This document shows, piece after piece, positions 1 through 64,000 of a DNA stretch of 64,000 nt. A program made the position numbers and the translations under genes. Location: contig OX597817.1 of the NCBI GenBank assembly GCA_951406725.2, forward strand, positions 55,924,001-55,988,000. Direction: 5' to 3'. Position 1 is the stretch's first letter. Each line of letters begins with the position of its first letter. This DNA comes from Octopus vulgaris. Lineage: Eukaryota. The notes beneath the pieces were generated by a model. The model searched no databases. It saw nothing but the letters and a program-made list of their open reading frames with translations, and was not told the origin of the DNA.

Positions 1-211
1 ATACATATATACATATACACATATATATGCACAAAAATAGATATACTTACGTGGGAACGTTGCGGGAAAATCATCATGTTATACAATATGTTTGTGATTT
101 CAAAAGCCACTCTACAAATATGTATAGGCATATACACACTAGCAGCTATGTGCACGTATGTATTCTCACACTACACTAAATATGTATAATATATATTACA
201 CACATTACATG

Positions 212-320
<109 letters not shown>

Positions 321-535
321 ATTATCTTTTATTTGTTTCAGTCATTTGCTGGAGCACCGCCTTTAATCAAGTGAATCAACTGCAGAACTTATCCTTTGTA
401 AGACTAGGACTTATCCTATCGTTCTCTTTTGCCAAACCACTAAGTTACGGTGACATAAACACATCAAAATTGTGGACAAACACAGACACACAAACATATA
501 TATGTGTGTGTCTATGCGTATATATATATATATAC

Positions 536-611
<76 letters not shown>

Positions 612-658
612 CAATTATCAACCTATCATCTTTTTATCTATGTCTGTCTACATATATG

Positions 659-705
<47 letters not shown>

Positions 706-925
706 ACATATATAAAATAAATGTATATATTTATAGCTTTATTCGTATATCTGTGTGTGATTGAGCTTGTATATAAATATATTTACGCATGTATGTATAC
801 GTATATTCATACAGATAAACAAATGCACATACATACATGAAGTAATGTATACGTATATGTATATATATGTATGTATTTATGCATGTATGTATGTATGTAT
901 GTATGTATGTATGTATGTATGTATG

Positions 926-972
<47 letters not shown>

Positions 973-1079
973 ATATATATTCAATATTTATATACATATA
1001 TTTGTATGTATATTTATATATATACATGTGCGCAATTTAAGTATATATAGATGAATTGTTATGACAGTGGTAAGCATAC

Positions 1080-1338
1080 ACACATACATACATATTTACA
1101 TACATACACACATACATACATAGATACATGCATACATGCATACATACATACATACTTGCACATACATATCTACAAATACATACATACGTACATACACACA
1201 CACATACATACATACACGCACACATACATACATACATACATACACATACATACATACATACATACATACATACATACATACATACATACATACATACATA
1301 CACACACACATACATACATACATACATACATACATACA

Positions 1339-1372
<34 letters not shown>

Positions 1373-1402
1373 CATACATACATATACATATACATATATA
1401 TT

Positions 1403-1449
<47 letters not shown>

Positions 1450-1468
1450 TATATATATATATACATAC

Positions 1469-1556
<88 letters not shown>
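1080..1556. repeat. (TACA)n/(TA)n compound microsatellite, representative of dozens in the window
   Basis: Direct inspection. Confidence 0.95.
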
Positions 1557-1557
<1 letters not shown>

Positions 1558-1981
1558 TGGAGTCATTCTTGTTGTTTATTTTGATTATAATCAAAGATTA
1601 TAATCACAGATATATATATATATATACATATATTTTATGTATGTATAATATACCTATGTACATTTACATATACACAGGAGAGGGTGGCTATGTGATAAGT
1701 AGTTTCCTTACCAACCGCATGGTTCCATGTTCAGTCCCACTGTGTCTCTCCTTGAGCTAGTGTGTTCTACGTCCCCGACCGAAGCCTTGTAATGGATTTG
1801 ATGGACGGAAACTTGAAACCCTTCGAAGTTCATGTGTTTGTCAAACATCACTTGACTACCGATGCCGTCCCCGTATTAGAAGTTCAATCCGATACAATAA
1901 GACCTGGTTTCGATTTGCTCGACTAAATGGCGTGCCCCAGCATGGTCGCAGTCAAATGACTGATACAAGTAAAAGAATAAA

Positions 1982-2039
<58 letters not shown>

Positions 2040-2542
2040 ATATATGAATACATATACATGGATATAGATTTATATCAGTGTATACATACACATAGACAGG
2101 CACATATCATACACAGACACAGACATACACAGACTTTAATACACGCAGACACAGGCTCACATACAGGCACACACACGCATTCACACACACACTGGTAAGT
2201 GGTGTTGGTAAATGAGTGCACAAAAAATTCCATCGTATGTGTGTGTATATATATATATATATATGTTTGTTTCCATTCATGTATGCTTATATATGTATGT
2301 GTATGAATGTATGTAAAAATGTATTGTGTATGTATGTATTTATGTAACCTTGTGTATGCTTTTTCTATCACAGCAGCATGGAAACCGCTGTCGTTTGGTT
2401 TATGTCCCTCTAACTTAGCAGCTCTGCATAGAGTGCCCGATAGATATGTACTAGTTTTAGAAAAATACGAATCATTGTTATTACGGAAGATTTGTTCGAC
2501 TAAACCAGTCAACCTTTGTTAAGACCGCTATATATATGAGCT

Positions 2543-2626
<84 letters not shown>

Positions 2627-2788
2627 CATATAAATTTATGTACGTATACGCATATATGTATATATATACACGCACGCACACACACACAAACCACACAAAT
2701 ATATACATACTTATGACTGAAATAAGTAAAAGAATGAATATATATATATATATACACACACACACATACATATTTGTATGTTTATTCG

Positions 2789-2849
<61 letters not shown>

Positions 2850-2850
2850 C

Positions 2851-2934
<84 letters not shown>

Positions 2935-3293
2935 ACGTAATGTATTCAGGTATGTATGTGTTCGTATAATATATCCATGACATTGAGTTACGTTTGATAA
3001 AGCTCAGCAACTTCTTATGAAAATATGAACGTCATCATTATCATAATCTTTTATTTTGATTTTTCTTTTTGCCTTGTTCTTTTTCTTTTTCTTATTCTTT
3101 TTCTACGTCTCGTATCATAGAGGAAATCTTAATCATCAGCATCATCACCGTCATCGTAATCGTCATCCGTCACTTCAAATGTCAACGATTTATGCAACGT
3201 AATATCCACGCCACCCACGCAAGTAGTGTCAACCGCTAAAAGACCATCCTGTCAACATCGCTATCAATACACACACACACACGCATGTATATA

Positions 3294-3409
<116 letters not shown>

Positions 3410-3505
3410 TGTGCGTGTGTGTATGTATGTATATATATCAATGTATATATATATATATGTATATATATATATGTATATATATCTATGCATATATATATAT
3501 ATGTA

Positions 3506-3576
<71 letters not shown>

Positions 3577-3831
3577 ACATAAACATATATATGCATATGG
3601 ATATGTGTATGTATGTATGCATTAATATATAAATACATATTGATGCATGCATATACCTACATATGTATAGATATATATTCATATACATATAAAAATATAA
3701 ACAAATATGCGTATATATATATATGTATTACGTGCATATATATATATTTATATATATATATATATATATATACCATGCGTATATTATCTAAATAATATTA
3801 TATAATATATATGTGTGTTTGTGTATGTATG

Positions 3832-3884
<53 letters not shown>

Positions 3885-3999
3885 TACATACATGCATATG
3901 TGTGTGTACACCCATATATTATAATTGTCTATTTCTGATAGTATCCAGACTGAAGGCTTAATGGAAAATACATATAAACACGCTAACATACTTAGACAT

Positions 4000-4030
<31 letters not shown>

Positions 4031-4284
4031 CACACATACACGCACGCACACTCGCACACACATTGCCATACACCCATATAAACAACTACCCCATATTATT
4101 TACCATTTATTTTAATGATTTTACTTTTCAATATGTAAACTTAATTTTTCGGAAATATTAAACGAATTTATTTCAATATGACCGAGGTTCCTAGCCTCCA
4201 CTTCAACAAACAATATATATAAATGTGCATTTTTATCTGTATGTGTATACGTTTGTATATGGAGGGTTTGAGTGTATATATATA

Positions 4285-4343
<59 letters not shown>

Positions 4344-4461
4344 ATTAATGTGCTCCTGTCTCAAATCTTTGAACGTGCAGATGGCGAACCACGGATATCG
4401 GTATAAATTCACTTATGCATAGGTATTTGTTCCTAAATAATACTGTAATTCTCTCTCTCCT

Positions 4462-4506
<45 letters not shown>

Positions 4507-4643
4507 CTCGATATATGTATGTGTATATATATATGTATGTACAATTATGTATGTATATATACATAAATGCATACATGTATACATATATGTCTTTGAGTGT
4601 GTGTTTGTGTGCGTGCATGTGCATGTTTATCTATATGTGTGTA

Positions 4644-4687
<44 letters not shown>

Positions 4688-4713
4688 CATACATACATAC
4701 ATACATAAGTATA

Positions 4714-5635
4714 CTCGGTGCGGTGAACAAACTGTCGTCTAAATTACGCGAAAAAGAAAATAACACTGACGTCTCATTTTTACAGATATATTTACCAAAA
4801 CTACATTAAAATATCTTGAAGTACTAACGAGTAAATTTATTCAATAAAATCACCATTGGCTTCAACCACAGCCTCCAGACGACTTCGGAATCTCCTACAA
4901 CTTTTCTGGACGGTCTCCTTGTTTAAGTTGGTGAATGCTGCCATAATGCTCGCCTTCAGTTCATGGTGTTACAAGGAGTTTTGTTGTCTCTTGCTCAACT
5001 GCGTCCCATATATTATAACCAAGTGGATTGAAGTCTAGGGAGTTAGGTGGCCAGATTTTAGGGGTGATGTGGTCGCAGAAATTGTCTGATAGCCATGACT
5101 GGGTTCTCTTGCTTGCGTGGCATAGTGCAGAGTCCTGTTTCCAGACATAGGGTCTTCCAGCAGCCACTCTCTTGACCCACGGCAGCACTACCTCCTGCAG
5201 GCACTTGATGTAGGCCTCCGTGTTGAGTGCGAGGTCATGTGGGAAGATGAATGGCGGCGTAATGTCATCATCACTAGTAATCACTCCAAACACTATGACG
5301 TTGACTGGATGTGTTTTTACCACTCTCGGTACATGTTTTGGGAACTCACCAAGCCAACGGTTGCTCTGTGTGTTCAGCATCTGACCCTCGCAGAATCTTT
5401 TCCCGTCTGAGAAAAACCAAAGCAAGTTCGGTTGGAGGGGATGCTTAAGTTTGTTCAAAATCTTCGTAGCACGGTCTTTCCTTTTCTCCTTGATGGCTTG
5501 GGTTAAACATCGGCCCCTTTTTGTACCGACGTTGCCCAACTACCATACTGTGTAGTCGACAAAATGAAAAGCAAACAATGCGCATGCACGAAATTAAAAT
5601 ATATAAAATGGCGACAATCTAAACATCGCACCTTG
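4714..5635 (-). mobile_element. Internally deleted Tc1/mariner-superfamily transposon (DD37D, maT-like)
   Basis: ORF 4961-5539 has WFFSD, VFGVI, QDSALCH and WPPNSLDFNPLGY. There are 37 residues between the second D and the third-D position, which is now G. Degenerate TIRs CTCGGTGCGGTG...TGTCG / CGACA...CATCGCACCTTG. Confidence 0.8.
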
Positions 5636-5889
5636 AACCGTTATCCAGTCATTGAAACAAAGCATTCCAGCTCAGTCGATCAATTTGATTTCAGTTCTCA
5701 TTTTTTAAAACCCGGTCCATATTGCGTCGGTTACGCTTAGCGAGCCACTAGTTTGAAGTGATTTACACAAACAAACAAACACCGCCTAACTCTCGGTGCA
5801 TTAAAGACACAAACAAACAAACACCGCCTAACTCTCGGTGCATTTCAAAGAGGATATAAATATATGTTCTACTTTTCTTATTGTCTCTC

Positions 5890-5935
<46 letters not shown>

Positions 5936-6239
5936 CACACACACATACATAACACAAAAAATATGTTTTCATACAGTTATTAATATCTCATTATTCTTCT
6001 GTATCGTTCAATCACACGCAACTGTGTGTGTGTGTGTGTATGTATATAGGCGCAGGAGTAGCTGTGTGGTAAGAAATTTGCTACCCAACCACATGGTTCC
6101 AGGTTCAGTCCCACTGCGTGGCACCTTCGGCAAATGTCTTCTACTATAGCCTCGGGCCGACCAAAACCTTGTGAGTGGATTTAGTAGACGGAAACTGAAA
6201 GAAGTCCGTCGTATATATATGTATGTACGCATGTATATG

Positions 6240-6305
<66 letters not shown>

Positions 6306-7193
6306 CAAATAACAAAGGAACAGGAAATTATGTAATGAATTTCATTAGCTTACTGATGTTTCTGCTATGAGATGCAGTGCGCACAGAGATAAGTCTTTGT
6401 GCCTCCCTTTCTAACTTCCAAGGAGAGGAAGCAGTCTTGGAAAATTTCGCAAAGTTACTGTGTGAAATGTAAATAGCGAAGACTTCGCTATTTGCACTGA
6501 TTTGTTATTCTAACAGCATCTACACACGCACTCACACACACACACACATACACACATATATATATATACACACACAGATATACACACACCTATACGCACA
6601 CACACACATACACACATATATATATATATATATATACACATAGATACACACATACACTCACTCACACATGTATGCACACACATATATATACATACACGCA
6701 CATTTATACATACACACGCATATTCACTCACATATACATATACACACACATTCACACACACACATATATATATATACACGCGCGCGCACACTCACTTACA
6801 CACAAGCACACACACATACACGCGCGCACATATATATACACACACGCGCGCACATATAGAAATACACACACACTTATTCACCCACATACACACATACACA
6901 CACATATACACTTACACTCACATACAAACACATACATACGTGTGCGACAAGCTTCCGCATAGTATCCTTGCACCAAATTCACTAAGTTGTAATTCAGACC
7001 AGAGGGTCAGGAAGCACTTGCCCAATGTGCCACATAGTGAGATTGAAACCGTAAACGGTTTTATCTACACTTCAATTCTGCGACCATTTGTTCTTCTCCA
7101 CAATATAGAATGTGGTATTTCGAGAGTGATTTGACCGCTATTTCAAGCATTTTACAGAACCACGTAGGGGCTCCTCTCTTTGGTGATACTGAT

Positions 7194-7591
7194 TTGTTTG
7201 TTTCTTTGTTGAGCGAAGCGGTCTTCGTCCCCGAGCTCGCAAGTTCGTGCCTCAGGATTATCTGTAGAAATCTTAAACGTGGTCCTTTGCTATTCGTAAG
7301 ACCCGCAGATGAGAAAGCAGGTCAACCCCCGACACTGAGAGCATCGACGGATGGATGAATGCGCATCCAGGCTGTTGCGTAGGAAGTCGGGGGCAAGAAA
7401 CAGGAAGAAAGAGTGAGAGAAAGTTGGAGCGAAAGAGTACAACAGGGGTCGCCACCACCCCCTGCCGGAGCCTCGTGGAGCTTTAGGTGTTTTCGCTCAA
7501 TAAACACACACAACGCCCGGTCTGGAAATCGAAACCGTGATCCTCTGACCGCGAATCTGCTGGCCTAACCACTGGGCCATTGCGCCTCCAC
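7194..7591 (-). mobile_element. tRNA-derived SINE family C with 14-bp TSD and (AAAC)n tail
   Basis: Head GGAGGCGCAATGGCCCAGTGGTTAGG...GGTTTCGATTTCC; TSD TTGGTGAT(A/G)CTGAT. Confidence 0.8.
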
Positions 7592-7922
7592 TTGGTGATG
7601 CTGATGATTATGATAGTGGTATTGTTGATAATGATGATGCTGATGATAATGACAACTTTCTTTCTTTGTATTTTCAGGAGTTGCGCCCTAACTATCCTAC
7701 ATCCAGACCAACCAAGGAACCAACAAACCAGCTATTCAGGTCAGACTTAACAAAGCATCTCGCTTTCATTTTATTTCTCATTTGAACACGAATTCCACCC
7801 CACCCTTTCCTCAGCGATCACACAACATACAAAACTTTAAATAAATCTTTCGTGTTCTCACTGTTGCACATTTGAACCCATCAGGCTTTCAAGATAAAAT
7901 ATATTTAATGATATAACTATCG

Positions 7923-8175
7923 TGGAAGCTAGTGGCTAAGTGGTTAGGGTGTCAGCACCAGAATCGTAAGATTGTTGTTTCGATTCATGGACCGGGCAAC
8001 GCGTTGTGTTCTTGAGCAAAACACTTCATTTCACGTTGCTCCAGTTCACTAAGCTGGCAAAAATGAGTAACGCTGCGATGGACTGGCGTCCCGTCCAGCT
8101 GAGGAACACATACGCCATAGAAACCGGGAAAACGCTCTGATGAGCATGGCTAGGCTTTAAAAGGGCGCATTTATT
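7923..8175 (+). mobile_element. tRNA-derived SINE with CORE-like block
   Basis: TGGCTAAGTGGTTAGG head; GTGTTCTTGAGCAAAACACTTCATTTCAC; CTGCGATGGACTGGCGTCCCGTCCAG. Confidence 0.7.
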
Positions 8176-8941
8176 TTTTTCATTATTAATATAACCATTA
8201 GATGTACCAGTAATTACACTTAAATCAGTAATTATTGTGGTGAATTAGTTTAGATATGACAGCGTTGGATTGAACACTTCATGGTGTATGTCGAGTTACT
8301 TGCTCCCTGGTTTCAAATCACGCGGATGTTACGGTCCATCTCTTCGCAGTTTGACACAAAAGATCTACTCCAAGGCGATGAAATTAGGGAACTACAGAGC
8401 GTCGGACTAGGTCCTTAATGGGGGTGGGATTTTTCCTTCTTTTCTTGGGAAAGCATAGTAATGACCTTTTCCTTGGACAAACATCAGTATCTTGGAGAGG
8501 GGGAGAGAATTACAAGCTTGGACAGCTACCAACCCTACACAAGCGCAAAACTGTGTTTGGCCCCGCGTTTATCTTGGAATATCATGGAATATTGCTCCCC
8601 AAGGAGCAATAATTTCATAAATGTACGGTGCCTCTACATTTACAGGTAGTTTTATCTTTTATTCGTTTCCGTCGCTAGATGCGACCATGCGCGGGCACCA
8701 CCGAAAAAAAATTGAGTTGAACGCATCAACCCAAGTGCATCTTTTTTACGTTGGTAGTTATACTCTGTCGGTTTCTCTGCTGAACCGCTAAAGACGAAAA
8801 CACACCAACAACGGTTGTCAAGTTTTGGTGGGGGGGACAAACATAGACACAAAAACACACACACGTACAGACACACGTACACACACATATATTAATATAC
8901 ATATACATACACACACACACATACACACACACACACACATG

Positions 8942-8992
<51 letters not shown>

Positions 8993-8997
8993 GTATG

Positions 8998-9034
<37 letters not shown>

Positions 9035-9189
9035 ATATATATATTAAGAAATGAGTTTAGCTGTTTCTGAAGCTTAACCGGAACCTTTAGTTGCTGCGGA
9101 TTGAATCTGCGCTTGCGCCGAGGATTAGAAAAATTACAATATAAAAGGATGAGAGACGTGTTATTTGGTCTCTAATTTATATGTTAGTG

Positions 9190-9276
9190 TTTTGGCGGAT
9201 CCACTGATGAGAACTTCGCGTTGCAAATTATTTTATTTGTTAATTAAAGTTCGAAACCTAAGGTCCGGCTGTAAAA
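9190..9276 (+). ncRNA. Type I hammerhead ribozyme (slightly decayed stem I)
   Basis: CCA-CTGATGA-GAACTT...AAGTTC-GAAA-CCTAAGG-TC^CGG: perfect 6-bp stem II; element flanked by (TA)n at ~9000 and ~9411. Confidence 0.7.
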
Positions 9277-9407
9277 CATGGTAAATGTTTTTATTTTTTA
9301 TTCCCTTTGAAATTGCCCCTATCTGTGGTTTGGACTTTTTGACTGTTCTTTCTAGTATGCTAGGCAACCCGTTAAGGCTTGTCTCTTTGTAGTTAAATGT
9401 ACACTAA

Positions 9408-9447
<40 letters not shown>

Positions 9448-10017
9448 TGGGGATTCTTTCTATTTCCGTCTACCAAATCCACTCACAAGTATTTAATCGG
9501 CCAAAATCTACAATAGAAGACACTTCTCAAAATGTCACGCAGTGGAACTGAACCCAAAACCATGTAGTTAGGAAACAAACACCTTACCACACTGTTACGC
9601 CTCCGTGAATATCTCCTCATTGCTTTCACAACTTGAGTGAAGGCTTGTTTTTAAGGAGGTCAGACTAAGAAGGTTATGTATCCGGTGCTCGTCTTGCTCG
9701 TATTGCTAGAATAAATAGGAATTACCGTTAGATATTGATTAATATCGTTCGGTTATTAGCACAGAGTTTTTTATTGTTAGCGATTTTAATATAAAAATTG
9801 AACCATCAATGTAAATTAACACTAACGTAACTGTGACTCTATAACGGATCGAAAAATATGCGTTCATACAGGCAGCAGGTAACTGCTGGCAGTGAAACTT
9901 ATAGACCGGAAGTGAGACATTCAGTGCAGACAGACAGAAATACTGACATGCAGATATAAAGTACATAATGTATGAAACAAAGAGACCGTGCGAACAACAA
10001 TGATATTGAAGGGACAA

Positions 10018-10382
10018 AGCTGGCAGAAACGTTAGCACGCCAGGCGAAATGCTTTGTGGTATTTCGTCCGCCGCTACGTTCCGAGTTCAAATTCCGCCGA
10101 GGTCGACTTTGCCTTTCATTTTTTCGGGGTTGATTAAATGAGTACCAGTTACGCACTGGGGTCGATGTAATCGACTTAATACCTTTGTCTGTCCTTGTTT
10201 GTCCGCTCTGTGTTTAGCCCCTTGTGGGTAGTAAAGAAATAGGTATCTCGTCTGTCTTTACGTTCTGAGTTCAAATTCTGTCGAGGTCGATTATGCCTTT
10301 CATTCTTTCAAGATCGATAAATTAAGTACCAGTTACGTACTGGGGGCCATCTTATCGACTGCCCCCTCCCCAAAAATTTCGG
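10018..10382 (+). mobile_element. SINE family A, composite form
   Basis: Same two-block layout as 42709-43119. Confidence 0.8.
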
Positions 10383-10399
10383 ATAACTCGGTTCACCAA

Positions 10400-11815
10400 A
10401 GAACTTAAAATGGAGGATCCCTGAAATGTTTAGAAATTTCCACTTCGCCGTTAAAAGTGTTGTGTATGGAGAATGTGAATCGGTTTGCTCTGTTCTGTTT
10501 TGGAAATCCCTAGCATGTCAAATTTTTTACGCAGAACTCTTGTTACATAGTCCAGGGCCCCGATGTTAAAAGGTCCAAACGAAAATCAATAATCTGGATA
10601 CAAGAGAAATAGGTTTTTCGTTAGTCTCCCATAGACGTTTCTCCCTTTTCCCTAACTTTTGACGAGATATTCCCTTCCACCTGTCAGCTGGTTTCTACAA
10701 CATTGCATGACTTTTGCTCCCTGTCAAATACAACAATATCTGCTCTGTTGTGTTTATATCGTCTTGTTGGTTTTACGGCAATGTTCTACAATTATTTTTT
10801 ATTATTATTTTTAAAGGTATGGACACTTCCTGGTCGTAGTGTGCTTTTAGTATGGCTGTCATGACAGTTCTTCTTGCGTTTAACTTTGTCGTTGGTCTCA
10901 GTGACGATGTCATATACGGGAAAGTAGGATTTTGCCGACATTTTTAGACAGCTGATAATTCATGCGATATCTTCCATACTGCTATCGTACAATCGATATT
11001 TTCAATCATAGATTTAGAGACACTTTTTACTCTCCTGTTGACCATGGTATTTACTATCTATCCCCTGTTCTTGGATAACAAAAGCGTAATCTATTTCTTT
11101 TTTCTTTACTACTCACAAGGGGCTAAACACAGAGAGGACAAACAAGGACAGTCAGACGAATTAAGTCGATTACATCGACCCCAGTGCATAACTGGTGCTT
11201 AATTTATCGATCCCGAAAGGATGAAAGGCAAAGTCGATCTCGGCGGAATTTGAACTCAGAACGTAGCGGCAGACGAAATACCGCAGAGCATTTCGCCTGG
11301 CGTGCTAACGTTTCTGCCAGCTCGCCACCTACACAAAAGCGTAATCTGATAGGAGAGATGTGACGCATGAATCGCCGGCCCAAGAGAGTATACTATTCCT
11401 ATCAATATTGTTGGTATTCTCAAACTGGCGGGATATGTACCCATGCATATCTTTCTGCTAGTATGATGAGCGTTTCTCAATCTAGTCAGCCTTGGTTTAC
11501 GTGGAACTGCAGTTCTCTTTGAAAACCTCTTAAAGAGTTCTTCGTTCGATCTAATTATGTTATTAACATCACTGCTGAATATACGCTCGGTGGACTCATT
11601 TCCCTCTTTAATCTTCAGTTTGCGTTGTCGAGGTGTCACGATGCGGCACTTAAAAGAACTGGTTTATACTTCTATCTCCATCCCTTCATTAAACATAGAT
11701 CTTATCAGGGTCACTGTTTACTTGGAATTTATCAGTGGTTGCAGTATCTTCCTCGTCCCTATGTCGAAGTTCCCAATTTCATCATGTACCCAGTCCAGTG
11801 TCCTAAATGTTGACA
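10400..11815 (-). mobile_element. Decayed RLE-type non-LTR retrotransposon (R4/Dong-like) 3' region
   Basis: Minus-strand fragments LDWVHDEIGNFDIGTRKIL, NSDPDKIY, AFVIQEQ, KYRLYDSSMEDIA*IISC (eroded zinc knuckle), HNRADIVVFDREQK (PD..D endonuclease region), LYPDY, IGALDYV. Interrupted by a SINE. Confidence 0.7.
11093..11332 (-). mobile_element. tRNA-derived SINE family A with 15-bp TSD
   Basis: Head GGCGAGCTGGCAGAAACGTTAG, B-box GAGTTCAAATTCC; TSD ACAAAAGCGTAATCT at 11078-11092 and 11333-11347. Confidence 0.9.
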
Positions 11816-11837
11816 CTATATTTGTCTGTCTGTCTGT

Positions 11838-11899
<62 letters not shown>

Positions 11900-12298
11900 G
11901 TCTGTCTATCTATCTTTCTATGTAAGTATCTATCTATCAATTCATCTGTCTATCTATTTATGTATATTTGTATGTATATATATATATATATACCCATACG
12001 TGTGTACACACACAGACATTCACGGACACAGATACGCATATAGTCTTATATAAGACTAGCAATATATTTTGAAGGGAGGGTGAAGCGATTGCATCGACCC
12101 CAATGCTCAACTGGTACTTACTTTATCGGACCCTAAAGGATGAAGGGGAAAAAATGGACCCCGGTGACATTTGAACTCCGAACGCAGAGAGCCGGAAAAA
12201 AATGCAATTAAGCATTATTTTCTAACGTGCTAACGATATTCTCAGCTCACCGCATAGTACTATGATGAGTGTGTGTGTGTGTGTGAGTGTGTGTGTAT

Positions 12299-12404
<106 letters not shown>

Positions 12405-12889
12405 AAACACAAAGGAAGCGAGGGAGATGATGGCGTCACTTAGTTTTTAAAGACACGAGTACAGCGAAATGTAAGCATTAATTGCGTCCGATTATTTAAT
12501 CGTTAACTAGTCAAACTATGAATAACTACAAAGGTAATTTACTTCTCGTTTCAACGAAGTCAGTTTAACCACAAAAATATGATTAATATAATGGATATAT
12601 TGACAGTATTAATAAAGTAAGCAAATTAATGCTACTTTTAAGATATATTTGAAAAAGAAAACTGCTTTAATTTTAATATTCTTCATCATACAACGTTATT
12701 AAGACTTGCTGTTAATATCTACTTGATTACATTCATTCCAAGATCTTTTGTGTTTGGCAAACTTAAAAAGATTTTCATCAAAGTCGCCATCGAGAATTGT
12801 CCAATTACATAAGCTGAACTGGTCTTTCCGTTCTGTTAGCTGCAGAATCTTGATACTCAGTAACTGCTGAGCGCCATTTTGTGAATATC

Positions 12890-13385
12890 TGTTTCTTTAT
12901 TACCCACAAGGGGCCAAACATAGAGGGGACAAACAAGGACAGACAGACGGATTAAGTCGATTACATCGACCCCAGTGCGTGGCTGGTACTTAATTTATCG
13001 ACCCCGAAAGGATGAAAGGCAAAGTCGACCTCGGTGGAATTTGAACTCACAACGTAACGGCGGACGAAATACCGCAGAGCATTTCGCCCGGCGTGCTAAT
13101 ATTTCTGCCAGCTCGCCGCCTTATTTGAACTCACAATGTAACGGCGGATGAAATACCTATTTCTTTACTACTCACAAGGGGCTAAACACAAAGGGGACAA
13201 ACAAGGACAGACATAGGTATTAAGTCGATTACATCGACCCCAGTGCGTAACTGGTACTTAATTTATCGACCCCGAAAGGATGAAAGGCAAAATCGACCAA
13301 GGCGGAATTTGAACGAACGTAACGGCAGACGAAATACGGCGCATTTCGACCGGCGTGCTAACGATTCAGCCAGCTCACCGCCCTC
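12890..13385 (-). mobile_element. Tandem dimer of SINE family A within one 16-bp TSD
   Basis: Two family A copies; CCATTTTGTGAATATC at 12874-12889 and 13386-13401. Confidence 0.85.
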
Positions 13386-13429
13386 CCATTTTGTGAATAT
13401 CGCTAATATAAACTGGGGATTATTTTGAC

Positions 13430-13790
13430 AGCAGTGATGTGATGGATCAATACATTCATCTATGGACGGTGTAAAACTGGAGTTCGAATGGTGTGGACAA
13501 TTTGAACGACTTTCGACAGTTTTGCCATTTGTGGATCTGTTTCAATACCATGAAAAAATCGACAAAAGAATTTTAGGATTTTGAGTTAAAGAAAAAGTAG
13601 ATTTTTCTTAAAAAACGAAACCCACGTGCCTACATTTACTTCGCACAAGAGAAAGAGAATTGGACAAAGACAAGCTGATCCCAAAATGTTTTGGTTGGAT
13701 GAGTTTAAGATTAGTTTTTTTCGATTTTGCGAGTGGAACATCTATTAAACATCGTGTAAGTCCAGCCTGTTTGGAAACTTTGTAGATGAG
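13430..13790 (+). pseudogene. Possible heavily decayed Tc1-like transposase relic
   Basis: FAQEKENWTK then, after a frameshift, MFWLDEFKI, resembling the Tc1 pattern FA..H..WT...W..VLWSDESKF. Confidence 0.3.
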
Positions 13791-13981
13791 TTTGTCGTTT
13801 GAGTCACACGTGGAATTTTCAGTGTGACGATGATCGGTTGAAGTTTACCACAGAAATAATCGAGAAATTCACCCAAAAAGCAGGAAAATCAGAATATTGC
13901 AGAGACCAATGTCACTCCAACATGTATATATATAAGACTATACGTGTATGTGTGTGCCTGTGTATACACACCCACTTCCAC

Positions 13982-14021
<40 letters not shown>

Positions 14022-14225
14022 TACAAAATTAGAATGTGGAACACATTCTTCGTGGAAAATGACGAATTTGACATCTATATCTACCATATAGCCTGTCCAT
14101 TTTTTTAGAGTTCAATCCTCTAAATGTTGTATGTAGAAAACATTTTTAATCTTCAGATTTTTTAAAATATGCTAGGCCACTGGTTGTAATTGATTAATAT
14201 CAATTTCTACCCTTATTTAATTATA

Positions 14226-14372
<147 letters not shown>

Positions 14373-15372
14373 CATCGATCCCTCATCGGTGGGACAATCA
14401 ACAATTATCGTGATTAATAATAAATTCTCCGTCTTTCATTTGCCATATAAATAACGATCACTGTGAAAGTAGCCGTGCTTTACCAGTGAGTTACCAGGTG
14501 TAAACCATTCGTTTTATTATCCATTATATATATAGATAAAGATATGGAAGGGAGGCAATAACAAACGAAATCCAATGAAATTTCTATTATATATTGGGGA
14601 AAAAGATAGGAAAGGAGAAATAAAAAAGAAATACGAAATATTATGATCAACAAGTTTATAGGTTCAGTGTCTTGGAGATTTGATTCCGTTTAGAAAAATT
14701 TCGTGTACCTGACTGACCATTAATAGAATATCTTTTTATTCACTTCGCTTTTTATATCACACCATCCCTTGTATTGTAAATGAATGAATATGTTTTAAAG
14801 GTTCTCGTCTGTAATGGTATGCCCTTCTGTTGCAATATTGATACTGCCAATAATTACATTAAGCAAATTTTTGTCATATTTAGACATCGATCATTTAAAC
14901 ATAGATAAAATAATTTCTACTTTTATGTAATTAAATAAAAACAATGTGTAATCAGCAGTATACTCTTGATGTTTAATTAATTAACGCATCCTCTAATATA
15001 AACACTATCCACAAAGGCAATTTAAGAATGAAATGTGGTTTATGACAAAATGGAAATGGACAGAGTTCTGCGGACCGCATATACCTTGTATTAACTTACC
15101 TATCTTCACGTTCTCCTTTAAGATATCAGGGATTGATATACGTAATAAATTGTTATACACAAAAATTCATTCAATCAATTACAGCTATTTTCTCATAAAT
15201 AATAAGAGGTAATTTACCTGTCATGAAATCATTTTATTTTGTTTTGTTATTTTTTGATAATTAATTACTGGGATCTCGAATTTCTCTAGAAAGTATTTCA
15301 AATGAATCTGGACAAACATCTGATTATCTCATGCTTTACAGTTGAACTCCACAATATTGATGTGAACATATA

Positions 15373-15410
<38 letters not shown>

Positions 15411-15417
<7 letters not shown>

Positions 15418-15657
15418 GGATATAAACTGAATATGCTAGGGACAGGTGTGGTGTCACTGCTTGAGACATCAACGTCAAAGCTGACGCATCACGGCGTCCT
15501 CATCTTGCAAAGGAGATCATTCACCTTTGCAAGATAGAGGACGCCGTGATGGCGTCAGCTATCTGGTGACGTTGATGTTCGCCTGGCTAATGCAACAGTG
15601 ACACCCCACCACCCTGCCCTGTCCCTAGCCATATTCAGTTGGCTAATATCCCTTATA
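15411..15657. repeat. Imperfect fold-back inverted repeat between (TA)n tracts
   Basis: 15411-15513 is the reverse complement of 15524-15657 with many small deletions in the left arm; 10-bp loop. Confidence 0.8.
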
Positions 15658-15717
15658 TTATGGAGCAGTCACTGTCTATATCTCATTTAGAGAATTATTA
15701 TTGCTATATATATATAT

Positions 15718-15796
<79 letters not shown>

Positions 15797-15916
15797 CCGT
15801 GAAAATAATAAGGGTAGATAATTTAGAAACATTTCCATACCGGTACCTAGCGTGCGTAATAAAGTCAATAGACAACATATTTTCGTATATAATAGTATAA
15901 TAACAATTTATGTATT

Positions 15917-16333
15917 TATACACGAAAGAGGCGACCTGTAACAGGACACCTTACAAGCTAGGAAGGGCAGTTAAAGCCTAAACCACAAATAAGAGCAATT
16001 TCAAAGGGAATGAAAGTAAAAAATATTTTTGTAGTTAACCTCAGACTCGAGTTTCTGTATCAATGTGCAAAATAAATTGATATGCCATCCGTACTTCTTC
16101 AGTGAGGGCGCTAAAATTAATGCATATAGCAGCAAATAATGCAGCAAATAGCACCGAAAATACACTTACTACATACTTATACATTATTATTTTGAAGTCC
16201 ACTGCGCAAGCGCAATTACAAAATTATTTTTTACTTTCATTTCCTTTGAAATTGCTCTTATTCGTGATTTGGGCTTTAACTGCCCTTTCTAGCATGTAAG
16301 GTATCCTGTCAATGGTCACCTTTTTCGTGTATA
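15917..16333. repeat. Diverged inverted repeat (~120-bp arms) of a hammerhead-element 3' flank
   Basis: 15917-16036 is the imperfect reverse complement of 16214-16333. The arm sequence resembles 9290-9395, which lies downstream of another hammerhead. Confidence 0.75.
16039..16107 (-). ncRNA. Type I hammerhead ribozyme
   Basis: Minus strand reads CCTCA-CTGAAGA-AGTAC...GATACA-GAAA-CTCGAG-TC^TGAGG: 5-bp stem I, palindromic stem III, GUC. Confidence 0.75.
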
Positions 16334-16726
16334 AAAACGAACAGCAAAATATTTCGCGATATTTCTTCCTTACGTTCTTTCAAGTTCCGCCGAAATCGAC
16401 TTTGCCTTTCTTCCTTTCGATGTCGATAAAATAGTACCACTTGAACACTAGGGTCGATATAAATGACTTACCCTTCTCCAAACATTACTGACCTTGCCCA
16501 CCAAAATTTGAAACCGTAATCATTGTTTCGCTCAAGCTTTGCGATATTAATAACGTGTTTTTGCGGGGAGGGGAATTATAAATGTAAATGCTTTCCCAAA
16601 TAATATTGCACTTCGCTTTTGAAGTTCCAATGAAGCTATAGGTGGATTTAGAATTGTGTGTGCATTGCATCTGACAGCAGAAACAGCTGTAAGCTAATGA
16701 AGTTTATTCCTCCGTAATTTAGTGTC

Positions 16727-16761
<35 letters not shown>

Positions 16762-16989
16762 GAAGGCGTATGTCTCAACGGCTAGAGCTTCGAGCTTACG
16801 ATCGCGAGGTTGCGAGTTCGATACCCGGACCGGGCTGCGTGTTGTGTTCTTGAGCAAGACACTTTATATCAGCTGTAGAAATGAATTTCGACATCGCTGG
16901 TGCCAAGTTGTATCAGCCCTTTTGCCATGGTATGCATGGGCGTTTCAATAGCTGAGAATAATACAGCCCTGTCACGGTGTGACCCTTTT

Positions 16990-17795
16990 CAAGGTAATCG
17001 ATCAGCAAGACACCTTGAGAATCCCAAAAAGGCCAGCTGAAGGAATGCCCCTGGCCTTCTTTTGGGTAGAAGAAGATGTGTGCTTCCACTACTTTGATTG
17101 TTCTTTGGTTTCAGGCTGGTGGTGATTAACCCAACTTTCGTCCATAGTAATGAAACGAGCAAGAAAATTCTCTTCACCGGCTTCAAACAGTTTCAGATTA
17201 CTCGTGGACAAAGTGCACTTGGTGCGTTTCTGTTTAGGAGTCAAAAGGCGAGGGACCCACCTTGCAGAAACCTTTGAGGACCCAAGTTCTTTTGTCTCAA
17301 TGTTGTCTGCTCTTTCAGCTGAGATGCCCAGTCTCTCGGCTATCTGACGACATGATATTCGACAAGCTTGCATTATCATACCAAGAGCCAAGGTCAATGT
17401 TGTCCTCGATGGTTGCAGTTGGAGGTCTCCCTGGTCTAGGATCATCTTCCACACTCTCCCTGCCACACTGGAATTTATCTACCCAGTGCTTGATTGTTGC
17501 ATTTGAAGGAGTATTGTCTGTTAAGGTTCTCAACATATCTTCATGGATTTCTGATGGAGTCATACCTTTCAGAATTAGGTACTTTCTGACAGCACGATGT
17601 CAGTTTTCTCCATTTTCCTTGTAACCTTGACATTTGTTTATTAAAAAATCTGCAACAACAAAAAAAATTTAATATCAGAATCATGAAAATGAGCAAGAGT
17701 ACTCCGAAAAGACTGTACTTACCAGAAAAAATTCTTTCAGCTCCCTAGCAGCCCCGTTTCTCGGTTAGTCTCAAAACTTTTCATACACCCCTCGT
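16990..17795 (-). mobile_element. mariner transposon 5' half (frameshifted, truncated)
   Basis: TIR TACGAGGGTGTATGAAAAGTTTTGAGAC at the right end; ATG at 17613; DDPRPGRP, KVSARWVPRLL, FITMDESWV, PETKEQSK. Confidence 0.85.
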
Positions 17796-18621
17796 ATACA
17801 AGTTACGACGACGTGGGTTCCAGTTGATGCAATCAACGGAACAACCTGCTCTTTAAATTAACGTGCAAGTGGCTGAGCAATTCACAGACACGCGTACCCT
17901 TAAAGTAGTTCTCAGGAATATTCGGTGTGACACAAAATGCCACCAGGCCGGCCGTTTGAATTACAGGTACAACTCATTTTTGCCACCTGAGTAGCCTGAA
18001 GGACCATAACATAAAGGGTCTTATTGAAGATCTCAACGCGCTTCCGGGAATCACGACACAAACCCCTAAGCCACCCCTTTCACTATGGCCACGCGCCTTC
18101 ACTATTCTATATAGCGTACTAAGCAACTAAAACATCAGATGGGCCCTACTATTTTTTAATTGTAACATTCTTTATAAAATCTAGACTTAACTATATCCAA
18201 TATGTTTTTTTATAGTGACCACATTATCTTTTACAAAACCAAGATTGTATCTCATCAACCTGACGTTCCCCTTCAAAACCACATCATAATTCATTTTGAA
18301 ACAGCTGCTGAATCTATAAAATAAATACGTAGTATGCTTCTTGTCTAGAATAAAACGCACACATCTGGAACTATGCACCGATTACGTGTCTGCAGATTTC
18401 ATACCGTTTCTCTCCTTGACAATATTTCACTCTTCAACGCCTTTCTAAGTACTAAATCCATACATCTCTTCTACTGTTACCACAGTAATGTTCATGATCG
18501 GAGTAAAGCAGCTACCTCGCCTAAATACATTTCATTCACTGGTTTCGCTCCTTTACATAATATCTGCCAATCTTTCAGACGAACACCCTCCTAAACACGC
18601 ACATATACACACACACACACA

Positions 18622-18671
<50 letters not shown>

Positions 18672-19129
18672 TTCTTTCGACTCTCTTTCCCTCTATGTTC
18701 TGTATCTCTGCTTCTCTGCCTCTCTCATTCAATGTCTATACTCTCGTTCTTTCTGCCTCGCTCTCCACACCTCACATCCTCGTTCAATCAGCCGCTCGGC
18801 GTCTCCTTACTCTCCCCTTTCTCCCAAATACTCTCCTACAGACCAGTCGCTGCTACATTTATTCAACCATATCAGCAACCATCAATGAATTCTTCTCTCC
18901 ACATGAAAATATCTCCTTCCCTTACTCTCCTTATCGATTCTTGTTTCTCTGTCTGGGAGAGAAGAGATAAAGGAAGGGCGTTTCTGACTCTCCATCTCTG
19001 CCTCTTTCCCTCTCCTTCCCTCTCTTTCTCCATTTTACTCTCTATCTCTCTTTCCCCCTCTCTCTCTCTCTCTCTCATTCTCTATCTCTATCTCCTACAT
19101 TTTCTTTCCAAACAAATTCATTCATTACA

Positions 19130-20369
19130 ATTCCACAACCACCACCACCACCACTACCATCAGCATCACCCTCCCCACCACCACAACAGCCGCCTTCCTT
19201 TCCTTCCCCCTCGCCCTATACCCATCTACAATCCACAAATACCACCGCCTCCGCTATCAACATCAACTACCAACGCCACCAACACCACCGTCACCACCAC
19301 CAGCACCACCAGCACCACCACCACCTCAACCACCTCCCCATCTACAACTATTTTTCGCCTCCACCACCACCTTACCCAAACAACAATCGCCATCACCATC
19401 ACCATCACCACTACCACCGCCATCGTTCACACAAACATACCACATAATTGTTCATTCCCTCCACGTCACATTGTGTTCCCTTCCTCTCCTCCACCCCCAA
19501 CCACACCCATCACATACTCTTATGCCTTGCTCTCCATATTCATTAGAGTGCTGCTCCTACCACCACCACCACCACTACTACTACGACTGCTGCTGCCGCT
19601 GCTATTGCTTGTATGGCTATTGTTGTTGTTGGTGGTGGTAGTGGTGGTGGTGATGATGGTGGTGGTTGCCGTCGTCGTCGTTATAGTGGTTGTGGTGTTG
19701 TTGATGGTGGTGGTGGTGTTGATGGTGGTGGTTGTTGATGGTAGTGGTGGTGGTGGTGGTGGTGGTCGTTATAGTGGTTGTGGTGGTGGTGTTGATGGTG
19801 GTGGTGGTGGTGGTGGTGGTGGTGATGGTGCTGTTGAGGGTGGTGGTGGTGGTGCTGTTGATGGTAATACTGTTGAGGGTGGTGGCAGTGGTGGTGGTGG
19901 TGTTGTTGATGGTGGTGCTCTTGAGGGTGATGGTAGTGGTGGTGGAGGTGGTGGTAGTGGTGTTGATGGTGGTGCTTTTGAGGGTGGTGGTGGTGTTGTT
20001 GATGGTGGTGCTGTTGTTGTTCTTGTTTGGGGTGGTGGCTGTGGTGGTGTTGGTTGTGGTGGTGGTGGTGGCGGTGATGGAACTGTTGTTCCTTCTGGAT
20101 GTTTTTGGTGCTGCTGTTGCCATTTTTTCAGGAGGGGTCGGGGGTGCGTGATATTGTTGCTGCTGATGCTGCAGATGCTGCTGATGCTGATGAAGATGAT
20201 GATGCCAACGTTTCTGCTGCTGTAGTCTCTGTAGCTGACATTACTGCTGTAGTAGCAACAACATACAACACTACCACCACTACTATTACTACTACTACCA
20301 TCATTACTTTGACCACCACCACCACCACCACAACTGCTGCTACAACTACTACTAATATTACTACTACTA

Positions 20370-20414
<45 letters not shown>

Positions 20415-20428
20415 TACTACTGCTGCTG

Positions 20429-20484
<56 letters not shown>

Positions 20485-20485
20485 G
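19130..20485. repeat. Low-complexity trinucleotide region (CAC/GGT/GAT/ACT)n
   Basis: Direct inspection. Confidence 0.9.
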
Positions 20486-21011
20486 TTGATTTCTTTGTAT
20501 ATTGCTGTCGTAGCCATTCTGCTGCCGATATATTTTTTTAAAAGCCAGATCAATCTTGATCGAACAGCCTTTAAAATCAGACACATCCTTTACATGACCA
20601 TCCTGTCTTTGGGACGGCGAAGAATTATCTAAAAGCGTATTATCTGACGTATGACCTTCCCTTTTCTTAAGAAGGTGAAGTGTGATTTAAAGGAGGTTTG
20701 GCTGCTATTTCTGGTGGGTCGACTGATGACGTAAAGGCGCTATCTTTAGCTCGGTTCATTCCGTTGATGGCCTTATTGCTGTTCTTGTTAAAATTGCTGC
20801 TGAGACACTCACCTCCCTCCCTCTCTCTCTCTCTCTCTCTCTCTGAATATATGCATGTAGATATATGTGTGTGAGTATGCATGTATGTATGTATGTAAAT
20901 AGGTGTTATATATATATTTGTTTGGACTTATGTGTATGCATAAGGGATTATATATGTATTTCAGTGCATATGTATGCATGCATGTATGTATATAAGTATA
21001 TATATATATAA

Positions 21012-21046
<35 letters not shown>

Positions 21047-21284
21047 TGTATATACACATGCACACTAAGATGAAAGAGGAAGAGGGAGAGACTGAGAAAG
21101 AGAGCGAAATAGAGAGACGTGAGGATGGAAATAGATATATCCAGATACACACACAAGCCAACACACGCAAGTATGCGCATGCACAAATATACACACACAA
21201 ACATACACACACACACACACACACACACGCTACACCAGCACCATCTCCACCCTCACACTCCCAACACTATTATTATTAGTTTGT

Positions 21285-21600
21285 CCGTCGTTGTTAACGG
21301 TGACCTAGAACATCACACGGCAGAAGAAAACTGCACGGAGTGTCCAGCTATGGCCGATCACTCCGATGCGCGCTCGGAGGGCTATGCCACGGATCAGGCC
21401 CTGGTGGTCTGCTTGAAATGAAGACAAGGAGCTGGGTCTGGACTTGCATAGTTCATGCTTTCTTTCTGACCCTGTAATCTCTTTTTGTTCTTTAGAAATG
21501 GTACCTCCACTGGTGCAGCTTCGCCTGGCAGGGCGGTTTTCTGCTTGCGTTTCCAAGGTATCAGGGTTGATCTCGAAGCTCTCCAGACCATCATCAGTGG
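21285..21600 (-). mobile_element. RTE (BovB-like) LINE 3' end relic
   Basis: SFEINPDTLETQAENRPARRSC...ERKHELCKSR...LRARIGVIGHSWT matches the RTE C-terminal pattern (DR..WR, RARIGL.SH); short (TAA) tail. Confidence 0.65.
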
Positions 21601-21960
21601 GTTGATAGAAGAGTTAATGTAACACAATGGACGACATAATTTCTGGTATTAGTGCTAACTCTTTGATCTGAGTTCAAATCCAGCTGAAATCAAATTTGCT
21701 TTTTGTGTTGACGAGGTCGATAAAATAAAGTACCAGTCATATATTTGGGTCGATGTAATTGACTAAAGCTTCCACCAAACGCGAGACCGTAGGTCCATAT
21801 TAGAAGCCAATGAACATGATAACAATACCATCAGCCCTATCCAAATACCAACAGCATCACAATGGTAAGGAGATGCGAAACCCAAGTTATGAGGACAGGG
21901 CAGAATAATGATCCATAAAGGCCCTAATCACTTGAAATATTTTGGTACCTCCATATATAC

Positions 21961-22343
21961 TCTTTTACTTGTTTCAGTCATTTGACTGCAGCTATGCTGG
22001 AGCACCGCCTTCAATCGAGCAAATCGACCCCAGAACTTATTCTTTGTAAGCCTAGTACTTATTCTATCGGTCTCTCTTGCCGAACCGCTAAGTGACGGGG
22101 ACGTAAACACACCAGCATCAGTTGTCAAGCGATGTTGCGGGAACAAACACAGACACACGGGCATATTATATATGCATATGTACGACGGGCTTCTTTTAGT
22201 TTTCGTCCACCAAATCCACTCACATGGCTTTGGTCGGCCCGAGGCTATAGTAGAAGACACTTGCTCAAGGTACCACGCAGTGGGAATGAACCCGGAACCA
22301 TGTGGTTGGTAAGCAAGCTACTTACCTACACAGCCACTCCTGC
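21961..22343 (-). mobile_element. SINE family B, full length
   Basis: Reverse-complement match to 43692-44137. Confidence 0.85.
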
Positions 22344-23372
22344 GATTGTAATTTAAAACAGAAATACTCATAAGCCTTAAGATCAATTTTATTCTTCCAA
22401 ATGAAACAAAACTATCAGTAAGAAGGGAAAATAATGTCTATTTTTGTATACTCCCACTTTATTTATATTTGTAAAGTTTGGAATGCTTTCTCCTTTTTGT
22501 TCATAACTGCAAAGATTTTGATCAGATCCTCACTATGACACCTTCGAAATTATATTTTTCATCATATAAACCACTTTGAATATTATTTTACCAAGTTTAA
22601 AATGATTTCTTTTGTGCCGTAAACCATTTACAAGTTCTCTGGTGCTCCCTTCCGTTGATGCCCTTTATTTTGATTTTTAATTAATGATTAACCCATCCGA
22701 TCGCACATTACAATGTACTTCGGGTTACACAAGGCCTGGAATAAATGTGGGATGGCTAGGTTAGGATACCCGTGGTCATAGTCCTGCTTGATCATAGTCG
22801 ACTTGAGTTAAACAGCTACAATACCAGTAACATTACCACCATGAGACAACGAAGAAGCCTCTTTGCAGTTGCTCAATATGCCAGAAGCAGCAGCAAAATA
22901 GCCCCTAATTCAAACTCAGCCAGCTTAAGAAGAGATAGACACAACAGATAATGTAGTCCACGTTACAGCATACGAAATATAACTAAATAAAACACAAGTT
23001 GCTCATAACAAAACCACAATTGGTCTTCATTGGTCCTCAGTTTGGTTAAGAGGTTAGTCGTAGAATTTCAAGATTTCGACTTTTCTCCCGCTGTCCAAAC
23101 ATCTGGTAAATTGTCTTCAGCCAAAGCATCTGTTCTTTCAAAACGTGGTGAGTTCAATTTGGTAAACTGAAACTATGAGGAGAATCGGTAGAGACACAGT
23201 TCTGTAAGAAATTTACTTCCCAACCTCATGGTTCCGTGTTCAGTCACACTACGAAGCACATTTCGCAAGTGTCTTCTCCTATAGCACTGGGCCGACCAAA
23301 GCCTTGTAAGTGGATTTGTTGGACGGAAACTGAAAGCAACACATCGTATATCATATATACATACCCCCCCCC

Positions 23373-23432
<60 letters not shown>

Positions 23433-23507
23433 GAGAGAGAGAGAGATGAGAGATACATATGTGTATGAACATATATATATATGTATATATATATATGTGC
23501 ATATATG

Positions 23508-23546
<39 letters not shown>

Positions 23547-24262
23547 CTTTGTGTCTGTGTTGGCCCCCACCACCGCTTGACAAGCGCTGTTGGTGTGTTT
23601 AACAACGACACCTAGAGAGAGACCTTGGCTACATTTTTTCTGAAACCGACATGAATTCGAACAAGAGGTGACTTACTTCCACGACCAGTACACCAAGACT
23701 TGCAATAAAGTTACGGATGAATAATGCGCTTCTTTGTTTTCCAAGCCAGAAAACCACGGATGACTCGGCACTAAATAACAACAACTATACAAAGAACAAC
23801 ATCACCAAGAACAAAAATAATCTTTCTATATCACACACACATATGCCACACTTAATTACCTCACACTAGCGCATTAATTTTAAAACACTATGTCGCAATA
23901 CATTACACAACAGTACGGCTAATTCCCAACACACCGCATTGCACAACACGACACAACCCAACATTAATCTACAACCATACCACACTACAATGCAACAACT
24001 TATACTACAATAAATCCTGCCGCATTACCCTACATTATAACATGAGCCACACCTACACATTACCATTGCCACACTACAGTGAAGGACCGTGACTCAATGG
24101 TTAGGGTTTTCGGCTCAAGATCGTATGGTCATCAGTTCGATACCCAGCGGTGTTGCAGTCCACTCGGCTGGAAAAAGAGAGTAGTATCAGTATTTCAAAG
24201 GGTCAGTCGATTCAGATTCTGTGTCATGCTGAAAAACATATTGAATATAGTTAGGTCTAATG

Positions 24263-24725
24263 CAGTGTTTCCCAACCTGTGGTCCGCAAAGGTGGTACTG
24301 GAGGTCCGTGAACTAAATTCGAAAATTCATATATATATATATACACACACACATATATATATATGTTGTGTGTGTGTGTGTGTGTGTAAATGGAGTTAAA
24401 CGCAAGTATTATTAAATCTTTATACTTCCGACATATGTTTCGAAGAAAACATTGGTTTTATTCTTTCTGAATACCAATGTTTTCTTCGAAACATATGTCG
24501 GAAGTATAAATATTTTAAAAGCATCTGCGTTTAACTCCATTTATCTATTTATCTATGTTATTTTAAAAACATTTCACTAAACCCTGGAATTTCTACCTTT
24601 ATAAGTAGGCTGTTGCATCGTTGTTACTTATGTGAATTTTGGCTATCCTGGTAACTATTTATTTTTTTTTCTGTGTTATTTGTACATATTGAAAAAATAC
24701 CCATATATATATATGTGTGTGTGTG

Positions 24726-24785
<60 letters not shown>

Positions 24786-24873
24786 CACAAGGATTAGCAT
24801 ATTAAAAGGGGGCCGTGGGAAAACTCATTTAAATAAATGGGTTCCTTGTTAGTGAAAAGGTTCGGAATCAGTG
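24263..24873. mobile_element. hAT/Charlie-like MITE with nested microsatellites and hairpin
   Basis: Ends CAGTGTTTCCCAACC and GGTTCGGAATCAGTG; flanking 8-mers GTCTAATG / CTCTAGTG (6/8 match, similar to the NTCTAGAN target). Confidence 0.6.
24388..24542. repeat. Fold-back hairpin containing the 3' half of a hammerhead
   Basis: Perfect inner inverted repeat TATACTTCCGACATATGTTTCGAAGAAAACATTGGT versus its reverse complement. Each arm reads GAAA-CATATG-TC-GGAAG outward. Confidence 0.75.
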
Positions 24874-26090
24874 CTCTAGTGCTTATAAAGAATACTACAA
24901 TTAAACAATAGTAGGGTACGTCTGATGTTTTAGTTGCTTAGTACCCTATATAGAATAGTGAAGACGCGTAGCCGTAGTGAAGGGGCGTGTGGCCTTGAGC
25001 AAGACACTTTATTCCACGTTGCTTCAGTTCACTCAGGTGGCAAAAAGGATTAGTACCAGCCTTATCAGATTCTGTGTCACGCTGAATCTCTGTGAGAAGT
25101 ATGTGAAGGGCACGCGTGTCTGTGAAATTCTCAGCCACTTAGACGTTAATTTCAAGAGCAGGCTATTCCGTTCCTCGGATCAACTGGAACAGACGCTGTC
25201 GCAATCGACGGAGAGCCAGGGCCACACTACGCCACAACACTTTAGACACTCATAGACCATAGAAAACTAGCGACAAAATCACTACCCAAATCAAACTGCG
25301 CCCCTCTAACCGTTACACACAATCAAGCCTCAAAACACTACACCACACCACGAGATAACACACGAGACCACGTTCCAACAAGGAAGCCATTTTGTAATTG
25401 CTGTATCTGCTAGATATAGGAGTAGAAACCCCTAAATTCAAACGCTGCCAACTTTCAAAGGGAACGATATATTAGCAGTTATCTTCTTAAAACCAAAACT
25501 AGACACGATGGTCAGAGATAGAAGGTCTATGTTCAGGAATTTGCTGCAGCAGTGTCGACAATCGAAAAGAAGTGAACCGTGCAAAAAAACTTGCTACAGC
25601 TGCAGACAACCAACAGCAATTCCTTCATCAAATTCCATCTCTTGTAACCCCCACGCACACACACACACACACACACGCACATGCTCACTCACTCATATAC
25701 GCACACAAACTACTCTTCCACCGTCATTCAGATATTTTGTCCTCTCAGATTCAAAGACTCCTCAATCTCCAAACCCAACAATTCCATTCCACACAAATTT
25801 CATCTCAACCCCATTACCCCCCAAAAGGCCACGACGATTCATTTAATTGATGTGTTTCCACTGTTTTTGTTGTTCTTATTGTCATCGATGATTTTGTTGT
25901 TCTTCTTCTTCTTTGTATACTACATTTCACCTGATTATACATATATCTGTGAAATATATGATGCACACACACAGGCACCACACACACATGCAAGCACACA
26001 CACAAGCACACATACTCACACCCAAGCACACACACATATGCATACATATAAAGATAGATAGAAAAATAGATAGATAGATAGATAGATAGG

Positions 26091-26123
<33 letters not shown>

Positions 26124-26138
26124 GATAAAGATATAGAT

Positions 26139-26181
<43 letters not shown>

Positions 26182-26623
26182 CATGTATGCATACATAAAT
26201 GCGTGTGTGCGTGCCTCCCTGTATCTCTCAGTGCAAGTGTGTGTGTGTGTTACATACATACATATATATATAAAGAGATATAGATATACATATATATATA
26301 CATATATATGTATATATATATAAATGTATGTATGAATGTATAATAGATAGAAAGATAGCTATAGTAAGTACTTCTCGTTAGCGCGATTACCGAATACAAA
26401 TGCACCCAAACGAATGCATGCAGAATAACTTGCATTTTCTCAAGAAGTAAGCACAAACGCCTGCACTTACTGGAGCGTGCACATGTATATTCCGTGTGAG
26501 TGTGTGTGTGTGTGTGTAAATCTTTCTCTCTCGCTCTCTCTCTATCTATCTATCTATCTATCTTTCTCACTCAACTATACATATAAACACACATGCACAC
26601 ACATATACATACATATATATATG

Positions 26624-26689
<66 letters not shown>

Positions 26690-26999
26690 AGAGAGAGAGA
26701 GAAAGATCAATAATGGTGGGGGGATATATATATATATATATATATCCCCTAATAAATCTGCAGAGACGCAAACGAGCATTAGTCGAACTCGAACAAATGT
26801 TGAGCCACCCTATCACCGAGCGTGTGTCTCTCTCAGTCGTTTCCCCAGTCAACTATTCCTCGCGTCACATACACTCGTCCGCTGTCGTGGGTGGAGACAC
26901 GCCGCCATTGCAACGTCAAATTCGTGGTAAAAGTTTAGTTTTCCGAAAATACAATTTAATACAAACTAACGAGTTGAGCACTTCACATACCTTCCTGCA

Positions 27000-27052
<53 letters not shown>

Positions 27053-27233
27053 CTGTACATTCATACACACAAACACACGTGCACGCATGCACACACACAC
27101 ACACATTCATACACACATACACACATACACACACACGCACACGTATATACATACGTACAGTAAACTATCACTTTCTCTTTCATTTTCGTCCTCGCTATAT
27201 ATCTCTGTCTACTATTGTCTGTGTGTGTATGCA

Positions 27234-27285
<52 letters not shown>

Positions 27286-27331
27286 TGTATATATATGTGT
27301 GTGGGTGTGGGTGTATGTATATATATACATA

Positions 27332-27386
<55 letters not shown>

Positions 27387-27764
27387 ACAACTTACTAATT
27401 GTCCTAATATATATATATATATTACATAGATGTAAACGACAATATCGCAGTAGATAAATATATATACCTGCCTAACTACCTATACATATATATATATTTA
27501 TATATATATATATATTTATATGAGTGTGTGTGTGTAAATACATTTGCACATGTATGCATAAATACATACATGCTTATTTTCAAACCACACGAGTGTTTGT
27601 GGGTGTACATTCAACTATAAAGATAGACAGAACGATAGCGATATATATACACATAAAAAACATTGTTGTCTTTTACAGTCAGTTATGGTACGAATTGATA
27701 TCTATTACTGCCGATCACTAACATCGATCGAAATAGTTCCACTCTGACACACACACTCACACAC

Positions 27765-27835
<71 letters not shown>

Positions 27836-27844
27836 TACGCACAC

Positions 27845-27882
<38 letters not shown>

Positions 27883-28002
27883 CACGATCAAGGAACAGCC
27901 ATAATAGGCCATTCACCCACTAGAAATAACAGCCAAAGCCTCAACCGCAAAATAACATCAATTCCGTAAACAGGAGAAAATTAAAAAAACGTTTACCCTG
28001 CA

Positions 28003-28110
28003 ATTTCTTATACGATGCACCGTTTCGTCTACTGTTTAATGGTAAAACTAACCTGATTAAATTAAATCAAGCCAATCTTCCATAGGCCCTTAGATTCATC
28101 AGTAAGAAAT
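28003..28110 (-). ncRNA. Type I hammerhead ribozyme (mirror copy)
   Basis: Reverse complement of 28185-28292. Confidence 0.8.
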
Positions 28111-28184
28111 AGCCATATCGGAACAGATATTTTCACGAGGCATTTCACAGAATGCCTCGTGAAAATATCTGTTCCGATATGGCT

Positions 28185-28292
28185 ATTTCTTACTGATGAA
28201 TCTAAGGGCCTATGGAAGATTGGCTTGATTTAATTTAATCAGGTTAGTTTTACCATTAAACAGTAGACGAAACGGTGCATCGTATAAGAAAT
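28185..28292 (+). ncRNA. Type I hammerhead ribozyme
   Basis: ATTTCTTA-CTGATGA-ATCTA...TAGAC-GAAA-CGGTGCATCG-TA^TAAGAAAT: 8-bp stem I, near-palindromic stem III, GUA site; A-C mismatch at the base of stem II. Confidence 0.8.
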
Positions 28293-28510
28293 TGCAGGGT
28301 AAACGTTTTTTTAATTTTCTCCTGTTTACGGAATTGATGTTATTTTGCGGTTGAGGCTTTTGTTATTTCTAGTGGGTGAATGGCCTATTATGGCTGTTCC
28401 TTGATCGTGATGTTGAACTTATAAATGGTCTATGACTATTTAATTTTTTCCCGCTAGGCCGCTGGTGGCAAAAAAATTCTACAAAATTTTTTGCCACCCT
28501 ATATTGATTA

Positions 28511-28600
<90 letters not shown>

Positions 28601-28734
28601 AGGTTAGACGCAGGGAAAGGATATGTATAATATATATATATACACATACATATGTATATACCTTCATGCATTGTTACATAGAAACACGTCAATATATAAA
28701 TATACATACTTGTTTCTATCTATGTATATATATA

Positions 28735-28774
<40 letters not shown>

Positions 28775-29325
28775 CATATATATTTTTTAAATATTCCATA
28801 TTATATATATAATATAAATATATATATATATATATACACACAATATATGTATATACACACACACACATATATATACGTGTATGGCGTATGAGTGTGAATG
28901 AGCGTGCCGGCGTGTATGTAGTTGTGGATTTGTGTATGTGTGTAAATATATACACCCATTGCTTACTCACTGTTTTCTGTTTACCACACGTCACATTCAT
29001 TCGTATACTCAAATAGCTCTCTTTGTCTGTCTTCCTCCTTCGCCTCTATTCAACATTTAATTCTCTTTTTCGTTTGCATTTTTTTCATTTATTTTCTTGT
29101 TGTTTGTGTGCATTTTGCTTGATTTTTTCTTTCTTTTACCTTCTTTAATTTTTCTTCCTCTTTTTCCTTTCCATTCCTTTAACAGATTCTCAATCATTTC
29201 AGGAATTTACTTCACCAGGCAACAAACGGTCCTGCCACTTCGTTGTTGGCTGCCATCTTGAGTGGTCTTTCACAGTTTTCCGTTAGCACAGAGAAATTAG
29301 GATTAATTCGATGTATAATATACAT

Positions 29326-29382
<57 letters not shown>

Positions 29383-29708
29383 GAGGCACACACACACACA
29401 CGCACATAGTTATTTAAGTACATTTACATTATATACCTACAAACACACATCCCTACACACTTGCATACAACCATAAATACATGTACACGCATAAATATAT
29501 GCCTGCAAACAAACGTAGAAATAAACAGATATATTCATGAATGTGTGGGTGTAAATGTTGTGTGTTCTATATGCACACACATACACGTATATACACACAC
29601 ACTCACTCAGAGAGACACAGTCACACACACAAATGTATAAATATTTATACCAGTGTATATCAGTACGCATATTAACAAATGTATACATATGTTATATGAA
29701 TGTATGTC

Positions 29709-29802
<94 letters not shown>

Positions 29803-30122
29803 GTATGTATATATATAAATATATATGTATGTGAAATGTATTTATATATATGTATATGCTAAATATATCTCTCTAAAATATACATATATATATGTATATC
29901 TGCATGTGTGAGTGTGTGTGTGTGTGTGTAAGTATATGCATAAGTATATTTATACGTATATGTATATTTATATATGTGAATGTGCATTTATGTAACTACT
30001 TGCATGCACACACCATACCCTTACATTAGTACCTGTAAAACAATATATACTACGGAAGGTAAAACCCACCAAGAATGGATGAAAGGAAAAACGTTCCAAA
30101 GAAGATAATACAACTATATAAA

Positions 30123-30192
<70 letters not shown>

Positions 30193-30216
30193 TTTATAAT
30201 AATGATAATAATAATA

Positions 30217-30288
<72 letters not shown>
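30123..30288. repeat. (AAT)n microsatellite
   Basis: Direct inspection. Confidence 0.95.
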
Positions 30289-30860
30289 GCAACGATCCTT
30301 TCTACTATAAGCACAAGGCTCGACCTCGGTGGAATTTGAATTTGAGAAATTAGCGACAGGCGAAATACTCTGAAGAATTTCGTTCAGCGTGCCAACAATT
30401 GTGCCACCACGCCGCCTTAAACAGCTGTATTAGTATTTTCATTAATATTAGTAATAATAATAATAATAATATTAACAATAATAATAATAATAATATTAAT
30501 AATAACAATAATAATAATAGCAACAATAAGAATAATTTTAATAGCTGATGATGATGACAGACTCGATCATGGACGCTATGCGAAAAACTAGTAAGTTTAG
30601 TGGAGTAAAAGAATGTTACTTAAATTAATTAACGAACGGGTTCTAGATAGGAAATTACTAGTATGGTATTACTAATAAAATTAGAATGGTATTTATTAAC
30701 AGTAAGAGTCATAATTAACTCAGGAAGCTTGGGAATAAAGATACAACGAAAAAAATATTTTGGAATACTTTTAATGCTTAAAATGGGAGCAAGTGCGTGA
30801 GATACATGTTGTTCCGAATATACTCGCTTTCCTCTGAAAACAAAATGCACATATCGAATT

Positions 30861-30894
<34 letters not shown>

Positions 30895-31044
30895 TGTATA
30901 CAGAAGGCTTCGAGGGGGGTGACAAATTAAATTCAATTAAAATATATTTCAAAGGAAAATACAATTTTTTTTTCAAAAATGTCATTCTATCTTCCGGACT
31001 CGTGAACTGAGAGGCAAAATATATACATATATGTGTACATACAT

Positions 31045-31175
<131 letters not shown>

Positions 31176-31319
31176 GTATGTATGTATGCATAAATACATT
31201 ATACATGGGTAAATCTTTAACAAACTATATTATATTCGGAGTGTTGAAGAATTTTCTATCTGTTGTTCGCCAAGTTTTTCACTCATTAGAAATCTCTTGC
31301 TAATACGAGCACGAGACAT

Positions 31320-31444
<125 letters not shown>

Positions 31445-31489
31445 CACATATATATACATATATAAAGTTATTGCTATGCATATATATAT

Positions 31490-31532
<43 letters not shown>

Positions 31533-31839
31533 ATATTCATATATACACATATATACATGTGTGCGTATATGTATGTGTATACATATACAGAAAGTAACAA
31601 AGCCAACATGCACGCACGTGTGTGCATGTGTATGTCTATGTGTATGTGTGCGTGGGTAAGTGAATGTGTGTGTATATACCTGTGTGTATGCGTATGACTT
31701 TCTGTTGGCGCGTGTTCATACGTACAGGGAAAGGAAACGTTAGACAACAGCGATGAAAGCATAAGAACAGGAATTACATTACGACGTGACAGCGTAATAA
31801 CACAGTAGTTATACGAAGGGTGGAAAACTATCTAAATTA

Positions 31840-31885
<46 letters not shown>

Positions 31886-31890
31886 TATAT

Positions 31891-31939
<49 letters not shown>

Positions 31940-31974
31940 CATATGCTTATATATATATGTATCACTATATGTAT

Positions 31975-32043
<69 letters not shown>

Positions 32044-32421
32044 CGTGTGTGTGAGTAGATATTTATGAAATTTTATTTGTTGTGATAGTTACTAGTTACG
32101 TGGAACATGATTCTGTAAAAATTCGTCATCGATAGACTGAATATTGTTATTAATATAAGAAGAGATGCGAAAGCAAGTATATTTAATACAAGAGTAAAAA
32201 ATAAACCAAATGTTTCATTTTATTGCTGGAGAGGAGACAAATTAAATGGTCGTGTGTCTTTGAAATATATACATAACCATCGTAAAAAAAAAAAAGAATG
32301 TACGTACAAATATAGGACAGACGTATAAATGGAAATGATACAGGAATAACGAAATAATTTTTACAGAGAAATTATGAACTCATATATATATGAAAAACAT
32401 TGACACATACATATACGTATG

Positions 32422-32500
<79 letters not shown>

Positions 32501-32666
32501 TATATTTATATGTATATATATATTGAAATTTACACATATCTATATATTTATATATCTATCTGTGTATATGTGTGTGTGTGTATGTATGTGTATATATGCG
32601 TATATGGACATAGATATACATGTATATATTAGATATACAGTCTTACACACACACACACACACACAC

Positions 32667-32704
<38 letters not shown>

Positions 32705-32909
32705 CATATAAATATAAATATATATATATATACATATACACAGACGTGTTTATTTGCATATATATGTTTGTGTGTATATATATACGCATACATACAAAAT
32801 TGAAAGTACGTATATTAGTTGAAATTATGAATAAATTTACAACTATCTGTGTACATATCTATACAAATCACCACAATATGTATGTATATATGAATGTATA
32901 TATATAAAC

Positions 32910-33000
<91 letters not shown>

Positions 33001-33139
33001 TGATACATATGGTTGATATAAGTAGATACATGGAACATGTAAGACAAACATAATCTTGCATATTAAACATATGCTCATATATAATATTTACATATGTGTG
33101 TGTGTGTATGTATGCTTCTATATATATAAATGTATATTA

Positions 33140-33179
<40 letters not shown>

Positions 33180-33272
33180 GTGTGTGTGTATATATGTGTG
33201 TGTGTGTGTATACATATATATGTGTGTGTGTGTATATCTAATAATGTTTTTATATTTGCATATATACATATG

Positions 33273-33346
<74 letters not shown>

Positions 33347-33897
33347 GTATGCATAAATGTATGTATGTATGTATGCATATATGTATGTATGCATATATGT
33401 ATATATCCATGTATGTATGCATATATGTATGTATGCATATATGTATGTATGCATGTATGTATGTATCGCCACAAATTCGCTCTCGTTAAAATCCTGTAAG
33501 AAACATACAATTCATCTCACATCAAAAAGTTAGACAACTACAAACTTACACATACTCACCCTTATACGCTTACCCAGACACATACACAAACACAAACACT
33601 TACACACACACATACACACACACACACACACATACACACAAACACTTACACACACAAACACGGAGAGAAATATAAAGAGCTTAGTTTAAGACAATTTCTT
33701 ATGGCTGAAATGTCAAATGAATGACGGCCGACAATGATATAAACAGGCAACAATAGGGAAATATTGAAAGCCTCCGAATCACTGAAACACCACTAAAATA
33801 ACAGTGAATTATACTACATACAAGAAACAGAAACTTTTGAAGACACATTAAAGAAAGGTAAGCGTATTTATTCATTTACTGTGACTTTTCTTCTGCT

Positions 33898-35840
<1,943 letters not shown>

Positions 35841-35912
35841 TTCGTATCCTTCACTGTCTCCGAAACCCCTTCTTCCGCCATGACAATTATTATGAATGAC
35901 CACAAACATCAG

Positions 35913-35943
<31 letters not shown>

Positions 35944-36242
35944 TTGTACATCTCTGCTACTTACGGTACACATTTGCACATTTCCACTCATTCTCATACT
36001 TTAAATCACAGGATAATATGCTTGCTTATATAAACGGGAAAAAAATGCCTATATATACATAGATATATTGACAACCGATGTCGGTGTGTTTACGTCACCG
36101 TAACATAAGCGGTTCAGCAAAAGATACCGATAGAATAAGTACTAGGCTTACAAACAATAAGTCCTGGAGTCGATTTGTCCGATTAAAGGCGGTGCTTCAG
36201 CATGGCCGCAGTCAAATGACTGAAACAAGTGAAAGAATAAAA

Positions 36243-36289
<47 letters not shown>

Positions 36290-36343
36290 TATATGTATAT
36301 AAAAGTAATATATATGTATGTATGTCTGTGTATGTGTGTGTGT

Positions 36344-36384
<41 letters not shown>

Positions 36385-36928
36385 AGCGTTGCTGTGGCAT
36401 AAGTAGTCTGGTACCGAATCACACGGTTCCGGGTTCAGTCCCCCTGTGTGACACCTTGGATGTTTTCTGCTATAGCCTCCATCCCCGCGAAAAGGCCTTG
36501 TGAATCGATTCGTGGTAAACAAAATCTGAGAGAAGCCCCCTGTATTATATGTGTGTGTGGGGTGTTGCGTATGACATTGAATAATCGTTTGTGTCACATA
36601 ACCGTTAGACAACCGCTGTTGATATGCTTGTGTCCCCTAAATTTAACGATTCGGCAGAAATGACAAAAAATGCATCAGGAAGGAAAAAAAAAACAAGGAC
36701 TGGGGTCGATTCATTCAAACTCAAAATTCCTCCAGGCGATGCCCCATAATTGCTGCAATCGAAATTACTGAAACAAGAGAAAAAAAATAGGATATAATAT
36801 GTAGATGAATGTAGATACATATATAGTATACATACATGCACACACTCACGCACGCACGAACACATACATATGTGTATATACAAATATACTTATATATAGA
36901 TATATATATATACATACAAATACAACCA

Positions 36929-36979
<51 letters not shown>

Positions 36980-37083
36980 GGAACATAAAGAATACTCAAT
37001 ACCAGAGGTATTTTATATGTATGTATGTATGTATGTATGTATATGTATGTATATATTGTTTCAGCTCCAGACCTGGATCTTAC

Positions 37084-37142
<59 letters not shown>

Positions 37143-37594
37143 ACCTACATACATACATATATACATGCACACATACATATATATATATATATTTATATAT
37201 ACATACAAACGTATATATGTACTTATATATACATACATACTTGTATATATATACATGTATATATACAGGTATATATATATATTTATAAATACATACGTGT
37301 ATGTATATATATATATATGTATATATATACATATATTACGCATGTTACATCATATGAGTATGATTGTCTACTTATGTATACCTTTACGTTCTCCCGCCCA
37401 TCATCGCTTGACAACCGGTGTTGATGTGATTACGTCCCCGTAATCTGGCGGTTCGGCAATGAGACTGATAGAATAAGTACTAGGCTTGAAAATAAGTCCT
37501 GGGGTCGAATTGTTCGATAAAACCAATTTAGAAATATATATTTTAGTATGCATGTATCACATATTATATTATATACATGACATATATCATACCT

Positions 37595-38115
37595 AGTGGT
37601 TGGGCCTGGGGCTATATAGCGACACTTCATAAAGAAGATTGTGTTGTCGAAGTGATTGGGCTACTGGGAAAGTCTAAAGGAACCGAAGATCTACTCCGTA
37701 GAGAGAAGGCATGCTAGATGTGCAGTGATATACATATGGAAGACCCTCGAATGTTTAGCTACCAAATTTGCAATTTAAAAATACATCAAACAGTGAACTC
37801 GTTATCCCACCATTGTGACAAACTCTCGTCTTCTCCATCAAGAATAAGGACCCGTTATTGTAAAAGCTTCGGTTTCAAGGGTCCACAACTGTTTAAAACT
37901 CTGCCAAACAACCTGTGAAATTTGCGAGGTGTAGTTATGGAGGTCTTTAAAAAGCGTCTGGACAAATACATGATGAAACCGCATCGTAGCAAGAGGCACC
38001 CTAAAGAGCGGATCCGTCAAAGTTCGCCAGCAACAGTAGAGGAAAGAAATTAAAACAACCTCAAATGTGTGCTCCAGCATAGCCTTAACTTCTGGCTGAA
38101 ACCAGTAAGAGATAA
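37595..38115 (+). pseudogene. Decayed LINE ORF2 C-terminus and 3' UTR (CR1/L2 group)
   Basis: YSVERRHARCAVIYIWKTLE and SFGFKGPQLFKTLPNNL*NL...FKKRLDKY, then TGCTCCAGCATAGCC...GCTGAAAC and (TAGA)n. Confidence 0.7.
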
Positions 38116-38124
38116 ATAAACTAA

Positions 38125-38203
<79 letters not shown>

Positions 38204-38276
38204 TACAGACACACAAACAGATAGACAGATACATAAATACATACATACATACATACATACATACATACAAAGATGA

Positions 38277-38334
<58 letters not shown>

Positions 38335-38888
38335 CAATAGAAGGTATGCAAATAGGTATGTGGGTATGTATGTGTATATACGTCTGTGTGTTATGTGATG
38401 TATATATATACAGATATACATACACAAATTAATTATTTATTGGTTTATATATAAACGTATTTATTTATGCATATGTATATATAAAAAACATATATCTGTG
38501 CACATACATAGATATATATACATATAAATACACATGTGTGTGTATGCAAGCGTGTGTGTGTGTGTGTGTGTCTGTGTTAAGAGTTTTTCTATAAACGGAA
38601 TTGGTAAGTTGTATAGAATCAACCAATCATAAATTTTCATCGTACCATTCTCATACTCAGAGATTCGATTCTCAATCCTTGGAGAATCTTCTAACGGATA
38701 CAGATGGAGGGCCGCAGAGTCACCTCTGTGTGAATACATATGTCGTCTCAAACCCACAAGAGTAAACAAGAGAGAGAGAAACTGGCAGAAACAAGGAAAA
38801 TGCCACTTGTATTTGAAGACTATGCAAATTTTCTTTTAAAAAACTTTTTCTTTCAAGTTTTCCAAAGATTAATTTTTTTCCATACTTA

Positions 38889-38924
38889 CAGTTGAAGAAG
38901 TCTCAATGATTGAAACCGGTACTG
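38889..38924 (+). ncRNA. Minimal hammerhead relic (core UUGAAGA)
   Basis: CAG-TTGAAGA-AGTC-TCAAT-GATT-GAAA-CCGG-TA^CTG, about 55 bp upstream of a (TA)/(TACA)n tract. Confidence 0.55.
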
Positions 38925-39090
38925 AAATATTTTTTATAAAATTATTTTAGCATTTTCTATCTTGACTTTTTTTCCATATATATATACATACATACATACA
39001 TGTATACATACATACATTCATACATACATACATTCATACATACATACATACATACATACATACATACATACATACATACATACATACATA

Positions 39091-39130
<40 letters not shown>

Positions 39131-39164
39131 TGTGTGTGTATGTGTGTATGTATATATAAATGAG

Positions 39165-39490
39165 GAGCACTACGTCGGTTACGACGACGAGGGTTCCAGT
39201 TGATCCGATCAACGGAACAGCTTGCTTGTGAAATTAACGCGCAAGTGGGTGAGCACTCCACAGACACCTGTAACCTAAACGTAGTTCTCATGGAGATCTA
39301 GCGTGAAACAAAGTGTTACAAGGCTGGCCCTTTGAAATAGGTGGTACCACTCATTTATGCCAGCTGAATGGACTGGAGCAACGTGAAATAAAGTGTCTTG
39401 CTTAAGTCCACAACGCGTCGCTGGGAATTGAACTCACGACCTTATGGTCTTGAACCGAATACCTTAACCATTAAGCCATACGCCTTTATA
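39165..39490 (-). mobile_element. tRNA-derived SINE family D
   Basis: Head GAAGGCGT-like ATGGCTTAATGGTTAAGG...GAGTTCAATTCCC; related copies at ~17800-18100(-), 24975-25215(+), 16762-16870(+), 60775-60920(+). Confidence 0.75.
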
Positions 39491-39619
39491 TGCATGTACA
39501 TATGTATATATGTACGTGTGTGTATTTGTGTGCGCGTCGGTGTGTATATATATATATGCACATACATACATACATATATATACACATACATACATACATA
39601 CAAACATACATAACGAATG

Positions 39620-39666
<47 letters not shown>

Positions 39667-40069
39667 GCATGGATGCATAGATTTATATAGACGTACGCAC
39701 AGATGCATGAATAAAAGTGGATGCGTAGATGTGAGCGTTCGGAAAAAGGTTTGCTTCCTATAAATACGATGTTGGACTGAAACGCGCACGTGCTTAACAT
39801 TTAGGCGTGCGAGCATGTATCTAGTATGCACGTATGTATATTCAAACATGTTATTCCAAATGTAGTGTTGCATATTGTGTAGTATACACAAAACTGTTCA
39901 CTGTAATTTTGACAGGATTTTTATTATAACGGAATTTTATATATATGCTCAAACGCGCGCCTGCTCACGCAAATGGTTGCACACACGCACACACAAGCAC
40001 GCAAAAAAGACGCACACACACACACATATATCAACATATACATGCATAGATGTTCATACAAATATATGC

Positions 40070-40170
<101 letters not shown>

Positions 40171-40310
40171 ACATATGTGTATATATACATGTTTTATCAA
40201 TAATCGGCAGAGGTTTCAATGAGATTAAAAACTGAGTTTCCTGCGTTGAGTTCTATTCTCTTATCTCCATCATCAAACATATATACATATATATGTATAC
40301 ACACACACAG

Positions 40311-40345
<35 letters not shown>

Positions 40346-40727
40346 CATACATATATATATATATACATATAAAGATGTGTGTGTGTGTTTTGCATACGAA
40401 ACGTACAAAAGAAAATCAATGGCAGCAGAAAAGATAAGTAATGATTAGGACGTTTCGGATAATTATCTTCTTCGAATTATGGTTTTAGGAATAAAGGAAT
40501 ACAAAACCAATCAACGGAATCGGAATGTCACATAAAACTTGGCTATATATACATACATACACATACACCCTTGCACACAGACACATATATATGTATATAC
40601 ATATATGTGTTTATATAAGCATATATATATATGTGTGTCTGTGTATCTATCTATCTATATATATATATGTTTGTATATTTATATGTGTATACATATGCAC
40701 ATGCATATGCATGTGTGTGCCTTTACT

Positions 40728-40787
<60 letters not shown>

Positions 40788-40998
40788 TAGTCAACAGATG
40801 AGATAGAGAGATTCTCTCTGCAGAAAAAAGCTTATTAGCGTTCAAAATGATCTGAAGTTGCACTTCGAAATCTCTACCAAGAACCAAGCCCTCAAGCTGA
40901 AGTGTAGCCATAAGAAGATTCTAGGTGAGAAGATATGGAGAGATAATGATGCGAATAAAGAAATGAAACTGCTGAAGTTAGATATACAATATACACAC

Positions 40999-41029
<31 letters not shown>

Positions 41030-41209
41030 TAGAGAGTGGCCAATGACTTAACACTGAAAGTTTAAACGAAACTTTGAAAATTTCTAAATTCTTCCTTTTT
41101 TTAATGATTTGCACTTATCTGTCTATTACACATGCATTTGTGATACGTCTACTAAAATTGGGATGGTAGTAATGAGATGCACTCTTCTATCATCCTCATC
41201 ATCGTAAGT

Positions 41210-41328
41210 AGTAGAATTTGTAGTAGCAGTTGTTGTTGTTGTGGTGGTGGTGGTCGTGGTGGTCATGGTGGGCGTGGTGGTGAACGTGGTAGTAGTAGTA
41301 GTAGTTGTTGTATTAGTAGTGGTAGTAT

Positions 41329-41365
<37 letters not shown>

Positions 41366-41438
41366 GGTGGTGGTAGTGGAGTTGGTGGTAGTAACAGTAG
41401 TAGTAGTAGTAGTAGTAGTAGTAGCAGCAGCAGCAGTG

Positions 41439-41498
<60 letters not shown>

Positions 41499-41590
41499 AT
41501 AGTAGTAGTAGTAGTAGTAGTGGTGGTGCTGGTGGTGCTGGTGGTGCTGGTGGTGGTGCTGGTGGTGGTGCTGGTGGTGGTGGTGATGTC
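41210..41590. repeat. (GTA)n/(GGT)n trinucleotide repeat
   Basis: Direct inspection. Confidence 0.95.
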
Positions 41591-42708
41591 GGTCACCTTG
41601 TGATGAAATCGCTAAATCAAAGTTTTATTATGACCCGTGCTACGTATTTTTTTTTTGTCTGCACTAAACTTACGTGTCACGAGTTCGAATCTCTTTCACA
41701 TATAAGGACTTCACAATATATATTTTCCGAGATGAACAGATCAAGTCAACCTGTTTGAAACGACAAACAAGGAATTAGCTGTCTTCAGCAGACCTTGCTA
41801 CTTGGCGAGCATTTGTCCCTGGAATGCCCTCGGTCCTAGAGATCCTAAAACTTGTTATGGGCGTTTAAATTCATCTAAAAATTGAAAGAAACTATTATGA
41901 GTCTAATTAGACGCGAGTATAGTTCTGTGGTTAAGAAAAATCACTTTATTACGACGTAGTTTCGGGTTTAACTGTTTGTCAGATTAGGCAAGTGTCTTTT
42001 AATACGGCTCCGGGACGATTAATGTCTTACGCGTGAATTTGGCAGACAGGAACTGTGCAGAAGCCTGTTGTGTATGTGTTCGTGTATGTATACATTTGTG
42101 TGTCTGTGTGTCTTTGAACCTGCGTTTGTCTTCCATTGCTTGACAAATTGAGTTGGTTTATTTAAGTACCCACTAATTTAGCGGTACAGCAAAAGGGAAC
42201 GATAGAATAAGTTTAAGACTTAAAATGCAATCAAGTACTAGGATGGATTTATTTAACTGAAACACTTTGTGGTGGAGCCCCAGCATGACCGCAGTTCAAG
42301 GACTGCTACAAGTAAACTTTGTCTGAATTTCTTTCCCCCTCTCTTTCTTTCTCTCTCCCTCCTCTCTCTTTCTCTCGCTCTCTCTTTCACTCTTCCATAA
42401 AACATCCTATCTATGAGCCTATGTTACTAACCAAACACGCTAGATGGCGTAGTTCCATCGATTTTCTATATTTGGTTCGATCCATTCCTATGCAATTCAG
42501 CCTCGACATCAAAATCTCCTAGCCCATCCTGGGCCCATTCGTCTGGTACTGATCAACAAATGACGTAGATGCACTCAAGTATATCAACCTCAGTATGTTG
42601 TAACTTTCTGCCCTTGCTGAGAACCATTGATATTATTTCGGGCATCGAACCTACAGAATCTCTAGAACGTCAAAGAACAAGCAGTGCGGTCTTTTTTCAT
42701 TCTGCTCT

Positions 42709-43119
42709 AGGGCGGCGAGCTTGCAGAAACGTTAGCACGCCGGGCGAAATGCGTAGCCGTATTTCGTCTGCCGTTACGTTTCTGAGTTCAAATTCCGCCG
42801 AGGTCGACTTTGCCTTTCATCCTTTCGGGGTCGATTAAATAAGTACCAGTTACGCACTGGGATCGATGTAATCGACTTAATCCATTTGTCTGTCCTTGTT
42901 TGTCTCCTCTGTATTTAGCTCCTTGTGGGCAGTAAAGAAATAGATATTTCATCTGCCGCTACGTTCTGAGTTCAAATTTTGCCGAGGTCGACTTTGCCTT
43001 TTAACGTTTCGGAGTCGATAAAATAAGTACCAGTTACGCACTGGGGTCTATGTAATCGACTAGCTCCTTTCCTCCAAAAATTTTCAAGGCCTTATGCCTA
43101 GAGTAGAAATGATTATTTG
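42709..43119 (+). mobile_element. SINE family A, composite form, 10-bp TSD
   Basis: B-box/central block present twice; TSD ATTCTGCTCT at 42699-42708 and 43120-43129. Confidence 0.85.
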
Positions 43120-43691
43120 ATTCTGCTCTTTATATTCAAAGTTCAAAACCCACTAAGGTCAGCTTAGACTATCTTCTTTCGAGGTAGCTAAAATAATGTA
43201 CCAGTCAATTATCAGTCTGAAATGCAATAAACTAGACATAGTATAAAATGCACGTGATAATATGAATGATGCAGTTTTTCTGATACAGAAGGAACTCCAG
43301 CTAGGACCAGTAGACGATCCAGGATTACCCTACCCACGAAAGGTACGAGCCCTCTCTCCTACTATCCAATCTATAAGCGCATACGTAGTGTAGGGCCAGT
43401 CGCTTTAACTATTTCTGTTGCAGTCACCCAACTTCGCACAAATTCATTGGTGGTGGTGAGAGGGCGTGGCACTTCTTGTGCACTTTCACTTTCCTTTTCA
43501 AGTGGAACTAATCAAAACAGTTGAAGAGAGCTTTGACTAATGAAAAAGTGTCTTCCCTCAATCCTTTCCAACATTTACTTTCTTTGACATTTGCACATGT
43601 TGCTAACATATTCATGGTGCTTCTGCTGCTGCTGTTGATGATGATGATGATGATGATGACTATGCACTCATATATATATATATATATATAT

Positions 43692-43859
43692 GGGCCCGGT
43701 ACGGAGTGGCCGTGTGATAAGTAGCTTATTTACCAACCACATGGTTCCGGGTTCAGTCCCACTGCGTGGCAACCTTGGGCAAGTGTCTTCTACTATAGCC
43801 TCGGGTCGACCAAAGCCTTGTGAGTAGATTTGGTAGACGGAAACTGAAAGAAGCCCGTC

Positions 43860-43906
<47 letters not shown>

Positions 43907-44137
43907 TGTGTTGTGTTTGTGTGTCTGTGTTAGTCCCCCTAGCATTGCTTGACAACCGATGCTGGTGTGTTTATGTACCCGTTACTTAGCGGTTCAGGCA
44001 AAAGAGACCGATAGAATAAGTACTGGGCATACAAACGAATAAGTCCCGTGGTCGAGTTGCTCGATTAAAGGCGGTGCTCCAGCATGGCCGCAGTCAAATG
44101 ACTGAAACAAGTAAAAGAGTAAAAAGAGTAAAGAGAG
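43692..44137 (+). mobile_element. tRNA-derived SINE family B, full length, with internal (TA)n/(TG)n
   Basis: A-box TGGCCGTGTGATAA, B-box GGTTCAGTCCC, tail GGCGGTGCTCCAGCATGGCCGCAGTCAAATGACTGAAACAAGTAAAAGAG. Confidence 0.85.
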
Positions 44138-44745
44138 TTATATTATATTATACATTGTATATTGTATTATATTGTACGATGTTGGAAAGATTAAGACGTT
44201 TCACGTATAAATTTAAATAAAAAAAAAAAACAAAAAAAAATGGTTTAAGAACCTTTTCATGGACAGAACAATTTACATTTTTCGCAAGACACATCCTACC
44301 GCTCTTAGTAGATGTGTGTGGGTGGGTGGGTGCGCATTTTTTGTGTTTTTGTATGTGTATGTGTGATTGTGTGAGTGTGTGTGTGTGTGCGTGCGTGGGC
44401 CTTTGCACATGCTTACCTCACAATACGTTATGCAATGTGTTCTCTTCGTACGAAATTATCACCATAGGATGTTTATTTTTAATATTTACATCCTCATCAA
44501 TATTATCACCAGAACGAAATTATCTGTTGACGAGATGTAGACAGGGATTTTCCCAACGTTGTCCACTTTACGTTTCTCCAAACAAACAAAGCTCATATTT
44601 TGATGATAAAAAACAACGATTTTGTTATTGATAAAAGTCGTAATAATACATTCCCACAAATGCGAAAGATATTACGCATACGCATGTAAAAAAGGACGCA
44701 ACACACACATAAATGCACAACACACACACATAAATGTGTGTGTGC

Positions 44746-44780
<35 letters not shown>

Positions 44781-44948
44781 AACATATATGTATATATACA
44801 TATATTTGTGTGTGTGCGAAGGAGCGCATCTATGTAGGAATCAAGCACGTATTAGGTAGTTGTTAACTAAATAACTTATATAAATACACACATAAGTATT
44901 TGTGTATATGTCTCTGTGTGTGGTGTATATGTGTGTATGTGTTGGTGG

Positions 44949-44988
<40 letters not shown>

Positions 44989-45009
44989 TTTTATTTTTTA
45001 AAAAGTGGC

Positions 45010-45104
45010 AAAAATATCACAAGACTGTTTCTCAGAGTTTAACGTTCCCGTTCGTCCGACAAACGGGAACGTGAAACTCTGAGTAACAGATTTTGTGATA
45101 TTTT
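45010..45104. repeat. Fold-back hairpin of a decayed minimal hammerhead
   Basis: Inverted arms read outward as C(C/G)GAC(A/G)A-ACG-GGAA-CGT-(G/T)AAA-CTCTGAG-(T/A)A-ACAG; next to (TA)n. Confidence 0.65.
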
Positions 45105-45271
45105 TTCTGTTTTTTTAATAAAACATATTACTCTACCTCCGGTATTCGAGTACTATTTTTTCCACCTTGTTTCGTATTTATGTACTCACTCTGTACAAGC
45201 GTATAAATATACGAATATATTTAAATATATATATATATATGCGTATATATATATATATATATATATGTGTT

Positions 45272-45320
<49 letters not shown>

Positions 45321-45941
45321 ATGTATATGTCAATGCATATATGTGTGTATGTTTGTCTGTCTGTGTGTACATATATATGTACATAATATTGATGTACACA
45401 CACGCATTCATGTATACAGCCTTCACATACACGCGGGCATACACTCCATGTACATTCCCATACACAAGCACACACACATATACACATATCTGTATTTACA
45501 ATTGTATTGGAATTAATCAACCGTTATTCTGTAATTCCACACTTACTATTTTCTTCAACGTAACTATTTCCTCCACCACCCCACCCCTAAACAATGTACT
45601 TATAATAATTAAATATTAGCTTTCTTTCAAACACACGGAAAATGAGACCATGAGACAACAAAACATTAAGATACATGTGTCTGAAGGACGTTTCTATAAG
45701 ATCACCAATATTCCTCCTGAATTCCACTGAGGTTGACTTTGCCTTTCATCCTTTCGAGGTCGATAAATTAAGTATTAATTTTGTACTCGGGTTGATCTAA
45801 TCGACTTGCCCCCTCATCAAAAACTTCAAACCTTTTGCTGGAAAAGAATATTCCTCCTGAACGGGACGCCAGCACGTCATTTATAGCTGAGAGAACCGGT
45901 AATCGATGCTGAAATCGAAGCCCAAATCCTGCCTTCAATTT

Positions 45942-45986
<45 letters not shown>

Positions 45987-64000: not shown

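What the first reader, a model, noticed from the sequence alone, without database searches (positions are those of the whole stretch)
14172..14224. Conserved 3'-terminal motif with a covarying hairpin shared by otherwise dissimilar (TA)n-inserted elements
Seen, immediately before (TA)n in three places. 14172(+): CTAGGCCACT-GGTTGTAATTGAT-TAAT-ATCAATTTCTACC-CTTATTTAATTA. 28454-28515(+): CTAGGCCGCT-GGTGGCAAAAAA-ATTCTACAAAA-TTTTTTGCCACC-CTATATTGATTAATA. 55956-55883(-): CTAGGCCACTT-GGTGTAGAATAGATATACTA-TTAAAT-TAGTATCTAATTCTCTCACC-CTTATTAATTAATTA. The flanking words are conserved, while the hairpin interior differs yet stays paired. Inference: this is a cis signal recognised by the mobilising reverse transcriptase that positions priming on (TA)n, or an uncharacterised structured RNA.
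Basis: partly seen in the sequence, partly recalled or inferred. Interest (0 to 1): 0.75.

Follow-up and report, generated by a model that had tools for sequence, protein, structure and literature searches.

The report
Folded RNA tail of octopus retrozymes
The motif is the end part of a larger predicted RNA fold, kept by paired base changes, at the end of thousands of protein-free, hammerhead-bearing mobile elements in an octopus genome, and it likely tells a Penelope-type reverse transcriptase where to start copying them into TA repeats.

Summary
Observation confirmed. The motif has 6,672 exact genome matches against 0 for the reversed control. It ends a superfamily of 470-560-bp non-coding units that carry type-I hammerhead motifs, form tandem and inverted insertions in (TA)n, and fit non-LTR retrozymes (non-autonomous Penelope-like elements). 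The motif lies in the PLE 'tail'. Copies end either just after the hairpin (long end) or about 90-125 nt earlier (short end), and 22 of 22 scored inverted insertions had one of each (one doubtful). It is a long-range helix (P1) that pairs CTAG plus 4 preceding bases with a word 80-105 nt upstream: 96.6% paired over 15 family representatives, 4 of 8 pairs compensatory, and recovered blind by RNAalifold. A further family (2,064 matches) swaps even the CTAG word and keeps the predicted helix. The families are distant relatives, not unrelated. Likely role: an RNA docking domain that sets two reverse-transcription start sites (inferred). The autonomous partner was not found among five Hydra-type, several Neptune-type and one older PLE family. 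New variant of a known kind.

The parts
14172..14224 (+). Family F motif: P1 3' strand, GCCACT linker, terminal hairpin P3, AT-only priming zone, long end at (TA)n
14039..14225 (+). 5'-truncated, decayed family F copy (no hammerhead; P1 5' strand lost)
   Evidence: 90% to family reference over 188 nt; CM 64 bits; weak fold
28151..28512 (+). Family B arm ending at the long terminus
27883..28146 (-). Family B inverted arm ending at the short terminus (no tail), with hammerhead 28102-28011
28193..28284 (+). Type-I hammerhead motif, family B (CTGATGA core, GAAA, 8-bp stem I, GUA site)
28369..28376 (+). P1 5' strand, family B; pairs with 28450-28457
28454..28512 (+). Family B motif, terminal hairpin P3 and long end
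55886..57354 (-). Family A arm: 534-bp tandem units; motifs at 57024, 56490, 55956; hammerheads at 57310, 56776, 56242; long end at (TA)n
57353..58777 (+). Family A inverted arm: motifs at 57766, 58300; hammerheads at 57480, 58014, 58548; short end at (TA)n
56053..56060 (-). P1 5' strand of the last family A unit; pairs with 55960-55953
15799..16102 (-).
   Evidence: (49.5 bits)
9156..9411 (+). Related copy with hammerhead-like motif 9204-9265 ending at the short terminus on (TA)n

Best explanation
The motif is the 3' part of a covarying, predicted RNA domain in the tail of non-coding, hammerhead-bearing elements that insert into (TA)n, and it likely acts as the docking site that positions a borrowed Penelope-type reverse transcriptase at two fixed start points. 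Shown: 470-560-bp units without ORF, type-I hammerhead motifs about 170-220 nt upstream of the motif, tandem and inverted insertions, two end positions, one long plus one short end per inverted insertion, and covariation of helix P1. Inferred: tandem transcripts self-cleave and may circularise. A PLE RT/GIY-YIG protein binds the domain (P1 closing a multiloop, an unpaired sequence-conserved RCCRCT/ACACTT linker, hairpin P3 with an invariant GG-CC base) and cuts both strands of (TA)n. It primes one cut end in the AT-only stretch 10-17 nt after P3 and the other inside the P1 loop just after hairpin P2. The two cDNAs join head to head, giving the inverted insertion with a tail on one side. Copying round a circle or along a multimer gives the tandem arrays.
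For: 6,672 + 251 + 2,064 pattern matches against controls of 0, 3 and 0. 63 of 79 non-edge copies not followed by another unit abut (TA)n, background 6%. Ends are bimodal: 84 long, 43 short, 2 other in 89 sources; 22 of 22 scored inverted insertions are long+short. An autonomous Hydra-type PLE obeys the same rule, 12 of 12. P1: 96.6% of cells paired, 4 of 8 pairs with two-sided change, 0 of 500 shuffles reach the whole-structure covariation score, slid controls 31-48% paired. RNAalifold finds P1 unprompted. Own-family pairing 55 of 60 against 43.7 +/- 2.3 permuted. Family G changes P3 pair 3 from U-A to A-U. Family K has other P1 words but the same layout and a hammerhead. One-sided changes in P1 are to G-U, and the hammerhead strand folds better than its complement (-45.3 against -34.6 kcal/mol), which favours RNA. 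In vitro, a Poseidon PLE cuts and extends both strands, starts RT at two internal sites in a stem-loop that bound the tail, and is predicted to be a dimer (PMC11167929).
Against: No autonomous PLE with this domain at its own end was found in about 190 PLE loci, so the RT is unidentified. Families are related, so the shuffle counts are not p-values. P3 is not recovered by RNAalifold and has U-U/U-C pairs above its base in the E/F families. In 3 of 15 representatives (E, E2, H) single-sequence folding gives P3 a probability of 0.33 or less and P1 0.03-0.62. A strict hammerhead test passed in only 8 of 14 representatives. Autonomous Hydra-type families make long and short ends with unlike tail sequences, so this exact domain is not needed by every PLE.
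Confidence: 0.62

Rival explanations
1. The fold is real but serves the RNA's life cycle (stability of the circle, keeping the hammerhead on or off, host ligase or export factor), and the two ends are set by AT-rich microhomology or by the RT alone.
For: Metazoan retrozyme circles must block their hammerhead by an unknown means (PMC7229834 Discussion). Junctions wobble by several bases in an AT-only stretch. No partner PLE shares the domain.
Against: Both ends sit at fixed places relative to the domain across families only 44-60% alike, although many other AT-rich stretches exist in the units. The unpaired linker is sequence-invariant, as for a protein contact.
Confidence: 0.2
2. The signal is read as DNA: the GIY-YIG endonuclease recognises the tail, or a cruciform or folded cDNA, during resolution of the insertion.
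For: The Drosophila virilis Penelope tail was reported as needed for EN recognition (as cited in PMC11167929). Craig et al. ascribe the tail to EN-mediated resolution (PMC8557442).
Against: P1 tolerates G-U pairs on the hammerhead strand, which are A-C mismatches on the other strand. P1 is long-range with a 70-95-nt loop, unlike a cruciform.
Confidence: 0.12
3. It is a rolling-circle DNA element end (Helitron/Helentron type): on the other strand a hairpin is followed by CTAG.
For: The reverse strand reads hairpin, 6 nt, CTAG, and tandem arrays occur. The Helitron end pattern is recalled, not from a call.
Against: The element continues for hundreds of bases beyond that CTAG and the host junction is on the other side. 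Family K lacks CTAG. Hammerheads and long/short inverted ends match PLEs.
Confidence: 0.03

Closest known systems
Metazoan non-LTR retrozymes (PMC7229834; bioRxiv 10.64898/2026.07.22.740005)
   Same: Non-coding tandem units with a type-I hammerhead per unit, low GC, proposed to be mobilised by PLEs.
   Different: Not reported for cephalopods in the texts I saw. Those texts describe no conserved 3' domain, no two-end rule and no (TA)n targeting. Units here are 470-560 bp with a long stem II (41-69 nt). No sister pLTR was found among the PLEs tested.
PLE pseudo-LTR and 'tail'; Poseidon-Ac internal initiation (PMC11167929; PMC8557442)
   Same: Partial tandems, inverted 5'-truncated arm, tail on one end only, hammerhead upstream of the end, AT-rich target, stem-loop at the start sites.
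   Different: The tail is about 90-125 nt rather than 30-40, is non-coding, and is part of a helix-closed domain that covaries over many families.
Hydra-clade PLEs in the same genome (five families; RWK, DKT, CxCx5C, CxxC and CxH motifs as defined in PMC8557442 section 11)
   Same: (TA)n target, hammerhead with palindromic stem III, tails of about 70-120 nt, one long plus one short end. The 727-aa family's tail holds the words CCACT-GGT...ACC-T.
   Different: None scores with the domain model at its own end. The 727-aa family's long end lies about 27 nt after ACC rather than 10-17.
Stringent LINE/SINE 3' stem-loops and telomerase RNA RT-binding elements (recalled, no call)
   Same: A structured RNA element beside the priming site that recruits the RT.
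   Different: Different RT clade or role; two start sites here; no sequence likeness tested.

Membership tests
non-LTR retrozyme | Type-I hammerhead motif in each tandem unit | tested here: met
   All six family A units in the window, and B, D and K units. Strict test passed 8 of 14 representatives; no Rfam hammerhead hit.
non-LTR retrozyme | Tandem units of a few hundred bp, low GC, no ORF | tested here: met
   Units of 473, 492, 534 and 545-563 bp; GC 26-36%; no PLE ORF upstream in 81 motif loci.
non-LTR retrozyme | Self-cleavage and circular RNA in vivo | not testable with these tools
   Only assembled contigs were available.
non-autonomous PLE derivative | Partial tandem plus inverted 5'-truncated arm; tail at one end | tested here: met
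   22 of 22 scored inverted insertions long+short, one doubtful.
non-autonomous PLE derivative | Homology to the pLTR of an autonomous PLE | tested here: inconclusive
   None in five Hydra-type, several Neptune-type and one older family. Other families, Naiads included, were not sampled in the genome.
autonomous PLE | RT and GIY-YIG ORF | tested here: not met
Helitron/Helentron | Element ends at CTRR after a hairpin, with host sequence next (recalled definition) | tested here: not met
   Element sequence continues past CTAG; the junction is on the other side.
known Rfam family | Score at gathering threshold | tested here: not met
   0 hits in 5 loci; best E 0.21 and 1.5 in two window units.

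The most novel reading that the evidence does not exclude
The PLE tail is a folded RNA module, akin in role to telomerase RNA's RT-binding domain, that holds the two active sites of a PLE RT dimer at two registers about 100 nt apart on the template. Both strands of a cut (TA)n are then primed at once, which would explain the inverted arms and the one-sided tail of Penelope-like elements. These retrozymes keep the minimal module, and it could serve as a portable handle for (TA)n-targeted insertion.
Probability: 0.3. Interest if true: 0.75.

Novelty: new variant of a known kind. Interest (0 to 1): 0.52.

Why it matters
How PLE reverse transcriptases, the sister group of telomerase, choose their template and why insertions carry inverted arms and a one-sided tail is stated as unresolved in PMC8557442 and only partly answered in PMC11167929. 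How animal retrozymes recruit an RT is likewise open (PMC7229834; bioRxiv 10.64898/2026.07.22.740005). A domain of about 150 nt with natural compensatory variants across some 16 families, and two mapped ends, gives a minimal substrate and ready-made mutants for that test. It also classifies about 9,000 repeat ends in an octopus genome.

Tried and rejected
Partner search. Neptune-type and other GIY-YIG loci: 30 and 20, no motif at an element end. Hydra-type loci: 40, 50 and 30, none at own ends; motif pieces there are neighbours across (TA)n or an old passenger copy in one family's 3' UTR. An older PLE family: 20 loci, none at own ends. Patterns for motif followed by a Hydra-type ORF start gave 2 and 1 matches, none coding. 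tblastn of 81 motif loci gave 10 with PLE hits, one contiguous. Naiads were not searched in the genome; the motif words were absent from the supplement of PMC8557442, which holds nucleotide consensus sequences, though line breaks or cuts could hide them.

A P1-like helix in Hydra families 1/2 was not convincingly supported. An H-type pseudoknot idea was dropped: the supposed partner lies in local hairpin P2.

Expression: no RNA holder listed. A T>C excess on family A in two runs guessed to be RNA (16 and 14 places against 3 in a control run) was not reproduced as A>G on family B. A 565-nt contig (534+31) cannot tell a circle from a tandem array.

Metagenome scan: 70 hits, best 36.9 bits and the other 12 listed at 24 bits or less, read as chance. 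Rfam on the whole window: the 150 of 364 rows shown were below threshold and nearly all microsatellite-like miRNA models. Earlier findings of the scan: none returned. One representative (H2, L085) was dropped before the covariation counts because no candidate 5' strand was found, and the decayed 14172 copy was left out of them.

Full report
Observation. The three strings are present as quoted. The window also holds four more copies inside a 534-bp tandem and inverted array (55886-58777), a decayed fourth family at 15850(-) and a related piece at 9156-9411. In the 2.8-Gb own genome the pattern has 6,672 exact matches and the reversed control none. A variant with another third base has 251 against 3. 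The host is an octopus, judged from source names of proteins 70-95% identical to ORFs in this genome.

Junctions. Among 102 distinct copies from the window and 81 loci, 63 abut (TA)n within 30 nt, 19 run into the next unit, 16 are other and 4 are cut by an edge; background is 6%. The loci are the first listed on two contigs plus some chosen for diversity, so this is not a random sample. In the young families A and B the junction falls 10-17 nt after CCCT in an AT-only stretch, varying by a few bases.

What the elements are. Units are 473-563 bp with no ORF. A type-I hammerhead motif with long stem II and mostly palindromic stem III lies 169-220 nt upstream of the motif. A strict test passed in 8 of 14 representatives and family K has one; Rfam does not score them. 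Palindromic helix III and dimer folding are typical of metazoan and PLE hammerheads (PMC4209133, passages). Tandem non-coding units with type-I hammerheads define non-LTR retrozymes (PMC7229834, passages and Discussion), argued to be non-autonomous PLE derivatives (bioRxiv 10.64898/2026.07.22.740005, parts 1-3 of 5, supplements not seen).

Two ends. Copies stop at (TA)n either just after the hairpin or, in most cases, 25-47 nt before CTAG. In 89 sources there were 84 long, 43 short and 2 other ends. All 22 inverted insertions with both ends scored had one long and one short end; L216 is doubtful, and at least one long end was favoured by how loci were picked. A young autonomous Hydra-type PLE shows the same in 12 of 12 inverted insertions among 22 loci, after 8 overlapping loci were dropped. 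[quoted passage not shown] In vitro, Poseidon-Ac cuts and extends both target strands, and its two start sites, in a stem-loop, bound the tail (PMC11167929, parts 1-2 of 4).

Structure. CTAG and the four bases before it pair with a word about 80-105 nt upstream (P1). On a structure-blind MAFFT alignment of 15 representatives RNAalifold returns P1. 96.6% of P1 cells pair and 4 of 8 pairs show two-sided change. For the whole 19-pair structure none of 500 shuffles reaches the covariation score, and slid controls pair 31-48%. Own-family pairing at the variable positions is 55 of 60 against 43.7 +/- 2.3 permuted. Relatedness means these are not p-values. P1 encloses hairpin P2 (62.9% paired in the imperfect alignment, 6 of 8 pairs with two-sided change) and the short end. 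It is interrupted by U-U/U-C in the E/F families and was not recovered by RNAalifold. Three of 15 representatives fold otherwise as single sequences. Family K (2,064 matches, control 0) replaces the CTAG words with another complementary pair, present upstream in 19 of 32 copies examined, while keeping the ACACTT linker and P3. What is conserved is therefore helix, unpaired linker, hairpin base. G-U tolerance and better folding of the hammerhead strand point to RNA.

Partner. The genome holds Neptune-type PLEs, five Hydra-type families by the motifs of PMC8557442 section 11 and an older family. None has the domain at its own end. Two weak leads conflict. The 727-aa Hydra-type family has CCACT-GGT...ACC-T in its tail. 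Two insertions join a motif family directly, with no (TA)n, to a Neptune-type element, as a template jump would (L235, L236); every other adjacent PLE pair listed had (TA)n between. Later insertion or deletion could also explain the two chimeras.

Mechanism. Shown: anatomy, ends, covariation. Inferred (0.62): the domain docks a PLE RT/EN and sets two priming registers, one after P3 and one after P2, so both strands of a cut (TA)n are extended and the cDNAs join as inverted arms. Rivals are a role in RNA processing or stability (0.2), DNA-level recognition by the endonuclease (0.12) and a Helitron end (0.03). Expression and self-cleavage were not shown.

Novelty. Retrozymes, PLE tails and (TA)n targeting are known. 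Eight literature searches (listings only, except the five papers named) gave no description of a covarying tail domain or of octopus retrozymes. Repbase, Dfam and subscription papers could not be checked, so the families may already be catalogued as repeats. Verdict: new variant of a known kind, interest 0.52.

Noticed in passing
L258 1438-3588; Very young Hydra-type PLE: 150 of 150 scored hits 99-100% identical, intact 717-aa frame, 11,199 first-look candidates. A good candidate for in vitro work.
   Followed up: partly
L141 2076-5348; L144 2394-5345: Hydra-type PLEs with long Asn-rich insertions (about 960-1070 aa) and tails of about 120 nt ending in a hairpin. Pfam finds nothing in 3 of the 4 Hydra-type ORFs scanned and only a sub-threshold unrelated hit in the fourth.
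   Followed up: partly
L235 (-) 1244-4848; L236 (-) 1603-5877: Motif-family element joined without (TA)n to a Neptune-type element; possible template jump.
   Followed up: partly
L194-L199, about 550 nt after the ORF: A decayed family K copy is fixed in the 3' UTR of one Hydra-type family and is carried as a passenger.
   Followed up: no
window about 45050-45200 (+): Decayed pLTR piece of the 727-aa Hydra-type family with its tail.
   Followed up: no
window 10004-13382, 34300-35490, 42700-43080, 61336-61574: Many copies of an abundant short repeat, 85-90% alike; SINE-like (name recalled, not tested).
   Followed up: no
window 4961-5539 (-), 17089-17478 (-): Tc1/mariner-like transposase fragments, judged by eye from the translation.
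   Followed up: no
window 63235-63696 (-) region: Reverse frame of what may be an endonuclease/RT fragment of a LINE; not checked.
   Followed up: no
window 55880-56420: The family A unit is held at 0.61-1.00 of sampled words by 20 runs from 9 studies and six coded organism labels, one run possibly the source; the family is not private to this assembly.
   Followed up: partly

What the first reader, a model, noticed from the sequence alone, without database searches (positions are those of the whole stretch)
27881..28515. Second family, same architecture: near-perfect ~530-bp palindrome with outward-facing hammerheads
Seen: ~263-bp arms with a 6-nt loop, one hammerhead per arm, one arm ~100 bp longer and ending in the conserved 3' motif, and (TA)n on both sides. 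The sequence is otherwise unlike the 534-bp unit. Both arms share the A-C mismatch at the base of stem II, so it predates the duplication or was homogenised. Inference: fold-back insertion is the normal outcome of this mobilisation pathway, not a one-off.
Basis: partly seen in the sequence, partly recalled or inferred. Interest (0 to 1): 0.7.

Follow-up and report, generated by a model that had tools for sequence, protein, structure and literature searches.

The report
Retrozyme palindrome with Penelope insertion footprint
This 630-base mirror-image stretch is one young copy of a common non-coding jumping repeat with a predicted self-cutting RNA motif; about four in five sampled copies are such mirror images with one long and one short end, a known mark of Penelope-type retrotransposons that here likely comes from copying the RNA twice rather than from DNA folding back.

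Summary
The arms (27881-28144, 28151-28411) match at 261 of 261 aligned bases plus one 3-nt gap. Each arm holds a type I hammerhead, the right arm has a 101-nt extension, and (TA)n lies on both sides. It is a truncated copy of a 489-bp tandem retrozyme family with at least 681 insertions. Inversion is indeed normal: 81 of 100 sampled loci. 72 of those 81 inverted arms end about 100 nt short of the other arm, and none ends at the long end. Literal fold-back is not the general cause: in 19 of 73 loci neither arm can be a copy of the other. Two separately primed cDNAs, joined at their ends, fit better (inferred). The A-C mismatch marks a small young subfamily; most copies have A-U. Inverted arms, tails and (TA)n targets are published Penelope features. 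The enzyme partner was not identified; cleavage, RNA circles and read support for this junction are untested or inconclusive. The scan noted the same architecture before on other DNA of this genome.

The parts
27861..27880 (.). left (TA)n target remnant, preceded by (CA)n
27881..28146 (-). short arm: family unit positions m122-m388; its outer end (27881) is the family's fixed short end
   Evidence: (L001)
28003..28110 (-). type I hammerhead motif of the short arm; predicted cut between 28011 and 28010
   Evidence: cut site from the hammerhead consensus (own knowledge)
28145..28150 (.). head-to-head junction (the '6-nt loop'); lies in the loop of a small natural hairpin of the unit
   Evidence: hairpin in the fold; L016 has an independent junction (m113/m113) in the same hairpin
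28147..28512 (+). long arm: family unit positions m119-m489, 5'-truncated, with a 3-nt deletion after 28360
28185..28292 (+). type I hammerhead motif of the long arm: core from 28193, A10.1 28200, C11.1 28268, predicted cut after 28284; stem I 8 bp, stem II span 69 nt, short stem III
28412..28512 (+). 101-nt tail present on one arm only; holds a hairpin (28464-28498) between two short motifs that resemble the 534-bp unit's end
28514..28597 (.). right (TA)n target

Best explanation
The palindrome is one young, 5'-truncated insertion of a non-coding 489-bp hammerhead repeat family (a non-LTR retrozyme), likely pasted into a (TA)n tract by a Penelope-like retrotransposon enzyme that likely primed two separate cDNAs, one from each cut strand. 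Shown: a tandem 489-bp unit, hundreds of dispersed (TA)n-flanked copies, mostly inverted, with one arm ending at m489 and the other near m388, and both arms from one subfamily. Inferred: the two ends are two fixed start sites of reverse transcription on the RNA. Each cDNA runs toward the RNA's 5' end, or round a circle or multimer, which gives tandem units. The two free cDNA ends are then joined by microhomology or with templated insertions. Here both cDNAs stopped at nearly the same place, which gives a near-perfect palindrome. This copy holds no full unit and would not release a monomer; a read-through transcript would form a 261-bp hairpin.
For: Family and target: 489-bp tandem unit; 681 exact long-end+(TA)n matches and 416 short-end matches, reversed-pattern controls 0; (TA)n within 25 nt of the far end in 90 of 99 loci. 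End rule: 81 of 100 long-end loci are inverted; the inverted arm ends at m382-393 in 72 of 81 and never at m489. In 30 short-end hits, 25 show an inverted partner within 1.5 kb; 20 of these end at m487-489, 3 run off the locus, 2 are rearranged, and none ends at the short end (9 of the 30 loci overlap the first sample). Not self-copying: neither arm can contain the other in 19 of 73 loci; the short arm has at least 30 positions missing from the long arm in 23 of 81. Same source: median arm-arm divergence is 0.33% versus 5.8% to a typical other locus (66 loci). Junctions: 37 of 81 are blunt or overlap; several others carry templated insertions. Enzyme class: the genome holds long open RT+GIY-YIG frames (781 and 574 aa; the RVT_1 score is just under the Pfam cut-off) with a CxxxxCxxC linker. 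These elements end in (TA)n with two alternative ends about 33-37 nt apart, and L089 is itself a long/short inverted insertion. PMC11167929 shows in vitro that a Penelope enzyme cuts and extends both strands and that the tail is the stretch between two internal start sites. Ribozyme under selection: 0 of 11 core positions vary between subfamilies versus 28% of the unit (P about 0.02); the free position 7 takes all four bases; stem II shows an A-U to G-C change in 16 of 75 loci.
Against: No autonomous partner was identified: the unit has no similarity to the flanks of the 85 Penelope-type loci examined, apart from one family fragment lying nearby. The 101-nt tail is three times the published 30-40 nt. 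PMC11167929 saw no difference in start site between strands, which does not by itself predict a strict long/short pairing. One-molecule origin is not shown: arms are closer to each other than to the nearest other locus in only 23 of 66, and later homogenisation was not excluded. 54 of 73 loci remain length-compatible with fold-back, and near-symmetric junctions are in excess (8 versus 2.5 expected, P=0.004), so this particular locus could be a fold-back. Cleavage and circular RNA are untested.
Confidence: 0.7

Rival explanations
1. Self-priming fold-back: one cDNA folds on itself and copies itself to make the second arm. This is the first reader's reading, and self-priming is the interpretation given in PMC3846280.
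For: Excess of near-symmetric junctions (8 of 81 within 5 nt, 14 within 10 nt; 2.5 and 4.5 expected). This junction and that of L016 fall in a natural hairpin of the unit. Arms are nearly identical. 54 of 73 loci are length-compatible.
Against: 19 of 73 loci cannot arise this way. It gives no reason for the copy to stop at m388 against (TA)n in 72 of 81 loci. In 10 of 11 loci with both 5' ends at m256-285 the short arm reaches further 5' than the long arm, the opposite of a long-arm fold-back. Here the short arm keeps 3 nt that the long arm lacks (weak, the deletion may be later).
Confidence: 0.15
2. The repeat is mobilised by another reverse transcriptase, for example a LINE with twin priming, and not by a Penelope-like enzyme.
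For: No partner with a matching end was found. LINE-like reading frames occur in the genome.
Against: No poly(A) tail at the ends read. The arms overlap in sequence, unlike L1 twin-priming inversions (own knowledge). Tail, (TA)n bias, inverted arm and type I hammerhead are Penelope features (PMC8557442, PMC3846280, PMC4209133).
Confidence: 0.07
3. The inversion arose after insertion: two separate insertions into one (TA)n tract, or local rearrangement followed by gene conversion.
For: (TA)n tracts attract repeated insertions (L189 and L190 lie 1 kb apart). Inverted arms can homogenise (own knowledge).
Against: Always head-to-head, no (TA)n at most junctions, strict long/short pairing, and the same subfamily on both arms in 65 of 66 loci.
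Confidence: 0.05
4. Assembly artefact from a chimeric mirror read.
For: No listed contig of four public runs bridges this junction (18 of 131 pieces shown; inconclusive).
Against: The arms differ by an indel, the flanks are not mirrored, and both ends obey the family rule. Contigs of run X2 show many other joints between the two orientations of the family (table 5).
Confidence: 0.03

Closest known systems
Metazoan non-LTR retrozymes (Cervera and de la Pena 2020, PMC7229834; Li, Clavereau and Pollet 2026, bioRxiv 10.64898/2026.07.22.740005)
   Same: Non-coding tandem repeat of low GC (36%) with one type I hammerhead per unit, dispersed in many copies, in a genome with Penelope-like elements; these are proposed there to be non-autonomous Penelope derivatives.
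   Different: The 489-bp unit is above the 150-450 bp of the 2020 paper but within the 51-972 bp of the 2026 preprint. The hammerhead has a 69-nt stem II and A-U, G-U or A-C instead of G10.1-C11.1. The word 'inverted' does not occur in the 2020 main text and occurs once in the preprint. Expression and circles are not shown here.
EN+ Penelope-like element insertions (Neptune, Hydra, Naiad; Arkhipova 2013 PMC3846280; Craig 2021 PMC8557442)
   Same: Partial tandems, an inverted 5'-truncated copy head-to-head, a tail on one end only, (TA)n targets, hammerhead in the repeat.
   Different: No reading frame; tail of 101 nt rather than 30-40 nt; many loci do not fit the self-priming interpretation of the 2013 paper.
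Poseidon element of Anolis in vitro (Frangieh 2024, PMC11167929)
   Same: Two internal reverse-transcription start sites define the tail; both target strands are cut and extended; AT-rich targets.
   Different: There the start site did not differ by strand and hammerhead cleavage was not needed or seen at RNA ends. Here the two ends are paired strictly one long, one short, and 5' ends pile up just downstream of the predicted cut.

Membership tests
non-LTR retrozyme | type I hammerhead in each repeat unit | tested here: met
   motif scan; about 192 of 198 whole-ribozyme units have an intact core and cleavage triplet; Rfam gave no hit
non-LTR retrozyme | short tandem repeats, dimers to multimers, at many loci | tested here: met
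   489-bp period, up to 9 units seen in one arm; this window copy itself has less than one unit per arm
non-LTR retrozyme | non-coding, GC below 50% | tested here: met
   GC 36%; stop-to-stop frames lying wholly within the element are at most 55 aa, and longer ones run in from the microsatellites
non-LTR retrozyme | self-cleavage and expression as linear and circular RNA | not testable with these tools
   only contigs were available; the circular fold is stable (z -5.1, 60 shuffles) but that is a prediction
non-LTR retrozyme | absence of primer-binding site and polypurine tract | not tested
   no dedicated search was run
Penelope-type insertion footprint | inverted 5'-truncated copy, head-to-head | tested here: met
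   81 of 100 loci
Penelope-type insertion footprint | tail on one end only (30-40 nt in print) | tested here: met
   present in 72 of 81 inverted loci, but about 101 nt long
Penelope-type insertion footprint | (TA)n target bias | tested here: met
   90 of 99 far ends; the near end is (TA)n by ascertainment
non-autonomous derivative of a named Penelope family | sequence similarity to the pLTR of an autonomous element | tested here: inconclusive
   none found in 85 loci of Neptune-like or Hydra-like type; 150 of 6136 GIY-YIG candidates were scored
autonomous Penelope-like element | RT + GIY-YIG reading frame | tested here: not met
   Penelope protein fragments near some family loci are separate neighbours, none in the window

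The most novel reading that the evidence does not exclude
These insertions record an asymmetric two-enzyme reaction: one Penelope complex starts two cDNAs 101 nt apart on a single retrozyme RNA, one per target strand. Circular templates give the tandem arms, and hammerhead-cut linear templates give the class whose two arms both stop just 3' of the cut site. That would replace self-priming as the origin of Penelope inverted repeats and be genomic evidence that hammerhead cleavage shapes insertions in vivo.
Probability: 0.3. Interest if true: 0.65.

Novelty: new member of a known kind. Interest (0 to 1): 0.4.

Why it matters
The palindrome itself is an ordinary young copy of a known kind of element. 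The family is useful because the way Penelope-like elements make tandem and inverted insertions is still called undefined (PMC8557442), and the link between retrozymes and Penelope enzymes rests mainly on co-occurrence and pLTR similarity (Li 2026). Here hundreds of young non-coding insertions carry the Penelope footprint, obey a near-strict long/short rule and often contradict self-priming, which gives a specific model to test in an existing in vitro system. The natural A-U, G-U and A-C variants at 10.1-11.1 give a ready panel for asking whether cleavage matters for spread.

Tried and rejected
Rfam: no hammerhead hit; the miRNA and 3'UTR hits at low score are hairpin artefacts of the palindrome. 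Read support: no RNA holder listed; no listed contig bridges this junction (18 of 131 pieces shown; no verdict). Partner search: GIY-YIG scan, 35 fetched regions, Hydra-like endonuclease search (copies 51-78% identical, mostly with stops) and loose end patterns gave no element sharing the unit's sequence. The many TAG stops are mostly the natural end of the frame, not editing. Recurrent junctions at m280/m262-270 as one re-amplified palindromic master: rejected, the junction sequences differ between loci. A-C mismatch abolishing the pile-up of 5' ends: not supported in a small sample, since young loci L214, L015 and L038 have 5' ends at m266-274. Literature searches that found no description of inverted retrozyme insertions or of twin priming in Penelope elements, judged from listings except where a paper was opened. 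The library lacks most subscription journals, and no supplements were read.

Full report
Observation. The palindrome is real in the assembly. The arms 27881-28144 and 28151-28411 match at 261 of 261 aligned bases, with one 3-nt deletion in the right arm. The right arm continues 101 nt to 28512, and (TA)n tracts lie on both sides. A descriptor scan of the whole window found type I hammerheads only here (one per arm, pointing outward) and in the 534-bp array. The minimum-energy fold of the motif region forms stem I and a long stem II hairpin (z -3.6) but not the catalytic junction. Rfam does not detect the motif.

The family. The window lies in a 2.8-Gb genome; an earlier scan note calls it octopus, which I did not test. 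The arm belongs to a family with a 489-bp tandem unit, 36% GC and no coding frame. I number the unit m1-m489, with the hammerhead core at m166 and the predicted cut after m257. This copy is m119-489 on the plus strand joined head-to-head to m122-388 on the minus strand, so the '6-nt loop' is just the junction. Exact patterns found 681 long ends and 416 short ends abutting (TA)n; these are lower bounds.

Is inversion the normal outcome? I took the first 100 of the 681 long-end hits, in contig order and not chosen by architecture. 81 have an inverted arm and 19 do not, and two of those 19 show short inverted stubs. The inverted arm ends at m382-393 in 72 of 81 and never at m489. The reciprocal sample of 30 short-end hits (9 shared with the first sample) shows an inverted partner within 1.5 kb in 25. 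Of these, 20 end at m487-489, 3 run off the locus and 2 are rearranged. The young subfamily of this copy has 37 exact marker hits at 18 loci, of which 14 are inverted. The 534-bp array of this window also has one long and one short end. The two families' tails share two short motifs around a hairpin (16 of 18 and 13 of 15 matches; individually not significant). Both samples were ascertained by a (TA)n-abutting end, so decayed or endless copies are under-counted.

Is it fold-back? Not in general. After dropping 8 rearranged or open loci, 44 of 73 allow the short arm to be a copy of the long arm, 10 allow the reverse, and 19 allow neither. In 23 of 81 the short arm carries at least 30 unit positions that the long arm lacks. 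Symmetric junctions like this one are a minority, though above chance (8 of 81 within 5 nt, 2.5 expected, P=0.004), so this single locus cannot decide between models. Both arms come from one subfamily: median divergence is 0.33% between arms versus 5.8% to a typical locus (66 loci with at least 80 shared positions). They beat the nearest other locus in only 23 of 66, so a single RNA molecule is not shown. Junctions are blunt or overlapping in 37 of 81; several others have templated insertions, which I recall as a mark of polymerase-theta end joining. At least four junction calls near m122 are blurred by a divergent subfamily segment.

The ribozyme. Across 75 loci none of 11 core positions varies at subfamily level, against 28% of the unit (P about 0.02). 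Position 7 takes all four bases, the cut triplet is GUA or GUC, and one stem II pair changes A-U to G-C in 16 loci. This points to selection for function but is not a cleavage test. The 10.1-11.1 pair is A-U in 52, A-C in 15, G-U in 7, U-U in 1 and never G-C, although G10.1-C11.1 is called highly conserved in PMC4209133 (passage). The A-C mismatch is thus mostly inherited from the young source subfamily; the 75 loci are enriched for that subfamily because I added the top hits.

A pile-up of 5' ends. In 10 of 81 inverted loci both arms stop within m258-285, just 3' of the predicted cut (Fisher P=3e-5). For that count I dropped 6 short arms and 3 direct loci as rearranged, and hand-corrected 4 loci. 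The right edge of the window was chosen after seeing the data, one of six control windows also reached P=0.03 in the other direction, and the region holds a self-complementary A/T run and the base of stem I. A stall or joining hotspot is therefore not excluded. This is a lead, not a result.

The enzyme. The genome holds long open RT + GIY-YIG frames with a Neptune-type cysteine linker (clade assigned from the motif in PMC8557442, no tree built). Their ends abut (TA)n at two alternative positions about 33-37 nt apart, and L089 is an inverted insertion with one long and one short end. None of 85 Penelope-type loci shares sequence with the unit, apart from one neighbouring family fragment, so the partner is unidentified.

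Comparison with print. PMC3846280 (passages) describes the inverted pLTR, the tail on one of the inverted repeats, and interprets junction palindromes as self-priming. PMC8557442 (passages and section 11) gives the same architecture and the (TA)n bias for Naiad, Neptune and Hydra. PMC11167929 (parts 1-2 of 4) shows that both strands are cut and extended and that the tail lies between two internal start sites. PMC7229834 (passages and Discussion) defines non-LTR retrozymes and proposes Penelope mobilisation via circles. The 2026 preprint (parts 1-3 of 5) links them to pLTRs. PMC2837043 was seen as one passage. Supplements were not read and may show inverted retrozyme copies. My searches found no account of a strict long/short rule or of two-cDNA joining for these elements.

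Earlier scan notes report the same architecture and a similar reading on other DNA of this genome, one probably for this family. My reading was recorded before I opened them. They are unchecked notes and were used as leads only.

Verdict. A real, young copy of a new non-LTR retrozyme family with a Penelope insertion footprint. Novelty: new member of a known kind; interest 0.4, carried by the family-level test of mechanism rather than by this locus.

Noticed in passing
window 55887-58779: The 534-bp hammerhead array is itself a head-to-head insertion with a long end on the left and a short end about 125 nt earlier on the right; its tail shares two short motifs and a hairpin layout with the 489-bp family. 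One tail motif has 3248 matches in the genome.
   Followed up: partly
L084 2626-4968 and L081-L088: A young Neptune-like Penelope family with many intact 781-aa stop-to-stop frames and an upstream second open frame; two alternative ends about 37 nt apart; my descriptor found no canonical hammerhead in its 3' region.
   Followed up: partly
L089 2795-5979: Second Neptune-like family as an inverted long/short insertion; its hammerhead-like motif has C in place of U at core position 4 in three of four copies examined.
   Followed up: partly
L012 flanks (G000:C12:84.82 Mb): A 10-nt direct repeat lies in both flanks of a young family insertion, a possible target duplication outside a (TA)n tract.
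   Followed up: no
window 10018-13384, 35160-35427, 42708-42977, 61336-61574; also 21958-22342, 43703-44121, 54288-54658: Two dispersed repeat families of about 250-400 bp at 82-91% identity, SINE-like.
   Followed up: no
L227 2977-3417 and L260-L289: Many old, decayed GIY-YIG copies without the CCHH motif, resembling the Hydra clade.
   Followed up: partly
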